Assembly: GCA_039090665.1 (NCBI GenBank)
Contig: JAWCSL010000005.1
Span: 1 to 49,363, forward strand
Source of the DNA: Candidatus Aenigmatarchaeota archaeon
Lineage (GTDB): Archaea > Aenigmatarchaeota > Aenigmatarchaeia > CG10238-14 > SCSR01
Direction of reading: 5' to 3'
DNA length: 49,363 bases
Shown here: in pieces, positions 1 through 49,363 of the stretch
How positions within the stretch are numbered: position 1 is the stretch's first letter
Layout: each line of letters opens with the position of its first letter
Notes under the pieces: generated by a model
The model's database searches: none
Told to the model about the DNA's origin: nothing
The model's input: the letters and a program-made list of their open reading frames with translations, nothing else
Translations under genes and position numbers: made by a program

Positions 1-450
1 GCTCAATTTTTTCTCTCATATTATAGAAATGTGGAAGAAAATATTTTACTTTTCAAGGAGAATTTCTCAAATATGGAAATTGCTGAAGCTTTTGGAAGGG
101 CTGTAAATGTAGCGCAAAAAAGGGGGTTGGAGAAAGGCTTAGAAATTTTGGGCTTAACGAGCAAAAAAATTGAAGCTTTAATCAAAAAGAAAAATTTTTT
201 GGTTGAATGCAAAGATTTTGATATCGTGATTGACAAAAAAGATATGCTGAAGCAGCTAAACCTTTACTTGTGTGACAAAAAGTGGAGCAAGAAGCTGCTA
301 GCAAGTTTGCAAAAATCTTCTGATTTCAAGTCAATGGTTATTTTACTTGGAAAAATTTCAATTTCAAAAAAAGTTTATGAGCTCAGGTTGGGAGCTTTTG
401 GTATTCCAAGCTCAGAGCTTGTTAAGGCTGTGTTAAAATTCAAGAAATAG
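1..450 (+). CDS. Hypothetical protein, probably 5'-truncated by the window edge
   Basis: The frame of ORF 31..450 stays open back to position 1 (AQFFLSYYRN-VEENILL...); no recognisable motif. Confidence 0.6.
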   Translation, partial: AQFFLSYYRNVEENILLFKENFSNMEIAEAFGRAVNVAQKRGLEKGLEILGLTSKKIEALIKKKNFLVECKDFDIVIDKKDMLKQLNLYLCDKKWSKKLLASLQKSSDFKSMVILLGKISISKKVYELRLGAFGIPSSELVKAVLKFKK

Positions 451-943
451 ATTTTATCAATTCTTCTGGAAGCTTCTCTCTGTTTCTCGAAGTTACTTCA
501 ATAACTTCACCAAACTGCCTGAACTGTTTAACAAAATTTCTATGAAGTACTGCAATCAAAGGCTTGTCTAAAAGAACTAAAGCAAAAATCTTTTTCTTAA
601 AATTTTCGCTGAAGAATTCCATCTTTCCGATTTCATCTATAGCAACAACATCACACTTTTCAATCGCAAAATCTATTGCAGGCAAAGCAACTTTTTCAAA
701 AGCTTCTACATCAATTCCATACTTCCCAAGCTTTGGCTCAATTTTGAAATCAACACTTGCAAAAACTTCCATGGCTTGAGAAAAAACATCTTTAACATAA
801 AAACCAACTCTTTTTCCTTCTTCTCTTATCTCTGGAGTAACTATTCCGCCAACTTTCAATCCTTTACTCTTGAGCAACTCAATTGCCTTAAGCAAAACTG
901 TTGATTTGCCGGAGCCTGCTCTACCTGTCAAAAAAATTTTCAT
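440..943 (-). CDS. NTPase_1 / THEP1-family nucleoside triphosphatase
   Basis: N-terminal P-loop LTGRAGSGKST, GGIVTPEIRE, Walker B VVAIDEIGKME. Confidence 0.92.
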   Translation of the reverse strand: MKIFLTGRAGSGKSTVLLKAIELLKSKGLKVGGIVTPEIREEGKRVGFYVKDVFSQAMEVFASVDFKIEPKLGKYGIDVEAFEKVALPAIDFAIEKCDVVAIDEIGKMEFFSENFKKKIFALVLLDKPLIAVLHRNFVKQFRQFGEVIEVTSRNREKLPEELIKSIS

Positions 944-1127
944 AATCTAAATTTAGCTTGAATTTAAAAGAAGTTTAACCTTCAGTTTCTTGTGTCATTA
1001 TAGACTTTAAAATCTCGTCTCTCTTTTTCATATTTTTCTCTAAGCTTAGATTTTTTAAAATTTTAAAAACCTAATAGCGGGGCCTGGATTTGAACCAGGG
1101 ACCTCCGGGTTATGAGCCCGGCGAGCA

Positions 1128-1138
1128 TTCTGTCAAAA
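1128..1138 (-). other. 11-nt relaxed BHB/BHL intron in the D-loop of tRNA-iMet
   Basis: CTGG[AG^T]TTTG ACAG[AA^T]GCTC; excision of TTTTGACAGAA restores a normal D-loop; central helix has 3 of 4 pairs. Confidence 0.8.
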
Positions 1139-1153
1139 CTCCAGGCTGCTCCA

Positions 1154-1176
1154 TTGCGGTTTCCTTTATTGGAAAT
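1154..1176 (-). other. 23-nt BHB intron at tRNA position 7/8
   Basis: GCGG[GG^A]TTTCC-AATAAA-GGAAA CCGC[AA^T]GGAGC: 4-bp central helix and two 3-nt bulges; cutting after the 2nd bulge nucleotide restores AGCGGGG|TGGAGC. Confidence 0.88.
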
Positions 1177-1235
1177 CCCCGCTAGAGCTTATGCCTTTCA
1201 TTGTCCCCGCTATTTGAATTAAATTGATGTTCGCT

Positions 1236-1250
1236 AATTTAAATCTTTAT
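1236..1250 (-). promoter_or_regulatory. BRE/TATA box of tRNA-iMet
   Basis: Minus strand ATAAAGA-TTTAAATT, about 30 nt upstream of position ~1212. Confidence 0.55.
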
Positions 1251-1347
1251 CAAAAGGCTAATCATTTTTCATTCTCCTTTTACTCTATCCGAATCATAGT
1301 TCAGTCTGGAGGGAAACTTTTTTAAATAATTTCCCTATATATAATAC

Positions 1348-2655
1348 ATGATAATGAGGGATGTTTGGATAAGAATAATTAAAGATTTCAAGGAGTTTGA
1401 GCTACCAAAAATCATAGAAAGAGAAAAAACTATAAAGACAGAAATACCGATAAAAAGAGTAATTTCGATAATAGGACCGAGAAGGGTAGGAAAAACTTAT
1501 TTCATGTTCCAGCAAATAAGAAAACTTTTGGATGATGGTGTGGAAAAAGAAAGAATTCTTTACGTGAATTTTGAAAGCGATTTGCTTATAGGAGCCACTG
1601 TTGATGATTTAAGAAACATGATGGAAATTTTCTATGAAATATATCCAGAAAATAAAAAAAAGAAAGTTTATCTATTTTTCGATGAAATTCAAAACATTCC
1701 TGGCTGGGAAAGATTTGTAAGAAGTATTATGGATTCAGAAAATGTTCAGATATTTGTTTCAGGATCTTCTTCAAAGTTATTATCAAAAGAGGTGGCTACA
1801 ATGATGAGGGGTAGGAGCTTACCTTATTATATTTTTCCCTTTAGTTTCAAAGAATTTCTCAAAGCCAAAGAGTTTAAACTCGGAAAATATCTTTCATCTT
1901 CACAAAAAGCAAAGCTCATGAACTTATTGACAGAGTATGTAAATTTTGGTGGATATCCTGAAGCTGTGCTATACCCTGAAGAAAGAGAAAAAATTCTCAG
2001 AGAAATTTTAGATGTAACCATTTACAGAGACATAACAGAAAGATTTGGAATTAAAAACATTAAATTAGTAAAGCTTCTTTTTAGACATTTAACTTCTTCC
2101 ACTTTTTTTTCTGTTCACAGCTTTTTCAATTATATAAAATCTTTCGGAATGAAAGTCAGTAAGAACACTCTTTACAACTATTCAGAATATTTTTCAGATG
2201 CTTTAGTTGTGATATTTTTAAGGAAATTTTCCAAGTCTTATAAAGAGATTGAACAAACAAAACCAAAGATATATTTCATTGACAATGGCCTTCTCTATAT
2301 CAATGGAGTTGAAAGTAAAAGTAAATTGATGGAAAACCTTGTTTTAGTTGAAATAGTCAAAAAGGGTTTTTTGCCGAATGAAAATATCTTTTACTACCAG
2401 AAAAATAATCATGAAGTTGACTTTATAATAATAGAAAAAATGAAAGCCAAAAAATTGATTCAAGTTTGTTACGATTTGAGTGACATAGAAACAAAGAAAA
2501 GGGAAATCAAAAGTTTGGTAAATGCAATGAAAGAATTTGGATTAAAAGAAGGGTTGATCATAACTATGGATTTTGAGGGTGAAGAAAAAGTTGATGGTAA
2601 GAAAATCATTTATGTACCTTTATGGAAGTGGCTCATTTCTTCTAATGAGTTTTAA
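1348..2655 (+). CDS. AAA_14 / DUF4143-family ATP-binding protein
   Basis: Walker A GPRRVGKT, Walker B LFFDEIQN, SGSSS, GGYPE, and C-terminal KIYFIDNG...ENLV...EVDF typical of the family. Confidence 0.9.
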   Translation: MIMRDVWIRIIKDFKEFELPKIIEREKTIKTEIPIKRVISIIGPRRVGKTYFMFQQIRKLLDDGVEKERILYVNFESDLLIGATVDDLRNMMEIFYEIYPENKKKKVYLFFDEIQNIPGWERFVRSIMDSENVQIFVSGSSSKLLSKEVATMMRGRSLPYYIFPFSFKEFLKAKEFKLGKYLSSSQKAKLMNLLTEYVNFGGYPEAVLYPEEREKILREILDVTIYRDITERFGIKNIKLVKLLFRHLTSSTFFSVHSFFNYIKSFGMKVSKNTLYNYSEYFSDALVVIFLRKFSKSYKEIEQTKPKIYFIDNGLLYINGVESKSKLMENLVLVEIVKKGFLPNENIFYYQKNNHEVDFIIIEKMKAKKLIQVCYDLSDIETKKREIKSLVNAMKEFGLKEGLIITMDFEGEEKVDGKKIIYVPLWKWLISSNEF

Positions 2656-2777
2656 ATTTTTTTATAAATTCACCCATCTGCAGAAGTTATAAGTTTTGTA
2701 GCTACTACTCTTTCTCCATTGCAGTTTCTTTATCGGAAATTAATTTAAATCTTTTTCTCCAAAAATTCCTTTATTTT

Positions 2778-3203
2778 CTAGACTCTTTCCAGATTTTTCT
2801 TTCTGTTGATCATGGAATAGACTTTAAGCTGATCTTCTAACCTTGAAACAGGAATTCCTAATTTTCCAATTTTCACAAAAACTGGTCTTTTTAGCCTCCA
2901 CGTCAATGAAACCCATCTCCCATAAACTTTAGCTTTCAGATCTCCCATTACTTCAACATCAATTCCCTCAACTCTAAACTTCCCAAAATGAGAAGAAAAA
3001 ACTCTTGATTTGCTAAACTTCACTGGTTTAACTTCATATTCTTTCAAAATTGAAGAAATCTTATAAGCTCCTTCTTTCGTTGTTAAGATGTCTATATCCT
3101 TTGGTTCAATTTCTACTCCTTGCAAAGCTAGACTTGCACTTCCTACAACCATCCATTCAACTTTTCTTCCAAGCAATTCACACAACCTTTCCAATACTTT
3201 CAA
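2778..3203 (-). CDS. Minimal nucleotidyltransferase-fold protein, possibly with a premature amber stop
   Basis: VVGSASLALQG...PKDIDIL (GS and DxD motif); the frame continues *KIKEFLEKKI* to 2745. Confidence 0.75.
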   Translation of the reverse strand: MKVLERLCELLGRKVEWMVVGSASLALQGVEIEPKDIDILTTKEGAYKISSILKEYEVKPVKFSKSRVFSSHFGKFRVEGIDVEVMGDLKAKVYGRWVSLTWRLKRPVFVKIGKLGIPVSRLEDQLKVYSMINRKKNLERV

Positions 3204-3352
3204 GAAATTTTTTCCACAGTTAATATTTCTCCTTTCCGGTCTTTAAATTTCACTCACCCCTTGAGTTCGAAATCTAAATCCTGAGCTTTTCTCCAGCTTC
3301 TCCTCATGAGCGAGATGAAAAAATTGGAAAAATCGCTCTTTGGGGTGAAAGC

Positions 3353-3616
3353 ATGAAGAAGAGTTTTTGGAAAGGCCTGACCTCGCTGCTCTGCACTGCA
3401 AGCGGAACAGGAATTGGCTACATGGCAGCTCAATGCGGCTCTCTAGCCTACATAGCCGGGAGAGAAATTTGGAATCTTGTTAACGGCTTGCCTATAACAC
3501 CGATTCCTGAATTGCTAAGGGATTATGCAGTTTACACTTCTACTGCTGCTCTGATTGGCGAGGTTAGCGGCTATGTTTTCCACAAAAAAATTTGGAAAGC
3601 CTTGGGGGGTGAGTGA
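3353..3616 (+). CDS. Small hypothetical membrane protein
   Basis: SD GGGGTGA at 3342-3348; two Gly/Ala-rich hydrophobic segments. Confidence 0.7.
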   Translation: MKKSFWKGLTSLLCTASGTGIGYMAAQCGSLAYIAGREIWNLVNGLPITPIPELLRDYAVYTSTAALIGEVSGYVFHKKIWKALGGE

Positions 3617-3898
3617 ATGGTGAAATTGAGTGAAATTGATATCGGTACTAAAGATTTGATTATTGCTTTGGGTTCTGCCCTCATTGGCTATTATGCGAGA
3701 AAGCCAATAGAAGAAATGAAAAAGGCTGAAAAAGAGAGTGATGCTCAACTCATAGGAAAAACAGCAGCACAGTATGTTGCTGCAGAACTCAGAAGCTTTG
3801 GAATTGGACCTGAAACTTACAGAGCAATAGACGAGTTAACACAAACTTTGAAAGAATTAAGAGAAGAGTTGAGAAAATACAGGGATAAAAATGGTTGA
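3617..3898 (+). CDS. Hypothetical protein with N-terminal TM and coiled coil
   Basis: SD GGGGTGA; LIIALGSALIGYY followed by charged heptads. Confidence 0.7.
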   Translation: MVKLSEIDIGTKDLIIALGSALIGYYARKPIEEMKKAEKESDAQLIGKTAAQYVAAELRSFGIGPETYRAIDELTQTLKELREELRKYRDKNG

Positions 3899-4079
3899 AG
3901 AAAATGAAATCATTTCGATGATATATGGTTTGCTTCAAGGCTTAAAAGCCTACAGGGAAGCTTACAACAAGCTGAACAATAAAGAGCAAGAAAACATGGA
4001 AATAAAGCTGGAAGAAGTAGTTGAAAAATACAAGCAGTTTGAAAAGTTACTCTATTTTCTTGGAAAGGTGATTAAATGA
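3891..4079 (+). CDS. Small helical hypothetical protein
   Basis: Overlaps or abuts its neighbours; typical codon usage. Confidence 0.6.
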   Translation: MVEENEIISMIYGLLQGLKAYREAYNKLNNKEQENMEIKLEEVVEKYKQFEKLLYFLGKVIK

Positions 4080-4484
4080 ATGAAAGAGTATCTCTCAAGA
4101 CTGATAGAGTATCAAGAATTGATGAAGGAAATTGAAATTGCAGGAGAAGAACATCTGAAGATCATCAAACAAAATCCCTCCAGCTACTTGAAAAAAATTG
4201 AAGAGCTTAGGACAAGAATTGCTTCTGATGTTTTCCTAGCTGCTGAAGATAAAGAAAAAATGCTTAAGAAGATTTCGAGCTACATGGAGCAGCTTGAACA
4301 AAAGAAAGATGAGCTAGATATGAATTCATTTTTGTTGGGCGCTCTTTTAATTCTTCTAGCAAAAGAAGGTATACTTCAAGAAGTGATTGAAAAAGTTGGG
4401 GAGGTGTTTGGCAGTGCCAACTCGCTATATTCACAAAAAGATTTCGAAAATCTTGTTGGGCAAATCTTGCGAGAAAACGAATAA
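4080..4484 (+). CDS. Helical hypothetical protein
   Basis: SD AGGTGA upstream; abuts the previous stop codon. Confidence 0.65.
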   Translation: MKEYLSRLIEYQELMKEIEIAGEEHLKIIKQNPSSYLKKIEELRTRIASDVFLAAEDKEKMLKKISSYMEQLEQKKDELDMNSFLLGALLILLAKEGILQEVIEKVGEVFGSANSLYSQKDFENLVGQILRENE

Positions 4485-4674
4485 AGTCATAGACTATCCT
4501 GTGAAATTTCTTGGTAGAAAACATAGGATTTTATTTCACGATCCTTTGTCTGCCTTAATTATTGGAATTGCTTATGATGGTGTAGAAGGTGCAGTTTCTG
4601 GCCTACTTCATATTGCAGTTGATAAAATTTGCTCAAGATATCATGTGGAAAAAATCTTAGATTACTTGCTTTAG
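4414..4674 (+). CDS. Small putative metal-binding/hydrolase-like protein
   Basis: SD GGAGGTG at 4400-4406 and GTG start; H...HRILFHD...HIAVD pattern resembling metal-dependent hydrolases. Confidence 0.6.
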   Translation: MPTRYIHKKISKILLGKSCEKTNKVIDYPVKFLGRKHRILFHDPLSALIIGIAYDGVEGAVSGLLHIAVDKICSRYHVEKILDYLL

Positions 4675-5571
4675 TCTAATTTGCATGAAATCAAAAGCGA
4701 CTTTTGAGTTTGGGAAAATCTTCTTTGCTTCTTCTTCTAATTCTTTTGCATCAGTGTAGCGCCTGCTTATGTGAGTTAAAATTAGTTGCTTGACATTAGC
4801 TTCTTTTGCTATTCTTGCAGCTTGTTTTACATCAGCATGAGCCTTCCCTTCTTCTTCTTCAAGAAAGGTTCCATCGTGAATGAGCAAATCAGCGTTTTTA
4901 GAAATTTCCAAAATATTATCACAAGGCTTAGTATCGCCAGAATAAACCACTTTCAACCCAGGTCTTAAATTTGCCACATCTTCTATCTTCACTTCCCTTC
5001 CCTTATATTCAACTTTTCCAAATTTTTTCAATTTCTTGAGCCAAGAACCACTTCTTAAACCAAGCTCTCTTAACTTTTTTGTGTCTATTTTCCATTTTGG
5101 TTTTTCTTGAAAACAATAAGCTACTGCCGGCACTGTATGTAAGACAGGAATTGAAAGAATTTGGTATTCTGGAGTTTCGTCTATAAGCATAGGTTTATTT
5201 CCTTCAAAAGGAACATTTATAGCTTCCACTGGAAATCTCAGCCCAAAATATCCCAAATCCAAAATATCTGAAACAAATTTTTCAGCTTCTGGTCCAAAAA
5301 TTTTCAGCTTAGATTTCCTTTTTTCCAAGCTCATAGTCTGTATCAAAGGAATTAAGCCTGAAAAATGATCAGCATGCCAATGTGTGATAAAAATTTTGTT
5401 TATTTTCATGAAGCTTATGTTTGATTGCATGAGTTGTTTTTGAGTTCCTTCCCCACAGTCAAAGAGCAAAGTATCTTTTTCTTCACCAAAATACTCTAGA
5501 GCTATTGCCGGATGATTTCTATCTTTACTTGGAATTCCTGAAACTGTACCTAAGAAAGTTATTTGAATCAT
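4657..5571 (-). CDS. rnz: Ribonuclease Z
   Basis: FLGT..PSKDRN, DCGEGTQ, THWHADH, SGDT, HDGT, LTHISRRY. Confidence 0.96.
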   Translation of the reverse strand: MIQITFLGTVSGIPSKDRNHPAIALEYFGEEKDTLLFDCGEGTQKQLMQSNISFMKINKIFITHWHADHFSGLIPLIQTMSLEKRKSKLKIFGPEAEKFVSDILDLGYFGLRFPVEAINVPFEGNKPMLIDETPEYQILSIPVLHTVPAVAYCFQEKPKWKIDTKKLRELGLRSGSWLKKLKKFGKVEYKGREVKIEDVANLRPGLKVVYSGDTKPCDNILEISKNADLLIHDGTFLEEEEGKAHADVKQAARIAKEANVKQLILTHISRRYTDAKELEEEAKKIFPNSKVAFDFMQIRLKQVI

Positions 5572-6998
5572 GCAAGATTCTCCTTTTCAAAATATTTCCT
5601 CAAGAAAACACCAAACCCTTTATCCTTGTTAACAATTTCAATTATCCTTTCTATATCTGAAATTATTTCAAAACCCTTTGATATTTGTTCAGCTATGTTG
5701 CCGGGGATTCCCTTTGCTTTAAGAATACTTACATCAACACTTAAGCTATCGAAAAGCTTCTCTTTAGCTGTCATGAATTTTCTTTTAATCTCAACAACCC
5801 AATTCCTTCCTTCAATAAACGGCCCATTTATAGCCAGGTCTTTGTATTTCTCCAAAAATTTGTTTGAATCATCCAGATTAAAAACTTCTGGCCCGATTTT
5901 CTTCTGTACAGCAGGTAAATTTGAAACTTCCATCTCAAGCAAAACTACAGCCAAATCTTTTTCGTTTGTATAGCAATCTTTCCTCAAAACTTTGAACTCA
6001 TACTTGGTTTCTTCCAAAATGCTTTCCAATCTTTCCGCAAATTTTCTTAATTGAGGCCAAAGTATATCAGGGACAACATTTGGTGGAGAAAACTTTATCA
6101 AAATAAGCTCTGTTTTTCTTTCCAAAATTTTTTCTCTAAGTTCCTTTTCCGAAATTACTTTTATTTCACTTTCAAAAAACATCTCTTCTCTTGGATTTTC
6201 CAGAAATTCTTTTGCCAGTTTCTTAAATTTGAAAAAATTTTCTGGTGATAAAGCTGCTGCTGTGTTTCTATTTTTGTCGGTTGGATCAATTAAAATTAAA
6301 ACTTGCTTGGGAAACATTTTCTTGAGCTTGAAATAATCTTCTTTCTTGTAGAATTTCTCCAGATCTATTATTTCACCAGGATTCCATTTCAATGCTTGCT
6401 CCAACACATTCACAAAACTTTTGTACTTGATAACTAAAAGCTCACACACATAACCAGAAAAACCTTCTGTTTTTGCATCAGCACCATATAGCTTGTTTGC
6501 AGTTAAAAATTGCTTCAACAGCCTGACTTGATCTGAAAGTTTTAGAGGTAAGTTCTTCTTAAGATACTTCACATGAAATGGTGTTCTATCAACTGCTGAT
6601 TTTAGATTTTCTGTTGTTTTTACATCAAAACAAGGTACTATATCCACTTCTATTCCTTCAACATTTCCAGAAACATATGGATGTTGAGCGTATTCTATCC
6701 TGAAATTTCCATTCAAACTTTTTATTATCCTCTTTCCCAGTTCAAGACCTCTTTTCTCCAATTGTTCCACACTTATCTCTGGTGGAAAAAGAATGAAAAT
6801 ATCGAACTCTTTTTTTCCTGGAAGCCACGTATCTCTAGTCACACTACCAGCAACCAGTGGTTTTGCTTTAAATTTCTTGGCTTCTTTTTTTGCAATTCTT
6901 AAACATTTTTTAAGAACAGAATTGAGTTTTCTCTTCTCTTCTTCAGAGGGCCTAATTTTTTTCAAAACATTTTTAAGAATTCTAGAATAACTGGCCAT
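5568..6998 (-). CDS. cca: CCA-adding enzyme (archaeal class I)
   Basis: GSVTRDTWL..EFDIF, YAQHPY, SAVDRTPFH, GFSGY, DPTDKNRN. Confidence 0.95.
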   Translation of the reverse strand: MASYSRILKNVLKKIRPSEEEKRKLNSVLKKCLRIAKKEAKKFKAKPLVAGSVTRDTWLPGKKEFDIFILFPPEISVEQLEKRGLELGKRIIKSLNGNFRIEYAQHPYVSGNVEGIEVDIVPCFDVKTTENLKSAVDRTPFHVKYLKKNLPLKLSDQVRLLKQFLTANKLYGADAKTEGFSGYVCELLVIKYKSFVNVLEQALKWNPGEIIDLEKFYKKEDYFKLKKMFPKQVLILIDPTDKNRNTAAALSPENFFKFKKLAKEFLENPREEMFFESEIKVISEKELREKILERKTELILIKFSPPNVVPDILWPQLRKFAERLESILEETKYEFKVLRKDCYTNEKDLAVVLLEMEVSNLPAVQKKIGPEVFNLDDSNKFLEKYKDLAINGPFIEGRNWVVEIKRKFMTAKEKLFDSLSVDVSILKAKGIPGNIAEQISKGFEIISDIERIIEIVNKDKGFGVFLRKYFEKENLA

Positions 6999-7126
6999 AA
7001 TTAACAATAGGTTTGAGAAAAATAAAAGTAATGAAGGAGTTTGTTCTAGCTTATTTTTTGTAGAAAAAAAAATTCACTACTTCAAAATAGTAAAGTTTAA
7101 ATATTAGTACCACTAAATAGTAACAT

Positions 7127-7282
7127 ATGAGTAGGGATAAAGAAGAAGTAAAGTTTTATGAAGAGCAACTTTACGAAGCTAAGCAAGCCTTGTTTGCAGC
7201 CAGAACAATAAAACAAGCTAGGTTTTTACAAAACAGGATAAAATTTTTAACAGAAATGATAAAAGAAGCTAAAAAGAAATAA
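7127..7282 (+). CDS. 51-aa hypothetical helical protein (not in the ORF track)
   Basis: MSRDKEEVKFYEEQLYEAKQALFAARTIKQARFLQNRIKFLTEMIKEAKKK; TTTAAATA box at 7096-7103 fits a leaderless transcript. Confidence 0.7.
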   Translation: MSRDKEEVKFYEEQLYEAKQALFAARTIKQARFLQNRIKFLTEMIKEAKKK

Positions 7283-7340
7283 AAGTTTTCTTTTTATATT
7301 TTTCACGACAAAAATCTTTTTAAATTTTTTTGACTTAATT

Positions 7341-8471
7341 TTGGGTTGGGTCTTGCTTCAAGCGGTTTTAGCATTAGAAGATGGAACAATTTTCAAGGGT
7401 GAAGGCTTCGGTTATCCTTGCGAAGCTTATGGCGAAGTTGTATTTAACACTAGTATGGTTGGTTACACAGAATCTCTGACAGATCCTTCCTACAGAGGCC
7501 AAATATTAACTCAAACCTGGATTTTAATAGGAAACTATGGTGTACCCCCTTTTTCTTTAATCGATAAATTTAACTTTCCATTACATTTTGAGTCAGAAAG
7601 AATACAAGTAAGAGGATATGTGGTTCAAGAAATTGTAAAAAGACCTAGCCACTGGTCAAACAATAAAAGCTTGGATGAATGGTTGTTTGAGCAAAAGATT
7701 CCTGGAATAGAAGGAATAGATACTCGTGAGTTAACAAAAAAACTAAGGAGTAAAGGTGTGATGCTTGGAATATTGAAAGTTGATGAGAAAATTGATGTTG
7801 AAGAAATAAGAGAAAAAATAAAGGAGATTGAAGATCCAAACAAAAGAGATTTAGTAAAGGAAGTGAGTGTAGAAAAACCAATAGAATACAATAGCGACTC
7901 ACCTCTTGTAGTGGTGATAGATTGTGGTGTGAAATTTGGAATATTAAGGAATTTGGCAGCAAGGAATGTTGGTTTAGTAAGAGTGCCTTATGACTATCCT
8001 GTAGAAAAAATTTTAGATTATGAGCCTTCAGGTATTCTCATTTCCAACGGTCCTGGAGATCCAAAAATATGTGAAAAAACAATCCAAACTGTAAAAGAAC
8101 TATTGGAAACAGATTTACCAATCATGGGAATTTGTCTTGGTTGCCAAATTCTTGCTTTGGCAGCAGGTGCTGAGACTTTCAAGCTAAAGTTCGGGCATCG
8201 TGGATCAAACCATCCTGTTCTTGATTTGTTTACCAAAAGATGCTACATCACAAGCCAAAATCATGGATATGCTGTAGATCCAAATAGCTTAAAAGAAACT
8301 GAATTCGAAATTCAATTCATAAATGCAAATGACAAGAGTGTTGAAGGAATAAAACACAAGAAAAAACCAATATTTGCAACTCAATTCCATCCAGAAGCTT
8401 CTCCTGGACCTTATGAAACTGAATTTTTGTTCGATTTGTTTGTGAAGGAGGTGAGGAAATATAAGAGATGA
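7341..8471 (+). CDS. carA: Carbamoyl-phosphate synthase small subunit
   Basis: LEDGT, GEVVFNT, SNGPGDP, GICLG nucleophile, QFHPE; the start may be the TTG at 7353. Confidence 0.97.
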   Translation: MGWVLLQAVLALEDGTIFKGEGFGYPCEAYGEVVFNTSMVGYTESLTDPSYRGQILTQTWILIGNYGVPPFSLIDKFNFPLHFESERIQVRGYVVQEIVKRPSHWSNNKSLDEWLFEQKIPGIEGIDTRELTKKLRSKGVMLGILKVDEKIDVEEIREKIKEIEDPNKRDLVKEVSVEKPIEYNSDSPLVVVIDCGVKFGILRNLAARNVGLVRVPYDYPVEKILDYEPSGILISNGPGDPKICEKTIQTVKELLETDLPIMGICLGCQILALAAGAETFKLKFGHRGSNHPVLDLFTKRCYITSQNHGYAVDPNSLKETEFEIQFINANDKSVEGIKHKKKPIFATQFHPEASPGPYETEFLFDLFVKEVRKYKR

Positions 8472-11400
8472 AAGCATAAAAAAAGTTCTCATACTAGGTA
8501 GCGGTGCAAAGTGTTGAAAAAACACGCACACTCAAAATAGGAGAAGCTGGAGAATTTGATTACTCTGGAGCACAAGCAATTAAAGCTTTGAAAGAAGAAG
8601 GAATAAAAGTGGTTCTTGTAAATCCAAACATAGCAACAATCCAAACAGATGAAAAGTTTGTAGACAAAGTATATTTCTTGCCTATAACACCTGAATTTGT
8701 AGAAAAAGTAATAGAAAAAGAAAGACCTGATGGAATTTTGTTGACTTTTGGCGGACAAACTGCATTAAATTGTGGTGTAGAGCTTCATGAGAGAGGTATT
8801 TTAGAGAAATATGGTGTGAGAGTTTTGGGAACAGGAATAGAAGCAATTGAAATTGCAGACAATAGGGAAAAATTCAAGAACATTTTGCTCAAGAACAATT
8901 TGCCTGTGCCAAAGAGTGAAAAAGTAAACAGCATAGAAGAAGCTGTGGAAGCTGCCAAGAAGATAGGGTATCCTGTAATGATAAGAGTTGCCTACACACT
9001 TGGTGGTCAAGGGTCTGGTGTTGCTGAAGATGAAGAACAATTGAAGAAAATAGCATCTTTGGGTCTGGTACACAGCAGGATAAAACAAATTTTGGTAGAA
9101 GAATATCTTGGAAAGTGGAAAGAAATTGAGTATGAAGTAATGAGAGATTGTGAAGACAATTGTCTGATTGTATGCAATATGGAAAATTTCGATCCTATGG
9201 GTGTACACACTGGCGAAAGTATAGTGGTTGCTCCTTCACAAACTTTAACAAACAGGGAATACCATTTGTTGAGAATCACAAGTTTCAAAGTCATAAGAGC
9301 TCTTGGAATAGTTGGTGAATGTAACATACAATTTGCTGTTAACCCAGAAAGTGAAGAATTCAAGATAATAGAAGTGAATTCCAGGCTATCGAGATCTTCA
9401 GCATTGGCATCAAAAGCCACAGGCTATCCGATAGCTTACATTGCAGCAAAATTGGCAATAGGCTACACGCTACCAGAACTTTTGAATAAAGTAACTCAAG
9501 TCACAACAGCTTGCTTCGAACCCGCTTTAGATTATATCGTGGTAAAAATTCCAAGATGGGATTTTCAAAAATTCAAAAATGTTTCTAGAAGAATTGGAAC
9601 ACAAATGAAGTCGATAGGAGAAGTAATGGCAATAGGAAGGAGCTTCGAAGAAGCTCTTCAAAAGGCTGTTAGAATGCTTGAAATTGGAAGAGAACTAACC
9701 GACACGAGCGAACTCACTAGCGATAAAGAAAAAATAAAGGAAATGTTAGAAAAGCCTACAGATGAAAGACTTTTCTATATAGTTAAAGCACTTCAAGTTG
9801 GTATGAGTGAAGAAGAAATTCACAAACTAACAGGAATTGATGAATGGTTCTTACACAAGATAAAGAGAATAGTTGAGATGGAAGAGGAAATAAAAAATTT
9901 GAATGAAGATACTTTGAGAAAAGCGAAAAAACTTGGTTTTTCAGACAAAAAAATTGGAGAGCTTGTAGGGAAGAGCGAAAGTGAAATCAGAGAAATGAGA
10001 AAATCTCTTGGAATAGTACCTGTTGTTAAACAAATAGACACTCTAGCTGCAGAATGGTCGGCCAAAACAAATTACCTTTACTTGACTTACAATGGTAATT
10101 ATGATGATATAGAAGTTGAGAAAAAGAGAAAAATTATAGTTCTTGGCTCAGGTTGCTACAGAATTGGTTCAAGCGTAGAGTTTGATTGGTGTTGTGTTAA
10201 TATGGCTTGGGCTCTAAAGGAAAGAGGGTTCGAGAGTATAATGATAAATTGTAATCCAGAAACAGTTTCTACTGATTTTGATATCATGGATAAGCTTTAT
10301 TTTGAAGAGCTCACCCTTGAAAGAGTTTTAGACATTTGTGAAAAAGAAGAACCTGAAGGAGTTGTTGTAAGTGTTGGTGGCCAAACACCAAATAACTTGG
10401 CTCTAAAACTTGCAAAAAATGGTGTGAAGATTATTGGAACTTCTGCCGAAGATATAGATAGAGCTGAAGATAGAGCTAAATTCAGCAAGCTTTTGGATGA
10501 ACTTGGAATTAAACAACCTAAGTGGGGAAAAGTTGAAAATCTGGAAAAAGCAAAAGAATTGGCTGAAAAAATAGGATATCCTGTTTTGATCAGACCTTCT
10601 TATGTGCTTTCCGGCTCTGCAATGAATGTTGCCACAAATGAATCTCAGCTAAGAGAATACTTGACAAAAGCAGCAAAAATTTCAAGAGAATATCCTGTAG
10701 TTATATCTAAGTTTATGACGAATGCTAGAGAAGTTGAAGTTGATTGTGTTTCTGATGGTGAAAATGTTTTTATTGGTGCAATAATTGAGCATTTGGAAAA
10801 TGCTGGCGTGCATTCAGGAGATGCAATAATGAGCATTCCGACACTTACAATAAGTGAAACAATAAAAAACAAGATAAGAGAGTATACTAGAAGAATTGCA
10901 AGAGCTCTCAGAATAAAAGGTCCTTTCAACATTCAGTACTTGGCAAAAGATGGGGAAGTCTATGTGATAGAATGCAACTTAAGGGCTTCAAGAAGTATGC
11001 CGTTCGTTTCTAAAACTATAGGAGTGAATTTGATGGAAATTGCTGCTGATGCTATACTTGGTAAAAAAATTAAAGATGGTGAATATTTGCCAAATGTTTT
11101 TGCAGTAAAAGTTCCGCAATTTTCTTTCATGAGATTGGAAGGTGCAGATCCCGTTACTGGAGTAGAAATGGTTTCAACAGGAGAAGTTGCCGCTTTTGGC
11201 AAAACTTTTGAAGAGGCTTTCATCAAAGCCCTGATAGCTAGTGGTGTTGAGCTTCCGAAAGCTAACGATGGTGTTTTGATTTCAATCGGTGGAGAAAAAA
11301 GCAAAATAATTGAAATTGCAAATAAGCTTGTGAGCAGAAAAATAAATATTTATGCGACTGAAAAAACTTCAGAAGAATTGAAAAAATACGGGATAGAAAA

Positions 11401-11665
11401 TGAAGTTGTGAAGAAGGTTAGCGAACCAAGACCAAATATTTTGGATTATTTGATGAATGGAAAAATAAAAATGGTGATAAATATTCCTTCAACAAATGGT
11501 GTAGTTAGTACACAAGCGTTAGATGATGAATACTTGATAAGGAGAAAGGCTGTAGAATTCAAAGCTTTTGTGGTTAGTAACCTTCAAGTGGCAAAAACTT
11601 TAGCAGATGTTTTAGATTTTTATCACAAAAATGGAGTTGAAAATTGTGTGGAGTTTGAAAAATAG
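8461..11665 (+). CDS. carB: Carbamoyl-phosphate synthase large subunit, join(8461..8509,8532..11665), 1060 aa
   Basis: Spliced N-terminus (M)[28 protein letters not shown]; two ATP-grasp domains and a C-terminal MGS-like domain; SD GGAGGTGA at 8447-8454. Confidence 0.95.
8510..8531 (+). other. 22-nt BHB intron in carB mRNA
   Basis: GTGC[AA^A]GTGTT-GAAAA-AACAC GCAC[AC^T]; contains an in-frame TGA; excision restores frame and the GAIKIG consensus. Confidence 0.88.
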
Positions 11666-12557
11666 GGACATAATTTCAATAAGGGATCTGAAAAAAGAAG
11701 AAATAGAGCTTATTTTAGATGAAGCTGAAGTTATGGAGAAAAAATTGAAAAATGAAGAACCTCTTTATCAGATGAAAGATAAAGTTTTGGCAAGTTTGTT
11801 CTTTGAACCTAGTACCAAAACAAGGTTGTCTTTCAATGCTGCCATGCAAAAACTTGGTGGAAAAGTGATAGAGATCGAATATTCTACAGCAACAAAAAAC
11901 CTCATCGACAAAGTGAAAATGATTGAAAGTTATTGCAATGTTATTGTTTTGAGACATCCTAGAGAAGGGTCTGCAAGATTAGCTGCCGAGATTTCAGAAA
12001 AACCTGTAATAAATGCTGGTGATGGTTCTAATCAACATCCTACCCAAACATTAATCGATTTGTTCACGATAAGAAAATTGAAAGGCAAGATAGAAGGTTT
12101 GAACGTGAGCTTGATTGGAGATTTAAAATACAATGCTGTGATAAAATCTTTGTTTTATGCACTTGCTGTTTTTAAAGCAAACATAACTCTTGCTTCACCT
12201 CCTGAGCTTCAAATGCCGTGGGAAAATATAGAAGAAGTAAGGGATAAGTTCGGTGTTAAAATTTTCCATACAAACAGTCTACATTCTGCTATTGAAGAGG
12301 CTGATGTTTTGTATGTTTGTGGTGTGAAAAAAGATAAGTTTGGCGACATTTTCGAAGCTGAAAAAATACAAAAGAATTTTAGGATAACTCAAGAAATTTT
12401 GGAAAATGCTAAAAAAGATATGGTAATCTTACATCCATTGCCTAAAGACATAGAAATTGATTCAAGCATCGACAAAACAAAATTTGCCAAATACTATGAA
12501 CAAGCCTCTTATAGCTTGCCTGTTAGAATGGCTTTGCTTTCCTTGGTGGTTGCATGA
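11631..12557 (+). CDS. pyrB: Aspartate carbamoyltransferase catalytic-subunit homolog with a degenerate active site
   Basis: FFEPSTKTRLSF, LRHP, NAGDG..HPTQ, HPLP; lies between carB and pyrI; Asp-binding residues substituted. Confidence 0.85.
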   Translation: MELKIVWSLKNRDIISIRDLKKEEIELILDEAEVMEKKLKNEEPLYQMKDKVLASLFFEPSTKTRLSFNAAMQKLGGKVIEIEYSTATKNLIDKVKMIESYCNVIVLRHPREGSARLAAEISEKPVINAGDGSNQHPTQTLIDLFTIRKLKGKIEGLNVSLIGDLKYNAVIKSLFYALAVFKANITLASPPELQMPWENIEEVRDKFGVKIFHTNSLHSAIEEADVLYVCGVKKDKFGDIFEAEKIQKNFRITQEILENAKKDMVILHPLPKDIEIDSSIDKTKFAKYYEQASYSLPVRMALLSLVVA

Positions 12558-13003
12558 GTGAACAAAGAATTGTAACAAACATAGAAAATGGGACTGTGAT
12601 AGACCATATTCCCGCGGGGAAAGGAATGAAAGTTTTTGAGATACTTAAATTGGAAAAACATGAAGACAGAAGTGTCATTTTAATAAACACTTTGAGTAGG
12701 AAAATGGGAAGAAAAGATGTGATAAAAGTAGAGAATAAAGAAATCGAGGAAAAAGAAATAAATAAAATTGCCTTGATAGCACCGAACGCCACCATTTCTA
12801 TAATAAAAAACTGGGAAGTGGTTGAAAAGAGAAAAGTTGTTTTACCTGAAATTCTTGAAAATGTTATAAATTGTCCGAATAAAAATTGCATAACTAATTC
12901 TGAAGAAAATGTGAAAAGTAAGCTTGTGGTTGAAAAGAAAGAACCACTCAAATTGAGATGTTGGTATTGTGAAAGAATTTTTGGGGTAGAAGAAATTTTA
13001 TAG
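12554..13003 (+). CDS. pyrI: Aspartate carbamoyltransferase regulatory subunit
   Basis: NGTVIDHI, KDVIKVE, Zn ligands CPNKNC and RCWYCE. Confidence 0.95.
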   Translation: MSEQRIVTNIENGTVIDHIPAGKGMKVFEILKLEKHEDRSVILINTLSRKMGRKDVIKVENKEIEEKEINKIALIAPNATISIIKNWEVVEKRKVVLPEILENVINCPNKNCITNSEENVKSKLVVEKKEPLKLRCWYCERIFGVEEIL

Positions 13004-13073
13004 CCCCGGCCAGATTCGAACTGGCGTGTTCAGGTCCAGAGCCTGACATCCTTGACCGCTAGATGACGGGGCT
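13001..13073 (-). tRNA. tRNA-Gln(CTG)
   Basis: AGCCCCG...TCAGG CTCTGGA CCTGA...GTTCGAATC...CGGGGCT A; A1-U72 typical of archaeal tRNA-Gln. Confidence 0.96.
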
Positions 13074-13208
13074 ATGTCTATTTAAATTTAAACTTGTAAA
13101 ATTAATTTGGGTTGGAATGATTGGTGAGTGTCAAACACTTTTTTAAGTCTATTCTTTTCTTGATTACTAATAAAACTTTCAAAAATATAAAAGAATTATG
13201 GTGATTTA

Positions 13209-15128
13209 ATGAGGATTTTACAAACTCATTCAGACTGGATTGAATATGAACCGATAAAAAAAGAAATTCCACAAGCTGAGGATGTGGAAAAAAAGATTTA
13301 CAAGTTGGAAGAAGTTCTCGTCGCTTTCACTGCAGTTGAAGAAGGTGATGATGAAGAAGTTGCAAAAAAAGCTGTAGACGAAATAAAAGATTTCATGAAA
13401 AATTTGAAAATAAACAAGCTTTTGATTTATCCTTTTGTCCATTTGTCAAACAAACCGGCAAAACCTTCTGAAGCTTTGAAAATCCTCAAAGCTATGGAAG
13501 CTTATGCAAAAGAATTGGAAATTGAAACCTATAGAGCACCCTTTGGTTGGAACAAAAGATTTACTAATGCTGTTAAGGGACATCCTTTAGCAGAGCAATC
13601 AAGAGTTTTTGTTGCTGGTGAAGTCAAAGAAGAGAAGAAAGAAGAAGAAAGAATTAAAAAAGAAAAGTTCCATCGCTTCTTCATAATCGATATTGATGGC
13701 AAAGAGTATGAAGTTGATAAAAAGAATTGGAAAAATTGTGAGATTTTTTCCAAAAAAGAGAAAAGATACGAATGTTTGAAAATTTTTGTGAGAAATGAGC
13801 TTGAAGGAAATCCTCCAAAAGGAAAGCAACCAAAACATATTGAACTTATGAGGAAACTAGAGCTTGTTGACTATTGTCCTGAGAGTGATGTCGGAAACAT
13901 GAAATGGTATCCAAACGGTGTTTTGATAAAAGACTTGATAATGGATTATGCTTTGTATAAAATCGCAATACCTTGGGGTGCAATGAAAATGCAAAATCCA
14001 CTTTTATACAGAACTGATGTGGAAGAAATCAAAAAACTTCAAGGAGAATTTCACGAAAGAGATTACATCATAGAAGAAAAAATCCCACTTGTTCTTAGAT
14101 TTGCCAGCGATCCTGGAGCTTTCCCATTTGTTCAAAAACTTATTTTCACATACAAGCACATGCCGATAAAAGTTTACGAGGAAGCAATTTGCTTCAGGAA
14201 AGAGAAAAAAGGTGAACTTTCTGGTTTGATGAGAGTAAGGAACTTTTGGATGACCGACCAACATGCTTTTTGTATTGATGAAGAACAAGCAAAAAAAGTT
14301 TATGAAGAACTTTCTTTACTTTTTGCAAGATTGATGAACGAAATAATAGCAAAAGAACATTGGGTTTTAGGTTTCGAAATTGTTGAAAGTTTTTATGAAA
14401 AATATAAAGAATTTTTCAAGAAGATAATCAAGGAAATCAAAGCACCTGCTTTCTTCAAACTGATGAAAGAGATGTCACACTATTATGCTTTTAAGAATGA
14501 ATATCAAGCAATATTTTTAGATGGAAACAATTTACAAATCTCGACTGTTCAATGGGACATCAAAAATGGAGAAAGGTTCAACATCTGTTTTATAGATAAA
14601 GATGGTAAAAGAGTTCCTGTTCCCTTCATAATTCATGCTTCTTCTTTTGGTAGCATAGAAAGAGCTATAGCTGCAATTCTTGAAACTGGAGTTTGGATGG
14701 AAAAGGAAGGTAAAGCTCCTATGCTTCCGCTGTGGCTTTCTCCAGAGCAAGTTAGGCTAATTCCTGTTAGTACTGAAAAGCATCTTAAGAAATGCGAAGA
14801 AATTGCTGAAATTTTGGAAAAAGAAAAGATAAGAGTTGGGGTAGATGATAGAGATTTAACAGTTGCAAAGAAAGTTTTCGAAGCGAAGAAAAGTTGGATT
14901 CCATACATAATTGTGGTTGGTGACAGAGAGCTTAAATCAGAAAAGCTACCTGTCGTGATAAGAGAAAAATCTACTATTAAAGAGGAGTTTAGAGAAGAAA
15001 TGAGCTTAAAAGAACTCATAAAAGAGATAAAAGAAAAAGTTTCTGATATGCCGTTCAGACCATTATACATACCGAGAGAGCTTTCGAAAAGAGCAATTTT
15101 TGTGCCTTGGGGTACCAAAACAGTTTAG
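13209..15128 (+). CDS. thrS: Threonyl-tRNA synthetase (archaeal type with N-terminal editing domain)
   Basis: MRILQTHSD, YPFVHLS, RAPFGW, GHPLAE, FRKE..GEL.GL.RVR, GSIER, PLWLSPEQV. Confidence 0.95.
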   Translation: MRILQTHSDWIEYEPIKKEIPQAEDVEKKIYKLEEVLVAFTAVEEGDDEEVAKKAVDEIKDFMKNLKINKLLIYPFVHLSNKPAKPSEALKILKAMEAYAKELEIETYRAPFGWNKRFTNAVKGHPLAEQSRVFVAGEVKEEKKEEERIKKEKFHRFFIIDIDGKEYEVDKKNWKNCEIFSKKEKRYECLKIFVRNELEGNPPKGKQPKHIELMRKLELVDYCPESDVGNMKWYPNGVLIKDLIMDYALYKIAIPWGAMKMQNPLLYRTDVEEIKKLQGEFHERDYIIEEKIPLVLRFASDPGAFPFVQKLIFTYKHMPIKVYEEAICFRKEKKGELSGLMRVRNFWMTDQHAFCIDEEQAKKVYEELSLLFARLMNEIIAKEHWVLGFEIVESFYEKYKEFFKKIIKEIKAPAFFKLMKEMSHYYAFKNEYQAIFLDGNNLQISTVQWDIKNGERFNICFIDKDGKRVPVPFIIHASSFGSIERAIAAILETGVWMEKEGKAPMLPLWLSPEQVRLIPVSTEKHLKKCEEIAEILEKEKIRVGVDDRDLTVAKKVFEAKKSWIPYIIVVGDRELKSEKLPVVIREKSTIKEEFREEMSLKELIKEIKEKVSDMPFRPLYIPRELSKRAIFVPWGTKTV

Positions 15129-15943
15129 CTGATTGGTTTGGAGTGTTGCCAAACTAATTTGAATAGAGGCGAAAGAATGTTTCCTGCTGCATGCTCACTC
15201 TTACTCCAGAGAGCCATATCTTGTGTTGAATGAACTTTTGTGTCTGTTAAAGAAAGGAGAAATTGTTTATCATCTACTATACAAAATCTACCTGCCAAGT
15301 CAATATCCTTTTCATCTAAAATTCTTATCTCAGCTATACCACTTAAAGCCTTTATAGCTTCGCTAGCCTTTTCTTTTCCACTTGTAGCTATTTTTATACT
15401 CACACCATTCTCCTTGGCTTTCTTTAAAGCTTCCAAATGGTTTGTTGTTAGCTCAATTAAACCTTCTGGTGTTGTGACTATTGCTATTTGCTTGCTAGCA
15501 TCCCTAAACATGGTAGCGAGTTGTTGTTGCAAAGAATATTTTCCTTTCAAAGAGCCTGTAATCTCTTCTGGTGAAATTATTTTCAAACCGTGTGAAAAAA
15601 TTTCATTCAACTCTTTCATCACAGGACTTGATTTAAGCTCTTCTATTCTTTCCATTTTTTCTTTAAGTTCTTCTTCTATTTTTGCCTTAGCTCTTTCTAA
15701 AGCTTCTTCCGGAGGGATTGCTACATATTTCAAAGGCTTGCTTGACTGAATAACAACAAACCCTTTGTCTGCCAAGCTCTGTAGAACATCGTAAGTTCTG
15801 GATCTTGGTACATTTGCTATTGTAGAAAGCTCACCTGCAGTGCTTATTCCTCTCGATAAAAGGGCTACCCAAAGTTTCCTTTCGTACAAATTCAAACCTA
15901 TTCCACGCAACGCTTCCATTGTTTTGTTGGATGCTAACATCAC
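15125..15943 (-). CDS. TrmB-family transcriptional regulator
   Basis: GLNLYE..LW.ALL, ANVPRSRTYDVL.SL..KGF wHTH; C-terminal PLD-like IVDDK domain. Confidence 0.9.
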   Translation of the reverse strand: MMLASNKTMEALRGIGLNLYERKLWVALLSRGISTAGELSTIANVPRSRTYDVLQSLADKGFVVIQSSKPLKYVAIPPEEALERAKAKIEEELKEKMERIEELKSSPVMKELNEIFSHGLKIISPEEITGSLKGKYSLQQQLATMFRDASKQIAIVTTPEGLIELTTNHLEALKKAKENGVSIKIATSGKEKASEAIKALSGIAEIRILDEKDIDLAGRFCIVDDKQFLLSLTDTKVHSTQDMALWSKSEHAAGNILSPLFKLVWQHSKPIS

Positions 15944-16069
15944 ACTACCTCTCTGTTTTAACTATTGAGTGATTTAATATTTAAGGTTTTATATTTTACT
16001 GTAGTCTGAATAAAAAATTTAAACTTTATTTCATAAGCCATATACAATTTCTTCTGTCCATATAGAAAA

Positions 16070-17779
16070 TCAGCCAACCTTTCCTTGACTTTCAAAAAGA
16101 GCTTTAAGCCTATCTAATGTATCTGCTTCTTCTGGTGATTTATCAGCTGTTCTATCTCTTATGAATCTAGGAAATCTTAAAGCAAATCCAGATTCATAGT
16201 TTGGAGATTTTTGAATTTCTTGATATCCAACTTCTATCACAATTTTTGGTCGCACCCTTACACTCTTCCCCTTTTCTTCTATTATCAAAGGTTTCAAGAT
16301 TTCTGTCATTTGTTGATATTCATCTTCTGTCAAGCCGGTAGACATCATTCCACATCTTAAAAATTTTCCTGTGTCAGGATCTCTACAAGCAAGTTCAAAG
16401 CTTGTGAGCCACTTTGCTCTCGCACCTTCTCCCCATGTTGCCCCAACTATCACTAAATCTAAAGTTTCCATTATTGGTTTAATTTTATACATCGTGCCAA
16501 CATGCCTGCCAAACACATAGGGTGAATTCAAGACTTTAAGCATCAATCCTTCTTGCTTAGCTTCTAAAGCCTCTTTGTAAAAATTTTCAATTTCTTTAAC
16601 ATCATCACTTATTATTTGCTTTGCAAGCTGAAGCTTCCCTTCTATTTTTTCCACTATTTTTTCCAAAATTTTCCTCCTTTCTATAAAAGGTTTGTCAAAA
16701 AGAAGCTGTCCATCAAGATAAACTATATCAAACAAGTTTAATTGAATTGGTATTTCTTTCACCATTTTTTCTATATCATACTTTCTGTGAATTCTTTGTG
16801 AAAGTACTTGAAAAGGTAAAGGAATGTTTGTTTTTGGATTTATTGCCAAAGCTTCCCCTTCAACTATACACTCTTTTGCTTTCAAACCTTTCCTACAAAC
16901 CTCTACCAAATCTGGGAATTGTTTTGTCACATCTTCAAGTCTTCTTGTATAAATCCAAATTTGATCTTCTTTCTTGTGAATTTCAGCATGCATCCCATCG
17001 TACTTATATTCTGCTGCAATTTTTCCAAATTCTCTTACAACTTCTTCTATACTTTCAGCTTTTTCGCCAAGCATTACTTGAATTGGTCTACCTAGTTGTA
17101 TTTTTGTCCTTTTCAAGCCTTCTATACCTTCTTCTTTGGCAATTCTTGCTATTTCAGAAAAATCAGAAAGTATATTCCATGCATAATCTACAGCTTGTAT
17201 TGCTTCTTCTTTCTCTTTCTTATTCATTCCTTCTTTCACAAGAAAAGCTTGAACTATAGCATCTCTAATCAAACCTTCTGCAACACCAACTCTAAGCTCA
17301 CCTAAAATTGTTCTAACTATATATCTTGCTTCTTTTGGTTTTGCGGAAACTAACAACTCGATAATTAGATTCAATTTCCTTTCTTGAGAACCTTCTCCAG
17401 TGATTGTTGCTATCTTTCGTAAATTTTCAAAAACAAACTTAACTGTAAGTTTTTTTGTTAAAAGTGTTACTTGCTTCCTTGACTTTATACATTCTTCAGC
17501 AACTAACCCTAGATCGCCTAGCCTTGCAAATTTCTGTTCTATTTCTTCAGTTTTAAAACCTGTTGCTTTTGAAATTGCTTTCATCATCATTTGAGTTGCT
17601 ATTCCTAGCTCAAGTTGGGTGAACTTTGGATAAACTATACCTTGAACAAGTAAAACTACTCTTTCTAGTTCTTCTGTTTCTGTTTTTCTAAAAAGTTCGG
17701 CCAGAATTTCTGTTTTTTTAAGTTTTGCCGAAACCTTTTCTAATCTCTCATAATAATCTGCTAAGATTGAATAATCCAT
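16070..17779 (-). CDS. lig: ATP-dependent DNA ligase
   Basis: EYKYDG, EGEA, LFDI, EGLMLK, KIK, ALRFPRF; start at MDYSILAD. Confidence 0.95.
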   Translation of the reverse strand: MDYSILADYYERLEKVSAKLKKTEILAELFRKTETEELERVVLLVQGIVYPKFTQLELGIATQMMMKAISKATGFKTEEIEQKFARLGDLGLVAEECIKSRKQVTLLTKKLTVKFVFENLRKIATITGEGSQERKLNLIIELLVSAKPKEARYIVRTILGELRVGVAEGLIRDAIVQAFLVKEGMNKKEKEEAIQAVDYAWNILSDFSEIARIAKEEGIEGLKRTKIQLGRPIQVMLGEKAESIEEVVREFGKIAAEYKYDGMHAEIHKKEDQIWIYTRRLEDVTKQFPDLVEVCRKGLKAKECIVEGEALAINPKTNIPLPFQVLSQRIHRKYDIEKMVKEIPIQLNLFDIVYLDGQLLFDKPFIERRKILEKIVEKIEGKLQLAKQIISDDVKEIENFYKEALEAKQEGLMLKVLNSPYVFGRHVGTMYKIKPIMETLDLVIVGATWGEGARAKWLTSFELACRDPDTGKFLRCGMMSTGLTEDEYQQMTEILKPLIIEEKGKSVRVRPKIVIEVGYQEIQKSPNYESGFALRFPRFIRDRTADKSPEEADTLDRLKALFESQGKVG

Positions 17780-17819
17780 GATCCCAACATTTAATAATTG
17801 TGTGTTTATATTATTGTTT

Positions 17820-17978
17820 ATGGTTAGAAAAAGCTGGACTTTTGGCTTTTGTGAAAGTTGCTTGAAAAATTCACATGAAAAAATTGAAATGGTGAAAATT
17901 TTCTTGAGTTCTGATTTTTTGGATAAAAAAGAAGAAATGTGGTGTTGCCCTGTTTGTGGAGCAACCAAAAGACTTTAA
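17820..17978 (+). CDS. 52-aa zinc-ribbon protein
   Basis: MVRKSWTFGFCESC...WCCPVCG; divergent from lig across a 40-bp gap. Confidence 0.7.
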   Translation: MVRKSWTFGFCESCLKNSHEKIEMVKIFLSSDFLDKKEEMWCCPVCGATKRL

Positions 17979-18008
17979 TTGTTGAAATAAAAACTTTTTA
18001 TTGAGAAA

Positions 18009-18665
18009 ATGAACATTTTTGATGCAATTGTGAATAGAAAAAATGTGATAAAATTCAAAAAGGATCCTGTAGATGATAAACTTATTGGAGTTATGTTATA
18101 CATGGCAACTCATGCCCATTCTGCTGGTGAAAACCAAGAATGGAATTTCATAGTTGTGAGAGATGAAGAAAAAAAGAAAAAACTTTACCAAGCTGCCTTA
18201 GAGCATCCGCTTTTGAAAGAAGCTCCTGTTTGTATAGTTGTTTGTGCTGACTTGGAAAAAGCAAGCCTTAGATTTCAAAAAAGAGGAGAAGTTTTCTACT
18301 CAATTCAAGATACAGCAGCCGCAACCATGTTGATGCTCGTGACTGCAAATGCTCTTGGTCTTGGAGCAGTATGGATTGGTTCTTTTGATGAAGAAATGGT
18401 TAAATATATTCTTAATCTTCCTGATAAACTAAGACCTGTTGCAATAGTTGCAGTTGGTCACCCAGAAAAAACAGTAGAGAGAAAAGAAAGAATCCCTTTC
18501 GATAATTTAACTTGGTATAACACTTACGGAGAAAAATATGAATTATCTTATTTATTTCAACCAGGAGCAAGAAAAAAGGTTGAAATAAAGCCAATTGGAA
18601 ATTTGATAGAAGATTTTCTTAAAAAAGCAAAAGAAAATTTGTCAGAAAAATTGAAGAAAAAATGA
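18009..18665 (+). CDS. Nitroreductase-family protein
   Basis: AHSAGENQEWNFIVV, QDTAAA, ALGLGAVWIG, PVAIVAVG. Confidence 0.88.
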   Translation: MNIFDAIVNRKNVIKFKKDPVDDKLIGVMLYMATHAHSAGENQEWNFIVVRDEEKKKKLYQAALEHPLLKEAPVCIVVCADLEKASLRFQKRGEVFYSIQDTAAATMLMLVTANALGLGAVWIGSFDEEMVKYILNLPDKLRPVAIVAVGHPEKTVERKERIPFDNLTWYNTYGEKYELSYLFQPGARKKVEIKPIGNLIEDFLKKAKENLSEKLKKK

Positions 18666-18707
18666 ATTAATTAATTTAAAATTCCAATTAAATATATAGT
18701 GGTTTGA

Positions 18708-20165
18708 ATGAAAAAAATCAAGCCTTTTTTGACATCGATCTTCATACTTTTACTAGTTTTTAATGTTGCCCTTGCAGCTGAAGAAGTTAGCTTGTCTTTA
18801 AGTACAAAAATTCTAACAGCCTACACAGGTGGATCTACAATCACTGAAATAATTGTAAAAAATAATCAAGCCTTCACAGACACTTTTTCACTTTCAATAT
18901 TCCCACCATACCAATATGGAATTCTTGTGAGTTTGGAAAAATACAGTTTAACATTACATCCTGGTGAAAATAAGAGTTTGAAAATTTATTTCGAAATACC
19001 AGAATGTGCTGAAACAACTTCAACATCTTTTTCTATAACTGTAAGATCAACAAAAAACAAAGATGTTTATGATTCTGAAAACTTGATACTTGAAACTATA
19101 AGAAAGTATGGCATTTGTATTTACGAAGCAAAATTGAATAAACAGATATTTGATAGGTTGGGTGAACATCTTCAAGTTGAAGTTCTTTTAAAGAATCCTT
19201 CTGAAACAATTTCTCAACCATTCGTTCTACAAACAAACATACTTTTGGACAAAGAATCTGTAGCAAGATTTGATGAAAATATAGCAGCTATAGAAGGAAA
19301 AGGTGTGAGAACAATAACACACGAACTTGAGATCGATAGATACAAAAGACCTGGAACTTATACTATTGAAATTTTACTGAAAGACAACTACGGCAGTGTA
19401 GTTAGTCAGAAAAAACTAAACTTTAAAGTTTTGGCTATAAATGCAACTGAAAAATTGAATTATTTACCAATAAGGAAAAGTGTAAAGTATGGATTTTTTG
19501 TCCAAACTATTGAAATAAATGTGAGTAATGAGGGAAATGTTCCAACAGGAAGTTTCTACGTGTCAGAAAGTATTCCAATTTTCATAAAACCTTTCTTTTT
19601 CCCAAAAATAGAGCCTACCCTAGAAGAAACAAAAGAGAATAGGATTATCTACAGTTGGCAAGTTCCTTCCTTGAGTCCGGGAGATGTTTACACGATAAAA
19701 TATGAAATAAGCACTTGGAATGCTGTTCTAATAGCAATAATCTTAATAATCATCATAGTTTATTCATTCGCCAAAATATTCAGTATAAGTATTGAGAAAA
19801 AACACAAGTTTTCAGGACCATTAACAAAAGAAAAAGAAATAACAATTATGCTTGAAATCAAAAACAGAACAAGAAACGAAATAAAGGATGTTATAATAAG
19901 AGATTTTGTACCTGGAATAGCAACTGTAGTTGAAAAATTCGATACATTAAGGCCAAGTTTAAGGAAAATTGCAAATGGCACTGAACTTGTTTGGAAAATT
20001 CCATCTTTAGCTCCGGGTGATGAAAGAATTTTAACTTACAGGATAAAACCGATTATAGATATAGTTGGTACACTTAAACTTCCTAAAGCCTATGTGAAAT
20101 TCATGAACAAGAAAAAAGAAGTCAAAAAAATTCTATCAAAATCTGCTTACATAAAAGCAGGATAA
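18708..20165 (+). CDS. Membrane-anchored protein with Ig-like (CARDB/DUF11-like) domains
   Basis: Signal peptide, repeated beta-sandwich motifs (N..N, L.PGE), and a TM segment AVLIAIILIIIIVYSF. Confidence 0.8.
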   Translation: MKKIKPFLTSIFILLLVFNVALAAEEVSLSLSTKILTAYTGGSTITEIIVKNNQAFTDTFSLSIFPPYQYGILVSLEKYSLTLHPGENKSLKIYFEIPECAETTSTSFSITVRSTKNKDVYDSENLILETIRKYGICIYEAKLNKQIFDRLGEHLQVEVLLKNPSETISQPFVLQTNILLDKESVARFDENIAAIEGKGVRTITHELEIDRYKRPGTYTIEILLKDNYGSVVSQKKLNFKVLAINATEKLNYLPIRKSVKYGFFVQTIEINVSNEGNVPTGSFYVSESIPIFIKPFFFPKIEPTLEETKENRIIYSWQVPSLSPGDVYTIKYEISTWNAVLIAIILIIIIVYSFAKIFSISIEKKHKFSGPLTKEKEITIMLEIKNRTRNEIKDVIIRDFVPGIATVVEKFDTLRPSLRKIANGTELVWKIPSLAPGDERILTYRIKPIIDIVGTLKLPKAYVKFMNKKKEVKKILSKSAYIKAG

Positions 20166-20206
20166 AAAATTTTTTATATCTTTGATTTTCTAATATTGAA
20201 TGAGAG

Positions 20207-20320
20207 CCCCGGATAGCTCAACGGTAGAGCAACCGGCTGTAGCTGAGTGCTTAGGCACTTGGTGACAGCAGTTGCTCATCAGAAACCGGTGGGTTGCTGG
20301 TTCAAATCCGGCTCCGGGGA
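20207..20320 (+). tRNA. tRNA-Tyr(GTA) with a 42-nt canonical intron (20243-20284)
   Basis: CCCCGGA/TCCGGGG acceptor (C1-G72); ACCGG CTGTAG^intron^A CCGGT; BHB CTGT[AG^C]...TCAG[AA^A]. Confidence 0.95.
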
Positions 20321-20382
20321 CTCGTTTTTTCCAAAAAATTTATTAGTTAGAAAAAATACATTTTAAGTAGGGTGAAAAAAAC

Positions 20383-20424
20383 TTGGCAAAGAAAAAACCT
20401 AAAGAACCAAAGAAGCCTTGTTGA
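20383..20424 (+). CDS. Candidate 13-aa basic micropeptide MAKKKPKEPKKPC
   Basis: SD GGGTGA 7 nt before a TTG, similar to the EF-2 start context; followed by a T-rich tract. Confidence 0.35.
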   Translation: MAKKKPKEPKKPC

Positions 20425-20503
20425 GTTCTGATGAATTTCATTTTTTTATTTTTTTGAATTTGAAAAAAATAAAGAGAAGAGAATAAATAATTTTATTATC
20501 AAT

Positions 20504-20576
20504 GCCTCGGTCGTCTAGTGGTCTAGGATGCAAGCCTGTCACGCTTGAGACACGGGTTCGAATCCCGTCCGAGGCG
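20504..20576 (+). tRNA. tRNA-Asp(GTC)
   Basis: GCCTCGG/CCGAGGC acceptor; CAAGC CTGTCAC GCTTG; GGTTCGAATCC. Confidence 0.96.
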
Positions 20577-20633
20577 CTTCTTTTTATTCAACTCTCTTTG
20601 TATTCAATCTAAAAATAAAAATGTTTATAGGTT

Positions 20634-21239
20634 TTATTTTGGTAAGCAAAGACTGAGATGAATTCCTTCATAATATCTCCATATTATCACATCTTTACAT
20701 ATTTCGTTTTCTCCACATATTTCGTTTTTTGCCCCAATTACGCAATATTTGTGACATCTCAATGTACCAGTTTGTTCACATACATCATTTTTACACTCAA
20801 CCGAATTATAACAAAAATAGTCTGGTGGGCACTCAAGATGGGTTTTACACAAACCATTTGTCCAAACTCTCAAATAGTTTGGATAACGAGCTAATCTTTC
20901 GAATAAGACACTGTTATAACCTACAAATAGATTTATCCCAAAAATTACAAGAAGTACGAAAATTTTGCTATATTTGTGGAAAATAAGATGATTGTTAGAA
21001 TAAAAAATGTAGCAAGAGATTATATACCATTTGAGACAAAATATTAGCAACTTAAGAAAAATTGGGATACTGAATAAAAGAGTACTAACTCTTTGATTAT
21101 AAAACAATATAACAAGTAAATCAAATAAATCTTCCCAAAAACCATGATTAATTGAAATGTAAAAGAAATAAAAAATAATGCAAAAAGTAGGGAAAATTAT
21201 TTTTGGAATAGTCGGAAAAAAGAATTTTTTCCAATTCAT
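20634..21239 (-). CDS. Membrane protein with a Cys-rich C-terminal domain
   Basis: About three hydrophobic segments, then 10 Cys in ~70 aa; very AT-rich. Confidence 0.7.
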   Translation of the reverse strand: MNWKKFFFPTIPKIIFPTFCIIFYFFYISINHGFWEDLFDLLVILFYNQRVSTLLFSIPIFLKLLIFCLKWYIISCYIFYSNNHLIFHKYSKIFVLLVIFGINLFVGYNSVLFERLARYPNYLRVWTNGLCKTHLECPPDYFCYNSVECKNDVCEQTGTLRCHKYCVIGAKNEICGENEICKDVIIWRYYEGIHLSLCLPK

Positions 21240-21407
21240 ATAAGGTTGTGCCCTCTGTGAATTTGAAATTAATTAAGTTTAAGTTTTTGAAATAATTTAA
21301 CTTTTACTTTAACAAACAAAGAGTTTGAAACTAAAAATGCCGAGAATTTAAATGTGTTACTACCGTTAGATTTAAAAACTTAAATATAGTAAATTATAAA
21401 GTATATT

Positions 21408-21525
21408 TGTTGGCGACCAAAGCGGGAGGGAAACATCCGTTCCCATCCGAACACGGTAATTAAGCCTCCCAGCGATCTGGGATGTACTCTGCGGTTAGCA
21501 GGGGAATTCCAGGACGTCGCCAACA
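21408..21525 (+). rRNA. rrf: 5S rRNA (stand-alone)
   Basis: Terminal helix TGTTGGCGAC/GTCGCCAACA, conserved CCCATCCGAACACGG and TAAGC; GC-rich island. Confidence 0.93.
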
Positions 21526-21611
21526 TTTCCAAAAACCGGTGTCGATCTGAAAAGGAAAAATTATCTCAACCGTATTCCTCATTTTTTACTAACTGTAGAA
21601 AAGGTGAGTGT

Positions 21612-21851
21612 TTGAAGAAGATAAATGTAGAAAAACATGAGCTTGTGCCAAAACATATCATCTTGACTGAAAAAGAAAAAAACGAAGTTTTAAAGAAATA
21701 TAAAGTTAGTTTAAAGCAACTTCCAAGAATCTTAATAACAGACCCTGCAATTGCAGATAAAAATCCAAAAGTTGGAGATGTGGTAAAAATAATAAGAAAG
21801 AGTCCAACTGCTGGAGAAGCAATATATTATAGAGTTGTTGTAAAGGGTTGA
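21612..21851 (+). CDS. rpoH: RNA polymerase subunit H (Rpo5)
   Basis: HELVPKH, QLPRI..DP, GDVVKIIRKS, YYRVV. Confidence 0.97.
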   Translation: MKKINVEKHELVPKHIILTEKEKNEVLKKYKVSLKQLPRILITDPAIADKNPKVGDVVKIIRKSPTAGEAIYYRVVVKG

Positions 21852-21855
21852 CCCC

Positions 21856-23349
21856 ATGAATATAAAATTTCTAACATTATTAGAAGCTTTTGTAAGAGAA
21901 AGAGGACTTGTGAGATTCCAAATAGATTCTTATAATGACTTTATAACAAGGAGAATACCTAAAGTTTTGAAAGAGATTGGTGTAATCAAACCAGAAGTTC
22001 CTGAATTGGGAGAATTCAAAATCAAGTTGGGTAATTTCAAGATAGGAGATCCTTGTGTGAAGGAAGCAGATGGCTCTGTTAGGCCAATATTGCCACAAGA
22101 AGCTAGAATAAGAAATTTAACTTATGCTGCTCCTATGTATGTTGAAATGACACCTGTTCTCAACAATATAGAAAGCAATACAGTTGTTGTCAACTTTGGT
22201 GACATGCCTGTAATGGTGAAATCAAAGATTTGTCCTCTCTCAACAATGGGAAGAGATGAATTGATAGCAATAGGTGAAGATCCTGATGATCCTGGTGGAT
22301 ATTTCATTGTCAATGGAACTGAGAGGATTTTAGTTCTAGTAGAAGAAATAGCTCAAAACAGAATTATTGTGGAAAAAGTTGACTCGGGAAGTGTGACAGA
22401 AGTTGCAAGAATACACTCTGAAAAAGATGGTTACATTCAAAGACATTTGCTTGAAAGAAAGTCAAACGGTATAATCACTATAAGTTTTGCTAATGTGGAA
22501 AAACTACCAGTAGTAATTCTAATAAAAGCTCTTGGACTTGAATCTGATAAAGACATAGTAAATATGATATCTTCTGATGAAGATGTTCAAGAAGAATTTT
22601 ATGTGAATTTATATGAAGTTGAAATAACTTCAAAACAAGAAGCTTTGGACGAACTAGGAAAACAAATAAGAATAGCACAAAAAGAAAGTAGGAGTGAAAG
22701 AGCAACAAGACTTATAGACAAATATTTCTTACCACACTTAGGTCAAACACCTGACACAAGAATTGATAAAGCAATTTTCCTATGTAAGGCAATTGGAAAA
22801 CTCATAAAGTTGCATCTGGGTAAGATTGAAGAAGATGATCTTGATCACTATTCTAACAAAAGAATAAAGCTCTCTGGAGATCTCTTAGAAATTCTATTGA
22901 GGTCAATACTTCTTGGAAAATGGGGATTAATAACGAGGATAACTTACAATTATCAAAAACTTGCTAAAAGAGGAAGAATACCACCTCTTCAAGCAATAGT
23001 TGAGTCAAATGTCTTAACTAATCAAATTGTTTCAGCGCTTGCAATAGGAAGTTGGGTAGGTGGAAGAACAGGTGTGAGTCAAAGGCTAGAAAGAGGAAGT
23101 TTCATCAAAACAATTTCTCATATGAGAAACATACTTTCACCTTTAACATCAACTCAAGAACACTTCGGTGCCAGAGAGCTTCATCCTACTCACTTCGGAA
23201 AATTGTGTACAAGTGAAACACCTGAAGGAGCAACAATAGGTTTGAGAAAATATCTTGCAATAATGGCTGAAATCACAAGAGGTTTAAGTGAAAATGAGAA
23301 AAAGAGTTTTTATGCTTCAATTCAAAAAATGGTGAGTTTGAATGGCTGA
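21856..23349 (+). CDS. rpoB2: RNA polymerase subunit B'' (Rpo2N)
   Basis: EARIRNLTY, DPGGYFIVNG.ER, GVSQ, ETPEG. Confidence 0.96.
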   Translation: MNIKFLTLLEAFVRERGLVRFQIDSYNDFITRRIPKVLKEIGVIKPEVPELGEFKIKLGNFKIGDPCVKEADGSVRPILPQEARIRNLTYAAPMYVEMTPVLNNIESNTVVVNFGDMPVMVKSKICPLSTMGRDELIAIGEDPDDPGGYFIVNGTERILVLVEEIAQNRIIVEKVDSGSVTEVARIHSEKDGYIQRHLLERKSNGIITISFANVEKLPVVILIKALGLESDKDIVNMISSDEDVQEEFYVNLYEVEITSKQEALDELGKQIRIAQKESRSERATRLIDKYFLPHLGQTPDTRIDKAIFLCKAIGKLIKLHLGKIEEDDLDHYSNKRIKLSGDLLEILLRSILLGKWGLITRITYNYQKLAKRGRIPPLQAIVESNVLTNQIVSALAIGSWVGGRTGVSQRLERGSFIKTISHMRNILSPLTSTQEHFGARELHPTHFGKLCTSETPEGATIGLRKYLAIMAEITRGLSENEKKSFYASIQKMVSLNG

Positions 23350-25138
23350 TGTATTTCTAGACGGAAAATTCATTGGAACTACTAAAGATCCTGAAGGTTT
23401 GGTAAATGAAATAAGAAGTAGGAGAAGAAAAGGTTTAATTTCACCGCAAATTAATGTTGCTTATCACAAGCATTTGGATGAAGTTAGAATTTTGACAGAT
23501 AGTGGAAGGATAAGAAGACCTTTGATAATTGTTGAAAATGGTAAGCCAAAACTCACAGAAGAACATATACAAAAACTTAAGGCAGGTGTCCTCAAATGGG
23601 AAGATTTGATAAATAATGGTATCATCGAATATCTTGATGCTGAAGAAGAAGAAAATTGTTACATTGCTATAAGAGAAGAAGATATTACTCCAGAACACAC
23701 TCACCTTGAAATAGATCCTGCCGTAATTCTTGGTTTTTCCGCTTCTTTCATTCCTTATGCAGAGTTCAATAGAGGTGATAGAGTTAACTATGGGGCAAAG
23801 ATGGTCGGTCAATCTATAGGTCTTTTTGCCACCAATTATTTGAACAGAACTGACACCAAATCGAATGTTTTAATTTATCCTCAAGTTCCTCTTGTTCAGA
23901 CTCACGCTCACAAAGTAGCAGGTTATGAAAAACATCCAAACGGTGCAAATGTAATAGTTGCCGTCACTTGTTTCCAGGGCTTCAATATGGATGATGCTAT
24001 CATCATAAATGCTAGCTCAATTCAAAGAGGCCTTTTCTGGTCTTACATGTTCAGGACTTATGAAGCTGAGCAAAAAAGATATATGGGTGGGCAAGAAGAT
24101 GTGATAGGGATTCCCGAACCTGGTGTGAGAGGGTATGGTGGCGAAGATGCTTATAAACACTTGCCAGAAGATGGAATTGTCAACCCAGAAACAGAAGTAA
24201 AATCTGATGAAGTTTTGGTTGGAAGAATCTCGCCATTGAGGTTCTTAGGTAGCATGGACCAATTCATCACTGGTATTGAAAATATAAGAGAAACTTCTGT
24301 AAGAGTGAGACATGGTGATTGTGGTATTGTAGACAAAGTTTTTATAACTGAAACTGTAGATGGCACTAAGCTTGTTAAAGTAAGAGTTAGAAGCTTGAAA
24401 ATCCCTGAAATAGGAGATAAGTTTGCGAGTAGACATGGACAAAAGGGTGTGATAGGGATTGTATTACCACAAGAGGATATGCCATTTACAGAAACTGGTA
24501 TTGTTCCTGATATTATTTTTAATCCTCATGGAATTCCGTCCAGGATGACTGTCGGGCAATTGCTGGAACCCTTAGCAGCCAAGGCTGCAGCCCTTTCTGG
24601 AAAAATAATTTATTCTTCTCCTTTCAATCCAACTCCTGAAGAAGAAATAAGAGCAATTCTAAAAGCTTACGGATTTAGAGATGATGGAAAAGAAGTTATG
24701 ATTGACGGTAGAACTGGTAAAAAATTTGAGGCTGAGATTTTCATTGGTCCTTGTTTTTACCAGAAATTAGATCACCTTGTCTCAAACAAGATTCATGCCA
24801 GATCAAGAGGACCTGTTACTTTGCTTACAAGGCAACCGACAGAAGGAAGAAGTAAAGAAGGTGGTCTTAGACTTGGTGAAATGGAAAAAGATGTTTTAAT
24901 AGCACATGGTGCAGCCCTTGTTTTAAAGGAGAGATTTGATTCTGACAAAACAGTTATTCCTGTATGTTCTGAATGTGGTCTAATTGCTATCCTTGATAGA
25001 ATAAAAAACAGAAAAATTTGTCCTGTGTGTGGTGAAAGTAAAATAGTTGATGTTGAGATGAGCTATGCTTTCAAGCTGATGTTGGATGAACTAAAGAGCA
25101 TGTTAATTTATCCAAAGATAGTACTAAAGGAGGATTAA
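23342..25138 (+). CDS. rpoB1: RNA polymerase subunit B' (Rpo2C)
   Basis: GDKFASRHGQKG, NPHGIPSRMT, RQPTEGR..GGLRLGEME, C-terminal Zn finger. Confidence 0.97.
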   Translation: MADVFLDGKFIGTTKDPEGLVNEIRSRRRKGLISPQINVAYHKHLDEVRILTDSGRIRRPLIIVENGKPKLTEEHIQKLKAGVLKWEDLINNGIIEYLDAEEEENCYIAIREEDITPEHTHLEIDPAVILGFSASFIPYAEFNRGDRVNYGAKMVGQSIGLFATNYLNRTDTKSNVLIYPQVPLVQTHAHKVAGYEKHPNGANVIVAVTCFQGFNMDDAIIINASSIQRGLFWSYMFRTYEAEQKRYMGGQEDVIGIPEPGVRGYGGEDAYKHLPEDGIVNPETEVKSDEVLVGRISPLRFLGSMDQFITGIENIRETSVRVRHGDCGIVDKVFITETVDGTKLVKVRVRSLKIPEIGDKFASRHGQKGVIGIVLPQEDMPFTETGIVPDIIFNPHGIPSRMTVGQLLEPLAAKAAALSGKIIYSSPFNPTPEEEIRAILKAYGFRDDGKEVMIDGRTGKKFEAEIFIGPCFYQKLDHLVSNKIHARSRGPVTLLTRQPTEGRSKEGGLRLGEMEKDVLIAHGAALVLKERFDSDKTVIPVCSECGLIAILDRIKNRKICPVCGESKIVDVEMSYAFKLMLDELKSMLIYPKIVLKED

Positions 25139-25139
25139 G

Positions 25140-27629
25140 ATGAGAGTTGCAAAAATAGAATTTAGTGTACTGAATCCTGAAATGATAAAGAAAATGGCTG
25201 TAGCTAAAATAACTAAGACTGAACTTTATGACCAAGAAGGATACCCAATTGAAGGTGGCCTAATGGATCCAAGACTTGGTGTTGTAGATCCTGGTGTAAG
25301 ATGTAGAACTTGTGGTGGAACTGTTGGTGAATGTCAAGGTCATTTTGGAATTCTTGAACTAACTAGACCAATAGTTCATGTCCACTATGCAAAATTCATT
25401 TTTACTCTTTTGAAAATGTTTTGTAAGAAGTGTGGAAGAATTTTGATAGAAGAGAAAGACCTTGAAAAAATTAAAAGTGAAAAGCTTCCCTTTAAAGAGC
25501 TTGCAAAGATGGTAAAGAAGAAATGTCCTTATTGTGGAACTACACAAGGAAAATTGAAATTCATAAAACCATACACTTTTGTTGAAGAAAATGAAATGCT
25601 AAACCCAATAAAAGTAAGAGAAAGACTGGAGAAAATTCCCACAGAAGACCTTAACATAATAGGATTCAAGAATATGAGGCCTGAATGGCTTGTGCTAACT
25701 GTTTTACCTATACCACCAGTAACAGTAAGACCTTCTATTACTTTAGAAACAGGTGAAAGATCTGAAGATGATTTAACCCACAAGCTTGTTGATATTGTGA
25801 GAATAAATGAAAGATTGAAAGAAAATATAGATCTTGGCGCACCTGATTTCATAATAGAAGATCTTTGGGAACTCCTTCAGTATCACATAAGTACTTACTT
25901 TGATAATGAGCTCTCTGGTGTTCCCCCTGCGAGACACAGATCTGGTAGGATTTTGAAGACACTTTCTCAAAGATTGAAAACAAAAGAAGGAAGATTCAGA
26001 GGAAATCTTGCCGGAAAAAGAGTAAATTTCTCTGCAAGAACTGTTATAAGTCCGGATCCTTTGATTGGTCTTGATGAAGTCGGTGTTCCTGAAGTTGTTG
26101 CTAGAGAATTAACGGTTCCGGTAAGGGTAAATGAGAAAAACTTGGAAGAAATGAGAAAAATCGTGATGAATGGAAGTGATGTTTGGCCGGGTGCAAACTA
26201 TGTGATAAGGCCTGACGGTAGAAGAAAAAAGATAACAGAAAATAATAAAGAAGAGATTGCAAAAGAACTTGCTCCGGGCTACATAGTTGAGAGACACATA
26301 AGAGACGGTGACATTTCACTTTTCAACAGACAACCGAGCTTACACAGAATGAGCATGATGGCACATAAAGTCAGGGTAATGCCTTTCAAAACTTTCAGAT
26401 TAAACACTGCTGTTTGTCCGCCTTACAATGCTGATTTTGATGGAGATGAAATGAATTTACACATACCACAAACAGAAGAAGCACAAGCAGAAGCGCTTTG
26501 TTTGATGAGTGTAGAAAAACATATAAGAAGCCCGAGATTTTCAGGTCCGATTATCGGGGCAACAAAAGATTGTATTTCCGGCATTTATCTTTTGACAAAA
26601 GATGATAAAAAATTTGAAAGAGAAGAATTTGTTGATTTGATAAGAAAAGTTGATCCTGATATCGAAATACCTGATAAACAAACTATGACCGGAAAAGAAA
26701 TATTCAGTCTGTTCTTACCAAAAGATTTTTCGATTCAATACAAGTCGAAGTCTGGAGAAATGGTGATAATCAAAGACGGTAAACTTATTTCGGGGGTTAT
26801 CGACAAAGCTGGAATAGGAGATGAAGATGGAAAAATAATCGATAAATTGGAAAAAGAGTATGGAGCTGAATTCGTGAGTGAGTTTTTGTTCAAAATGATT
26901 AAACTTTCTCTTGAATATATAACAAGAGTTGGATTTTCTGTAAGTGTTTCGGAGTTAGACTTGCCTAAAGAAGCAAAAGAAGAAATAGATGTTGTTCTGA
27001 AAAATGTGAAAAAAGATGTAGACGAAATGATTAAAGAGTTTGAAAGAGGTGAACTCAAAGTCTTGATTGGAAGAACGCCAAAAGAAAGTTTGGAGAGTTT
27101 GATAAAGAGAAGGTTGAACAAAGCACTCAATGAAGTAGAAGAGATTTTAGTTAAATATGTGAAAGATACTTCAGTAATTCACATGGCAAAAAGCGGAGCA
27201 AGAGGCAGTATAGTGAATTTCGTCCAAACAGCTGCACTCATAGGACAAGAAACTATAATGGGTGAAAGGATGGAAAGAGGTTATTATCAGAGAGTTTTTC
27301 CGCATTTCAAGAAAGAAGATATAAGCCTTCAAGCAAAAGGATTTGTTGATAGAGGATTCAAAAGCGGTTTGACTCCGTTCCAATTCTTCTTCGATGCAAT
27401 GAATAGCAGGGAATCTTTGATGGATAAATCACTTAAGACTAGACACTCTGGTTACATGGAAAGAAGACTTGTTGGTGCACTTCAAGACCTAAAAGTTGAG
27501 TATGATGGCACGGTGAGAGATAGTTCAAACAGAATAATACAGTTCCTGCCTGGTGAAGACGGACTTGATCCATCAAAGGTTGAGAAAGGTGGTATAGATG
27601 TCAGAAAAATTGCAGAAACAATTGTCTGA
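25140..27629 (+). CDS. rpoA1: RNA polymerase subunit A' (Rpo1N)
   Basis: Catalytic [27 protein letters not shown]. Confidence 0.98.
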
Positions 27630-28743
27630 AATTGAGCTACCCGTAGCTTTAATGGAAGAAATAGAAAAAGTTTCAAAAGAGTTAAAGCTAAGTGAAGAAA
27701 AAAAGAATAAGCTAGTGGAAAAAGTTAAAAAGATTTACATAAGATCTATGTTTGAACCTGGTGAAGCAATCGGAATTATTGCTGCTCAAAGTATATCTGA
27801 ACCTGCAACCCAAATGACTATGCGTACTTATCATTTTGCCGGTTCTGCTGGAATTAAAGTCACTTATGGTCTACCTAGATTGGTTGAAATTTTTGACGCA
27901 AAAAAAGAACTAGAAACTCCTGTAATGGAAATTTATCTTAAAAAAGAATTCAACAACAAAGATAAGGCAAAAGAACTTGCTGAAAGTATAATCGAGAAAA
28001 AGATTTCTGATGTTGTGAAAGAAGTTTCTATTAATTTGAGTGAAGGTAACATAGAAATAGAACCATACGACTTGAGGAAATTGAGTAAAATAATCAAAAC
28101 AATAAAAGAAAATATTCCAGAAATCAAAATAAAAGAGAAAACAAAAAGCATTGTAATTTCGCCAAAAGATGAAGCTGATGTCAAAGCTCTTCAAGCCTTA
28201 AGAGAAAAGATACTAAATCTTCATTTTGAAGGCATAAAAGGTATAAAGAATGCAATTGTGAGGAGAGAAGGTGAAGATTGGCTTATAAATACTTTAGGTT
28301 CTAACCTTGAAGAAATTTTGATGCTTGATGAAGTAGATGAAACTAGAACAATAACAAATGATATTCATGAAACATTTAAAGTTTTGGGTATAGAGGCTGC
28401 AAGAAATGTGATAATTAAAGAAGCAATTAAAACTTTGCAAGAACAAGGACTGGATGTTGATATAAGACATATTCTTCTTGTTGGAGATATAATGACTTCT
28501 ACTGGTAGAATTCAATCCATCGGAAGGTACGGTGTTGCTGGATCTCAAACATCTATTCTTGCCAGAGCAGCTTTTGAGGAAACTGTTAAACATTTGGTTA
28601 GGGCATCTATTAGAAATGAGGTTGACGAATTCAAGGGAATTTTTGAGAATGTCATGATAGGGCAAGTCATTCCTTCAGGTACTGGAATGTTAGAACTAAT
28701 AGCAAAATTTGAAAAAGAAGAGGAGAGAAAAGATGAAGCTTGA
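27598..28743 (+). CDS. rpoA2: RNA polymerase subunit A'' (Rpo1C)
   Basis: [36 protein letters not shown]. Confidence 0.97.
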
Positions 28744-28993
28744 AGAAGAAATAATTGATGCAAACAAAGCTGGAAAAATAGTTCTTGGATACAAAGAGAG
28801 CAAAAAATTCTTGCGTGTGAATGACGCCAAGCTTGTAGTAATTGCAAAAAATGCTCCTGAAAAAATTAGAAAAGAGATTGAGCATAATGCAAAAATAGCA
28901 GGTGTGAAAATTGAAGTTTTCAACGGAAGTAGTAAAGAACTTGGAGTACTTTGCGGTAAACCTTATCCAGTAAGCGTGCTAGTTATAAAGTGA
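28733..28993 (+). CDS. rpl30e: 50S ribosomal protein L30e
   Basis: [17 protein letters not shown]; canonical operon position. Confidence 0.95.
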
Positions 28994-28997
28994 TTAA

Positions 28998-29414
28998 ATG
29001 AAAATAAAATTTGACACAGAAACTATAAGATTAATGACCCTATTTGAAAATTTGACAGGTGTCACTGTTAAAGATTGTTTAATCGATGGAAATACTGTTT
29101 ATATCCTTGTGGACGAAAAAAATGTGGGAATGGCAATAGGCAGGAATGGAAATAGTGTAAAAAATGCTGAAAATGTGATGAAAAAAACAATAAAACTTTT
29201 CGGCTTTTCTGATGACTTGAGTAAGTTTGTAAAAAACCTCATACCAAAAGCCACGAATGTGAAAATAATAAACAATGGTGAGAAAACAATAGTTGAAGTT
29301 AATGTTGAAAAACAAGATAGACCTATAGTTATAGGTAGGGAAGGAAAAAATTTAAAAATAATTAAAGAATTACTTAAGAGAAATCATAATGTTGATGATT
29401 TGGTAATAAGGTGA
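28998..29414 (+). CDS. nusA: Archaeal NusA (KH domains)
   Basis: AIGRNG and [10 protein letters not shown] motifs; operon position. Confidence 0.93.
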
Positions 29415-29418
29415 GAGA

Positions 29419-29841
29419 ATGCCTGGAGAGTTTTCGGCAAGGAGACTCAAGAGGGTCAGGAAAAAGTTTAGATGGAAGGATATTCATTACAAAAGAAGGG
29501 TTTTGCAATTGTGGAAGAAAGATCCACTTGAAGGGGCACCGCAAGCAAGAGGAATTGTTATCGAAAAGCGTGGTGTTGAACAAAGAAAACCTGCTTCCGG
29601 TCTAATAAAAGCAGTTAGGGTTCAGTTGATAAAAAACAATGTTCAAGTTACAGCTCATGTTCCTGGTGAAGGTGCTATAGATATTATAAACGAACATGAT
29701 GAAGTTTTAATTGAAAGTATAGGCGGTGCTCAAGGTGGTCCAAAAGGAAGCATGTGGGGAATTAAATATAAAGTTGTTGCTGTAAACGGCGTAGCTTTGA
29801 GCGAAATTCTATCTGGAAAGAAACAAAAGCCAACAAGGTAA
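29419..29841 (+). CDS. rps12: 30S ribosomal protein S12 (uS12)
   Basis: [28 protein letters not shown]. Confidence 0.95.
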
Positions 29842-29846
29842 CCTTT

Positions 29847-30449
29847 ATGGAAAAAATTAAAATATTTGGGAAATGGTCTGTTGAAGGAATAGAAGTTAAA
29901 GACCCTGGACTTAAAAGATATATAAACTTACAACCACAAATTATCCCAAAAACTGATGGAAGATATACACAACAACAATTTCATAAGTCTAAGATGAACA
30001 TAGTCGAAAGGCTAATAAATAAGTTGAGAGTTCCTGGTCATAGAGGAAAAAAACATGTATTAACTTCTGGTAGGGCTGTTGATAAAACTTTAACCCATTA
30101 TAAAATTGTTAAAGAAGCTTTTGAAAAAATTGAAAAAATAACTGGAAAAAATCCTATAGCTGTTTTGGTTGGAGCAATAGAAAATGCTGCTTTGAGAGAA
30201 GAAATCACAGCCTATCAGCTCGGTGGTATAATTGTTAGAAGAGCTGTTGTAACTAGTCCACAAAGAAGAGTTGATTTGGCTTTGAGAAACATAGTACAAG
30301 CTGCTTATAGAAAATCTTTCGGCAAAAAAATGTCTATGGTAGATGCTTTGGTAGAGGAAATCATTGGTGCTTATAATAACGATATAAGCAAATCTGAAGC
30401 CATAAAAGAGAGAGAAAGAATCGAAAGGGAAGCTGAAGGTGCAAGATAA
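29847..30449 (+). CDS. rps7: 30S ribosomal protein S7 (uS7)
   Basis: FGKW..V.DPGL, IVERLIN, SPQRRVDLAL. Confidence 0.96.
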   Translation: MEKIKIFGKWSVEGIEVKDPGLKRYINLQPQIIPKTDGRYTQQQFHKSKMNIVERLINKLRVPGHRGKKHVLTSGRAVDKTLTHYKIVKEAFEKIEKITGKNPIAVLVGAIENAALREEITAYQLGGIIVRRAVVTSPQRRVDLALRNIVQAAYRKSFGKKMSMVDALVEEIIGAYNNDISKSEAIKERERIEREAEGAR

Positions 30450-30516
30450 ACTTCAGGGAAAATTCAAAAAATATAAATATCTTTAGGATTAAAATTGTTG
30501 GAAAAGGTGAAGAAAA

Positions 30517-32709
30517 TTGGCCAAAAAAGAAATGATCGAAAGGATTAAAGAAACGATGAAAGATCCTACCAGGATTAGAAATGTTGCTACCTCTTCTCAT
30601 GTCCATCATGGAAAAACAACTCTAACTGACAACTTGATGGCTGGTGCAGGAATGCTTGCAGAAGAAATGGCAGGAAAAGTCATGTATACTTGGTTTGATG
30701 AACAAGAAAGAAGGAGACAACTCACCATTTATGGGGCAAATGTTAGTATGGTTCATGAATATGAAGGAAAAGATTATTTGATAAATTTGGTTGATACTCC
30801 TGGACATGTAGATTTTGGTGGTGATGTAACAAGGGCAATGAGAGCAGTCGATGGAACTATTGTTTTGGTCGATGCTGTTGAAAGTATAATGCCGCAAACA
30901 GAAACAGTTTTTAGACAAGCTCTAAGAGAATATGTTAAGCCTGTATTATTCATCAACAAAACTGACAGGTTAATAAAAGAACTTAAGCTCACACCAGAAC
31001 AAATGAAACAAAAGTTTGAAGAGATTATCCGAGATGTAAACATATTAATCCAAAAATATGCTCCGCCAGAATTCAAAGACAAATGGCTCGTTAATGTAGC
31101 TAATGGAAGTGTAGCTTTTGGCTCCGCTTACAAGAGATGGGCAATTTCTATTCCATTTATGCAAAAAACAGGCATAACTTTCAAAGACATAATTGATTTA
31201 ACTCTTCAAGGAAAAGAAGATGAATTAGCAAAAAAGGCACCTCTTCATCAAGTTGTTCTCGACATGATAATAAAACATCTACCCAATCCTCTAGAAGCTC
31301 AAAAATATAGGCTCCAAAAAATTTGGAAAGGTGATTTGAGTTCAGAAATTGGAAAGCAAATGCTAGCTTGTGATTCAAACGGTAAGCTTGCAGCAATTGT
31401 AACAAAAGTTGTTCCTGACCCACATGTTGGTTTTGTTGCGACTGCTAGAATTTTTTCTGGAAAAGTTTTCAAAGGCAAAGATGTATATTTAGTAGGACAA
31501 CATAAACAAGAGAAAATTCAGCAGGTTGCAGTTTATAAAGGTATTTTAAGAATTCCTGTTGAAGAAGTGACTGCTGGCAACATAGCTGCAATTGTTGGAA
31601 TACCAGAGGCCTTTACTGGCGAAACTATTTGTGAGCCAGATGCAATTATCGAACCTTTCGAAGAAATAAGACATTTGTTTGAGCCCGTAGTTACAAAAGC
31701 TATAGAACCAAAGAATGCTATGGATCTTCCAAAACTTGTCGAGGCTTTGAAGAGAATAGGAAAAGAAGATGCTGTACTACAAGTAAAAATAAACCAAGAA
31801 ACTGGTGAATATCTTGTTTCTGGTCTTGGTGAGCTTCACCTTGAAGCAAAAGTAGAGAACAAACTGAAAGAAATGGGAATTGAAGTTGAGATGAGCAAAC
31901 CTATAGTTGTTTATAGGGAAACTGTTTTTGGAAAATCTCCACAAATCGAAGGAAAATCTCCAAACAAACACAACCGCTTTTTCATAGTTGTCGAGCCGTT
32001 GGAGGATGGTGTCTACAAGGCTATGATAGAAGGTGAGATCCCAAGTGAAGAGGAGTTTAAAGGAAAACACACAGAAATGTTCAAGAAAATTTCTAATTTT
32101 GGAATGGATTATGATGAAGCCAAAAACATCATAGTAATTCACAACAAAAATGTTTTGATAGATATGACAAAAGGAATTCAATTCATGAATGAAGTTATAG
32201 AAATGGTTAAGGAAGCTTTTAGGAACGTGATGGATGAAGGTCCGTTGGCAAGAGAACCGTGCACAAAAGTTAAAGTAAAACTTGTTGATGCTGAATTACA
32301 TGAAGATCCTGTTCATCGTGGGCCTGGGCAAATTATCCCCGCAGTTAGACATGCAATAAGAGAAGGGATTCTCCACTCTAACCCAACTCTACTTGAGCCA
32401 AAACAAATAATAAGAATAGATGTTCCTTCTGAACTAGTTGGTGATGTAATAAGAGAAGTTGAAAATAGAAGGGGACAAATACTTGATATGAAAGAAGAGA
32501 GGGGAGCCAGTATTGTGGTAGCAAAGATTCCAGTAAGCGATATGTTTGGATTTGATGCAAGCTTGAAGTCTGCTACTTCTGGTAGAGGATTTTACAGTTT
32601 GGTTGAGACTGTTTTCGAGAAACTTCCTTCGGAGCTAAGAGATAGTGTTATAATTAGTATAAGAAAGAGGAAAGGTCTTCCTGAAGAAATTCCAAAACCA
32701 GAAACATAA
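30517..32709 (+). CDS. fusA: Elongation factor EF-2
   Basis: HGKTT, DTPGHVDF, NKTD, diphthamide loop HEDPVHRGP; TTG start with SD. Confidence 0.97.
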   Translation: MAKKEMIERIKETMKDPTRIRNVATSSHVHHGKTTLTDNLMAGAGMLAEEMAGKVMYTWFDEQERRRQLTIYGANVSMVHEYEGKDYLINLVDTPGHVDFGGDVTRAMRAVDGTIVLVDAVESIMPQTETVFRQALREYVKPVLFINKTDRLIKELKLTPEQMKQKFEEIIRDVNILIQKYAPPEFKDKWLVNVANGSVAFGSAYKRWAISIPFMQKTGITFKDIIDLTLQGKEDELAKKAPLHQVVLDMIIKHLPNPLEAQKYRLQKIWKGDLSSEIGKQMLACDSNGKLAAIVTKVVPDPHVGFVATARIFSGKVFKGKDVYLVGQHKQEKIQQVAVYKGILRIPVEEVTAGNIAAIVGIPEAFTGETICEPDAIIEPFEEIRHLFEPVVTKAIEPKNAMDLPKLVEALKRIGKEDAVLQVKINQETGEYLVSGLGELHLEAKVENKLKEMGIEVEMSKPIVVYRETVFGKSPQIEGKSPNKHNRFFIVVEPLEDGVYKAMIEGEIPSEEEFKGKHTEMFKKISNFGMDYDEAKNIIVIHNKNVLIDMTKGIQFMNEVIEMVKEAFRNVMDEGPLAREPCTKVKVKLVDAELHEDPVHRGPGQIIPAVRHAIREGILHSNPTLLEPKQIIRIDVPSELVGDVIREVENRRGQILDMKEERGASIVVAKIPVSDMFGFDASLKSATSGRGFYSLVETVFEKLPSELRDSVIISIRKRKGLPEEIPKPET

Positions 32710-32755
32710 ATATATTTAAATATTGGTGCTAAATAAGATTAGAAGGGTGAATGAA

Positions 32756-34033
32756 ATGCCCGCAAAACCAAACATTAACTTGATGACTGCTGGTCACGTA
32801 GATGCTGGAAAATCTACTTTGATAGGTAGATTACTCTACGACAGTGGAGCAATAAGAGAAGAAGAAATGAGAAAGTTGAAAGAATTGGCTAGTGAGTTAA
32901 AAAGAGAAACTTTTGAATTTGCTTTCGTTATGGATACAGTTAAAGAGGAAAGAGAAAGAGGTCTTACAATTGATATAATGCACAGGCCATTTGAAACACA
33001 GAAATGGTTCTTCACAATTATAGACTGTCCTGGACACAGAGATTTTGTCAAGAACATGATAACTGGTGCAAGCCAAGCTGATGCAGCAATCTTCGTTATT
33101 TCTGCCAAAACTGGAGAAGGTATACAAGAGCAAACAAAAGAACACGCATGGTTGTTAAAAGTACTTGGAGTGAACCAAATAATTGCAGTAATAAACAAGA
33201 TGGATACAGTAAATTATGATGAGAAAAGATTCAATGAAGTAAAAGAAGAAGCCATAAAACTTTTCAAGACGATTGGCTTCAAAGTTGAAGAAATTCCATT
33301 TGTTCCAGTTTCTGCCTATTATGGAGACAATGTTGTTAAAAAGTCTGATAAAATGCCGTGGTACAAAGGCGATACTTTAGTTGGAACTTTAGATGCTGTA
33401 ATAAAAGAACCTGAAAAACCCATAAACAAGCCTTTGAGATTACCAATTCAAGATGTTTATTCAATAACAGGAGTTGGTACTGTCCCGGTTGGAAGAGTTG
33501 AAACAGGCGTACTCAGGGTTAATGATACTGTGGTTTTTGAACCTGCTGGAGTGAAAGGTGAAGTAAAATCAATAGAAATTTTCCACAAACAAATTCCAGA
33601 AGCTAAGCCAGGTGATAATATTGGGTTCAATGTTCGAGGTATTGCAAAAGAACAATTGAGAAGAGGAGATGTAGCAGGACATCCTGATAATCCGCCAACT
33701 GTCGCTAAAGAATTCATAGCACAAATAATTGTTTTGCAACACCCAAGTGTTATTACAGTAGGTTATACACCTGTTTTCCATTGTCATACTGCGAGTGTTG
33801 CATGTAGAATAGAAGAAATAATTGCAAAAATTGATCCAAGAACAGGAGCAATAGTTCAAGAACATCCAGATTTCATTAAAACAGGAGATGCGGCAAAAAT
33901 TAGAGTTGTGCCCACAAAACCTATGGTGATAGAGAAGCAATCTGAGTTTCCAGAATTAGCAAGATTTGCCATAAGAGACATGGGAATGACCATAGCTGCA
34001 GGAATTTGTCTAGATGTAGTTAAAGCAAAATAA
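32756..34033 (+). CDS. tuf: Elongation factor EF-1 alpha
   Basis: [29 protein letters not shown]. Confidence 0.98.
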
Positions 34034-34175
34034 AGTTTTGCTTTAATTTCCTTTACTCCTTAACTTTTTTGTTTCTATCAACTTTTTGTAACCAAATTGA
34101 TTATTTGAATTGGGTATCATTAAAAACCAAAAAGAATTTAAACTAAAGCAAATAAAAGAAGTTAAAGTGATATTC

Positions 34176-34496
34176 ATGCAATTCGCGAGGATAAAGCTTT
34201 CGAGCAAAGATCCAAAAGAATTAGATGCTATTTGCTCTGAGATAAAAGATATAGCAAAAAAGTTTGGTGTTTTAACTAGAGGTCCTATCCCTTTACCAAC
34301 AAAAATAATGAGAGTTGTGACCCTTAAAACCCCTTGTGGTGATGGATGTGGCCATGGTAATGCCACTTATGACAAATGGGAACTTAGAATTCATAAACGT
34401 GTTATTGATGTTCAAGCTGATGAAAGAGCTTTAAGACAAATAATGAGGATAAATGTTCCTCAAGGTGTACATATAGAAATAAAATTGCAGGATTAG
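34176..34496 (+). CDS. rps10: 30S ribosomal protein S10 (uS10)
   Basis: ARIKL, GPIPLPTK, WELRIHKR. Confidence 0.96.
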   Translation: MQFARIKLSSKDPKELDAICSEIKDIAKKFGVLTRGPIPLPTKIMRVVTLKTPCGDGCGHGNATYDKWELRIHKRVIDVQADERALRQIMRINVPQGVHIEIKLQD

Positions 34497-34593
34497 CTTA
34501 AATCCTAAAAGTAACATAATGATTTATGCTTGTTCCAGTTTTAAAAGCTTAAAAAGAATAGTGATAATTTATATGTAATTAAGGTTTGCGGAA

Positions 34594-35508
34594 GTGTATG
34601 AGATGAAAATTTTGCCAATAGCTTTTGATAGTCTTGGTACAAGATCTATGGCCTGCTTGATTATCACAAATGACAAAAAAATTTTCATAGATCCAGGTGT
34701 TTCCCTGGCTCCGATAAGATATGGTCTTCAACCACATTCAATAGAATTAAAGAAATTGGAAGAACATTGGAAAAAAATTGTTGAAACAGCTAAGCAGTCT
34801 GACATTTTGATTATAACTCACTATCATTATGACCATCATAATCCTTGGGAAAATTTGGAAATTTATGATAAAAAAATTGTCCTAATTAAACACCCTACGC
34901 AAAAAATAAACTTCAGTCAAAAGAAAAGAGCCTCTTTCTTTATTGAAAAAATTAAAGGTCTTCCAGAATGCTTGGAATATGCTGATGAAAAAGAGTTTAA
35001 ATTTGGTAAAATTGAAGTTGCTTTCTCAGAGCCTGTTTTTCATGGCACAAATCCTAAATTGGGTTTGGTAATTGAAGTTTTGATAAAAGAAGGTAAGGAA
35101 AGCTTCATATTTACAAGTGATGTCGAAGGGCCAGCAATTGAAAGTCAAGCTGATTTTATCTTGGAGAATAAGCCTGATTATCTGATTGTTGATGGACCTA
35201 TGACTTATATGCTTGGTTACAGATATAGTTATGAAGATTTTCAAGTTTCAATACAAAATTTAATTAAATTTGTTGAAGAAATTTGTCCAAAGTTTTTAAT
35301 TTTGGATCATCATTTACTTAGAGATTTGAAATACAGAGAAAAAATTATGCCTGTTATAAAAATTGGTGAAAGATATGGAACAAAAGTTTTGACAGCTGCA
35401 GAATTTTTAAATAAGGATGTAGAAATGCTGGAAGCAAAGAGAAAAGAATTATATCAAAAATACCCTGAATCTAATATTAAAGAGTGGAAAAGAGTTTTTG
35501 AGGAGTAA
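34594..35508 (+). CDS. Metallo-beta-lactamase-fold protein (UPF0282-like)
   Basis: DSLGTRSM, IDPGVSLAP.R, THYHYDHH, SDVEG, DHHLLRD. Confidence 0.88.
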   Translation: MYEMKILPIAFDSLGTRSMACLIITNDKKIFIDPGVSLAPIRYGLQPHSIELKKLEEHWKKIVETAKQSDILIITHYHYDHHNPWENLEIYDKKIVLIKHPTQKINFSQKKRASFFIEKIKGLPECLEYADEKEFKFGKIEVAFSEPVFHGTNPKLGLVIEVLIKEGKESFIFTSDVEGPAIESQADFILENKPDYLIVDGPMTYMLGYRYSYEDFQVSIQNLIKFVEEICPKFLILDHHLLRDLKYREKIMPVIKIGERYGTKVLTAAEFLNKDVEMLEAKRKELYQKYPESNIKEWKRVFEE

Positions 35509-35510
35509 AA

Positions 35511-36152
35511 ATGAAGAAGATTGATGAATTAAGAAAGTTATATGAAGAAAAAAATGAAGAAATCAAACAAAAAATTCTTGAATTCAAAAGAATGATGAAT
35601 GAAAACAATGAAAGAATTTTTGCTGAGCTGGCTTTTTGTATTTGCACACCACAATCCAAAGCATTAGATGCTTGGGAATCCGTAAGCAAGCTAGCAGACA
35701 ATGGTTTACTTTACAGGGGCAATGCCAAACAAATCTCACCTTTTTTAAAAGTGAGGTTCAACAAAAATAAAGCAAAATATATAATTGAAGCGAGAAAAAA
35801 ATTTACAGTTGATGAAAAAATTCAAATTAAAGAATTTCTTCAATCTTTTATAGACCCTTTAGAATTGAGAGAATGGTTGGTCAAGAACTTGAAAGGTCTT
35901 GGGATGAAAGAAGCTTCTCATTTTTTAAGAAATATTGGTTTAAGTGGCAACCAACTAGCAATTTTAGATATTCATATATTAAAGAACTTGAAAGATTTGG
36001 GAATAATTGATGAGATTCCAAAAAAATTAACAAAAAAAGAATATTTTAAGATTGAAAATAAAATGAAAGAATTCTCGAAACAAATTAATATCCCCCTTGA
36101 TGAACTAGATTTACTTCTCTGGTCTAAAGAAACTGGTTTCATTTTCAAATGA
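35511..36152 (+). CDS. ogg: 8-oxoguanine DNA glycosylase/AP lyase
   Basis: ELAFCICTPQS, HhH KGLGMKEASHFLRNIG, AILD.H, LDLLLW. Confidence 0.92.
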   Translation: MKKIDELRKLYEEKNEEIKQKILEFKRMMNENNERIFAELAFCICTPQSKALDAWESVSKLADNGLLYRGNAKQISPFLKVRFNKNKAKYIIEARKKFTVDEKIQIKEFLQSFIDPLELREWLVKNLKGLGMKEASHFLRNIGLSGNQLAILDIHILKNLKDLGIIDEIPKKLTKKEYFKIENKMKEFSKQINIPLDELDLLLWSKETGFIFK

Positions 36153-36193
36153 GTATGAAAAAGGCAAATTACTTCAAATTTTATTTGGAGTTA

Positions 36194-37282
36194 TTATAGC
36201 TTCATTTTATCATATTTAATCTTCAAATCATTTCCTCTCCATTCAAAAACTGGAACCTCCCTTCTTAATTTCTTGAATTTCTCACTTAGTGCGTGCACAA
36301 CTATTGGTAAGGCTATAGTTGCATCTGTATAACACTGAACCATTTTTGCAGATGTGCTGATTTTACCCCAACTTTTACCTTCTTCAAAAGTACATCCAGA
36401 TAAACCTCCCCATTGAGGTAGATCAGTAGAGATTTGTATTGCAAAACTGTGACTTTTATCATGCCTTGTTTGATAGCTTGCAATTACTGCTGTTTGTTGT
36501 ATGAAGTTCTTTGGTACACCTCCACCAATATATATTACACCAGTAGCTTTTGCTTTTTCTGTTATTTTTGAACTCTCATCAACATCTTTTAAACCATCCC
36601 AAACAATTCTTTTCCTCTTAAAAACAATTTTTCTATCACCAACTCTCTTACTGAATTTTCTTCTATTTGCAAACATTATTGAGAAACCTAAAGAACTATC
36701 GCCAAATGCTGGACAAAATATTGGAATTTTTTGTCTGAAAGCATTTATCAAAATTGAGTTTTTGTCTTTTGCAACCTGATTTAATCTCTTTCCTAAAAGG
36801 TAAAGGATTTCACGAGAAGAATAGAAATAATAATCCTTTAATGTCCTGGAAAAATCTCTTTCAATCCAGTTATCAACCCAATAGAATTTCTTCTCACTCG
36901 CAAAAACATCATAAATTCTATCTACCTTCATTTTCCTTAACTTTACATCATCTATCAAATGGGTTCCAACATAATGCTTAATCCCTAAAGCTTCAACACA
37001 ATCATGATATAAGTTTGCTCCTGTAGAAACTATAACATCTATCATTCTTCTTCGAATAAGATAAGAAATTATTTTTCTCATTCCAGCCGGGACCATTGCA
37101 CCGGCTAGACCAAACCAAATCACTATTTTTTTCTTTTTAAGCATTTTTGCCCAAACTTCTATTACTTCAGCAAGCTTTCTACCTTGATAACCAGTATAAA
37201 GCATTTCTTTTGTCAATTCACTGATTTTCTTATCAGGCCAAACATCGATTGGTTGGGTTGGTATTTTTAAAAACTTCTTCAC
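36194..37282 (-). CDS. dys: Deoxyhypusine synthase family protein
   Basis: AGAMVPAG, STGANLYHD, GGGVPKNF, GGLSGCTFEEGKSWGK, DATIALP. Confidence 0.92.
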   Translation of the reverse strand: MKKFLKIPTQPIDVWPDKKISELTKEMLYTGYQGRKLAEVIEVWAKMLKKKKIVIWFGLAGAMVPAGMRKIISYLIRRRMIDVIVSTGANLYHDCVEALGIKHYVGTHLIDDVKLRKMKVDRIYDVFASEKKFYWVDNWIERDFSRTLKDYYFYSSREILYLLGKRLNQVAKDKNSILINAFRQKIPIFCPAFGDSSLGFSIMFANRRKFSKRVGDRKIVFKRKRIVWDGLKDVDESSKITEKAKATGVIYIGGGVPKNFIQQTAVIASYQTRHDKSHSFAIQISTDLPQWGGLSGCTFEEGKSWGKISTSAKMVQCYTDATIALPIVVHALSEKFKKLRREVPVFEWRGNDLKIKYDKMKL

Positions 37283-37351
37283 AAAAATAATTTGTGTCTA
37301 CTCACGGAAATAATTTATTCTCAATAAAATAAGTTAATTAATAGTGGTTAA

Positions 37352-39826
37352 TTGAAAGAAAATTTGCTCATTTTGGATGTAGACTATGTTATAATTGATG
37401 ATAAACCAACTATTAGACTTTTCTGTAAAAATTCGTCCGGCAAGACTTTTATTGTTTTAGATCAAAATTTTTCACCATATTTTTATGCTTTGCCTAAGAA
37501 GGATAAGTTGCTTGAACTCAAGAAGAAAATTGAAATGCTAGATTTGAATAAACTTGGTGTAAAATCTTTATTTGTTGAGGTTTTAGAAAAAAAGTGGCAA
37601 AATGAGAATGTAAAGTTAATTAAAATCACTCTTGACAATCCCAAAAAAATTCAAAATGTAAGAGATGTTATAAAAGATTGGGACGAAGTGGAAGAGACAT
37701 ATGAATATGATATTGTTTTCTATAAACGCTACTTGATAGATAAACAACTAGAACCAATGGGTTGGATTGAAGTTGAAGGAGAAAAAATTGAAAATAAAGA
37801 AGGATATTCAGTTAGCGAAACAATAAAAGCTGAATCAATAAAACCGATTAAAAAAGAGATGGAAACTGAATTTAAAGTCTTAGCCTTTGACACCGAATTT
37901 ATAGAAGAAAATGGAGAATCACAACTAATAATGTTAAGTATATTCTCAAACAATGGAACTAAAAAGGTCATAACATCCAAATCATGGAAAAATCAACCAA
38001 GTTATGTTGAAGTTGTAAATGGAGAAAAAGAGATAATTGAAAAATTTTTGGAAATTATCAAAAAACTCGATCCTGATTTCATATGCAGTTACAATGGTGA
38101 TAATTTCGATTTTCCTAAACTCAAACAAAGGGCTGCAGCTCTCAAGATTCCTTTAACACTTGGTAGAGATAATTCTACTGTCCAATTGGTAAGAAGAGGA
38201 AAGATAAGCTCAGCTAGAATTAGGGGTAGAGTTCATATTGATTTATTCAATTTCATTGATCACATACTTTCAGCAAATATGAAGAGTGAAGTTTTGACTT
38301 TAAATGAAGTTGCACAAGAGTTACTTGGAATGGGAAAAAAAGAAATGAAATATAAAGAGATGATCGAAATATGGAAAAATAAAGAACAGATGGAAAAATT
38401 AGCTGAATATAGCTTGCATGATTCTTTCCTTACATTCAAACTTTCTGAAATAATTTTACCACAAATTTTTGCTTTGTGTAAAGTTACGGGACTTCTTCCT
38501 TTTGATGTTTGTAGAAACACTTATTCTCAATTGGTTGAAGCTTTTTACACAAGAAGGGCTTTTTCTGATAATGTTTTGATTCCAAACAGACCAAAAAAAG
38601 AAGAGATAGAAAAGAGAAAAATGGCCCCTGTTTACAAAGGAGCAATTGTAATAGAACCAAAGAAAGGAATTCACTCTGACATTTTAGTATTCGATTTTCG
38701 GAGCTTGTACCCTACCATAATTTGTACACATAATATATCTCCAGAAACTTTTAATTGTGAGCATGAAGAATGTAGAGAAAAAAACAAAGTTCCAGAAACC
38801 AATTGGCACTTTTGTATAAAAGTAAAAGGTTTTATACCAAAACATTTAGAAGATTTGATAAAAGAAAGGTTAGAGATCAAAAAAAAGATGAAAAATTTAA
38901 AACCAGAAACTGAAGAGTACAAGCTCTTAGATAATAGACAATTTGCTTTAAAAACAATAGCTAATGCTTCTTATGGATATTTTGGGTTTGTAGGAGCAAG
39001 ATGGTATAAACGCGAGTGTGGAGCCTCAACAGCAGCTTTCGGGAGGTATTATATAACCTATGTTTTAGAAGAAGCAAAAAAGAATGGATTCGAAATAATC
39101 TATGGAGATACAGACTCTCTTATGGTCAAATGTCCTAGAAAGTTTCCAAAAGAAAAATTGGAAGAAATTGGTGAAAATTTTGTAAATTCAGTCAATAAAA
39201 AACTACTTGGAATGATTGAATTAGAGTTTAGAGATTTGTATGAGGGGGGTATTTTTGTAACGAGAGAAAAGGGAGAGGTTGGTGCAAAGAAAAGGTATGC
39301 TTTACTGGATTATAATGGAAATATCGAAATAAGAGGGTATGAAGCTGTAAGAAGAGATTGGTGTGAACTTAGCAAGAAAATACAAAGAGATGTTTTATTA
39401 ACAATTTTAAAAGAAAAAAACCCTGAAAAAGCCATTTCTTTGGTAAAAGAAGTGATCAAAAATATAAGAGAAGGTAAGGTTAACCTTGAAGATTTGGTTA
39501 TTTTTGAACAAATAACCAGACCATTAAGCCAATATGAACAAATTAGCCCTCATGTGAAAGCTGCACAAAAAGCAAGATCCAGAGGAAGACCAATAGGAGA
39601 AGGTAGCATTATTGGTTTTGTAATAGTGAAAGGTTCTGGTTCTATTTCAGATAGAGCAGAACCTATTGAAGATGTTAAACCTGGTGAATATGATCCAGAA
39701 TATTACATTCATCATCAAATACTTCCAGCAAGTATGCGTGTTTTAAAAGCACTTGGAATAACAAAAGATGAAATTTTAAGTGAGAAAAAACAGAAAAAAA
39801 TATTGAGTTATTTTGATAAAAGATGA
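37352..39826 (+). CDS. polB: Family B DNA polymerase
   Basis: Exo motifs FDTE, YNGDNFD, Y...D; polymerase motifs DFRSLYP, K..AN..YGY, YGDTDS; no intein. Confidence 0.96.
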   Translation: MKENLLILDVDYVIIDDKPTIRLFCKNSSGKTFIVLDQNFSPYFYALPKKDKLLELKKKIEMLDLNKLGVKSLFVEVLEKKWQNENVKLIKITLDNPKKIQNVRDVIKDWDEVEETYEYDIVFYKRYLIDKQLEPMGWIEVEGEKIENKEGYSVSETIKAESIKPIKKEMETEFKVLAFDTEFIEENGESQLIMLSIFSNNGTKKVITSKSWKNQPSYVEVVNGEKEIIEKFLEIIKKLDPDFICSYNGDNFDFPKLKQRAAALKIPLTLGRDNSTVQLVRRGKISSARIRGRVHIDLFNFIDHILSANMKSEVLTLNEVAQELLGMGKKEMKYKEMIEIWKNKEQMEKLAEYSLHDSFLTFKLSEIILPQIFALCKVTGLLPFDVCRNTYSQLVEAFYTRRAFSDNVLIPNRPKKEEIEKRKMAPVYKGAIVIEPKKGIHSDILVFDFRSLYPTIICTHNISPETFNCEHEECREKNKVPETNWHFCIKVKGFIPKHLEDLIKERLEIKKKMKNLKPETEEYKLLDNRQFALKTIANASYGYFGFVGARWYKRECGASTAAFGRYYITYVLEEAKKNGFEIIYGDTDSLMVKCPRKFPKEKLEEIGENFVNSVNKKLLGMIELEFRDLYEGGIFVTREKGEVGAKKRYALLDYNGNIEIRGYEAVRRDWCELSKKIQRDVLLTILKEKNPEKAISLVKEVIKNIREGKVNLEDLVIFEQITRPLSQYEQISPHVKAAQKARSRGRPIGEGSIIGFVIVKGSGSISDRAEPIEDVKPGEYDPEYYIHHQILPASMRVLKALGITKDEILSEKKQKKILSYFDKR

Positions 39827-39830
39827 TTAA

Positions 39831-40583
39831 ATGGGTATCTTAAGAGATATAGTTAAAACAATAACTCTTTTCTTATTCTCTATTTCCTTATCTTCATTAA
39901 TCTTAACACTTTTATTCTACAATTTAACAACTCATGAAAATGCAAAAAATCTTTTCACAACACTTTTTAAAGAGGTTATGATGAAAAATGAAAGTCAAAA
40001 AATTGAAGAAATTTATAGTAAAATAACACACTATTGTAACCTTTATCCAAACCGTTCCATTGAAGTGTTAAACAATATAACAATTGAGTGTTCTAAAATT
40101 TTTAACACAAACTCGAGTTACTTGATTTCATTAATAGCTGAAAAATATTTTGACCAGCTTTATTACAAAACATATGAGTGTGAAATGCCAGAGTGTATAA
40201 AAGAAATAAAATCAATTGAAGATGTTGTTATACTGTTAAGCTTAAAAGCTCATCGTTTTTTCGGTACTCTTCTACAGCCTCTATTAATATTCACAATAGT
40301 TTTAGGTGTTTTACTTTTTATTTCCATAGAAACCTGGTCTGGTAGATTGAAAGTTTTTGGATTTGAATTTCTTTCCATAGGAATTTTTTATCTTCTTATT
40401 CCTTTCTTTAAAAAAATTATCTCAGAAAAATTTTTGAGAGAAGTTCAAATTGGAGAAAATATTCTCGATTTAATTTTTGATAAATTCGAGTCAATTCTTC
40501 TAATTTTCTTAATTTCTGGTCTAGTTTTAATCTGTATTTGGATTTCAGTAAAGTTTTCGAGAAAACACAAAAAATCTAAATGA
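39831..40583 (+). CDS. Hypothetical membrane protein
   Basis: About four hydrophobic segments and a Cys-containing loop. Confidence 0.75.
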   Translation: MGILRDIVKTITLFLFSISLSSLILTLLFYNLTTHENAKNLFTTLFKEVMMKNESQKIEEIYSKITHYCNLYPNRSIEVLNNITIECSKIFNTNSSYLISLIAEKYFDQLYYKTYECEMPECIKEIKSIEDVVILLSLKAHRFFGTLLQPLLIFTIVLGVLLFISIETWSGRLKVFGFEFLSIGIFYLLIPFFKKIISEKFLREVQIGENILDLIFDKFESILLIFLISGLVLICIWISVKFSRKHKKSK

Positions 40584-40815
40584 TCTTCTTTCCTGTCTTT
40601 AAATCAATTATATGTATGCAATTAACTGGACATGCTTCTGCCGCATCTTTGTTACACCCTAATTCTTCAACTTCAAGTTCAAAATTTAAACCAACCTTTT
40701 TAGCATTTTTGAGACTAGACTTTCCTTCTTTTAGACTCCAAAATTTGTCACATGCTGCTACACATGCTCCACAGCCAATGCAAGCATTCCTATCATGCAA
40801 AATTTTATAAGCCAT
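40576..40815 (-). CDS. Ferredoxin (monocluster type)
   Basis: CIGCGAC...AAEACPVNCI. Confidence 0.9.
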   Translation of the reverse strand: MAYKILHDRNACIGCGACVAACDKFWSLKEGKSSLKNAKKVGLNFELEVEELGCNKDAAEACPVNCIHIIDLKTGKKII

Positions 40816-40816
40816 C

Positions 40817-41110
40817 CTACCACCCCAATTTCTTTTTAGCTTGTTTTGACATCCTTTCAGGAGACCATTGTATTGGAACCATATCCACACTAACCTTTTT
40901 CACTCCTTTTATTTCGGATATTCTTTTTTTCACATCTTCAATAATAAAAGATTGCATTGGGCATCTCATTGAAGTAAACCCCATCTCAACTTTCACATTT
41001 CCCTTATTGACCTTCACATCATAAACTAGTCCAAGATCAACAATATTTATTGGTATTTCTGGGTCATAACATTTTTTCAAAGCATTTAAAATTTGAGTTT
41101 TAGTTACCAT
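40817..41110 (-). CDS. Metal-sulfur cluster assembly factor (DUF59/SufT/MIP18)
   Basis: DPEIPINIVDLGLVY, T...CP, W.PERMS. Confidence 0.92.
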   Translation of the reverse strand: MVTKTQILNALKKCYDPEIPINIVDLGLVYDVKVNKGNVKVEMGFTSMRCPMQSFIIEDVKKRISEIKGVKKVSVDMVPIQWSPERMSKQAKKKLGW

Positions 41111-41134
41111 TGAATCACTAAATATTTTTTACTT

Positions 41135-42151
41135 TCATAATATAAATCCTTCAAGTTTCCTGCCACAACCCGGACATAATTTTTCTCTTAAATTTGATCT
41201 TACCCTAAAACCAAGTCTCTCTATGAGTAAATATCCGCAATCTGGACAATAGGTGTTTTCCAATTCATGACCGGGAACATTCCCGATATACACATATCTT
41301 AAACCTATTTTCTTGGCTTCTTTTGCAAAATCTTCTAGCTTTGAAACTGGAGTTGGTTCTAAATCACACATCTTATAATTTGGGAAAAACCTTATGATGT
41401 GTAAAGGTATTTCCGAACCCAAATTGTTTAAAATCCACGTCACCAAAACTTTAAATTTATCTTTATCACCTTCAATTGGAAATATAAGATTTGTTATTTC
41501 CACATGAATCTTCAGTTTTTTCATCAGTTTTAGAGTTTCGAAAACTGGTTTTATTGAAAAAACTGAAGCGTGTTTCTTCAAAAAATCTTCATCCCCAGAA
41601 GCTTTAAAATCAATTGTAGCAGCATCCAAAAATCTTGAAATTTTTTTCAAAGGAGATTTCGAAATAAATCCATTAGTCACAAAGGTGTTTTTTATACCTT
41701 TTTTGTGGGCAATCTTAGCAACTTCATAAGCAAACTCGAAGAAAACAGTTGGTTCTGTGTAAGTGTGGCTAATTATTTTAACATTTTCCTTCTCAGCCAT
41801 TTCAACTATTTTCTCAGGCTCAATTCTTGTTCCTATATCTTCTGGTGAGTTTATATGACTTATGTCAAAGTTACAACAATAATCACATGCCCAATTACAT
41901 CCAGCACAAGCATAAGATAAAGCAAAAGAACCTGGATAAAAATGATAAAGTGGCTTTTTTTCAATTGGATCAATGTTGATTGCAACCACTTTCCCATAGT
42001 TTAAAACAAAGAGTTTGTTATTAATGTTTTTTCTTGTCATACAAAATCCTCTACTTCCTTCTTGAATAAAACATTTTCTAGCACAAAGTCCACATTTAAT
42101 CCCATTTTTCTCTCTTTTCCAGAAAAGTGCTTCTTTTAGATTTTCTTTCAT
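41135..42151 (-). CDS. amrS: AmmeMemoRadiSam-system radical SAM enzyme
   Basis: CGLCARKC, DPIEKKPLYHF, CNWACDYC, TYTEP, YVYIGNVPG, CPDCG. Confidence 0.9.
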   Translation of the reverse strand: MKENLKEALFWKREKNGIKCGLCARKCFIQEGSRGFCMTRKNINNKLFVLNYGKVVAINIDPIEKKPLYHFYPGSFALSYACAGCNWACDYCCNFDISHINSPEDIGTRIEPEKIVEMAEKENVKIISHTYTEPTVFFEFAYEVAKIAHKKGIKNTFVTNGFISKSPLKKISRFLDAATIDFKASGDEDFLKKHASVFSIKPVFETLKLMKKLKIHVEITNLIFPIEGDKDKFKVLVTWILNNLGSEIPLHIIRFFPNYKMCDLEPTPVSKLEDFAKEAKKIGLRYVYIGNVPGHELENTYCPDCGYLLIERLGFRVRSNLREKLCPGCGRKLEGFIL

Positions 42152-42161
42152 TTTTATTTCC

Positions 42162-42425
42162 TCAAACAAATGTTCCTCCTTCGTACAACAATCTAGAAGC
42201 AATCTTTAAACCTTCTTCAGAAAGCTTATAATTTTTGTTAGTAGATTCAATTATATAACCTTCCTTAACTAGTTTTTTAAAAAATCTTCTTACAGTTTTT
42301 CTTTGCCTCATTGGAAATTTAAGCACTATGTCATCTTCTTTAAAGTGTTTTTTAGTATTTCCTTTAGACAAAATCAAGGCAGAAAGTAAAATTGTCTTTT
42401 CCAATTCTGTTATTACTTTACCCAT
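42162..42425 (-). CDS. Small winged-helix protein
   Basis: KKLVKEGYI...YKLSEEG wHTH pattern. Confidence 0.7.
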   Translation of the reverse strand: MGKVITELEKTILLSALILSKGNTKKHFKEDDIVLKFPMRQRKTVRRFFKKLVKEGYIIESTNKNYKLSEEGLKIASRLLYEGGTFV

Positions 42426-42531
42426 ATTTACAACATATGTTGTGATAGTTATAAATATTTTCGAGCTAGTTAAAACGGAAACCTTTTTATATACTAAGTT
42501 AAATTTTCTTAATTGTACGGAGAAGGTAGAA

Positions 42532-42813
42532 ATGCGAAAACATGGAAAAGCTGAAGATAAAATTTATCAATTAATTTGTAGCAACCCAGGTCTTAACACT
42601 TATGAAATTTCTAAACGTCTGAAAATGTCTGGAGGGAATGTTAGAAACGCTTTATCTAATCTTCATAAAAAGGGTTTAATTTCTTTCAAAATTGAAAAAA
42701 GTAGTGTAAGAGTTAGGAAAAGATGTTTTGCAGTTGAAATCGCTAAGCTATTACCAGCTACTTTTAAAAAAGAAATCAAAGCTTTTCTTAAAATCAACGA
42801 CCAAAAGTCTTGA
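42532..42813 (+). CDS. Winged-helix DNA-binding protein
   Basis: NPGLNTYEISKRLKMSGGNVRNALSNLHKKGLI; SD-like AGGT upstream. Confidence 0.78.
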   Translation: MRKHGKAEDKIYQLICSNPGLNTYEISKRLKMSGGNVRNALSNLHKKGLISFKIEKSSVRVRKRCFAVEIAKLLPATFKKEIKAFLKINDQKS

Positions 42814-42860
42814 AAATTCCTAAAGAATTTATTTTTTCAAAAAAGAAGAATATAAAAGTT

Positions 42861-43724
42861 ATGGATGAAGTGCTGAAAAAATATGAAAATTCTAAAAAAA
42901 TTTCTGATAAGATTTTAGAGTTTTCAAAGGAACTCGTAAAAGAAGGTATAAAAATAATTGAAATTGCAGAAAGTATTGAAAATGAAATAAAAAGATTAGG
43001 TGGTGGAATTGCTTTTCCTGTAAATATTTCAATTAACGAAAATGCTGCCCACTATACTCCTGATGTTGATGATGCTACGGTTTTAAAAAAGGGTGATTTG
43101 ATCAAAATAGATTTTGGTGTTCACACAGATGGTTATATTTGGGATAGGGCCTTTTCTGTAATGATTGGAAAAGAAAATAACGAGCTTATAGAAGCTTCGG
43201 AAATTGCGGTAAAAAATGCGCTAAAAGTTATAAAACCTGGAATAAAAGTTTGTGAAATTTCTGAAATAATAGAAAATACTGTAAATGAGTTCAAATTACG
43301 TCCAATTTATAATCTCTCTGGTCATGGACTCGAGAGATTTACACAACATGCTGAACCATCAATACCAAATTGTAAAAATAATATTCAATATCAACTAAAA
43401 GAGGGCCAAGTCGTAGCTATTGAAGTTTTTACAACAAATGGTGTAGGAATTGTAAAAGAAACTAACCAAAATCTAATATACAAGTATTTGAGGGAAAGGC
43501 CTGTAAGGCTTTGGGAAGCTAGAAAAATTCTCCAAAAAGCAAAAAAAGATTTTATGGGGATGCCTTTTGCTAAAAGATGGTTAAAAGATATAGCTACTGG
43601 TGCAAAACTTGAAATTGCGCTTAAACAGTTAACTGACTCTAATGCTTTAATTTCTTATCCTGTTTTAAGAGAGGAAAGTGGTGCTTTGGTTGCTCAAACC
43701 GAAGAAACAGTAATAGTTAAGTAA
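42861..43724 (+). CDS. map: Type II methionine aminopeptidase
   Basis: AFPVN, AAHYTP, KIDFGVH.DGYI.D, GHGL, AIEVF, AQTEET; the start may be as early as 42810. Confidence 0.95.
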   Translation: MDEVLKKYENSKKISDKILEFSKELVKEGIKIIEIAESIENEIKRLGGGIAFPVNISINENAAHYTPDVDDATVLKKGDLIKIDFGVHTDGYIWDRAFSVMIGKENNELIEASEIAVKNALKVIKPGIKVCEISEIIENTVNEFKLRPIYNLSGHGLERFTQHAEPSIPNCKNNIQYQLKEGQVVAIEVFTTNGVGIVKETNQNLIYKYLRERPVRLWEARKILQKAKKDFMGMPFAKRWLKDIATGAKLEIALKQLTDSNALISYPVLREESGALVAQTEETVIVK

Positions 43725-43762
43725 ACGAATTATACTAATAATTATTTTTTGGGGGTGAAAAT

Positions 43763-43945
43763 ATGGTTTTCAGTTTTACAAACAGTAAAGGTCAAATTTA
43801 TTATCTTCATTCCAAAGAAGGAAAAGGTGGTGCTAAACTGTTTTACTTTTCCAAAGATCCTTCTGGTGCTATAGATCTTCCTGAAGGATTCGAGGTTTTC
43901 GAGAATCCAAAAACTTGTCTCCCCATGATAAGGAAGAAAAAATAA
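43763..43945 (+). CDS. Small conserved-looking hypothetical protein
   Basis: SD GGGGTGA; NSKGQIYYLH...FYFSK...LPEGFEV.ENP. Confidence 0.75.
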   Translation: MVFSFTNSKGQIYYLHSKEGKGGAKLFYFSKDPSGAIDLPEGFEVFENPKTCLPMIRKKK

Positions 43946-44022
43946 AATTCTTTTAAAGTGAGAAAACCAAATTATAAATAAAATGCGCCAGATGTTCCTA
44001 TATTGTATGTTGGAAGATCACT

Positions 44023-44295
44023 ATGAGAAAAGACCTTGCAAAAAATATAATTAAAATCGTTAATTGTCTTAAAGAGGCAGAAGAAGGCTGGCTTTGGTAT
44101 AGAGAAATCAGCAGAAGGACGGAATTGCATCATAAAACCGTTTCTCGCCTTATTGAAGGGTATCTTCAAATGTTCCTAGATGTCCAGACCCTTGAGCCCT
44201 TCAATATTAAAATGGTTAGACTTAAGCCTGGAACAGACATAAATGGGATTTTCAGGTATCTGGCAATAAAAGAAAAGCTAGAGAGCGTAAAATAA
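44023..44295 (+). CDS. Small HTH protein
   Basis: LWYREISRRTELHHKTVSRLI. Confidence 0.75.
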   Translation: MRKDLAKNIIKIVNCLKEAEEGWLWYREISRRTELHHKTVSRLIEGYLQMFLDVQTLEPFNIKMVRLKPGTDINGIFRYLAIKEKLESVK

Positions 44296-44357
44296 TTTTA
44301 CTTAACACGTGATCTTTAAATACTTCGAAAACTATATATTATAATACCGGTGTCGAT

Positions 44358-44510
44358 TTGGGCAAAATAGTTAATCAATATTCATATAAAGTAAATGTAC
44401 CTTGTGAAAATTGCCACTCTCTAATAAGGTTAGGGATAGACGAAAAAATAGACTTTTGCCCTATTTGCCACAATCCATGGAATGGAAACGGAAAACAATT
44501 GAAAAAATAA
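44358..44510 (+). CDS. 50-aa zinc-ribbon protein (not in the ORF track)
   Basis: TTG start after GGTG; MGKIVNQYSYKVNVPCENCHSLIRLGIDEKIDFCPICHNPWNGNGKQLKK. Confidence 0.65.
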   Translation: MGKIVNQYSYKVNVPCENCHSLIRLGIDEKIDFCPICHNPWNGNGKQLKK

Positions 44511-44514
44511 AAAC

Positions 44515-45168
44515 TTAAGATGAAACAAATTTAACCCAACCTTTCCCATTCTTTTCTATTCTCTGAATTTTTACCCCTCTCCTTATACAATTGGTTAAAA
44601 ACCCTCTAAGAGCAGATTCAGTGATACCAAGTCGATTAGCAAGATCAGTATAACTTATCTCTCCCGCTTCCTTAACAATTTCTTCTAATTGTCTCATTCT
44701 TGGTGTAATAGGTAGCTGGGATTCAATTAAATTTATTTGACTAAGCATTTGAGTTCGTATAGGTTCAGGTGCTTTCTTTGCAATGCCTTGGAGGGTTAAA
44801 AGAGAGCTTTCAATCATCTCAAAATGTTTCATAGTGAGTTCGTCATGAGTTTTTAAAATATCCCTGATTGATTCTAGAAGTTCTAATATTTTTTTTGGGT
44901 CACCAAAATTAGCAATAAACCATTCTTTTGAAGCCATTTGTGATTCTATACGAACTAATGAAGATTCTATTTCTTTAATAGATCTTCCTGTATATCCAGC
45001 CGCCAATCCAAGTTGTAAAGCTTCCTTTTCTAAACTGATAGAAGAAGAGTCTTGTGATTGATTGATTGAGTGATTGATTGATTGAGTGATTGATTGATTG
45101 AGTGATTGAATCGATTCAATCGATGATTTTCTTCTAAAAAAGTTCAATAATCGTGTTAAAATATTCAT
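44515..45168 (-). CDS. Coiled-coil protein with a C-terminal wHTH and an N-terminal tandem repeat
   Basis: C-terminal EISYTDLANRLGITESALRG...KGWV; SINQ-like repeats. Confidence 0.75.
   Translation of the reverse strand: MNILTRLLNFFRRKSSIESIQSLNQSITQSINHSINQSQDSSSISLEKEALQLGLAAGYTGRSIKEIESSLVRIESQMASKEWFIANFGDPKKILELLESIRDILKTHDELTMKHFEMIESSLLTLQGIAKKAPEPIRTQMLSQINLIESQLPITPRMRQLEEIVKEAGEISYTDLANRLGITESALRGFLTNCIRRGVKIQRIEKNGKGWVKFVSS
45054..45121. repeat. 16-bp tandem repeat x3.5 plus an 18-bp palindrome
   Basis: GTGATTGATTGATTGA at 45054, 45070, 45086 and partial at 45102; GATTGAATCGATTCAATC at 45104-45121. Confidence 0.93.
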
Positions 45169-45194
45169 GATTTTATATTGTTTTTTTAATATTT

Positions 45195-45515
45195 AACTCT
45201 TACTTTTTCTAAACTCTCACTTTATTTAATTTTTCAATATTTTATTACAACTCTCACTTTTTATACTTTTTTAGAATGTTTTTTATAAAAAAATATGTTG
45301 AAAAATATGTTTTATAATGAATATTTCCCTCTAACTCTCACTTTTCTAAGAGAAAAATAAAGGGAAAATTGTTTTTTTACTTTATATAAATTTTATTAAA
45401 TATTTAACAAAATATGTTATTAAAAACATATCAAACTGGATATTTATCTTAATTTAAATATATTTAACAAAATATCTCTTTCAAAATATATTTTTCTCTT
45501 TGTAACTCTCACTTT
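45195..45515 (+). repeat. Dispersed 12-bp direct repeats AACTCTCACTTT in an AT-rich non-coding region
   Basis: Exact copies at 45212, 45249, 45333 and 45504; a one-mismatch copy at 45195. Confidence 0.88.
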
Positions 45516-46228
45516 TAATAATTGCTCAATTCTTTTTAAATTTTTGGCGCATTTTATCAAAATGTCAATTAATTCTAGATTATTTACATTGTAATTAATA
45601 AAAGTTTTTGTTAAGCAAAAGGTAACTTGAATTTTAATTTCAAATAAAAATCTGGCATAAATTTTTTGTTTTTTAAATTTTTGATATGTTGTAAAATAAA
45701 CTTTTTGTGTAAACATTTTATTGGATTTGAGTAAAAAAACAGCTCAAAAACAGAATTTGTTTGTTAATAAAAAGATAGAAACTCCATATGCCAAAAATAA
45801 AATGTAATTTTCTTCGGAAAAATCTAAAAATTGCTCAGTCTAGAGAAAGAAGTGGTGCACTTAATACCTAAAAAAGACTTTTTTGCGTATAAGAATCATT
45901 ATATGAACCGATTTCTACTTAAAATGTTGTTTGAAAAACAAGAAAATTCTTCTATCATTCCGAAAATATTACAAAAATAGTCAGCTAAATATTCCCAATT
46001 TTTTAAAAATTATAGAGGTTAAAAAGCATTGTATGGAGAGGAATAACCTTTTATTAAACCGTTTATCTTTTTATTTTTGGTATCTTCTCAAATTTTATGT
46101 ATTTCTCCAAAAAAAATCTTCAAAAAAATAAAAGACTCCTCAGAATAAAAAGATGAAAACATCACCAAATCCTTTCTGGTGTATAGAATTTCTTGACAAT
46201 TTCCAAATTTTTTGCTAACTCTTTTGTA

Positions 46229-46979
46229 TCAATTGACTCTTTTTTTTTCATTAGAGTAAAAAGTTTCCAAGACAACAAATTTAGGGCTTTTAACTTTTCT
46301 AAACACTTCTTCCAATTTTACCAAACCTTTTATAGAAAAAGATAAATGGTCCTGAAATTCTCCTTTATATTTTTTTACATTATGGAGGTGAAGAGTTAAG
46401 ATTTTTTTCGGAAATTTTTTAACCCAATCCTCAATTTCGATTTTTCTACCCCACACTGAACTTGCCTTAAATAAATGACCTGTATCTAAACAAATAAAAG
46501 CATTGTTAATTTTTTTAACAAACTCGAATTGCTCTGGTGTTGAAAAAGATTTTCTTCCCGTGTTTTCAAATGTCAAAGGAAAATCAACTTTTTTACACAA
46601 TTCTCTTACAATCTCCTATTTTTCTTTTTTCTATTTCTTCTTTAAAAAGAGAATAAGTTGAAATATCTATTATCTGGTGTAAATTAAAATACAAAGGATT
46701 AAATTTTGAGCAAAAATTCAAAATTTTATTCATAATTTTCAAACTGCTTCTAGATATTTCTTTTATTGGATTGAAAATTTGAACTGCCCCTTGGGGGCTT
46801 TCAAAAGCTATTTCCAATCCGTTATCTATTATCTCATTAAGTAGATGTATGCTTCTTTTTTGATACAAAAAAGGGAATTCCAAACTTACCTGTAAAAAAT
46901 TACAACCTAACTCAATGGCCCTTAAAATTTGAGAAAAAGAATCACCAACCCAAAAACTTAAACCAATTTTCTTTTTCAT
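46229..46979 (-). pseudogene. Frameshifted sugar-phosphate isomerase/epimerase (AP endonuclease 2 TIM barrel)
   Basis: The N-half (..YFNLH..) and C-half (TFEN, CLDTGH, LHLHN, QDH, VLE) lie in different frames, with the shift near 46610-46640. Confidence 0.72.
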
Positions 46980-47259
46980 ATTTATTCCACATAATCTTCA
47001 GATTTTTTTAAATTTTTTAATATTTCTAAGTATTGTTTTTTATATCAAAAACGTCTTTTATAGCAATCCGTTTAGTAAATAACATTCAATTGTTTATTGA
47101 TAAAGAAATAAAAAATCACAAATAATTACAAAGTTTTTTAAAAGAAAAAATTGTTGTACAAGAAAATCTTTCATTAGAAGAAATTTCATATTTACGGTTT
47201 AGGCTTAAATTACAGATAAAAAATTGTAATTCCTAATCGTTTGTATTAAACATTGAGAC

Positions 47260-48465
47260 TCAACAAACACTAAGCTTTCCTTCTGCTAAAAGCTTACAAA
47301 ATTCTTTAATGTTTTCTAATCTGCTCTGAACAATCTCTTCAGCCTCTTTTTGTATTCTCTGAAAATCGTTTTCATTCTCTGGTATGTATTGGACTATCGC
47401 AACTTTTGGTTGATTGATTGGTCTGCCTATCTCGCTCAAAAGCCAGACATAAACTTCTTTAAGTCCGCTAATTTTTGAAAAAATTTCATTCGCAATATCA
47501 TGGCTAAGCAAATTGTAGATTTTGCCGACATGGCTTACCGGATTTTTACCAGGACCGGCTTCATTTCCTGCTGGTCTATTCAAAGAAATCACACCATTAA
47601 CCCTATTACCCCTTCCAACCTGACCAGAATCAGCAGCTTCTGCACATGTTCCTGTTGTAGTCAAGAACAAACCAGCTTCACCTTTTCCTCTTTCATCCAA
47701 AGTGTTAAGTTTAACGCTAGCAAGCTTAAGCTCTGTTTTTTCTTTAACAAACTGCTCAACTTCTTCCAAAATTTCTTCCTTTCTTTTAAAGTAAGTTTCT
47801 TCCGAATCTATAAAGCGATCCACAAAAGCCATAGCTATTGTTAAATCTAAGTTGCTATTTACCCTTAGTCCCATAACTTTAATGTCTTCTCCTGATTCTG
47901 GATGCCTTCTTTTGAATTCTTTTGAGTTAAGAAACCTCTCTGTCTCAAGCACAATTTTTTCAGTTGGAGTTAAAGGAGCATAACCAACGACTGCAGAAGT
48001 GTCGTTCGCTCCAAGAATTTCATCTTTTTTCTTGAAAATTTCAGCCAAAGCTGCAGAAGTTTGTTTTAGTTCGATTTGATATTCCAAATGTTTCTCAACA
48101 TCTAAAAACCTTAAATTTTCTTTCAACCAATCTTTTGCTGTTTTTATCGCAATTGAATTCACATCTATCTCTTCACCACCAACAAAATAAGTTGCCCTAT
48201 CACCAATAATAAGTTTCATTGGCTTAAGAATTCTGCCCCCACCAAACTTGTTTTCTGCTTCGCCTGCAGCAAGCAAAGCTTTGTCTATGTTGTGATGCAA
48301 GATTTGACCAAATTTTTTCAAGTATTCTTTGCTCAAAGCCACAGAGATTTTATCAACTATGGAATCGCAAATAAAGTCTGGATGACCTAGGCCTTTTCTT
48401 TCGACTATCTCTGTCCTTTGTTCGAAGATAGGTATCGATTTCAACTTCTCAATTAAGATGTTCAC
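47260..48465 (-). CDS. mat: Archaeal S-adenosylmethionine synthetase
   Basis: EIVERKGLGHPD, HHNIDK, ANDTS, GEDIKVMG, GRGNRVNG, GKNPVSHVGKIYN. Confidence 0.96.
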   Translation of the reverse strand: MNILIEKLKSIPIFEQRTEIVERKGLGHPDFICDSIVDKISVALSKEYLKKFGQILHHNIDKALLAAGEAENKFGGGRILKPMKLIIGDRATYFVGGEEIDVNSIAIKTAKDWLKENLRFLDVEKHLEYQIELKQTSAALAEIFKKKDEILGANDTSAVVGYAPLTPTEKIVLETERFLNSKEFKRRHPESGEDIKVMGLRVNSNLDLTIAMAFVDRFIDSEETYFKRKEEILEEVEQFVKEKTELKLASVKLNTLDERGKGEAGLFLTTTGTCAEAADSGQVGRGNRVNGVISLNRPAGNEAGPGKNPVSHVGKIYNLLSHDIANEIFSKISGLKEVYVWLLSEIGRPINQPKVAIVQYIPENENDFQRIQKEAEEIVQSRLENIKEFCKLLAEGKLSVC

Positions 48466-48538
48466 TCTTTAATTTTGTTTTAGCAAAATTAAAAACTTTT
48501 ATTGAGAATTTATAACAAATCAAGAATAAAAATAATTT

Positions 48539-49351
48539 ATGGATCCTTTACAAAACTTGAAAAACGAAATCAAGCTTAGAGGTTTTTCTGAAAGAACTTT
48601 GAAAATGTATCTATTTTACAATAAAAAATTTTTAGAATTTGTAAAAAAGAATCCTGAAGAGGTGAATGAAGATGACATTAAAGCTTTTATAGCAAAGAAA
48701 ATGGAAGAGGGAACTTCTGCCAAATCGATTGTATTGATAAAAGCTGCCTTAAAATTCTTTTATGACGAGGTTTTGAAAAAAGGTATTGTTAATTTCAAAT
48801 CTCCAAAAGTTCCAAAGAAGCTTCCAACAGTTCTGACAAAAGAAGAAGTAAAAAAAATAATTGATTCTATTGAGAATGAAAAACATAAACTGATTGTGAT
48901 GATGTTATATTCTTCTGGACTAAGGCTTAGTGAACTGATTAACCTAAAGGTAGGGGATTTAGAATTGAATGAAAGGATAGGGTGGGTAAGAACAGGAAAA
49001 GGTGAAAAGGATAGGATGTTCATAATTTCTGAAAAATTAGCAGAAAGAATTGGAAAGTTCATTGAGGGTAAAAGACCAGAAGATTATGTGTTCAGTGGAA
49101 GAAAAGAAAAGCTATCACCAAGAACAATACAAAAAATTGTTGCAAATGCTGTAAAAAAAGCAAATATAAATAAAAAAGTTAGTCCACATACTTTTAGACA
49201 TTCTTTTGCTACTCACTTGCTAGATGCAGGAGAAAATATAAGAAAGATACAAGAGTTGTTGGGACATTCTTCCCTCACCACAACACAAGTCTACACACAT
49301 ATCTCAAAAGAGGAATTGAAAAAGGTTAAAAGTCCTTTGGATGAGTTGTGA
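48539..49351 (+). CDS. xerA: Tyrosine recombinase XerA
   Basis: SGLRLSE, GKGEKDR, HTFRHSFATH, LLGH, TQVYTH with an N-terminal SAM-like domain. Confidence 0.9.
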   Translation: MDPLQNLKNEIKLRGFSERTLKMYLFYNKKFLEFVKKNPEEVNEDDIKAFIAKKMEEGTSAKSIVLIKAALKFFYDEVLKKGIVNFKSPKVPKKLPTVLTKEEVKKIIDSIENEKHKLIVMMLYSSGLRLSELINLKVGDLELNERIGWVRTGKGEKDRMFIISEKLAERIGKFIEGKRPEDYVFSGRKEKLSPRTIQKIVANAVKKANINKKVSPHTFRHSFATHLLDAGENIRKIQELLGHSSLTTTQVYTHISKEELKKVKSPLDEL

Positions 49352-49363
49352 ATTATTTCTTTT

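Follow-up and report, generated by a model that had tools for sequence, protein, structure and literature searches.

A second upstream copy of the 5′ acceptor strand at an intron-split archaeal initiator tRNA gene, and its possible part in splicing

In an Aenigmatarchaeota genome, an initiator tRNA-Met gene (1183-1075, minus strand) that is split by an intron directly behind the 5′ strand of its acceptor stem is preceded by a second copy of that strand which, together with adjoining bases, is perfectly complementary to the 3′ acceptor strand and the first bases of the trailer. We give about an even chance to the reading that this outer copy is transcribed and, as the first bases of the pre-tRNA, acts as a surrogate for the 5′ acceptor strand, freeing the true strand to form the bulge-helix-bulge (BHB) splicing motif. 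The evidence consists of the sequences themselves, their complementarity, its pattern of conservation, the association of such copies with acceptor-proximal introns, and predicted folds. Coordinates refer to the window, that is, the whole stretch of DNA analysed (49,363 bases; G+C, 33%).

The host is a tiny hot-spring archaeon. Exons 2 and 3 of the gene, running from U8 to A73, occupy 1075..1153 on the minus strand, as placed by a partial match to the Rfam tRNA model and by alignment with relatives; they include the anticodon CAU (1114-1112), and CCA is not encoded at the 3′ end. The Rfam match spans 1083-1142 (model positions 9-63) and, because the gene has two introns, scores only 27.2 bits against a gathering score of 29. 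Once the two insertions are removed, the gene aligns base for base with the intron-less initiator genes of relatives. Archaeal initiator tRNAs are marked by A1:U72 as their first pair and by an anticodon stem whose foot has three G-C pairs; in this gene A1183 pairs with U1076 and the anticodon stem is CCGGG/CCCGG. Oligo-T serves as an archaeal transcription terminator, and a run of five T (1065..1069, minus) is the likely terminator here. The genome has, on C12, a gene for EndA, the splicing endonuclease of 188 aa, and an RNase P RNA (133 bits), so that a long leader could be removed; the latter finding also disposes of the idea that the outer copy is the mature end for lack of RNase P. Ordinary tRNA genes of this organism have leaders of ~1-20 nt.

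The 9-nt sequence TAGCGGGGA occurs twice on the minus strand, at 1212-1204 and 1184-1176 (on the plus strand TCCCCGCTA, at 1176-1184 and 1204-1212), with 19 nt between the two copies. The repeat search, which reported it as a direct repeat with a spacing of 28, confirms the claim of an earlier note that a second copy lies 28 nt upstream of the tRNA 5′ end. A motif search found the exact 9-mer nowhere else in the window; allowing up to one mismatch there are 6 matches window-wide against 1.84 expected, the other four being unrelated or the complementary 3′ strand. By arithmetic from 33% G+C, the chance of such a G+C-rich 9-mer recurring within 60 nt is ~5e-5. The inner copy is the true exon 1 (AGCGGGG, tRNA positions 1-7; 1177..1183, minus) and is invariant in 6/6 close orthologues. 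The outer copy with three extra bases, AAUAGCGGGG (1205..1214, minus), forms the 5′ arm of a 10-bp leader-trailer helix according to the repeats, the pair table and the minimum-energy fold. The 3′ arm (1073..1082, minus) is made up of the 3′ acceptor strand CCCCGCU (1082-1076), A73 (1075) and the trailer bases UU (1074-1073). As the same note had also stated, the extended copy AATAGCGGGG (1214-1205) is the perfect complement of CCCCGCTATT (1082-1073), recovered as a 10-nt inverted repeat at 100% with arms 1073-1082 and 1205-1214, and this outer pairing is longer than that of the true acceptor, 10 bp vs 8 bp (8/8, arms 1075-1082 with 1177-1184).

The BHB is defined by flanking helices, two bulges of 3 nt each and a 4-bp central helix between exon and intron (bioRxiv 10.64898/2026.10.13.758758). 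Each of these can form around the 23-nt intron that separates tRNA positions 7 and 8 (1154..1176, minus). G2-G5 of the inner copy (GCGG) pair with intron CCGC (1159-1156) as the central helix; the 5′ bulge consists of G6, G7 and the first intron base A, and the 3′ bulge of AA (1155-1154) and U8, shrinking to 2 nt if A1 pairs with U8, as in the minimum-energy fold. Helix h′ is a hairpin within the intron (UUUCC/GGAAA), and the outer helix h is built by the leader strand GCUCU (1184..1188, minus) with G9-C13 (GGAGC, 1152-1148). The proposal of a BHB at 7/8 is well supported: the central helix has 4/4 pairs in 12/12 distinct genes with a 7/8 intron (the variants being G.U and one A-U), the bulges are GGA and AAU in 11/12 and GAA and AAU in the remaining one, and the h′ hairpin is present in 11/12, with one compensatory pair. 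Orthologues were compared in a set of six close ones (G000, which is the present genome, G002, G003, G006, L124 and L144) and one distant relative, L067; the pair table was made by script, and the covariation count used four sequences only. L124 and L144 carry a T-arm intron, and their 3′ ends are misplaced in the full-length alignment of the six. Helix h has 4-5 leader:exon-2 pairs in the six close orthologues, with 95% of cells paired and one U.G to C-G change in the covariation count, which also has one G.U change in the central helix. From these sequences the cleavage motif is predicted to be a strict hBHBh′, with central helix, bulges and flanking helices all present. A second intron of 11 nt, UUUUGACAGAA, lies in the D-loop (1128..1138, minus), as judged from intron-less relatives such as L007 (AGCCTGGAGTGCCC) with splice sites placed by eye; its helix needs the D-stem and cannot coexist with helix h.

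Archaeal tRNA intron positions are usually explained by the ability of the local sequence to form a BHB. An intron directly behind the acceptor strand should hardly be possible, since the bases that it needs are also claimed by the tRNA's strongest helix; with an intron after position 7, the central helix would have to contend with the much stronger 7-bp acceptor stem for bases 2-5 of the true strand. In the reading that we prefer, the leader would settle this conflict in cis. Its first 10 bases would bind the 3′ acceptor strand together with the discriminator and two bases of the trailer, giving 10 bp vs 8 bp, while its last bases, AGGC...GCUCU, would pair with the D-arm to give the outer BHB helix, and the splicing endonuclease would then meet the strict hBHBh′ motif. 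AGGC (1196-1193), which is joined to D-loop GCCU (1146-1143) in the minimum-energy fold, belongs to the leader linker CAAUGAAAGGCAUAA (1189..1203, minus), whose GAAAGG is invariant in 6/6 orthologues. (A K-turn or C/D-box in the linker, suggested by AUGA...CUGA in G003, was rejected by eye as G000 and G006 do not conserve the motif.) As a side effect RNase P would be unable to remove the leader before splicing, because the true acceptor stem would not yet have formed. Once the intron is out, and probably once the trailer is gone as well, the true strand would displace the copy, and RNase P would then remove the 28-nt leader. Transcription from 1215-1213, this order of processing and the exchange of strands are steps that we infer. 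If the reading is true, the leader would provide the outer helix as well as a substitute partner for the 3′ strand, which is a simple solution in cis; the places open to introns would be decided by sequence outside the mature tRNA, and an order of processing would be imposed, with splicing before RNase P.

The minimum-energy fold with the outer copy combines the intron hairpin and the two leader:D-arm helices with the 10-bp outer helix (z = -4.3); the fold without it has a closed acceptor stem and no BHB. In constrained ensembles of 6/6 orthologues the true acceptor stem forms with a probability of 0.00 when the copy is present and of 0.30-0.96 when it is absent; the probability of the central helix plus h, with and without the copy, is 0.30/0.06, 0.30/0.05 and 0.88/0.61 in the first three orthologues and 0.15/0.04, 0.42/0.10 and 0.21/0.00 in the other three. 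Random genomic 10-mers put in place of the copy (40 trials each) reached the native value 0, 0, 2, 2, 2 and 0 times; they were used as the control instead of permutations of the 10 outer bases, which serve poorly because G-rich permutations still pair with CCCC. In the folding models the outer copy is predicted to do away with the true acceptor stem and to favour the BHB in 6/6 orthologues, a result that is partly true by construction because any complement of the 3′ strand would compete. In the model the decoy fold is better than the true acceptor fold by 2.5-6.0 kcal/mol even after splicing and trailer removal, so that escape from it needs something outside the model.

Conservation of the copy bears on a different explanation, unlikely in our judgement though not negligible: the copy would be a functionless by-product of the way the locus arose, by duplication of the 5′ end or insertion behind the acceptor strand, and would since have been decaying slowly. 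Its placement at an ordinary 5′-end distance from the promoter agrees with such an origin. So does its rate of change, a mean identity of 74% among the close orthologues being hardly above that of the adjacent non-coding DNA (neighbouring spacer, 70%; linker, 75%). The inner copy is 100% conserved. Slow decay is harder to reconcile with the pairing itself. The outer helix keeps 10, 9, 10, 9, 8 and 10 of its 10 pairs in the six close orthologues and 9/10 in the distant L067, where leader and intron are otherwise unalignable and the copy nonetheless persists. At the outermost pair, A-U in two of the close orthologues (G000 and G002) and G-C in the remaining four, the trailer has changed in step with the leader; this covariation is one event in few related sequences, and 47/500 shuffles reach the observed score. 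Against the 3′ strand the outer copies show G1.U72 in G002, A7xC66 in G006, U7xC66 in L124 and G2.U71 in L067. Where the outer copy departs from the inner one at internal positions 1-6, pairing survives as G.U in three cases out of three (position 1 in G002, position 2 in L067 and position 6 in the tRNA-Ile gene of G001), whereas the pair at position 7 is lost in 3/7 outer copies, as a decaying by-product would allow. With 8-10 of 10 pairs retained in 7/7 genes, a small and related sample, pairing with the 3′ strand appears to have been kept in evolution.

The distribution of copies among tRNA genes also cuts both ways. An exact second copy is found at 2/37 tRNA genes of G000, those for the initiator and for tRNA-Ile(UAU) (C8:29712-29851), both of which have an insertion directly after the acceptor strand; the other 35 genes have none (0/35). 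The Ile copy can pair over 12 bp. At this Ile gene intron and copy co-occur in G000 and G001 and are both absent in G002, G003, G006, G007 and eight more distant relatives; their joint absence from the very close G002, as if both had come from one event, would suit a by-product. Among the relatives' loci examined, a copy accompanies 8/9 genes with an acceptor-proximal insertion vs 1/44 without. The occurrence of copies in four tRNA species with four different acceptor sequences speaks against a by-product. Comparison of these sequences points to a strong association of upstream copies with acceptor-proximal introns. It is not absolute: 5/12 distinct initiator genes with a 7/8 intron have no copy (best leader 10-mer, ≤6/10) and are predicted to fold with the acceptor closed (P at least 0.73), and presumably they are spliced nonetheless, so the copy is not necessary. 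Nor is it specific, since the intronless initiator gene L029 has a copy 28 nt upstream and L024 a tandem copy without a 7/8 intron, two cases that a by-product would accommodate. The earlier note had expected the duplicate only where the 7/8 intron is present, and this is borne out mostly but not strictly. Its decoy idea, on which the preferred reading builds, gains from the start prediction, the folding, the covariation, the conservation pattern and the association, and loses from the five genes without a copy, from L029 and from the decoy fold that outlasts splicing. Duplicative origin and present function are compatible with each other.

The leader-trailer helix might, on a quite unlikely account, be mainly a timer or shield against RNase P, RNase Z or exonucleases and not a BHB helper. 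It includes the discriminator and two trailer bases and begins at the predicted first transcribed base, as would befit a shield; intronless L029 has the copy too; and E. coli RNase P is inhibited when the leader pairs with the 3′ end and so lengthens the acceptor stem (PMC9433436). A general shield should not, however, be confined to acceptor-proximal insertions, as the ratios of 8/9 and 1/44 would have it, and an exact copy is missing from all 35 other tRNA genes of the genome. This account also overlaps the surrogate-strand reading, which itself predicts delayed RNase P cleavage.

Whether the copy lies within the transcript depends on the promoter. An A-rich BRE-like element, AAAGA (1248-1244), and the TATA box TTTAAATT (1243-1236) form a promoter at 1236..1248 on the minus strand. 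The distance to the start was calibrated on the positions of TATA hexamers before the ATG of leaderless ORFs in the same genome, where among 459 ORFs hexamers starting 30, 29 and 28 nt before the ATG number 16, 11 and 12. Applied to the hexamer at 1243, the calibration predicts a start at 1213..1215 (minus), which holds the first base of the 10-bp helix; the TATA box is thus where it had been described, and the predicted start falls at the outer copy, as had been supposed. The promoter element is conserved in 6/6 close orthologues and scores at the 59th percentile of the promoter profile in G000 and G002 and at the 93rd-99th in G003, G006, L124 and L144. In G000, G003, G006 and L144 the first helix base falls inside the predicted start window; in L124 the window is 2 nt upstream of that base. 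De novo motif finding on tRNA upstream regions gave A/T-rich noise only. Three metatranscriptome runs from the same study gave 0, 0 and 7 reads on 800-1500, none of them from the host organism: the 7 reads, like 5 contigs from one contig set of the same or a related study, were considered as host transcript and rejected, as they match only 1075-1126 with 2-4 mismatches and then run into unlike sequence, which marks them as the initiator tRNA of another organism.

A second TATA-like hexamer, TTTAAT (1223-1218), would give a start at ~1195-1193, downstream of the outer copy, which would then be untranscribed promoter-spacer DNA. We hold this to be improbable. The hexamer lies 40 nt before the true 5′ end, within the range (-31 to -41) typical of the organism's ordinary tRNA genes; its score in G000 and G002 is close to that of the upstream one (48th-53rd percentile vs 59th); and the tRNA-Ile gene of G000 has the same ambiguity, its best-looking TATA likewise putting the start after the copy. 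Yet G003 lacks TTTAAT, and in G006, L124 and L144 its score does not exceed the 4th percentile; these are the four orthologues in which the upstream promoter, present in 6/6, scores highest. In addition, GCGGGG would be unusual between TATA box and start, where G or C makes up 1-21% of the profile at each position, and covariation with the trailer makes sense for RNA only.

The earlier note had offered an alternative of its own, in which a transcript with almost no leader has the outer copy as its genuine first exon and loses the 51 nt up to U8, or nested introns. The copy's position at the predicted start, the same GGA following it, the ability of its GCGG to pair with intron CCGC and the identical mature sequence that would result in G000, G003 and L144 all suit this alternative, which is nevertheless highly improbable: the BHB would be without flanking helices (AAAUA does not pair with GGAGC, nor CAAUG next to CCGC), the leader just before the inner copy forms helix h in all close orthologues, and the outer copy is mismatched or wobbled in G002, G006, L124 and L067, the first three of which would have a mismatched acceptor, whereas the inner copy is always a perfect partner. 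By inspection, no new BHB can form after the first splicing, both candidate strands being G-rich, which also rejects a second BHB as the means of removing the leader.

Several known systems resemble parts of this arrangement. Complementary leaders and trailers build the BHB of split or permuted tRNA genes (Nanoarchaeum equitans, Caldivirga, Thermofilum, red algae; PMC4090602, PMC4033280). There as here sequence outside the mature tRNA builds the motif, the leader giving helix h in our case; but there the endonuclease cuts off the flanks and the pieces are joined, whereas here the gene is contiguous, the leader is proposed to stay on after splicing and to need removal by RNase P, and part of it repeats the acceptor strand in the sense direction and pairs not with the splice region but with the 3′ acceptor strand. 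Non-canonical archaeal BHB introns outside 37/38 share the same enzyme-cut motif; unlike in the cases described in the literature searched, the exon-side helix would here be made by the leader, and a second leader element is predicted to neutralise the competing acceptor stem. Pairing at the base of the acceptor stem controls RNase P timing in E. coli leaders and in synthetic leader-masking riboswitches (PMC9433436, PMC8925977), and involves 2-7 leader bases beside the cleavage site; here a full alternative acceptor strand 28 nt upstream would replace the real one. Finally, att sites are direct repeats of tRNA ends left by integrating plasmids or viruses (PMC3293823), and like them we have a partial copy of a tRNA 5′ end upstream of an intact gene. 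An att-site relic was rejected: only 19 nt separate the repeats, the intervening bases pair with the D-arm, and the neighbourhood holds neither an integrase nor element DNA, its flanking genes coding for an AAA_14/DUF4143 ATPase and an NTPase_1 protein. Searches of freely available full-text articles turned up no account of a leader that copies the acceptor strand, nor of one that builds a helix for an intron close to it.

More tentatively, and with the odds somewhat against it, "self-copy" pre-tRNA leaders that combine a sense copy of the acceptor strand with an antisense of the D-arm may be used by the small archaea of this group as a built-in RNA chaperone, turning the precursor into a strict substrate for splicing, forcing splicing before 5′ maturation and letting introns settle behind or inside the acceptor stem, where they would otherwise have no place. 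For annotation, tRNA finders miss genes of this kind, this one having been overlooked by ARAGORN as well as by the Rfam gathering threshold, and the spare copy can mislead the placement of tRNA 5′ ends.

The initiator tRNA-Met (iMet) gene of contig C11 lies at 1183-1075 on the minus strand, with its CAU anticodon at 1114-1112, in a source genome (G000) of 620,606 bases in 15 contigs with 31-36% G+C. ARAGORN did not call it. Its Rfam tRNA match is partial and below threshold (27.2 bits against 29 bits) because two minus-strand insertions interrupt the gene: 23 nt at 1176-1154, between tRNA positions 7 and 8, and 11 nt at 1138-1128, in the D-loop. With introns allowed, ARAGORN mislabelled several interrupted G000 tRNAs as SeC, Pyl or Stop.

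The bulge-helix-bulge (BHB) splicing signal was defined as in the excerpted text of bioRxiv 10.64898/2026.10.13.758758: four exon bases before the 5′ bulge pair with four intron bases before the 3′ bulge, with 3-nt bulges and flanking helices. The 7/8 insertion fits this scheme. CCGC (1159-1156) and tRNA G2-G5 make the central helix, which is flanked by the bulges G6 G7 A and A A U8; the hairpin UUUCC/GGAAA within the intron serves as helix h′; and on the exon side GCUCU (1188-1184), the last five bases of the leader, pairs with tRNA G9-C13 as helix h. A comparison set of 12 distinct genes with this intron, from related genomes and metagenomes, keeps 4/4 central pairs throughout; the variation there consists of G.U pairs and one A-U pair matched by the exon. 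Their bulges are identical except for one GAA. By this definition the insertion is a real BHB intron, with the leader forming part of the motif. Since the motif needs the leader, splicing would have to precede cleavage by RNase P, whose RNA is found in G000 at 133 bits. The D-loop intron has the 3′ bulge AAU, like the 7/8 intron, and varies among orthologues in sequence and length (11-13 nt); its helix requires the D-stem, which excludes simultaneous presentation of both introns.

Upstream of the gene, the 5′ acceptor strand occurs again. A repeat search of the window returned a 9-nt direct repeat (1176-1184 and 1204-1212, spacing 28), as the earlier note had described for a second strand 28 nt upstream; the exact 9-mer had no third site in a search of the whole window. 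That note had also held that the outer copy pairs further than the true strand, and the same repeat search recovered both pairings: a 10-nt, 100% complementary arm pair for the outer copy (1205-1214/1073-1082) and an 8-nt arm pair for the true acceptor (1177-1184/1075-1082). This 10-bp outer helix keeps 10 pairs in G000 and, in the related genomes, 9 in G002, 10 in G003 (G005 is identical) and 9 in G006; at the related loci L124 and L144 it keeps 8 and 10. Two of these genes have A-U as its outermost pair, the other four G-C. At the distant locus L067 it keeps 9/10 pairs, and the copies, just 13 nt apart, differ (AGCGGGG upstream, AACGGGG in the exon), each being compatible with CCCCGUU. The inner copy is invariant; the outer copy has a mean identity of 74%, where the spacer has 70% and the linker 75%. 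Over the four sequences that can be aligned in full length, pairing holds in 97.9% of cells and two pairs show compensatory change; these covariation statistics are weak, because 47/500 shuffles do as well.

The predicted fold of transcript 1214-1066 (-60.3 kcal/mol, z = -4.3) contains the 10-bp outer helix, the intron hairpin and two leader:D-arm helices (AGGC:GCCU and GCUCUA:UGGAGC); begun at 1203, the same RNA is predicted to have a closed acceptor stem and D-stem but no BHB, its intron forming a side hairpin. In constrained ensembles of six orthologues the probability of the true acceptor stem is 0.00 with the outer copy versus 0.30-0.96 without it, and that of the BHB core (central helix plus h) goes from 0.06, 0.05, 0.61, 0.04, 0.10 and 0.00 without the copy to 0.30, 0.30, 0.88, 0.15, 0.42 and 0.21 with it, a result that is in part predetermined, since competition is expected from any complement of the 3′ strand. 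Of the 40 trials per orthologue in which random genomic 10-mers replaced the outer copy, 0-2 attained the native value. A decoy mechanism, in which the outer copy would occupy the 3′ acceptor strand, thus appears physically plausible from the modelled folds, its operation being a separate matter. After splicing and trailer removal the decoy fold still lies 2.5-6.0 kcal/mol below the true acceptor fold in the nearest-neighbour model, so strand exchange would need a driver other than the modelled energies, which might be tertiary folding, proteins, or RNase P capturing a minor conformer.

The tRNA-Ile(UAU) gene of the same genome (C8:29712-29851, minus strand; loci L171 and L172) is a second case. 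It has two insertions, one directly after the acceptor strand as in iMet, and carries GGGCCCG as an outer copy at 29851-29845 and an inner copy at 29831-29825, 20 nt apart. A 12-bp pairing is possible between AAUGGGCCCGGA and UCCGGGCCCAUU, and CUAGGCU, the leader stretch preceding the inner copy, is complementary to the D-arm. The Ile orthologue of the relative G001 has both intron and copy (GGGCCUG, pairing retained via G.U); neither was found in the very close G002, nor in G003, G006, G007 and eight more distant relatives.

Of the 37 G000 tRNA genes, these two alone repeat the 5′ acceptor strand exactly in the 120 nt upstream; in another gene a match with one mismatch lies at -48, probably by chance. 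The copy is present in 2/2 genes with an insertion directly after the acceptor strand versus 0/35 others (chance 1 in 666). Among the scanned loci of relatives it accompanies 8/9 genes with such an insertion versus 1/44 without, counts in which relatedness leaves perhaps four or five independent lineages. The eight are four iMet, two Ile and two tRNA-Lys genes with directly adjacent copies (L189); the ninth, L019, is ambiguous. Each tRNA-Lys gene of L189 (G021:C50) has GGGCCCA twice in tandem, offset by 7-8 nt, and carries after position 8 a short insertion with GGGC at its 3′ end, which can pair with G3-C6. L019 (G052) shows a perfect AGCGAGG, 8 nt on a partial TAGCGA, a 14-nt stretch and then GGTAGAGC. 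This arrangement represents a 29-nt 7/8 intron or else a spare copy together with a mini-intron lying within the acceptor stem.

The expectation that the copy is confined to carriers of the 7/8 intron holds for most genes, not strictly. Two iMet genes depart from it: the intronless L029 (G048) has AGCGAGG 28 nt before AGCGAGA, at the predicted start, and L024 (G049), which lacks a 7/8 intron, has a tandem copy, TAGCGGGGT twice, 12 nt apart. L024 carries introns in the anticodon stem and T-arm. The copy is also not required, since 5/12 distinct 7/8-intron iMet genes lack it (best leader 10-mer at most 6/10). A closed-acceptor fold is predicted for these five (P at least 0.73, with P of the central helix at most 0.14), and they may rely on co-transcriptional folding.

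The proposal of the earlier note, that the leader sequesters the 3′ strand and frees the true 5′ strand for the BHB, is plausible and survives the computational tests of fold, promoter, conservation and census, its operation being unproven. The outer copy may instead be a relic of a duplicative origin: it sits at the ancestral 5′ end, and intron and copy appear jointly in the Ile gene, although such an origin is compatible with present function. It may also be mainly a timer or shield; leader to 3′-end pairing hinders RNase P in E. coli (excerpt of PMC9433436), and engineered leaders mask the RNase P cleavage site (excerpt of PMC8925977).

In G000 the outer copy may, alternatively, lie outside the transcript. 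Promoters were calibrated on TATA-type hexamers before the first ATG of 459 G000 ORFs of at least 150 aa, which peak at -30, -29 and -28 (16, 11 and 12 sites, versus mostly 1-7 elsewhere). This peak is the signature of leaderless mRNAs, which apparently make up a sizeable share genome-wide. Applied to the hexamer at 1243, the calibration predicts a start at 1215-1213, with the outer helix beginning at 1214, in line with the start that the earlier note predicted at the outer copy. The promoter is kept in 6/6 close orthologues; for G000, G003, G006 and L144 the predicted start window covers the base at which the helix begins, and for L124 it falls 2 nt upstream of that base. A competing hexamer at 1223, which would begin transcription downstream of the outer copy, scores about as well as the upstream one in G000 and G002; the other four orthologues have a very poor version of it or none. 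Leaders of ordinary G000 tRNA genes are about 1-20 nt long. The two TATA-like elements upstream of iMet (1216-1225 and 1236-1245) are arms of a 10-nt, 90% inverted repeat. The divergent ORF at 1348 looks leaderless, with a TTTAAA of its own roughly 30 nt upstream.

Least likely is that the outer copy is the real first exon, since the outer copies of G002 (GGCGGGA), G006 (AGCGGGA) and L124 (AGCGGGU) are improper as an acceptor strand and the inner copy is therefore the exon. Integrating elements create upstream repeats of tRNA ends (excerpt of PMC3293823); an att-site origin was rejected here, with 19 nt between the copies and an AAA_14/DUF4143 ATPase and an NTPase_1 protein as neighbours.

The decoy reading places the iMet leader with a known kind, in which flanks of the mature tRNA shape the splicing substrate, the acceptor copy being a new variation. 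Leader and trailer complements build the BHB in split and permuted tRNAs (excerpts of PMC4090602 and PMC4033280); our literature search returned no sense acceptor-strand copy in the leader of a contiguous tRNA gene coupled to an acceptor-proximal intron. The initiator tRNA at L013 (G047:C4) looks circularly permuted: its 3′ part (D-loop to CCCCGCTA) leads and is followed by AA and AGCGGGGTAG in that order, and its flanks GATAGCTACAGCTG and CAGCTGTAGCTAT are mutually complementary, as in permuted tRNA genes.

Only one splicing endonuclease gene was found in the 90.6%-complete G000 (C12:23832-24353; locus L192, ORF 1474-2040, minus strand). Its 188-aa product has both EndA domains and along its entire length matches the subunit of the M. 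jannaschii homotetramer (1a79). G000 carries many non-canonical introns despite this single M. jannaschii-type EndA; the excerpt of PMC5829648 ascribes cleavage of such introns solely to the (alpha-beta)2 and epsilon2 types.

Judged by complementarity, pairing between leader and tRNA body seems to be common in this group. Many of the iMet leaders of relatives at L006, L009, L012, L015, L038, L086 and L169 contain a complement of the D-loop CCUGGAG, in the form of CUCCAGG or CUCUGGG-like stretches, and L015 has complementary leader (GUGGGAU) and trailer (AUCCCAC) sequences.

Follow-up and report, generated by a model that had tools for sequence, protein, structure and literature searches.

Introns of the bulge-helix-bulge (BHB) type in the tRNA genes of Thermoproteales, Nanoarchaeum and ARMAN are spliced by proteins, may lie anywhere in the gene and number up to three per gene (PMC4090602). 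The text of the same review lists the non-canonical positions 20/21, 22/23, 25/26, 29/30, 30/31, 45/46, 53/54, 56/57 and 59/60, and gives the acceptor-stem intron at 3/4 in Thermoproteales as an "extreme case" (PMC4090602, citing Sugahara 2008). From the geometry of the motif we infer that such a 3/4 intron must also draw on bases of the leader. In pre-tRNAs with anticodon-loop introns, the acceptor and D arms are kept folded (PMC4090602). In split and permuted tRNA genes (Nanoarchaeum equitans; the initiator and Tyr tRNAs of Thermofilum pendens), leaders or trailers outside the mature tRNA build the splice motif by pairing with exons, the initiator is a recurrent target and the scores given by tRNA finders are low (PMC4033280, PMC3218864); Chan et al. 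found the permuted Thermofilum initiator and Tyr genes by over-long promoter distances combined with low scores (PMC3218864). In the text of Kaneta et al. 2018, alpha4-type EndAs with inserts, present in several DPANN lineages, are linked to a greater disruption of tRNA genes, and incomplete tRNA sets are taken to point to undetected disrupted genes (PMC5829648). DPANN surveys still report missing tRNAs and ascribe them to loss or to split genes (PMC5829648; Nanobdellota preprint 2026, 10.64898/2026.05.13.725050).

Here, we describe an initiator tRNA-Met gene in a stretch of 49,363 nucleotides (hereafter the window; contig C11) from an Aenigmatarchaeota genome. Its introns share with those of Thermoproteales, Nanoarchaeum and ARMAN the protein-spliced BHB type, the freedom of position and the presence of several in one gene (PMC4090602); however, they occur in a DPANN archaeon whose genome has a single alpha4-like EndA gene, whereas Thermoproteales are Crenarchaeota with an (alpha-beta)2 enzyme. 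Intron 1 lies between tRNA bases 7 and 8, a position outside the list in the text of the review (PMC4090602), and it is a variant within the known non-canonical BHB introns. In view of the 3/4 intron of Thermoproteales, the design has more precedent than the original prediction implied. The site of intron 2 resembles the D-loop site 20/21 of the published list (PMC4090602). As in the split and permuted genes, outside sequence builds the splice motif, the initiator is the target and finder scores are low (PMC4033280, PMC3218864); in contrast to those genes, which are joined in trans or via a circle, the present one is contiguous and in normal order, with its leader in cis. In the text of the papers searched, neither a 7/8 intron nor a leader with a second copy of the acceptor strand is described. 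We put at roughly 80% the probability that the locus functions as a three-exon initiator tRNA-Met gene, matured by the splicing pathway proposed below.

A predicted initiator tRNA-Met gene is interrupted twice

The host genome comprises 620,606 bp in 15 contigs, with 34% G+C, and is rated 90.6% complete. The initiator gene is located on the minus strand of the window (1183-1075), in a gap of 404 bp between one ORF that ends at 943 and another that begins at 1348. The locus is not an assembly artefact, and positions 1095-1300 are found without differences in contigs of four runs from four studies; the DNA runs that contain it carry the label hot springs metagenomes. The features of the locus are as follows.

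1236..1243, minus strand: TATA-like box TTTAAATT within the motif AAAGATTTAAATT, putative promoter element
1205..1211, minus strand: spare copy of the 5' acceptor strand (termed U), AGCGGGG, an exact copy of exon 1
1184..1204, minus strand: remaining 5' leader or spacer, 21 nt, of which GCTCT (1188-1184) is a strand of the outer BHB helix
1177..1183, minus strand: exon 1, tRNA bases 1-7, AGCGGGG, with G2-G5 in the central helix and G6 and G7 in the 5' bulge
1154..1176, minus strand: intron 1, 23 nt, between G7 and U8
1139..1153, minus strand: exon 2, tRNA bases 8 to 20a, 15 nt, TGGAGCAGCCTGGAG
1128..1138, minus strand: intron 2, TTTTGACAGAA, 11 nt, D-loop insert separating 20a from 21
1075..1127, minus strand: exon 3, tRNA bases 21-73, 53 nt
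1065..1069, minus strand: run of five T that starts 6 nt past A73, putative terminator

Intron 1 consists of the third bulge base A, the inner stem TTTCC/GGAAA with its loop AATAAA, the CCGC of the central helix and the bulge bases AA. Exon 3 holds the remainder of the D arm, an anticodon arm that has CAT and three G:C pairs, and the T arm, and ends with the 3' acceptor strand CCCCGCT (1082-1076) and A73 (1075); CCA is not encoded. The T run downstream is likely an archaeal terminator. The exons are collinear and all lie within 137 nt, which by the usual criteria makes this neither a split nor a permuted tRNA gene. Taken together, the sequence data indicate a gene that is real, conserved and twice interrupted.

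The first intron lies in a bulge-helix-bulge motif that draws on the leader

The 23-nt insert, the helices and the bulges claimed for 1148-1190 are all present when the DNA is read on the minus strand. The central helix, in which G2-G5 (1182-1179) pair with CCGC (1159-1156), is bordered by the bulges GGA (1178-1176) and AAT (1155-1153). TTTCC (1175-1171) and GGAAA (1164-1160) make up the inner stem, and in the outer helix the leader GCTCT (1188-1184) pairs with GGAGC (1152-1148), i.e., with G9-C13. This is the arrangement of an hBHBh' motif, in which a 4-bp helix lies between 3-nt bulges on opposite strands that are each cut past the second base; here GCGG/CCGC stands between GG|A and AA|T, with 5-bp inner and outer helices. 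It departs from the textbook BHB in two details: leader base -1 and G9 form a U.G pair, and opposite the 3' bulge A1 has no partner. The minimum free energy (MFE) of the 43-nt stretch 1190-1148 is -17.6 kcal/mol, while its shuffles have a mean of -7.3 with a standard deviation of 2.2 (z -4.67; none of 200 as good). The strict BHB fold has -16.2, which is 1.4 kcal/mol above the MFE, and the two structures differ solely by slid central pairs and closure by A1:U8, which leaves a 2-nt bulge. In the partition function of the full precursor, the central helix takes the BHB register with a probability of just 0.31. The leader AGGC, upstream of GCTCT, can in the fold prediction pair with GCCT of the D-loop. 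These features support, on sequence grounds, the view that intron 1 behaves as an EndA-type intron at 7/8.

Bases 2-5 of the acceptor, bases 10-13 of the D-stem and the 5' leader are all taken up by the motif, in line with the conflict that had been claimed with the acceptor stem and the D-stem. Thus, a splice motif can be assembled from an acceptor strand, a D-stem strand and a leader, from which an order of maturation follows in which splicing would come first, folding next and trimming last. Splicing ahead of 5' processing is a reasonable inference, the sole escape from which would be cleavage of a relaxed motif without the outer helix. Such an order would reverse the one usually assumed for pre-tRNAs with introns in the anticodon loop.

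Removal of both inserts is needed for the initiator cloverleaf

When both inserts are removed in silico, a clean 74-nt tRNA-Met(CAT) body followed by A73 is obtained, while removal of either one alone gives no cloverleaf; with intron 1 alone removed, ARAGORN mis-folds the product as tRNA-Val. Archaeal initiator tRNA-Met is characterized by the anticodon CAU, an A1:U72 pair and three consecutive G:C pairs at 29-31:39-41. The spliced cloverleaf has all of them: the CAT anticodon, A1:U72 and three G:C pairs that close the anticodon stem. The original prediction described a single-intron gene from which standard cuts regenerate a perfect initiator tRNA, and here it fails, as the second, 11-nt intron in the D-loop was overlooked and no such product arises unless 1138-1128 is excised as well. 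Uninterrupted initiator genes of relatives (L007, L014, L016, L017, L028 and L030) have the D-loop AGCCTGGAGT, which is exactly what excision of intron 2 produces; other relatives have inserts of 11-20 nt at the same site. We place the introns at 7/8 and 20a/21 because the cloverleaf needs both excisions and the uninterrupted orthologues match the product.

The motif around intron 2 is relaxed. CTG pairs with CAG next to a G.A. The 5' site falls within a terminal loop of 9 nt and the 3' site, AA|T, within an internal loop or bulge; sliding by one base leaves the product unchanged. The hBH register is weak (-2.7 versus an MFE of -11.3 kcal/mol), and the boundaries rest on the uninterrupted orthologues. 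We compare this intron with the relaxed hBH/BHL mini-intron at 59/60 of ARMAN-2 pre-tRNA-Cys, which has one bulge between two helices and its other site in a loop (PMC3239211).

The gene escapes tRNA finders and is the only initiator candidate found

The expectation that standard finders would miss the gene was borne out: ARAGORN reported nothing at the locus with or without its intron option, and Rfam RF00005 gave a partial match (positions 9-63) of 27.2 bits, below the gathering score of 29 bits. The Rfam tRNA search of the genome returned 38 matches, the initiator locus being the weakest. No second initiator was found in the approximately 90% complete genome by the Rfam tRNA search, a scan for CAT anticodon loops or a scan for T-arms. 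In the CAT-loop scan (5-bp stems) the initiator locus stood alone among the tRNA matches. The other CAT tRNA (C1:35745) contains an intron and, read by eye, has G1:C72. The T-arm scan added two tRNA-Leu genes and nothing else. Hence the sole detected gene for an essential tRNA is invisible to the finders that were run. It is an example of the disrupted genes expected by Kaneta et al. 2018 (PMC5829648), and genes like it offer another explanation for the tRNAs missing from DPANN genomes as well as a concrete search model.

The inner helix covaries among relatives

Both introns are kept within the genus, in L002 (97% identical), L003/L004 and L005, the last having an additional third intron in the anticodon loop. 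In L005 the inner stem is TTCCC/GGGAA in place of TTTCC/GGAAA, CCGC is replaced by CTGC (a G.U opposite G4), and leader base -1, opposite G9, is C and not U. We gathered 12 distinct genes with a 7/8 intron by a pattern search built on the end of the intron and exon 2, aligned them with both ends anchored and assessed covariation. All 12 have the inner helix, through ten different sequence pairs; each of its five pairs shows changes on both sides and 94% of its cells are paired, so the covariation expected in related genomes was found for this helix. For the proposed structure as a whole, 86.1% of cells are paired versus 27-49% in slid registers, and none of 500 shuffles reached the observed percentage paired or the covariation score. 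The search pattern itself fixed the central helix, the 3' bulge and exon 2, which leaves the central helix and the exon side little informative. The outer helix, in the register originally predicted, has 4-5 pairs in 6 of 11 distinct rows (67% of cells pair); the remaining rows show shifted registers or hardly any pairing, e.g., L048.

Other relatives have 5'-proximal introns that use the leader at other positions, namely 4/5 in L019 and near 10-12 in L006, L009, L011, L012, L015 and L020, and in the latter group the leader often has CCAGG, complementary to CCTGG of the D-loop. As the initiator genes of these relatives and the tRNA-Ile(UAU) gene described below use the leader, leader-assisted splice motifs are a habit of the group.

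Some other initiator genes are unusual in different ways. That of L013 (G047:C4, locus at about 1400-1560) looks circularly permuted, with the order D-loop to CCCCGCTA, 2 nt, then AGCGGGGTAG. In L024, identical to L073 (G049:C1), the 5' strand is duplicated (AGCGGGG, 5 nt, AGCGGGG) and so is the 3' strand (CCCCGCTA, 4 nt, CCCGCTA), suggesting that leader and trailer form a helix that stacks on the acceptor stem; the introns of this gene lie in the anticodon stem and adjacent to the 3' acceptor strand. The more distant relatives L033, L048 and L057 have the initiator anticodon loop CCCATAA, that is, C at position 33. A U at this position is near-universal in tRNAs.

A spare copy of the acceptor strand precedes the gene

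The exact copy of AGCGGGG (1211-1205), absent from the original prediction, lies 28 nt upstream of initiator base 1. Within the 80 nt upstream of each of the 38 tRNA genes, such an exact 7-mer copy occurs in two, the initiator and tRNA-Ile(UAU), each copy matching its own acceptor; these are the genes with introns at 7/8 and 9/10. Among the other 36 genes there is one match with one mismatch and one with two, and the rest have at least three. The tRNA-Ile(UAU) gene lies outside the window (G000:C8:29712-29851, minus strand) and reads GGGCCCG, 13 nt, GGGCCCGTA, a 23-nt insert and then GCTT..., its exact copy of GGGCCCG being 20 nt upstream. In its MFE fold, bases 11-19 pair with G1-G3 and leader bases -7 to -1, yielding an 11-bp outer helix; the central helix has a G.A at its inner end, and the usual cutting rule would place the intron at 9/10. 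This gene has a canonical intron as well, and Rfam detects only the portion past the first intron.

Among the 12 distinct genes with a 7/8 intron, U is present with at most one mismatch in eight and with two mismatches in one, and is absent from three (L041, L045 and L061). Across lineages its spacers range from 4 to 24 nt. In the six genus-level leaders the invariant blocks are limited to ATTTAAA..TT, the GCGGG core of U (6/6), GAAAGG, CTC and the exon, and position 7 of U varies (G, A or T). L002 differs from the window at four positions (97% identity over 146 nt), all of them in U or the next seven bases (1197-1211); two of the changes are in U itself, and in both L002 and L005 U still pairs with the 3' strand at six of seven positions. 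U-like copies also occur upstream of initiator genes without a 5'-proximal intron (L024, L029). A phylum-wide search with the pattern AGCGGGG N3-32 AGCGGGG matched 39 of 370 genomes, but this raw count is uninformative, and only individual loci are used here, because a reversed-pattern control likewise matched many genomes (roughly 30 rows, by eye) and because most loci are unrelated: among the 30 pattern loci listed, 5 are at initiator genes and 25, mostly in coding sequence, are not. We also looked for a second BHB that would excise U with the spacer, or the spacer with the true 5' strand (termed S); in eight frames checked by hand there were no complementary 4-mers, and this candidate was rejected.

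The TATA-like box starts 32 nt upstream of U and 60 nt upstream of base 1, and a box 31-33 nt ahead of U is found in L001, L003 and L005. At tRNA-Leu(TAG), Val(GAC) and Ser(CGA), the TATA-like motif ATTTAAA..TT stands at a distance of 31-39 nt from base 1. Because the distance from TATA to U equals that from TATA to base 1 in tRNA-Leu(TAG), transcripts probably begin at or near U, about 28 nt upstream of base 1, a placement based on one motif. Positional mapping of promoters gave no clean signal in these upstream regions, which are too AT-rich, and the TATA call stands on that one shared motif. A sigma-70/terminator scan was discarded as uninformative in an archaeon.

Predicted folds place the spare copy on the 3' acceptor strand

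In folds of the precursor that include U, its pairing with the 3' strand (1082-1076) has probabilities of 0.67-1.0 over seven pairs, pairing of S with that strand has a probability of 0, and the splice hairpin is kept. With U removed, the probability of pairing between S and the 3' strand is 0.51-0.58 in the window, 0.35-0.40 in L002 and 0.90-0.99 in L005, and the MFE no longer contains the hairpin; in L003 and tRNA-Ile(UAU), however, the splice hairpin survives in silico without U. In silico excision of both introns leaves U as the preferred partner of the 3' strand, with probabilities of 0.89-1.0 versus 0 for S. Since the 3' strand thus stays with U in the spliced model, its hand-over to the real acceptor stem is unexplained by secondary structure alone; the final transfer to S would need tertiary folding or capture by RNase P, both outside the model.

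From these folds and the conservation of U we propose, tentatively and at somewhat less than even odds, that U holds the 3' acceptor strand as a placeholder during splicing. We would lean slightly against, while taking seriously, the broader idea that U represents a new class of pre-tRNA leader elements, conserved placeholders acting in cis that keep the 3' acceptor strand occupied while S folds into a splice motif, and so enable BHB introns within the first dozen bases of archaeal tRNA genes. Our estimate is held down because the predicted hairpin survives without U in some genes, the model keeps U on the 3' strand after splicing, three genes with the same intron lack U, L002 carries its changes in and just after U, and U-like copies occur at genes without such an intron. 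If the idea is true, U would be a simple RNA-encoded folding aid that may recur across archaeal phyla, and it would help to explain why DPANN and other archaeal genomes seem to lack some tRNAs. Of the whole locus, U most deserves experiment.

The copy could instead be a non-functional relic, left by a duplicative insertion that produced the leader, a second acceptor copy and the intron, with the 7-mer still decaying. The two changes in U of the closest relative, L002, together with the clustering of all four differences in or after U, the variable position 7 within the genus and the 3 of 12 same-intron genes without U fit such decay. Yet GCGGG is invariant in all six diverged leaders although adjacent bases vary freely, L002 and L005 keep six of seven pairs with the 3' strand, and different lineages have U at spacers of 4 to 24 nt. 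Moreover, in L019, where the exon copy is split by the 4/5 intron, the upstream copy is contiguous and equals the spliced sequence. On balance we regard a relic as unlikely, albeit a serious alternative to a placeholder function of U. A further possibility is that the upstream copy (1211-1205) is the real exon 1 and that all 51 nt of 1204-1154 are intron, the mature sequence being identical. The distance of 32 nt between the TATA-like box and U, equal to that between box and base 1 in tRNA-Leu(TAG), agrees with this, and all predicted folds, whether spliced or not, pair U with the 3' strand. But past G7 of U there is no bulge flanked by a helix, nothing upstream of U pairs with G9-C13, and the covarying inner helix adjoins the second copy and not U. 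The bases next to U in tRNA-Ile(UAU) are GA, and the required U8-A9 thus comes only after the second copy. Three of the 12 orthologous genes do without U altogether, and with an RNase P RNA in the genome leaders can be trimmed. An upstream exon 1 therefore seems very improbable to us.

Finally, the locus might be a decaying pseudogene, with another initiator tRNA lying in unassembled sequence or encoded by a split gene. The genome is about 90% complete and in 15 contigs, split or permuted initiator genes do occur in Archaea (PMC3218864, PMC4033280), and one relative, L013, has a permuted initiator gene. Against this, the exons are intact and give a perfect cloverleaf, the architecture is kept with compensatory changes across the genus and beyond, the genome scans found no other initiator candidate, and the locus is identical in contigs from four studies; a pseudogene is, in our estimate, if anything even harder to credit than an upstream exon 1.

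Processing enzymes encoded in the genome and a proposed splice-first pathway

One EndA gene was found, on C12, encoding 188 aa with Pfam PF01974 and PF02778. The protein aligns end to end with the alpha4 enzyme of M. jannaschii (1a79, E 3.9e-29). Its catalytic Tyr and His are separated by six more residues than in 1a79; the ARMAN-2 enzyme 4fz2 also has extra residues there, and the two loops match in length. Kaneta et al. 2018 distinguish loop classes L1-L3 (PMC5829648). A tblastn search of the genome for a second EndA subunit gave EndA itself and a spurious match (E=2) in the leucyl-tRNA synthetase gene. RtcB is encoded on C14 (547 bits) and an archaeal RNase P RNA is present (133 bits), so the 28-nt leader can be trimmed after splicing.

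We envisage the following pathway for the three-exon gene. Transcription would start about 28 nt upstream of base 1, near 1211, at or near U. S would then be locked in a hairpin in which the leader GCUCU pairs with G9-C13, G2-G5 pair with CCGC and the intron is closed on itself; this hairpin could fold as soon as it is transcribed and would present the bulges GG|A and AA|U four bp apart. The emerging 3' acceptor strand would meet U rather than the engaged S, and their pairing would keep the 3' strand from drawing S out of the splice motif; the resulting helix may also offer the end-processing enzymes an acceptor-like structure. The single 188-aa EndA would cut at both bulges and RtcB would join the exons, the 11-nt D-loop intron being excised likewise from its relaxed motif. 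Afterwards S would pair with the 3' strand, the D-stem would form and RNase P would trim the 28-nt leader, presumably in that order. The presence of the enzymes, the structure of the gene, the motif and the covariation form the directly supported part of this explanation.

Other tRNA genes of the genome

At least six tRNAs of this genome (Met, Lys-UUU, Leu-CAA, Trp, Gln-UUG and Cys; G000:C1:35745-35851, C9:45746-45857, C12:17153-17268, C12:31978-32080, C12:7759-7871 and C13:23315-23418) have anticodon-loop introns that share the 3' motif ..TTTGAT..(A-rich)..GATGAA(A)GAAAC. The leader of the initiator gene contains ATGAAAGG, which is similar to this motif. The shared element may be protein-binding or k-turn-like, or it may be a sign of intron spread. 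A gene at G000:C12:24957-25045 (minus strand) is called tRNA-Pyl(CTA) by ARAGORN and, by eye, reads as tRNA-Phe(GAA) in which an insert of about 15 nt separates the D arm from the anticodon stem. In the window itself, a tRNA-Tyr(GTA) gene at 20207-20320 (plus strand) has a 42-nt anticodon-loop intron; it is missed by ARAGORN with default settings and is found by Rfam and by ARAGORN with the intron option.

Follow-up and report, generated by a model that had tools for sequence, protein, structure and literature searches.

The window analysed here is the whole of JAWCSL010000005.1:1-49363 (49,363 nucleotides) from Candidatus Aenigmatarchaeota archaeon GCA_039090665.1, called G000 among the compared genomes. 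It raises the question of whether two short inserts, one in an initiator tRNA gene and the other in carB, which encodes the large chain of carbamoyl-phosphate synthase, are introns, and of why they look so alike. A sequence-only reading had described them as strings of 23 and 22 nt built on one plan (1 nt, a hairpin, 4 nt complementing the upstream exon, and 2 nt). Both strings were confirmed on their respective strands (Table 1), and so was the plan, which is that of the archaeal bulge-helix-bulge (BHB) splicing motif. Our analyses indicate that the tRNA-Met 7/8 and carB inserts are, very probably, BHB introns removed from the RNA by the archaeal tRNA-splicing pathway; for cleavage and ligation in the cell, this is what we infer. 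Since both inserts are present gap-free in DNA contigs from several studies (the carB insert in contigs of runs X2, X4 and X8), they are not assembly artefacts. The host is a very small hot-spring DPANN archaeon with a genome of 0.62 Mb.

Table 1. Features of the tRNA-Met and carB loci, in coordinates of the window
Feature	Position	Strand	Description
Initiator tRNA-Met(CAU) gene with two inserts	1075..1183	-	A1 = 1183, discriminator A73 = 1075; CCA not encoded
Second tRNA-Met insert, D-loop, 11 nt	1128..1138	-	TTTTGACAGAA; placement ambiguous by 1 nt
Probable 23-nt BHB intron, tRNA-Met positions 7/8	1154..1176	-	A-TTTCC-AATAAA-GGAAA-CCGC-AA
5' leader GCUCU, outer helix h	1184..1188	-	pairs with G9-C13 (GGAGC); paired in RNAfold minimum-energy structure
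9-nt duplicate of tRNA-Met 5' end, upstream copy	1204..1212	-	TAGCGGGGA
carA, carbamoyl-phosphate synthase small chain	7341..8471	+	Pfam CPSase_sm_chain 1.6e-48, GATase 3.3e-54
carB exon 1	8476..8509	+	...IKKVLILGSGA + base 1 of Ile codon; aligns to IKKVLILGSGA of insert-free G006 carB
Probable 22-nt BHB intron in carB	8510..8531	+	A-GTGTT-GAAAA-AACAC-GCAC-AC
Predicted carB BHB, central helix H	8504-8507:8526-8529	+	
Predicted carB BHB, 5' bulge	8508-8510	+	
Predicted carB BHB, hairpin	8511-8515/8521-8525	+	loop 8516-8520
Predicted carB BHB, 3' bulge	8530-8532	+	
carB exon 2, carbamoyl-phosphate synthase large chain	8532..11665	+	1043 codons + stop; Pfam CPSase_L_D2 2.2e-113, CPSase_L_D1, CPSase_L_D3, MGS

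With both inserts removed, ARAGORN draws a 77-nt tRNA-Met(cat) cloverleaf; on the unspliced sequence it calls no tRNA, and the Rfam tRNA model aligns with no more than its 3' two thirds (27.2 bits). The CCGC of the 7/8 insert complements acceptor-strand bases G2-G5 (GCGG) directly upstream, so that, read from the sequence, a central helix GCGG:CCGC is flanked by bulges GGA and AAU. The intron-less initiator genes of relatives G044 and G039 read AGCGGGG-T(A/G)G..., while G003 and G005 carry a 17-nt form (TTT-AATC-GAA-CCGC). In G006 (TTCCC-AGTTAA-GGGAA-CTGC) a hairpin U:A pair has become C:G with the fold preserved, a covariation seen in this one sequence only, and the pairing of leader and D-stem is retained as CUCC(A):(U)GGAG. 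RNAfold recovers the hairpin (h', 5 bp) as well as the outer helix of leader and D-stem (z = -4.1) and draws the centre otherwise: at minimum energy, G6-G7 are joined to the CC of CCGC, and A1 to U8, which counts against a textbook BHB in the tRNA.

The second tRNA-Met insert has no hairpin and is of the bulge-helix-loop type. Intron-less relatives have the D-loop AGCCUGGAGU, and inserts of 11-12 nt ending in CAGAA, CTGAA or CAGAT are found at this site in G003, G005, G023, G055 and G011. G003 and G005 retain the upstream 9-nt duplicate of the tRNA 5' end, and in G002 and G006 it has degenerated; this identifies the downstream copy as the real tRNA-Met exon.

In carB, the unspliced insert breaks the reading frame, and excision at the BHB sites yields GSGAIKIGEAG, predicted residues that are identical in four of four insert-free reference loci (G006, G017, G030 and G005:C29). 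The predicted junction after excision is ...GGTGCAA/TCAAAATAGG. The central helix GUGC:GCAC is bounded by bulges AAA and ACU, and the RNAfold minimum-energy fold consists of the 4-bp helix, a 3-nt bulge and the 5-bp hairpin. Past the 3' bulge only 1 bp is possible, which makes this a relaxed HBh' form. The stop codon of carA overlaps the start region of carB.

Both inserts could be handled by one mechanism. Near its 3' end, the intron has four bases that would pair with the four bases of the upstream exon preceding its last two, forming the central 4-bp helix, and the intron's own hairpin would supply the inner helix, leaving two 3-nt bulges on opposite strands. A single EndA would make its cut behind base 2 of each bulge, leaving the exons to be joined by RtcB. 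Splicing would restore positions 7 and 8 of the initiator tRNA-Met; in carB, removal of 22 nt would restore the frame and create the Ile codon of GSGAIKIGEAGEFDYSG.

Relatives were examined for the carB site. Among genome relatives the insert at GSGA/I is limited to the closest clade, and of 80 metagenome carB loci 78 are uninterrupted there, one (L133) is cut at a contig end and one (L136, 81% amino acid identity) carries an intron of 20 nt in this position. In L136, a U:A pair has turned into C:G in the central helix and another in the hairpin, giving two compensatory pairs, the covariation coming from this single divergent sequence. Pairing in the carB helices holds in 35 of 36 cells, compared with 14-75% when the partner is slid. 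A second insert follows in L136 carB, 25 nt downstream of the first, at GEAGE/F.

In a motif-free comparison, G000 was set against a single reference genome, G006, with a minimum ORF length of 100 aa and exon pieces down to about 8 aa; introns common to G006 or in short genes would escape it. Two clean micro-inserts in real genes came out, and no more: 22 nt in carB and 21 nt in cbf5. Both carry the strict BHB motif in exact register. The cbf5 insert contains a stop and lies in the GPT/SH motif; its minimum-energy fold is the canonical hBHBh', with UCCC:GGGA between bulges ACA and AAA and with outer helices h (GUGG:UCAC) and h' (5 bp). The gene splices to DKHSGPTSHQV, exon 1 matching the DKCLD domain and exon 2 matching TruB_N and PUA. 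The insert occurs in G000 only: GPTSH is uninterrupted in 28 of the 29 loci of relatives, and the remaining one is cut by a contig end. In G007 and G030, short cbf5 inserts with an in-frame TGA sit elsewhere, at the Asp codon of GTL-D-P. The coding sequences of metK and rtcB in G000 are uninterrupted. Among tRNA genes, tRNA-Thr(UGU) of G000 has a 23-nt BHB intron at 30/31; the ARAGORN survey behind such calls (8 junction-spanning calls from 67,447 loose matches) is not a full census. The further instances on which the sequence-only reading had staked its proposal thus exist, in cbf5 and tRNA-Thr(UGU) of G000, in the second L136 carB intron and in the cbf5 inserts of G007 and G030.

That reading had also proposed that one class of micro-introns spread to tRNA and mRNA targets. 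One class exists in the mechanistic sense, as BHB introns; a special class, or common descent, does not follow, the plan being the general rule for short BHB introns. The layout of 1 nt, hairpin, 4 nt and 2 nt is the smallest that satisfies the enzyme, and this is why unrelated sequences look alike; likeness set by the splicing enzyme does not imply common descent. A mobile or copied family of common origin, passing from tRNA genes into protein genes, is accordingly unlikely, even though it would suit the near-equal size of the four G000 inserts (21-23 nt), their 5-bp stems, first base A and last two bases mostly AA, as well as gains that look recent and recurrent (cbf5 in G000 only, carB in the closest clade, the second L136 carB insert). 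The inserts share no sequence similarity, and the tRNA-Met 7/8, carB and cbf5 introns have no second copy in the genome within 3 mismatches. The 4-nt guide differs from site to site, fitting in each case the exon upstream of it, and a transposed element could not carry such a guide. Size and plan are the enzyme minimum, so convergence is expected. No homing-endonuclease gene adjoining carB was noticed in the ORF list.

A descriptor scan had been suggested as a check, with enrichment over shuffled sequence and at frame breaks as the expected signal; none appeared. The strict descriptor (4 Watson-Crick bp, 3-nt bulge, stem of 5 Watson-Crick bp, loop 3-9) had 131 matches in the genome (0.62 Mb), where 20 dinucleotide shuffles yielded 130 +/- 14, a background rate of about 1.5e-5 for each position and length. 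With the loose descriptor there were 3285 matches, against 3454-3746 (about 3580) in 10 shuffles, and 201 of these 3285 joined frames, compared with 184-211 at random positions. As the BHB motif is frequent by chance, significance comes only from exact register on inserts defined by insert-free orthologues; the genome-wide test is unable to detect introns and equally does not refute them. Individual matches were also discarded. The best frame-joining match (C8:48831-48852) is merely the Mre11/Rad50 gene boundary, the strict match at C8:70493 lies in an unspliced frame that is open and conserved, and strict matches at C13:25347, C15:31352, C11:41676, C8:73000, C12:33765, C9:47517, C1:18691 and C3:4232 gave no alignment across the junction with G006. 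An extra stretch of 105 nt at C10:33409 is intergenic (uL14/uL24).

For carB in particular, the insert could stay in the mRNA, and the ribosome could get past it through a programmed frameshift, by bypassing or by reading through a stop. The hairpin right after the break does resemble known recoding stimulators, and the initiation context at the carB N-terminus is odd: exon 1 has no in-frame ATG, GTG or TTG and a conserved ATA at 8476, the start codon is uncertain, and something else unusual therefore happens at this end of the protein, a point that also counts against the splicing reading. We nevertheless consider recoding very improbable. The insert measures 22 nt in G000 and G005:C1 and 21 nt in G002 and G004, where it holds an in-frame TGA; the longer forms need a frame change, the shorter ones TGA read-through plus seven extra residues in the conserved GSGAIKIG loop, and one mechanism cannot serve both. 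After take-off from its GCA codon, a ribosome would have just one GCA on which to land, and from there it would meet a stop three codons on. Recoding has no use for the complementarity to upstream exon sequence, which L136 preserves by compensatory change. Only precise excision suits the flanking frames.

That carB is simply damaged, either with translation beginning at GTG 8504 or further on, so that the first strand and glycine loop are missing, or as a pseudogene, is likewise highly improbable: an open frame of 1053 codons does start at GTG 8504 and the genome has frameshifted genes relative to G006 (C1:47630-48400 and C9:36095), but dN/dS among the four intron-bearing genomes (G000, G002, G004 and G005; 779 codons) is 0.046-0.062, indicating purifying selection, the exon 1 frame IKKVLILGSGA is kept through synonymous changes in five loci (G000, G002, G004, G005 and L136), which would be senseless if untranslated, and the insert itself varies by only one loop base and one bulge base across the intron-bearing genomes despite dS of 0.5-1.3, conservation far beyond the synonymous rate.

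Splicing, the preferred reading, calls for an endonuclease and a ligase. EndA of G000 (G000:C12:23832-24110, 94.8 bits, both Pfam domains) is a single, alpha4-like protein of 188 aa in which a loop insertion of 6 residues precedes the catalytic His (YERGVKLIRGPKAPHEH, against YERGANI------DKEH in M. jannaschii 1a79), and ARMAN-2 EndA (4fz2) has a loop of about equal length at the same place. Enzymes of the alpha4 type are classically strict on the motif, and the relaxed HBh' form in carB counts against its splicing on that score. According to PMC5829648, DPANN alpha4 EndA with an extra loop is linked to disrupted tRNA genes, and the extra loops near the catalytic site are named CSL/L1, ASL/L2 and L3. 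RtcB (C14:31340-32644, 547 bits) is intact, with no stops.

The closest known case is the cbf5 pre-mRNA intron of Crenarchaeota, which reportedly goes back to Watanabe (2002). As described in Yokobori 2009 (PMC2738675), it is a short BHB-type intron in coding sequence, processed by tRNA splicing endonuclease and ligase, with patchy gain and loss among close relatives. That paper states that no further gene has been confirmed as an intron host, and according to PMC7714728 cbf5 is the only coding-sequence mRNA intron reported to date in archaea. The carB intron is alike in being short, of BHB type and inside coding sequence; it differs in its host gene and in its setting, a DPANN archaeon whose one EndA is alpha4-like, whereas the crenarchaeal enzyme is heteromeric. 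Literature searches found no report of carB as a BHB-intron host, and carB looks like a new one. In eukaryotes, HAC1/XBP1 mRNA contains a tiny intron (26 nt in XBP1); IRE1 cuts it at stem-loops and an RtcB-type ligase seals the RNA, with a change of frame. The short intron, the protein endonuclease, the RtcB sealing and the frame change have their predicted counterparts here; the endonuclease and the recognition structure are different, and HAC1/XBP1 is stress-regulated while nothing here shows regulation.

Other archaeal systems share parts of this picture. Thermoproteales, Nanoarchaeota and ARMAN have non-canonical tRNA introns of hBHBh', HBh', hBH and BHL forms (PMC5829648). The G000 introns resemble these in lying outside 37/38, in occurring several per tRNA, in their relaxed motifs and in the extra-loop EndA; the 7/8 intron is distinct in that its outer helix is formed by the 5' leader and the D-stem strand. 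The HVO_1309 mRNA of Haloferax volcanii has a BHB intron in its 5' UTR (Schwarz 2020, PMC7714728). There the archaeal splicing endonuclease acts on an mRNA, as predicted here, but the intron lies in an untranslated leader, whereas the carB intron interrupts coding sequence and must be removed for the protein to be made.

At least four micro-intron sites in two genes are seen among close relatives: carB GSGA/I, carB GEAGE/F (L136), cbf5 GPT/SH (G000) and the cbf5 Asp codon (G007 and G030). One may tentatively ask, though we hold it less probable than its negation, whether tRNA-type micro-introns arise repeatedly inside essential protein-coding genes in this DPANN group, with a hairpin and a short complement of the upstream exon built on the spot. 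If so, de novo intron gain would be under way in prokaryotic mRNAs here, and many DPANN genes listed as 'frameshifted' or 'truncated' would really be spliced. The loci also offer short, clean substrates (about 60 nt) for studying how an extra-loop alpha4-type endonuclease handles relaxed motifs. Gene callers will give carB as truncated and cbf5 as split or stop-bearing, and metabolic reconstructions of such small genomes can for this reason miss working genes. Together in one genome, the conserved, covarying carB intron and the cbf5 GPT/SH intron would show the tRNA-splicing machinery serving ordinary metabolic mRNAs in DPANN archaea.

Both inserts described in the sequence-only reading, one at position 7/8 of the initiator tRNA-Met and one in carB, were found in the window with the sequence and position claimed for them. 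Each consists of one base, a hairpin, four bases pairing with the upstream exon and two further bases, and the exon partner of the four-base block (GCGG in the tRNA, GTGC in carB) ends two positions 5' of the insert. The archaeal bulge-helix-bulge (BHB) splicing motif is described in PMC5829648 as a central 4-bp helix with cuts after the second base of each of two 3-nt bulges. The insert plan is that of an archaeal BHB intron in which a minimal hairpin forms the inner helix and exon:intron pairing the central 4-bp helix, and the two inserts are alike because this plan is what the splicing enzyme requires. The minimal shared plan proposed earlier is therefore retained in part: judged from their sequence, both inserts are BHB introns of one mechanistic class, but the architecture is the known motif and not a new class.

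Features of the introns and of the loci around them
Feature	Position	Strand	Length	Sequence	Flanks	Run records spanning
Initiator tRNA-Met 7/8 insert	1176..1154	minus	23 nt	A-TTTCC-AATAAA-GGAAA-CCGC-AA	AGCGGGG before, TGGAGCAGCCTGGAG after	5, 15, 17, 25
Initiator tRNA-Met D-loop insert	1138..1128		11 nt			
Upstream copy of tRNA 5' end	1204-1212	minus	9 nt	TAGCGGGGA		
carB insert	8510..8531	plus	22 nt	A-GTGTT-GAAAA-AACAC-GCAC-AC	5' GGT AGC GGT GCA A; 3' TC AAA ATA GGA GAA GCT GGA GAA TTT GAT TAC TCT GGA	X2 record 6, X4 record 16, X8 record 22
carB exon 1	8452-8509 (region, from the in-frame TGA)					
Three-codon ORF	8468-8479			ATG-AAA-GCA-TAA		
cbf5 insert	G000:C10:53755-53775		21 nt	A-GGAGC-TTAA-GCTCC-GGGA-AA		
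tRNA-Thr(UGU) insert (fourth case)	30/31		23 nt	A-AGAGC-TACAAA-GCTCT-GGTG-AA		
Second carB insert of metagenome locus L136	L136:372-412 (region)		16 nt	A-GC-TAATT-GC-CGCC-AA	GEAGE/FDYSG	

The window corresponds to contig C11 in a 15-contig genome of 620,606 bp (G+C 31-36%, completeness 90.6%). Public runs with matching DNA are labelled hot springs metagenome, with no RNA run among those listed, and run contigs from different studies span both inserts gap-free and without differences; X2 and X4 are possible sources of the assembly, a flag that X8 and X9 do not carry. A single gene for the splicing endonuclease EndA was found, encoding 188 aa with both endonuclease domains, and the gene for the ligase RtcB is intact. 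EndA aligns end to end with the M. jannaschii alpha4 enzyme (1a79), save for six additional residues immediately ahead of the catalytic His region; the loop of ARMAN-2 EndA (4fz2) is likewise longer at this point. PMC5829648 associates extra-loop alpha4 enzymes of DPANN archaea with disrupted tRNA genes.

As it stands, the tRNA-Met gene gives no tRNA call with ARAGORN or Rfam, the Rfam match being limited to its 3' two thirds (27.2 bits). The intron-less initiator tRNAs of relatives G044 and G039 (AGCGGGG-TAGGGC-AGCCTGGAGT-GCCC) place the first insert at 7/8 and reveal the second in the D loop. With both removed, ARAGORN returned a 77-nt tRNA-Met(CAU) cloverleaf; with one removed the call was a false tRNA-Val, and with neither there was none. 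An outer helix is formed between the 5' leader GCUCU and G9-C13. The 7/8 insert recurs within the genus and keeps its fold despite sequence change, being identical in G002 and 17 nt with a 3-bp stem in G003 and G005, while in G006 (TTCCC-AGTTAA-GGGAA-CTGC) a hairpin U:A is replaced by C:G and the central helix has a G.U. In the same genus, the initiator tRNA-Met at L032 (G006:C1:251193-251348) has three inserts, at 7/8, in the D loop and in the anticodon loop (13 nt). The tRNA 5' end is repeated 29 nt upstream; in a whole-precursor fold this copy is paired to the 3' acceptor strand. G003 and G005 retain it, and in G002 and G006 it is degenerate. At L040 (G047:C4, locus position ~1511) the initiator tRNA-Met is apparently circularly permuted, with a 3' part ending in CCCCGCTA, two bases, and then the 5' part AGCGGGGTAGA.

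Pfam gave clear matches for carA and for a 1043-codon carB body; the frame upstream of the carB insert reads ...IKKVLILGSGA and is broken by it. Four relative loci (G006, G017, G030 and G005:C29) are without the insert and all read GSGAIKIGEAG, and excision at the BHB sites (8509|8510 and 8531|8532) joins GCA A to TC AAA with residues identical to theirs. Three relatives bear the insert, of 22 nt in G005:C1 and of 21 nt in G002 and G004, the shorter form lacking one loop A and containing an in-frame TGA. On this sequence evidence, a length shifting between 3n and 3n+1, with the cut sites still in register with both exons, is consistent with removal from RNA and inconsistent with translation through the insert. 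The dN/dS of carB is 0.046-0.062 (dS 0.5-1.3, 779 aligned codons) and the gene is therefore in use, and its insert changes far more slowly than synonymous sites. Of 80 metagenome carB relatives, 78 lack any interruption, another is truncated at a contig edge, and the last, L136 (81% identity), bears an insert of 20 nt at the matching site. In the alignment of five inserts 35 of 36 cells are paired, against 14-75% on sliding the partner; two-sided changes occur in two pairs, one per helix, with the single divergent sequence L136 as the source of this covariation. As there is no outer helix past the 3' bulge, the carB motif is of the relaxed HBh' form. The second insert in L136 follows the same plan 25 nt past the first, and RNAfold favoured an alternative pairing for it.

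carB exon 1 has no in-frame ATG, GTG or TTG past its in-frame TGA (8452-8454). In the conserved three-codon ORF, the ATG overlaps the carA stop (ATGA) and the stop codon overlaps an in-frame ATA (8476), which is present in 5/5 intron-bearing loci, with a normal ATG in insert-free relatives. Initiation may be by an AUA start or by termination-reinitiation.

The descriptor-enrichment check proposed with the sequence-only reading was run on the genome. A loose descriptor gave 3285 matches against ~3580 in shuffles, 201 of them joining long frames against 184-211 at random positions; a strict descriptor gave 131 against 130 +/- 14, so that match frequency equals background. Removing two of the frame-breaking strict matches restores a conserved protein, in carB and in cbf5. 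When all ORFs of 100 aa or more were compared between G006 and the genome under study without reference to the motif, in both directions, clean micro-inserts in real genes appeared for these two only. Against a strict-motif background of ~1.5e-5 per position and length, the exact-register motif in both inserts is not chance. The metK and rtcB genes of this genome are uninterrupted. Relative to G006, single-base frame shifts occur twice in a phosphoribosyltransferase-like gene, beside homopolymer runs (G000:C1:47630-48400), and once in another gene (G000:C9:36095); these are pseudogenes or assembly errors and not introns.

The cbf5 insert has an in-frame TAA, lies at DKHSGPT|SHQV and has a minimum-energy structure of the textbook strict form, hBHBh'. 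Of 29 relatives' cbf5 loci, 28 have GPTSH unbroken and the remaining one is truncated at a contig edge. The DKCLD domain matched exon 1, and TruB_N, TruB_C_2 and PUA matched exon 2. In relatives G007 (L107 ~1137, 15 nt) and G030 (L112 ~2253, 12 nt), the Asp codon of GTL-D-P in cbf5 is the site of inserts that contain an in-frame TGA and lie within strongly folded long exon-exon stems (z -3.5 and -4.8, respectively); cbf5 of the genome under study has no insert at that codon. Such differing sites in one gene among close relatives point to repeated gain or loss. At L130 (G045:C21, ~1924) a cbf5 TAG stands opposite a conserved Glu (HMTELRR vs HMK*LRR) with no insert; possible readings are a broken gene, recoding or an error.

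No second copy of the tRNA-Met 7/8, carB or cbf5 introns was found in the genome, even at three mismatches. The introns share only the initial A and mostly AA at the end, and the guide block is exon-specific in each. The idea that one class had spread to tRNA and mRNA thus narrows: the tRNA and protein-gene inserts are one mechanistic class, with no evidence for one propagating element. According to PMC7714728, the one mRNA intron described up to then, that paper's own 5'-UTR case apart, was the cbf5 intron, and PMC2738675 mentions other hosts as predicted, with none confirmed. Searches of the open literature on archaeal BHB and mRNA introns gave no report of a carB intron. From its sequence, carB very probably adds a new host to the protein genes subject to BHB splicing, in a genome that also carries a predicted cbf5 intron at a new site.

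Follow-up and report, generated by a model that had tools for sequence, protein, structure and literature searches.

Introduction

A bulge-helix-bulge (BHB) intron is known from cbf5 pre-mRNA in Desulfurococcales and Sulfolobales (Watanabe 2002; Yoshinari 2006; Yokobori 2009, PMC2738675). The introns described in cbf5 are 16-44 bp in size, and their patchy presence has been read as gain and loss (PMC2738675). The splicing of crenarchaeal cbf5 has been shown by cDNA and cleavage assays. According to the published cutting rule, cleavage takes place between the second and third base of each bulge (PMC2738675). According to PMC5829648, cleavage of relaxed motifs has been demonstrated for no EndA types other than (alpha-beta)2 and epsilon2; from DPANN archaea the same source describes alpha4-type enzymes that have an L3 loop, and it links these to disrupted tRNA genes. 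In the literature searched, archaeal mRNA introns that are removed by tRNA-splicing enzymes are named only for cbf5, in Crenarchaeota.

Here, we analyse a stretch of 49,363 nucleotides (the window) from a hot-spring member of the Aenigmatarchaeota (DPANN), whose metagenome-assembled genome comprises 0.62 Mb in 15 contigs with 34% G+C. We conclude that 22 nt of this window, at positions 8510-8531, very probably constitute a BHB-type intron that is removed from the carB pre-mRNA. Like the crenarchaeal cbf5 introns, this putative intron is very short, lies within a coding frame and is patchily distributed among relatives. It is likewise too short to encode a homing enzyme, its motif is a relaxed BHB, and its predicted cuts fall between the second and third bulge bases. 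It differs from them in the gene affected, in its DPANN lineage and in the occurrence of up to three introns per gene. In contrast to the cbf5 hosts, with their (alpha-beta)2 heterotetramer bearing a Crenarchaea-specific loop, this host encodes one alpha-type EndA of 188 aa. The carB intron would thus extend a known kind to another gene, a distant lineage and a homotetramer-like endonuclease, and the extension also covers two further carB sites in relatives and, within these 0.62 Mb, two further interrupted genes.

Unconventional splicing of mRNA in the cytoplasm is also known for HAC1/XBP1, where the endonuclease is Ire1 and splicing is regulated by stress; in animals RtcB does the joining. 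A role of RtcB in XBP1 splicing has been described (PMC8718801). The splicing proposed for carB resembles that of HAC1/XBP1 in that mRNA would be processed by proteins only, with cuts in small stem-loops, joining by an RNA ligase and a change of frame, but the endonuclease would be EndA, not Ire1.

Organisation of the carB locus

The genes and signals of the locus are arranged as follows:

7341..8471, + strand: carA, glutamine amidotransferase small subunit (Pfam CPSase_sm_chain, E 1.6e-48; GATase, E 3.3e-54)
8447..8454, + strand: Shine-Dalgarno-like GGAGGTGA ahead of carB, of putative function
8461..8463, + strand: ATA, the likely non-canonical start codon of carB
8461..8509, + strand: predicted carB exon 1, IRDESIKKVLILGSGA plus the first base of an Ile codon
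8510..8531, + strand: predicted carB intron of 22 nt after codon 17, frame-shifting and with a stop (from the deletion scan and its absence in intronless relatives)
8515..8517, + strand: TGA stop inside the intron, in the frame of exon 1
8532..11665, + strand: predicted carB exon 2, the rest of the Ile codon and KIGEAGEFDYSG... to the stop (Pfam CPSase_L_D2, D1, D3, MGS)
11631..12557, + strand: intact aspartate/ornithine carbamoyltransferase gene, downstream of carB in the same orientation (Pfam OTCace_N, OTCace)

An earlier note on this DNA had stated that the conserved N-terminus of CarB and KIGEAGEFDYSG lie in different frames with a stop between them, and this can be read directly from the window. 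The frame that holds ...DESIKKVLILGSGA continues to GCA 8506-08, reads KC and ends at the TGA 8515-17, and KIGEAGEFDYSG is in the +1 frame, within an open reading frame of 1053 codons (8504..11665). Exon 2 is colinear with the CarB of an intronless relative (G017) over residues 18-1030. The neighbours of carB are carA and the carbamoyltransferase gene, with no homing endonuclease beside it.

The start region of carB is overlapped by the carA stop (TGA 8469-71). From the stop at 8452-54 up to the conserved IKKVLILG, the exon-1 frame contains no ATG, GTG or TTG. The Shine-Dalgarno-like GGAGGTGA is kept in four intron-bearing genomes of the same genus, and an ATA is present at the equivalent place in 6 of the 50 carB genes examined, 5-8 nt past the Shine-Dalgarno-like sequence. 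The product of 1060 aa that had been predicted from this DNA is obtained with a start at ATA 8461-63 and with that start only.

Presence of the insert in independent sequence data

An interruption of this kind, in a window taken from a metagenome-assembled genome of 15 contigs, could in principle have arisen during sequencing or assembly. However, contigs from four sequencing runs of four studies match the window over at least 8379-8629 without a single difference or gap, and these independent contigs are identical over the insert. The source sample may account for three of the four runs; the other, X9, is not marked as such. An exon-anchored pattern retrieved one metagenome contig, which is identical to the window, insert included, and an intron-specific pattern found only the four known relatives among genome contigs. 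Variants of the insert are present in six other species-level genomes, and we regard an artefact as vanishingly improbable. The insert is therefore real DNA, as the earlier note had supposed. The search of sequencing runs for DNA of the window returned 10 DNA runs in 5 studies and 0 RNA runs. A blastn-short search of the host genome for a second copy of the carB intron returned only the self-match (E 9e-23), the next match having an E of 0.28.

Predicted structure of the insert

The elements of the predicted motif are, in order:

8504..8507, + strand: 5' strand of the central helix H, GUGC, exon sequence, 4 bp
8508..8510, + strand: 5' bulge AAA, with the predicted cut at 8509/8510 (from fold and deletion scan)
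8511..8525, + strand: inner hairpin h', GUGUU 8511-15 with AACAC 8521-25 (5 bp) and loop GAAAA
8526..8529, + strand: 3' strand of helix H, GCAC, intron sequence
8530..8532, + strand: 3' bulge ACU, with the predicted cut at 8531/8532 and an outer closure by G8503-C8533 only

The core helix, the 3-nt bulges and the inner stem with its GAAAA loop had all been recognised by inspection and are present in the sequence. Folding of 8480-8550 with RNAfold predicts the 4-bp helix, the AAA bulge and the 5-bp hairpin (MFE -14.9 kcal/mol), and the bulge between H and h' appears in both the MFE and the centroid fold. The fold statistic by itself is modest, since 4 of 200 shuffles of this 71-nt stretch fold equally well (z -2.23); for a 66-nt stretch z is -0.7. 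On the 3' side the MFE structure pairs otherwise (A8500-U8532, G8501-C8531), so that the 3' bulge is poorly closed. The imperfect outer helix described previously stands in part: its TTCTC/GAGAA pairing is found in the MFE structure of the window, but G8503-C8533 is the only pair adjacent to the bulge, and the folds of three relatives have no outer helix in common. That one pair is invariant in 7/7 intron-bearing genomes.

A strict hBHBh' motif has a central helix of exactly 4 bp separating the two cuts, a 3-nt 5' bulge between H and h', and a 3-nt 3' bulge that an outer helix h of at least 2 bp closes. The window has the first two of these, but its h is 1 bp. All four pairs of the central helix form in 5 of the 7 introns at this site; in G080 and G195 the helix has three pairs and a G.A mismatch. 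Because the outer helix is reduced to one pair and the MFE pairing differs, the motif is placed in the relaxed HBh' class (PMC5829648).

Comparison of carB genes

Homologous inserts of 18, 19, 21 or 22 nt interrupt the same codon in seven species, the host included, and each brings in a stop or a frameshift. In the six relatives they are:

G002 and G004: 21 nt, in frame, with TGA
G005: 22 nt
G080: 19 nt
G195: 21 nt
G055, at the window's site: 18 nt, in frame, with TAA

carB was found in 19 of the 117 genomes of the order. The junction could be read in 18 carB loci: five have the insert, twelve read an unbroken GSGAIKIG and one reads GSGGIQIG. Across the phylum, introns are predicted in 9 of 59 carB loci, at three sites that all lie within the first ~55 codons, and one gene (G055) has as many as three. 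The inserts at the other two sites are 16, 17, 23 and 34 nt long, and the 5' bulge is AAA in 10 of 11 carB introns. An AU test rejects the carriers as a single clade (p = 3e-6).

The second-base rule predicts that removal of 8510-8531 yields GGT GCA A/TC AAA ATA, encoding GAIKIG. The deletion does give this sequence, and the 12 intronless relatives read the same. The boundaries were also sought from the protein side, in a blind scan of 36 starts and 133 lengths (4,788 deletions per break), scored with BLOSUM62 against intronless CarB over 11 breaks in 9 carB genes at the three sites, 7 of the breaks being at the window's site. For 11/11 breaks the deletion given by the BHB rule ranks with those that restore the protein best, and it is the sole best at all 7 breaks of the window's site, that of 8510-8531 included. 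By comparison, only 3.7% of 239,400 arbitrary deletions there pass a loose BHB flag and 0.5% a strict one. Boundaries that derive from protein similarity alone thus coincide with those of the BHB rule, which supports the intron reading.

The stable hairpin directly after the break could alternatively act as a stimulator of translational recoding, be it bypassing, frameshifting or read-through of the stop. For the 21-nt and 18-nt versions, which are in frame, only a single stop would have to be read through. However, one mechanism would have to handle 18, 19, 21 and 22 nt here and 16, 17, 23 and 34 nt elsewhere in carB, in breaks that mix in-frame stops with both directions of frameshift. Read-through would add 6-7 residues inside the GSGAIKIG loop, which is unbroken in 12 of 13 intronless relatives. 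Bypassing of the T4 gene 60 type requires matched take-off and landing codons. Such a match exists between GCA 8506-08 and GCA 8526-28, but a ribosome landing there would run out of frame to a stop. Taken together, we consider recoding highly improbable.

Pairing is maintained among the seven intron-bearing genomes, with 65 of 67 cells paired and compensatory changes in two pairs. The second pair of helix H is U-A in four genomes and C-G in three, and a U-A pair of hairpin h' is replaced by C-G in G195. The covariation score was reached by 1 of 500 shuffles of these seven related sequences, and six slid controls show none; with five sequences it is not significant (89 of 500 shuffles). Among the four intron-bearing genomes of the same genus, the intron differs by one substitution, or by one substitution and a 1-nt indel.

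A different reading would have translation begin within the gene, for example at GTG 8504, which opens the 1053-codon frame. IKKVLILGSGA would then survive as a non-functional relic or serve as a leader peptide, with the hairpin regulating translation. This GTG is not conserved, however, and is GCG in G080, G195 and G055, and although the last 11 codons of exon 1 have many nucleotide changes, the residues they specify are kept in four of five genomes (a single I to L change occurs). The product would open with VQSVEKTRTL and lack the first strand and the glycine loop that every intronless relative has. The same logic fails at the other two carB sites and in cbf5, where exon 1 is a recognisable DKCLD domain. 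An internal start is thus very unlikely.

It may also be asked whether carB is decaying to a pseudogene in this lineage, given its early frameshift with a stop, the missing canonical start codon and its confinement to so few genomes of the order, which makes the pathway dispensable for many relatives. Against such decay, pN/pS is 0.06-0.10 in the four same-genus intron-bearing carB genes (699-700 aligned codons of the first ~700), with pS at 0.35-0.61, and the frame stays open for 1044-1055 codons past the break in all carriers. The adjoining carA and carbamoyltransferase genes are intact, and in nine genes the inserts are the sole lesions, with one fixed rule of removal restoring the protein exactly. 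The chance that carB is a pseudogene is accordingly very slight.

Splicing enzymes and tRNA introns of the host

Both enzymes that a BHB intron calls for are encoded by the host. EndA (PF01974) has one match in the genome, an alpha-type ORF of 188 aa (94.8 bits) whose nearest chains are those of M. kandleri and M. jannaschii, and RtcB (PF01139) has one match of 547 bits without stops. EndA is present in a single copy in 64 of the 68 genomes of the host's family. In a phmmer alignment, the host enzyme has Ala where the Tyr-His-Lys triad of M. jannaschii EndA has Lys. This residue, and the pairing of a single alpha-type EndA with a relaxed motif, count against the intron reading, as do the modest fold energy, the single outer pair and the missing canonical start codon.

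Splicing of tRNA appears to be common in this genome. Among its tRNA matches, 23 of 38 exceed 80 nt, ARAGORN calls introns in 16 of 36 tRNA genes, and there are clear BHB introns of 12-40 nt, some of them outside the canonical position 37/38. The carB intron shares their motif geometry and size range. The balance of the helices is reversed, however: the tRNA introns have a strong outer helix, a tRNA stem of 3-7 bp, and often lack the inner one, whereas in carB the inner helix has 5 bp and the outer 1 bp. Unlike a tRNA precursor, the carB substrate is an mRNA and is also open to ribosomes.

Proposed splicing of carB

The reading of the insert as a BHB mRNA intron, first put forward in the earlier note, is upheld by its recurrence, the intronless junctions, the boundaries found by the scan, strong purifying selection and the presence of EndA and RtcB. 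In the carB transcript, GUGC of the exon would pair with GCAC of the intron, leaving the AAA bulge and the 5-bp hairpin inside and the ACU bulge or loop outside. EndA would then cut after the second base of each bulge, at 8509/8510 and 8531/8532, and RtcB would join the exons to create the Ile codon A/UC, so that the mRNA reads GSGAIKIGEAGEFDYSG. The predicted junction peptide of spliced CarB spans ...GSGAIKIGEAGEF.... The spliced mRNA would be the form that is translated, as the unspliced one is expected to give only a peptide of 19 residues that ends at UGA 8515-17.

Other interrupted genes in the host genome

The expectation that similar introns underlie other broken genes of this genome is borne out by inserts in cbf5 and psmA. 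As judged by their sequences, the host genome contains at least two further BHB introns, in these genes:

C10:53755-53775: cbf5 insert, 21 nt, with a full hBHBh' motif
C2:14624-14654: psmA (proteasome alpha) insert, 31 nt

In cbf5, exon 1 matches DKCLD (E 3.5e-10) and exon 2 matches TruB_N; the insert is absent in 11/11 relatives read, all of which have GPTSH, as predicted. The psmA insert is absent in 7 of the 11 loci read, and these give the predicted YDRTIAVFSP.

Both genes were picked by eye from the strong-structure matches listed and then verified. A genome-wide search for BHB motifs, which had been suggested as a check, turned up these two inserts, but its counts do not rise above those of controls with shifted cuts. 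Scans that combined a BHB motif with restoration of an ORF gave 8,772 matches against 8,820 in the controls, 710 against 693.5, 258 against 250-270 and 184 against 170-182, with no excess in any of them. In a genome of 34% G+C such scans do not discriminate.

Several other candidates were rejected. The aIF5A candidate (C1 near 51332) is an intact ORF that begins MAKTTAVIKDL, those at C1:62649, C1:74844 and C12:18371 give low-complexity products, and those beside CysRS and GlmS join separate genes, as judged by eye.

These observations raise a broader possibility, to which we give about an even chance: that the Aenigmatarchaeota harbour BHB micro-introns of 16-34 nt as a population that colonises conserved protein genes within their first ~55 codons. 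On this view carB has three such sites, cbf5 one and psmA at least one (probably two), and species of a single genus differ in which introns they carry. The tRNA-splicing enzymes would then be needed for core metabolism, for the proteasome and for RNA modification alike, and a present-day prokaryote would be gaining mRNA introns, losing them or exchanging them between alleles. As carriers and non-carriers share one genus, it can be tested directly how introns of prokaryotic mRNAs are gained and lost, and also how splicing can go on while transcription and translation are coupled. The clustering of the introns at the 5' end may reflect a need to splice ahead of the first ribosome. Gene callers will flag such genes as frameshifted or truncated, and metabolic reconstructions of DPANN genomes may then list carB, psmA or cbf5 as broken in error. 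Finally, the host's own cbf5 intron does not coincide with its crenarchaeal counterpart: the position in Crenarchaeota is the codon of the catalytic Asp, and the intron of the host lies ~20 codons upstream of it.

Interruption of the carB reading frame

The conserved N-terminus of CarB, the large subunit of carbamoyl-phosphate synthetase, is broken at about 8461-8545. The upstream frame reads GNIRDESIKKVLILGSGA, then KC, and ends at a TGA stop (8515-17), and the downstream part lies in the next frame (...KIGEAGEFDYSGAQAIKALKEEG...), which is open for 1053 codons as far as 11665; the earlier note had described such a division into two frames, and both are read in the window with the TGA between them. 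Comparison of sequences indicates that the 22-nt insert responsible (8510-8531) is very probably a real, conserved intron of the bulge-helix-bulge (BHB) type in carB mRNA. The neighbourhood, from Pfam matches, is as follows.

7341-8471: carA, upstream of carB
to 11665: long open reading frame after the break, with CarB domains
downstream of carB: aspartate/ornithine carbamoyltransferase gene

The likely start of carB is ATA (8461-63), seven bases 3′ of GGAGGTGA; the absence of a canonical start codon is a point against the intron reading. Six of 50 carB genes have no in-frame ATG, GTG or TTG and only an ATA, 5-8 nt after GGAGGTGA; these are listed here, with L numbers for individual sequence stretches.

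window 8461-8463: carB with ATA-only start
L104, L152, L153, L156 and L158: carB with ATA-only start

By eye, psmA (proteasome alpha) of the window's own genome (G000) and of its relatives G005 and G013 has ATT or ATA where other relatives have ATG. Judged from these sequences, AUA or AUU may act as a start codon in this lineage.

Presence in DNA and predicted fold

The insert had been proposed for checking against DNA reads, and contigs carrying this stretch were found in four runs from four studies with zero differences and zero gaps; three of the four runs are possibly the source sample. A contig of 251 bases spanning 8379-8629 comes from X9, a run without a source mark, and a metagenome contig found by an exon-anchored pattern is also identical to the window. 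The runs holding this DNA are hot-spring metagenomes. That the insert is an artefact is barely conceivable, since independent contigs and several species carry it.

The RNAfold prediction for 8480-8550 shows a helix of GUGC with GCAC, an AAA bulge and a hairpin with the stem GUGUU/AACAC, at a minimum free energy of -14.9 kcal/mol (z -2.23; equally good folds in 4 of 200 shuffles). Every base pair listed in the earlier note is present in the sequence; the predicted fold of the 3′ side is unlike the one drawn there. The ACU bulge is closed on the outside by a single pair, G8503-C8533, and the motif is therefore of the relaxed HBh′ form rather than the strict hBHBh′ form.

Inserts among relatives

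When the order was searched at protein level, carB turned up in 19 of its 117 genomes, and the junction was read in 18 loci. Comparison among relatives had been suggested earlier, and five of the 18 carry an insert at the same site (site A): G000 and G005 (22 nt) and G002 and G004 (21 nt), all of one genus, together with G080 (19 nt), which belongs to a different genus. GSGAIKIG is unbroken in 12 loci, including G006, from the genus of G000, and G079, a congener of G080; the remaining locus has GSGGIQIG. The 19- and 22-nt inserts cause a frameshift, and the 21-nt insert is in frame but contains TGA; as the sequences read, translation could not run on into CarB with any of these versions.

A phylum-wide search, in which 59 of 370 genomes had carB, added two site-A inserts, one of 21 nt in G195 and one of 18 nt in G055 that keeps the frame but contains TAA, as well as two further sites. 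Site B, which separates the Glu codon from the Phe codon in GEFDYSG (GE/FD), is occupied in G055 (16 nt), G170 (17 nt) and G293 (34 nt), and site C (NIAT/IQ) in G055 (23 nt), which thus has three introns inside the first ~55 codons.

L104 (G055), L105 (G170), L106 (G293), L107 (G195): carB of Aenigmatarchaeota of other families, with BHB inserts

An intron-specific pattern found only four further species-level genomes in a collection of 185,579 species. When 59 of 60 carB places were compared by tblastn with the intronless CarB of G017, nine of 59 were interrupted, every break falling inside the first ~55 codons; the ~1000 codons beyond that point showed no break in any of the 59 loci, and the other gaps against G017 are stop-free indels in variable linkers.

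Boundaries, selection and covariation

The BHB rule requires a 4-bp helix and 3-nt bulges, with cuts after the second bulge base (PMC2738675, available text). In a blind test of each break, all deletions of 8-140 nt from 36 start positions (4,788 per break) were scored by comparing the next 20 residues with an intronless reference. The deletion predicted by the rule was among the top scorers at 11/11 breaks and the sole best at 7/7 site-A breaks, which bears out the proposal that this cutting rule restores CarB; at sites B and C the boundary can slide, so that two to three deletions share the best score. In eight cases the central helix has 4/4 pairs and in three cases 3/4, and 10 of the 11 introns have AAA as their 5′ bulge. 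Of 239,400 arbitrary deletions made across these regions, 3.7% passed a loose BHB flag and 0.5% a strict one; at these rates, the strict form is very unlikely to arise by chance at three unrelated sites. Recoding by ribosomes that pass over the insert is highly improbable, as a single mechanism would have to handle inserts of eight different lengths and frameshifts in either direction.

For the four carriers from one genus, compared with each other, pN/pS lies between 0.06 and 0.10 with pS at 0.35-0.61 (699-700 codons aligned out of the first ~700), and against G080 it is about 0.2. These figures contradict the equally improbable reading of carB as a pseudogene. The 11 exon-1 codons encode identical residues in four of five genomes, the exception being a single I to L change. 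Initiation of CarB at an internal start is a slightly less remote prospect, but still very doubtful, given that exon 1 is conserved and that GTG 8504 is lost in three carriers. More than half of synonymous positions differ. Relative to the window's copy, the intron has one substitution in G005, and one substitution and one indel in G002 and G004. When the seven site-A introns are aligned, 65 of 67 cells are paired, with two compensatory changes from U-A to C-G; the covariation score was matched by 1 of 500 shuffles, and six slid controls gave zero compensatory changes. Since the site-A sequences are kin, this covariation is supporting rather than decisive.

History of the probable carB intron

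In a tree of 640 CarB residues from 18 loci, the four same-genus carriers form one clade (85/93), and G080 falls within a 100/99 clade with the intronless G079 and three more intronless genes. A single clade of the five carriers was rejected in an AU test (p = 3e-6), and at least two changes are needed. The site-A introns from four families are clearly similar in sequence. This fits either an old intron that was lost precisely more than once, or else spread between alleles. A short contig of G005 (C29, stretch L017) holds a second, intronless carB fragment, identical to that of G095 (zero branch length); it is probably contamination from a co-binned relative, and the 1.7 Mb bin has 4% contamination.

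Probable introns in cbf5 and psmA

Genome-wide statistical scans for introns in G000 were without success. Two matches with strong structure proved real, in keeping with the suggestion that similar introns lie behind other broken genes of this genome. Both lie outside the window.

G000 C10:53755-53775 (L161:456-476): cbf5 insert, 21 nt, in frame with TAA
G000 C2:14624-14654 (L162:725-755), minus strand: psmA insert, 31 nt, at DRT/IAV

The cbf5 motif is a full hBHBh′, with an outer helix of 4 bp (UCCC/GGGA) and an inner helix of 5-6 bp. The 40 residues before the insert match DKCLD (E 3.5e-10), and the 276 after it match TruB_N, beginning at profile position 1, followed by TruB_C_2 and PUA. Exactly these 21 nt are absent in 11/11 relatives read, four congeners included, which have GPTSH as the rule predicts. 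The crenarchaeal cbf5 intron interrupts the catalytic Asp codon (PMC2738675, available text), whereas this insert is at a different position.

The psmA insert has a CACG/CGUG helix and a GGCUG/CAGCC inner helix, and exon 2 covers the proteasome alpha N-terminal signature from profile position 7 only. Of 11 loci read, four have the 31-nt insert (G000, G002, G004 and G006) and seven an unbroken YDRTIAVFSP. By eye, psmA of G001 and G002 has a further 20-nt BHB-like insert at PEY/MGY. All mRNA inserts seen in G000 and its relatives (carB, psmA and cbf5) lie inside the first ~55 codons.

The available portions of the literature searched describe BHB pre-mRNA introns in cbf5 of Crenarchaeota only (PMC5829648, PMC6379350, PMC2738675, PMC13149111, PMC8784108) and hold none for carB or psmA, nor for protein genes of DPANN; a virus with putative inserts of 12 bp is mentioned, their splicing being unproven (PMC2738675). 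The carB intron would belong to a wider, undescribed set of such introns in this lineage.

Splicing enzymes and tRNA introns

The window is contig 11 of 15 in a genome of 620,606 bases (90.6% complete, 33.8% G+C). There is one uninterrupted gene for the ligase RtcB and one for the tRNA-intron endonuclease (EndA), whose 188-aa ORF has both Pfam EndA domains.

G000 C12:23808-24371 (L001:1474-2040), minus strand: EndA gene, 188 aa
window 20207-20320, plus strand: tRNA-Tyr(GUA), 114 nt, intron ~42 nt (Rfam and ARAGORN intron mode)

The default ARAGORN run did not call this tRNA-Tyr, which lies near tRNA-Asp (20504-20577) and 5S rRNA (21409-21525). Genome-wide, 23 of 38 tRNA matches exceed 80 nt, and ARAGORN reports introns in 16 of 36 tRNA genes. 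Deletion of BHB-rule candidates followed by a re-scan yielded clear examples: an intron of 23 nt follows position 30 in tRNA-Thr(UGU), those at 37/38 in tRNA-Gln and tRNA-Lys measure 38-40 nt, and several mini-introns are of 12-15 nt.

This single EndA is of the alpha type. Compared with M. jannaschii EndA, it carries six additional residues between its catalytic Tyr and His, and an Ala (RLAHNIRA) aligned with the Lys of the Tyr-His-Lys triad, kept in 27 of 30 relatives read. Both differences count against the proposed splicing; the many tRNA introns nevertheless imply that the enzyme works. In the available text of PMC5829648, cutting of relaxed motifs is shown only for heterotetramer and epsilon2 types, and the alpha type counts against a carB intron; however, the same text reports that in DPANN alpha4-type EndAs with an extra loop accompany disrupted tRNA genes. 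Most genomes of family f5 have a ~400-aa EndA homologue beside the ~188-aa EndA, of a size in line with the three-unit epsilon type.

What the first reader, a model, noticed from the sequence alone, without database searches (positions are those of the whole stretch)
11631..12557. PyrB homolog that has lost the aspartate-binding site
Seen versus known E. coli ATCase motifs: STRT->STKT (R54K); the 80s loop (S80/K84, KKGE) is shortened and replaced (EYSTATKNL); GDLKYGRT->GDLKYNAV (R167 lost); TRVQKER->CGVKKDK (R229 and Q231 lost). Carbamoyl-phosphate contacts S52, T53, T55, R105, H134, Q137 and HPLP remain. The ORF is intact and coupled to carAB and an intact pyrI, and no pyrC/D/E/F is in the window. 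Inference: either a carbamoyltransferase with a new acceptor or a pseudo-enzyme/sensor subunit.
Basis: partly seen in the sequence, partly recalled or inferred. Interest (0 to 1): 0.72.

Follow-up and report, generated by a model that had tools for sequence, protein, structure and literature searches.

The report
PyrB variant with rebuilt aspartate pocket
In a tiny hot-spring archaeon that lacks the rest of the pyrimidine pathway, the first pathway enzyme has lost every residue that holds aspartate yet has been kept under selection beside its normal partner genes, so it now does something other than its textbook job.

Summary
The ORF at 11631-12557 has an ATCase catalytic-chain fold and passes NCBI's ATCase model. 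It reads STKT for STRT (R54K). It lacks five residues of the 80s loop (S80/K84/G85/E86 region) and has R167A, R229G, Q231K and R234K. R105, H134, Q137 and HPLP are kept.

This is not private decay. Twelve 90%-identity clusters, including three species genomes, form one clade that shares the changes. All 108 other close relatives are canonical. Within the clade dN/dS is about 0.09, and the new residues A169, G231 and K233 show synonymous variation. PyrI is fully canonical, and carA and carB are intact.

It is the only transcarbamoylase in a 620-kb Aenigmatarchaeota genome. I found no pyrC, pyrD or pyrF, no carbamate kinase, no NodU-type enzyme and no HypF there.

It fails the ATCase signature (RxQxxER, R167) and the family-wide SxRT motif. 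It matches none of the three published pseudo-ATCase groups.

Best reading (0.42): an ATCase-derived, PyrI-bound protein whose acceptor pocket was rebuilt for another ligand. A non-catalytic pseudoenzyme is nearly as likely (0.33). One sublineage also lost S52-T55, and a sister genome deleted pyrB-pyrI but kept carAB.

The parts
7341..8471 (+). carA, glutamine-hydrolysing carbamoyl-phosphate synthase small subunit; intact
   Evidence: TIGR01368 scores 476 bits against a cut-off of 307. The GICLG and FHPE catalytic motifs are conserved in the alignment. dN/dS within the clade is 0.053-0.063.
8504..11665 (+). carB, carbamoyl-phosphate synthase large subunit; intact; its 3' end overlaps the pyrB-like start by 35 nt
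   Evidence: TIGR01369 scores 1537.5 bits against a cut-off of 1027. dN/dS is 0.053-0.061.
11631..12557 (+). pyrB-derived catalytic-chain homologue (P0001, 308 aa) with a rebuilt acceptor half-site
   Evidence: The AlphaFold2 model has pLDDT 93.1 and pTM 0.92. Its best structural match is 1ml4 at TM 0.91. dN/dS is 0.085-0.099.
11811..11822 (+). S61-T62-K63-T64 = E. coli S52-T53-R54-T55; R54 is replaced by K (AGA to AAA)
   Evidence: Alignments; codons. Among 149 family representatives this position is R in 146, Y in 1 and a gap in 2.
11871..11912 (+). shortened 80s loop (EIEYSTATKNLIDK), five residues shorter than in canonical relatives; the S..KGE segment is lost; K89, N90 and K94 are invariant in the clade
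   Evidence: This block has the lowest model confidence (mean pLDDT 74).
11952..12047 (+). R108 (= R105) through H136-P-T-Q139 (= H134, Q137): retained carbamoyl-phosphate and catalytic residues. R108-H109-P110 and K124-Q139 are invariant in all 12 clade members; R111 (K in some), I121, S122 and E123 vary
   Evidence: Invariant-column list; motif table.
12117..12140 (+). GDLKYNAV: G166N and R167A (loss of the aspartate alpha-carboxylate ligand)
   Evidence: A169 is invariant in 12 of 12 clade members, with codons GCT/GCT/GCC.
12318..12338 (+). CGVKKDK in place of the ATCase 240s-loop signature R-x-Q-x-E-R: R229G, Q231K, R234K
   Evidence: G231 is invariant in 12 of 12 with codons GGT/GGA/GGT, and K233 is present in 11 of 12 with codons AAA/AAG/AAG.
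12432..12443 (+). HPLP (H265-P268) retained
12554..13003 (+). pyrI, ATCase regulatory chain; canonical; its start overlaps the pyrB stop (ATGA)
   Evidence: TIGR00240 scores 177 bits against a cut-off of 148.55. None of the 35 columns that are at least 90% conserved in 107 canonical PyrI is changed in the variant clade. dN/dS is 0.057-0.076.

Best explanation
The gene is the in-place descendant of the authentic class-B ATCase catalytic chain of an Aenigmatarchaeota carA-carB-pyrB-pyrI operon. It is not a paralogue.

Shown:
- On the stem of one clade inside a single genus, the acceptor (aspartate) half of the active site was rebuilt. R167, R229 and Q231 were replaced by A, G and K. R54 became K. 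The 80s loop that caps the neighbouring subunit's site lost five residues.
- The carbamoyl-phosphate half (S52, T53, T55, R105, H134, Q137, HPLP), the fold and the PyrI partner were kept.
- Since that burst the protein, including its new residues, has evolved under purifying selection.

Inferred:
- The protein still assembles with PyrI into a nucleotide-sensing complex and still binds carbamoyl phosphate made by the translationally coupled CarAB.
- The enlarged pocket (Ala and Gly in place of two Arg) with its repositioned lysines now accepts a ligand other than aspartate.
- Most likely that ligand is a different amine, which the protein carbamoylates. The product would be one this host-dependent cell needs or exchanges.
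- The acceptor is unknown. No new neighbouring gene points to it.
For: 1. The clade-specific changes are fixed. Twelve clusters (P0001, P0005-P0015) share them, and all 108 other listed relatives are canonical. The clade is monophyletic (SH-aLRT 100) on a 0.36 substitutions/site stem, nested among canonical Aenigmatarchaeota ATCases.
2. Purifying selection followed the change. Pairwise dN/dS among G000, G002 and G004 is 0.085-0.099 at dS 0.87-1.18. For carB it is 0.053-0.061 and for thrS 0.055-0.062.
3. The new residues are themselves constrained. A169, G231, K89, N90 and K94 are invariant in 12 of 12 members, and K63 and K233 in 11 of 12. Overall, 61% of columns are invariant. Synonymous codon differences occur at A169, G231 and K233.
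4. The carbamoyl-phosphate-site residues R108, H136, Q139 and H268-P271 are invariant. Synonymous variation occurs at S52, H134, P266 and L267.
5. The change is specific to the active site. Of 122 columns at least 90% conserved in canonical relatives, 104 are retained. All 6 changed columns among the 44 fully conserved ones are active-site or 80s-loop positions.
6. The acceleration lies on the variant lineage. My arithmetic on the distances gives a pyrB dN branch of about 0.17 for G000 against 0.095 for G006. For carB the figures are 0.057 against 0.096.
7. This is the only recognisable carbamoyl-phosphate user in G000. There is one OTCace-family gene. I found no AA_kinase/carbamate kinase, no NodU-type enzyme and no HypF. 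Meanwhile carAB is intact and under selection.
8. PyrI is fully canonical.
9. The fold is intact.
10. There is no general Arg-to-Lys drift. R/(R+K) in carB is 0.32 in G000 against 0.34 in G006, at equal GC.
11. There is precedent. ATCase-branch proteins that replaced the RxQ motif are real enzymes with other substrates, for example UGTCase (passages of PMC4016543; PMC4581275).
Against: 1. R54K breaks the SxRT motif. Reviews describe this motif as characteristic of all known transcarbamylases, and all nine characterised families in Table 1 of PMC4581275 keep the Arg. The title of PDB entry 1acm calls Arg54 critical for catalysis. Among 149 representatives it is R in 146.
2. One sublineage (P0015, P0124, P0125; three contigs) has also replaced S52-T53-K54-T55 by N-I-E-L. 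Its ORF remains intact, and a conserved PyrI probably lies on the same contig, judged from equal contig length. The selected function there cannot need the carbamoyl-phosphate phosphate loop.
3. In G005 a syntenic contig has cleanly lost pyrB-pyrI and keeps carAB with dN/dS 0.045-0.083. So CarAB does not depend on this protein.
4. No candidate acceptor, acceptor-making gene or product-using gene was found. Synteny is identical to that of canonical relatives.
5. No expression data exist.
6. dS near 1 is close to saturation, so the dN/dS values are approximate.
7. G000 is 90.6% complete, so a missing gene cannot be excluded.
Confidence: 0.42

Rival explanations
1. Non-catalytic pseudoenzyme. The catalytic chain has lost catalysis (R54, K84 region, both aspartate arginines). 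It is retained only as the scaffold that holds PyrI in a c6r6-like complex, for example as a nucleotide- or carbamoyl-phosphate-sensing or structural partner of another protein such as CarAB.
For: - R54K and the loss of the S80/K84/G85/E86 segment hit residues used for catalysis as well as for aspartate binding.
- The P0015 sublineage also destroyed the S-T-K-T phosphate loop. Its ORF stays intact, and its PyrB/PyrI divergence ratio against the P0009/P0010-type lineage (16% against 11.4%) lies within the range of other clade pairs.
- PyrI keeps all 35 of its conserved columns.
- 104 of 122 conserved catalytic-chain columns are kept.
- No pathway for any product was found.
- Pseudoenzymes are known in this pathway. 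The DHOase domain of fungal CAD-like proteins is inactive (passage of PMC4581275). The inactive PyrC' of Pseudomonas ATCase is recalled from memory, not checked here.
Against: - Surface active-site residues with no obvious structural role (R105, H134, Q137, and S52/T53/T55 in 11 of 12 clusters) remain conserved. So do the new pocket residues, through synonymous change.
- No partner or sensing output is known.
- G005 keeps CarAB without this protein, so it is not an obligatory CarAB scaffold.
- No non-catalytic ATCase turned up in my searches for 'aspartate transcarbamoylase' with 'pseudoenzyme' or for 'aspartate carbamoyltransferase' with 'catalytically inactive' and 'paralog'.
Confidence: 0.33
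2. Still an aspartate carbamoyltransferase. Lysines (K63, K89, K94, K233, K236) would take over the roles of the lost arginines, giving a weaker or differently tuned ATCase whose product is passed to the host.
For: - Several substitutions keep or add positive charge (R54K, R234K, Q231K, E86-position K89, K94).
- The operon context is unchanged.
- Canonical relatives G006, G017 and G041 also keep ATCase with no pyrD or pyrF found. So carbamoyl-aspartate synthesis seems useful in this group without the rest of the pathway.
Against: - R167A and R229G remove both carboxylate ligands without replacement at those positions.
- The ATCase signature RxQxxER is absent.
- None of the 149 family representatives lacks R54, R167 and R229 together.
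- All 108 close relatives keep them, which implies strong constraint wherever aspartate is the substrate.
Confidence: 0.12
3. Slow pseudogenisation. The operon is a relic of a lost pathway and the gene is decaying, with its ORF not yet broken.
For: - No pyrC, pyrD or pyrF was found in the genus.
- The operon is eroding in a mosaic pattern. carA is deleted in G006. pyrB-pyrI is deleted in G005. Nothing was found in G001, G003 or G007.
- The P0015 lineage degenerates further.
Against: - dN/dS is about 0.09 over dS of about 1.
- ORFs are intact in all 12 clusters.
- The substituted residues are fixed and conserved.
- The changes are confined to the active site rather than spread over the protein.
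Confidence: 0.08

Closest known systems
Class-B (ATC II) aspartate carbamoyltransferase holoenzyme, PyrB6-PyrI6, of archaea and enterobacteria (P. abyssi 1ml4, M. jannaschii 2rgw, E. coli 1d09)
   Same: - Same fold (TM 0.91 to 1ml4).
- Best sequence match is 1ml4 at E 1.7e-90.
- Passes TIGR00670.
- Same carbamoyl-phosphate residues except R54.
- HPTQ and HPLP are present.
- An adjacent canonical pyrI overlaps its stop codon.
- The operon position is the same as the canonical gene of sister genomes G006 and G017.
   Different: - STKT in place of STRT.
- The 80s loop is five residues shorter and lacks the S..KGE segment.
- R167A, R229G, Q231K and R234K, so both ATCase signature elements (R167 and RxQxxER) are absent.
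- The host genome has no detectable pyrC, pyrD or pyrF.
Pseudo-ATCases of Barba et al. 2013 (PMC4016543), including ureidoglycine carbamoyltransferase (UGTCase) of Rubrobacter xylanophilus
   Same: - ATCase-branch proteins that are annotated as ATCase.
- They keep the N-terminal carbamoyl-phosphate motifs but have replaced the R230-Q232 aspartate motif.
- At least one of them is a real enzyme with another substrate (passages).
   Different: - Those proteins keep STRT; this one has STKT.
- Their third motif is HPLA, H[ST]LP or HSLP; here it is HPLP.
- Their RxQ replacement is AIA/AIS/SIA, GX[SC] or VXP; here it is G-V/I-K.
- They are paralogues beside an authentic ATCase, in catabolic clusters with carbamate kinase or hydantoin genes. 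This is the only copy, sits in the authentic carAB-pyrBI operon, keeps PyrI, and has no carbamate kinase in its genome.
- Its origin is independent, nested inside Aenigmatarchaeota ATCases.
Catalytically dead members of pyrimidine-pathway complexes (the inactive DHOase domain of fungal CAD-like proteins; Pseudomonas PyrC', recalled from memory)
   Same: A pathway enzyme that has lost catalytic residues but is kept, under selection, inside a multi-subunit assembly.
   Different: Those cases concern dihydroorotase and support an active ATCase. Here the ATCase chain itself would be the dead partner, and no active partner enzyme is identified. The fungal case comes from a passage of PMC4581275. 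The Pseudomonas case was not checked here.

Membership tests
Transcarbamylase superfamily (Shi, Allewell & Tuchman 2015; Barba et al. 2013) | SxRT motif (E. coli S52-T55) | tested here: not met
   The motif reads S-T-K-T in 11 of 12 clade clusters and N-I-E-L in P0015.
Transcarbamylase superfamily (Shi, Allewell & Tuchman 2015; Barba et al. 2013) | HPxQ motif (H134-Q137) | tested here: met
   HPTQ is invariant in the clade.
Transcarbamylase superfamily (Shi, Allewell & Tuchman 2015; Barba et al. 2013) | HxLP motif (H265-P268) | tested here: met
   HPLP is invariant in the clade.
Transcarbamylase superfamily (Shi, Allewell & Tuchman 2015; Barba et al. 2013) | Two-domain OTCace_N + OTCace fold | tested here: met
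   Pfam E-values are 1.6e-41 and 2.4e-29. The AlphaFold2 model has pLDDT 93.1. Foldseek gives TM 0.91 to 1ml4.
Aspartate carbamoyltransferase (EC 2.1.3.2) | Profile score above the curated equivalog cut-off | tested here: met
   TIGR00670 scores 333.1 against 236.95, and NF002032 scores 277 against 263. This is why databases name it ATCase.
Aspartate carbamoyltransferase (EC 2.1.3.2) | 240s-loop signature RxQxxER (R229, Q231, R234) | tested here: not met
   The loop reads G-V-K-K-D-K. The signature is quoted.
Aspartate carbamoyltransferase (EC 2.1.3.2) | R167 (aspartate alpha-carboxylate ligand) | tested here: not met
   Ala in 12 of 12 clade members. The position is R in 147 of 149 representatives.
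Aspartate carbamoyltransferase (EC 2.1.3.2) | 80s-loop S80 and K84 contributed to the neighbouring active site | tested here: inconclusive
   A five-residue deletion removes the canonical S..KGE segment. An invariant Lys (K89) remains at the loop tip, and its equivalence to K84 depends on the alignment.
Aspartate carbamoyltransferase (EC 2.1.3.2) | Carbamoylation of L-aspartate | not testable with these tools
   This needs an enzyme assay or complementation.
Aspartate carbamoyltransferase (EC 2.1.3.2) | Class-B architecture: a PyrI regulatory chain encoded next to it | tested here: met
   pyrI lies at 12554-13003 and passes TIGR00240 at 177 bits. All 35 conserved PyrI columns are kept. Physical binding was not tested.
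Pseudo-ATCase groups 1-3 / UGTCase (Barba et al. 2013) | Third motif HPLA, H[ST]LP or HSLP, and RxQ replaced by AIA/AIS/SIA, GX[SC] or VXP, with STRT kept | tested here: not met
   Here the motifs are HPLP, G-V/I-K and STKT.
Pseudo-ATCase groups 1-3 / UGTCase (Barba et al. 2013) | A paralogue beside an authentic ATCase, in a catabolic context (carbamate kinase, allantoinase, hydantoin genes) | tested here: not met
   It is the only OTCace-family gene in G000. No AA_kinase was found. It sits in the biosynthetic carAB-pyrBI operon.
Ornithine carbamoyltransferase and its branch (PTCase, DPTCase, DBTCase) | Profile score above cut-off, with the HCLP/HDLP and DxxxSMG-type 240s motif | tested here: not met
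   The best OTC model scores 162.9 against 306, and putrescine TCase scores 92.7 against 500. The motif here is HPLP.

The most novel reading that the evidence does not exclude
This would be an undescribed, independently evolved fourth kind of ATCase-derived protein, and the first known to keep the PyrI regulatory chain. Fed by a translationally coupled CarAB, a nucleotide-regulated c6r6-type complex would carbamoylate a non-aspartate acceptor and make a metabolite specific to a host-dependent hot-spring DPANN archaeon. Alternatively, if catalysis is gone, it would be the first non-catalytic ATCase, kept as a nucleotide or carbamoyl-phosphate sensor. Either way, the textbook allosteric enzyme would have been repurposed in place after its pathway was lost.
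Probability: 0.7. Interest if true: 0.65.

Novelty: new variant of a known kind. Interest (0 to 1): 0.55.

Why it matters
ATCase is the textbook allosteric enzyme, and its active-site arginines are among the most conserved residues in metabolism.

Here the authentic gene, not a spare copy, has swapped out all of them. It has nevertheless stayed under purifying selection with its regulatory subunit, in a 620-kb symbiont-type genome where I could not find the rest of pyrimidine synthesis.

That gives three things:
- A natural experiment on how a transcarbamoylase acceptor site is re-specified, or how an enzyme becomes a pseudoenzyme.
- A concrete annotation warning, because the protein passes the curated ATCase models and is named ATCase in public records.
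- A handle on an open question in DPANN biology: why some Aenigmatarchaeota keep an ATP-costly CarAB with no recognisable use for carbamoyl phosphate.

The canonical sister gene (G006) and the variant differ at few, defined positions. The question can therefore be tested directly with two recombinant proteins.

Tried and rejected
- **Second, canonical pyrB in the genome.** None was found with the protein query or with PF00185.
- **pyrE candidate.** The only PRTase hit (G000:C8) is a PurF-type amidophosphoribosyltransferase next to purD.
- **More variant-clade DNA from metagenomes.** It returned one 100%-identical contig (L021) plus 79 canonical loci. The dN/dS analysis therefore rests on three genomes only.
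- **Wider genome search.** Of 69 genomes of the GTDB family, only G000, G002 and G004 carry the variant. The P0009 and P0015 lineages are not among those species genomes.
- **Does the P0015 lineage keep carAB?** I compared contig lengths of CarA clusters. No CarA member lies on a contig of 18,925, 8,139 or 4,907 bp. This is inconclusive, not evidence of absence.
- **Compositional explanation for the Arg losses (AT-driven Arg-to-Lys drift).** Rejected.
- **Expression.** No RNA holder is listed for this stretch.
- **Other tools.** Complex prediction was not run. A PyrB-PyrI pass would rest on likeness to solved holoenzymes and would not separate the two leading readings.
- **Earlier scan notes.** A look-up near this place returned nothing.
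- **Literature.** The search 'Aenigmarchaeota' + 'carbamoyl' + 'pyrimidine' returned 0 papers. Of the 5 papers found for 'DPANN' + 'carbamoyl phosphate', no listed title or abstract start concerns this gene; I opened none of them. Supplementary tables of PMC8407114, which hold per-genome gene content, were not read and might list these genes.
Full report
**What is there**

The window is contig C11 of a 620,606-bp, 15-contig genome estimated 90.57% complete. Sources name its closest protein relatives 'Candidatus Aenigmatarchaeota'. DNA identical to this stretch occurs in hot-spring metagenomes.

Positions 7341-13003 hold four tightly packed genes on the + strand:
- carA (TIGR01368, 476 bits).
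- carB (TIGR01369, 1537.5 bits).
- The reported ORF at 11631-12557. Its start lies 35 nt inside carB.
- pyrI at 12554-13003 (TIGR00240, 177 bits). Its ATG overlaps the preceding stop.

An archaeal-type thrS follows. The rest of the window holds housekeeping genes: RNA polymerase subunits, ribosomal proteins, EF-2, EF-1alpha, PolB and SAM synthetase. So this is core chromosome, not an island.

**Checking the observation**

The 308-aa product (P0001) has both carbamoyltransferase domains. It passes NCBI's ATCase equivalog models: TIGR00670 at 333.1 bits against 236.95, and NF002032 at 277 against 263. Its best solved relative is the Pyrococcus abyssi catalytic chain 1ml4 (E 1.7e-90).

- R54K, so STRT reads STKT.
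- A 4-5-residue deletion in the 80s loop that removes the canonical S..KGE segment.
- G166N and R167A.
- R229G, Q231K, E233D and R234K.

S52, T53, T55, R105, H134, Q137 and HPLP are kept.

One nuance: an invariant lysine (K89) remains at the tip of the shortened loop. Complete loss of the K84 function therefore depends on the alignment.

An AlphaFold2 model built on 48 sequences is confident (pLDDT 93.1, pTM 0.92). Confidence is lowest in the 80s-loop block. The model superposes on ATCase structures at TM 0.91.

**Not a private accident**

Among the 120 best database relatives, 11 further 90%-identity clusters (P0005-P0015, 75-85% identical) carry the same substitutions. All 108 others, at 67% identity or less, are canonical.

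In a quick IQ-TREE of 52 rows, nine full-length variant rows were included; three truncated ones were left out. The variant rows form one clade (SH-aLRT 100) on a 0.36 substitutions/site stem. The clade is nested among canonical Aenigmatarchaeota ATCases, and the canonical P0016 is its sister.

Of 122 columns at least 90% conserved in the 108 canonical sequences, 18 are changed and near-fixed in the clade and 104 are kept. Of the 44 fully conserved columns, 6 are changed: R54, G85, E86, R167, R229 and Q231.

I also searched 1.84 billion 50%-identity representatives with a profile of the clade. The clade appears there as a single representative. Among the other 149 best hits:
- R54 is R in 146, Y in 1 and a gap in 2.
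- R167 is R in 147.
- R229 is R in 133.
- None lacks all three.

**Selection**

Three species genomes of one GTDB genus carry the variant in identical synteny: G000, G002 and G004. The gene order is rnz-cca-carA-carB-pyrB-pyrI-thrS-trmB-lig.

Nei-Gojobori dN/dS among them is as follows:

| Gene | dN/dS |
|---|---|
| variant pyrB | 0.085-0.099 (dS 0.87-1.18) |
| carA | 0.053-0.063 |
| carB | 0.053-0.061 |
| pyrI | 0.057-0.076 |
| thrS | 0.055-0.062 |

A dS near 1 is close to saturation, so these are rough values. The neighbouring genes, measured the same way, are a fair yardstick.

At the codon level the new residues carry synonymous differences: A169 is GCT/GCT/GCC, G231 is GGT/GGA/GGT and K233 is AAA/AAG/AAG. 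So do the retained S52, H134, P266 and L267.

Within the clade, 61% of columns are invariant. A169, G231, K89, N90, K94, R108, H136, Q139 and HPLP all are.

Against the canonical same-genus genome G006, PyrB is 61% identical. carB is 77% and thrS is 85% identical. The canonical pair G006-G017 shows equal divergence for pyrB (67.3%) and carB (67.8%). My three-taxon arithmetic on those distances gives these dN branch lengths:

| Gene | G000 branch | G006 branch |
|---|---|---|
| pyrB | about 0.17 | 0.095 |
| carB | 0.057 | 0.096 |

That is roughly a three-fold acceleration specific to pyrB on the variant lineage, followed by constraint.

There is no general Arg-to-Lys drift. R/(R+K) in carB is 0.32 against 0.34, at similar GC.

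**The partner**

PyrI shows the same clade structure: seven clusters at 76-100% identity, then 69% or less. None of the 35 columns at least 90% conserved in 107 canonical PyrI is changed, and the four zinc cysteines are present. The remodelling is therefore confined to the catalytic chain's active site.

**Genomic context**

P0001 is the only OTCace-family gene in G000.

Pathway genes searched for in the genus:
- OMP decarboxylase (PF00215) and dihydroorotate dehydrogenase (PF01180) were not found above cut-off in any of the 8 genomes of the genus, nor in G017. G001 has one sub-threshold DHO_dh hit of 22 bits.
- Amidohydro_1 reached its cut-off in none of G000, G002, G004, G006 and G017.
- The only PRTase hit in G000 is PurF-type, next to purD.

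Other carbamoyl-phosphate users and related genes:
- No AA_kinase/carbamate kinase in G000, G004, G005 or G006.
- A NodU-type carbamoyltransferase only in G006.
- No HypF in any of the five genomes.
- CTP synthase in G002, G004 and G006 but not found in G000 or G005.

By contrast, genus g34 has canonical PyrB about 60% identical to the variant. It has pyrF in 4 of 4 genomes searched and pyrD above cut-off in 1 of 4.

So, inferring from these counts, the downstream pathway was lost in the g1 and g11 lineages while carAB-pyrBI stayed. Only afterwards was the aspartate site rebuilt in part of g1. Passages of PMC8407114 agree that most Aenigmarchaeota lack de novo nucleotide synthesis.

**Mosaic erosion in the sisters**

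- G006 (93% complete, 9 contigs) keeps carB, canonical pyrB and pyrI. It has no carA at the locus or elsewhere, and no remnant of it.
- A 131-kb contig of G005 has the same synteny with intact carA and carB, with dN/dS of 0.045-0.083 against the others. There pyrB and pyrI are cleanly absent, and thrS is only 46% identical to the window's thrS. This suggests that a pyrB-pyrI-thrS segment was replaced.
- G005 has no OTCace_N match at all.
- G005 is a 1.7-Mb bin with 4% contamination. It also holds a second, truncated carAB.
- These cases show that CarAB can persist without this protein, and the reverse.

**The P0015 sublineage**

Three near-identical sequences from three contigs (P0015, P0124, P0125) read EPNIELRI where the others read EPSTKTRL. 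They have therefore lost S52, T53, K54 and T55. They also have K233D.

P0015 differs from its nearest relative P0010 at 49 positions. These are densest between residues 52 and 96.

A PyrI cluster (P0127) has the same longest-contig length (18,925 bp) as P0125. It is 88.6% identical to the PyrI of the neighbouring lineage. That the two lie on one contig is inferred from length only. I could not establish whether carAB accompanies them.

**Comparison with what is known**

Shi, Allewell and Tuchman (PMC4581275; I read the abstract, its sections 8 and 9, and Table 1 passages) make these points:
- RxQxxER distinguishes ATCase.
- R167, R229 and Q231 are the aspartate ligands.
- S80* and K84* come from the neighbouring chain.
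- All nine families in their Table 1 keep the Arg of SxRT.

Barba et al. (PMC4016543, passages including Table 1) defined three groups of 'pseudo-ATCases'. These are paralogues that keep STRT and HPTQ. Their third motif is HPLA, H[ST]LP or HSLP. They replace RxQ by AIA/AIS/SIA, GX[SC] or VXP. They sit in catabolic clusters, and one is the experimentally supported UGTCase.

The present protein has STKT, HPTQ, HPLP and G-V/I-K. It is the sole copy, sits in the biosynthetic operon with PyrI, and arose inside Aenigmatarchaeota ATCases. It therefore fails membership of ATCase sensu stricto and of each pseudo-ATCase group. It is best described as a new, independent variant of the known phenomenon 'ATCase-derived protein with a replaced aspartate site'.

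Earlier notes of this scan describe other such proteins in bacteria. Those gave me the lead to Barba et al. but concern different, paralogous genes.

My searches for a non-catalytic ATCase found nothing relevant.

**Interpretation**

The shown steps are these: an in-place origin, an active-site-restricted burst of change, later purifying selection that includes the new residues, a canonical PyrI, an intact CarAB, and no other recognisable carbamoyl-phosphate user or pyrimidine pathway in G000.

The inferred step is what the pocket now does.

I favour a functional pocket with a new ligand, most likely a carbamoyl acceptor other than aspartate (0.42). The reasons are that both the carbamoyl-phosphate half-site and the new Ala, Gly and Lys residues are conserved through synonymous change, and that an ATP-costly CarAB is translationally coupled to the gene.

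The pseudoenzyme reading is close behind (0.33). R54K breaks a motif that no characterised transcarbamylase lacks. The P0015 lineage has discarded the phosphate loop while keeping the protein and PyrI. G005 shows that CarAB does not need this protein.

Residual ATCase activity through lysines (0.12) and slow decay (0.08) are less likely.

**Verdict**

The finding is of moderate to good interest. It is a well-delimited, testable case of the textbook allosteric enzyme repurposed after the loss of its pathway, and public databases currently annotate it as ordinary ATCase.

Noticed in passing
L103 (G006:C1:234000-253000), between carB and the CCA-adding enzyme gene: The same-genus genome G006 keeps carB, canonical pyrB and pyrI. 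It has no carA at the locus or anywhere else in the genome, and no remnant in the 480-bp gap. It would thus have a large CPSase subunit without its glutaminase partner. G006 is also the only one of five genomes with a NodU-type carbamoyltransferase (G006:C2:83025-84029).
   Followed up: partly
L105 (G005:C1:42000-60000), positions 10698-10954: In G005 the syntenic locus goes straight from carB to thrS. pyrB and pyrI are cleanly absent. This thrS is only 46% identical to the window's, while flanking genes are 78-87% identical, which suggests replacement of a pyrB-pyrI-thrS segment by a foreign thrS. carAB stays intact although the genome has no transcarbamoylase, so the sink for carbamoyl phosphate there is unknown.
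   Followed up: partly
G000:C8:78504-81245 (L107:4505-7245) and G000:C8:5678-6001: This 620-kb genome carries a divergent purD / purF-type amidophosphoribosyltransferase pair and one AIRS-domain protein. The AIRS domain was not found in four other genomes of the genus. These look like fragments of purine synthesis in a lineage reported to lack de novo nucleotide synthesis.
   Followed up: partly
proteins P0168, P0176, P0181, P0238: Some PyrI relatives of 228-233 aa carry an extra PF02700 (PurS-like) domain fused to the regulatory chain.
   Followed up: no
proteins P0248, P0271, P0277, P0296, P0303, P0346, P0371, P0381: Several other 50%-identity representatives of the ATCase family keep STRT and R167 but have non-canonical 240s loops with no RxQ. 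These are possibly further uncharacterised ATCase-derived carbamoyltransferases. One representative (P0360) has Tyr at the R54 position.
   Followed up: no
window 46229-46979 (-): Two adjacent short ORFs of 123 and 128 aa overlap by 8 nt. The first matches only the C-terminal half of the AP_endonuc_2/xylose-isomerase-like TIM barrel. They may be one gene split by a frameshift.
   Followed up: no
window 48539-49351 (+): A tyrosine recombinase (phage-integrase family, XerC/D-like) lies at the very end of the contig.
   Followed up: no
window 2778-3203 (-): A small ORF has a weak match (5.9e-11) to the aminoglycoside-2''-adenylyltransferase-type nucleotidyltransferase family. It is 94% identical in G002.
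   Followed up: no
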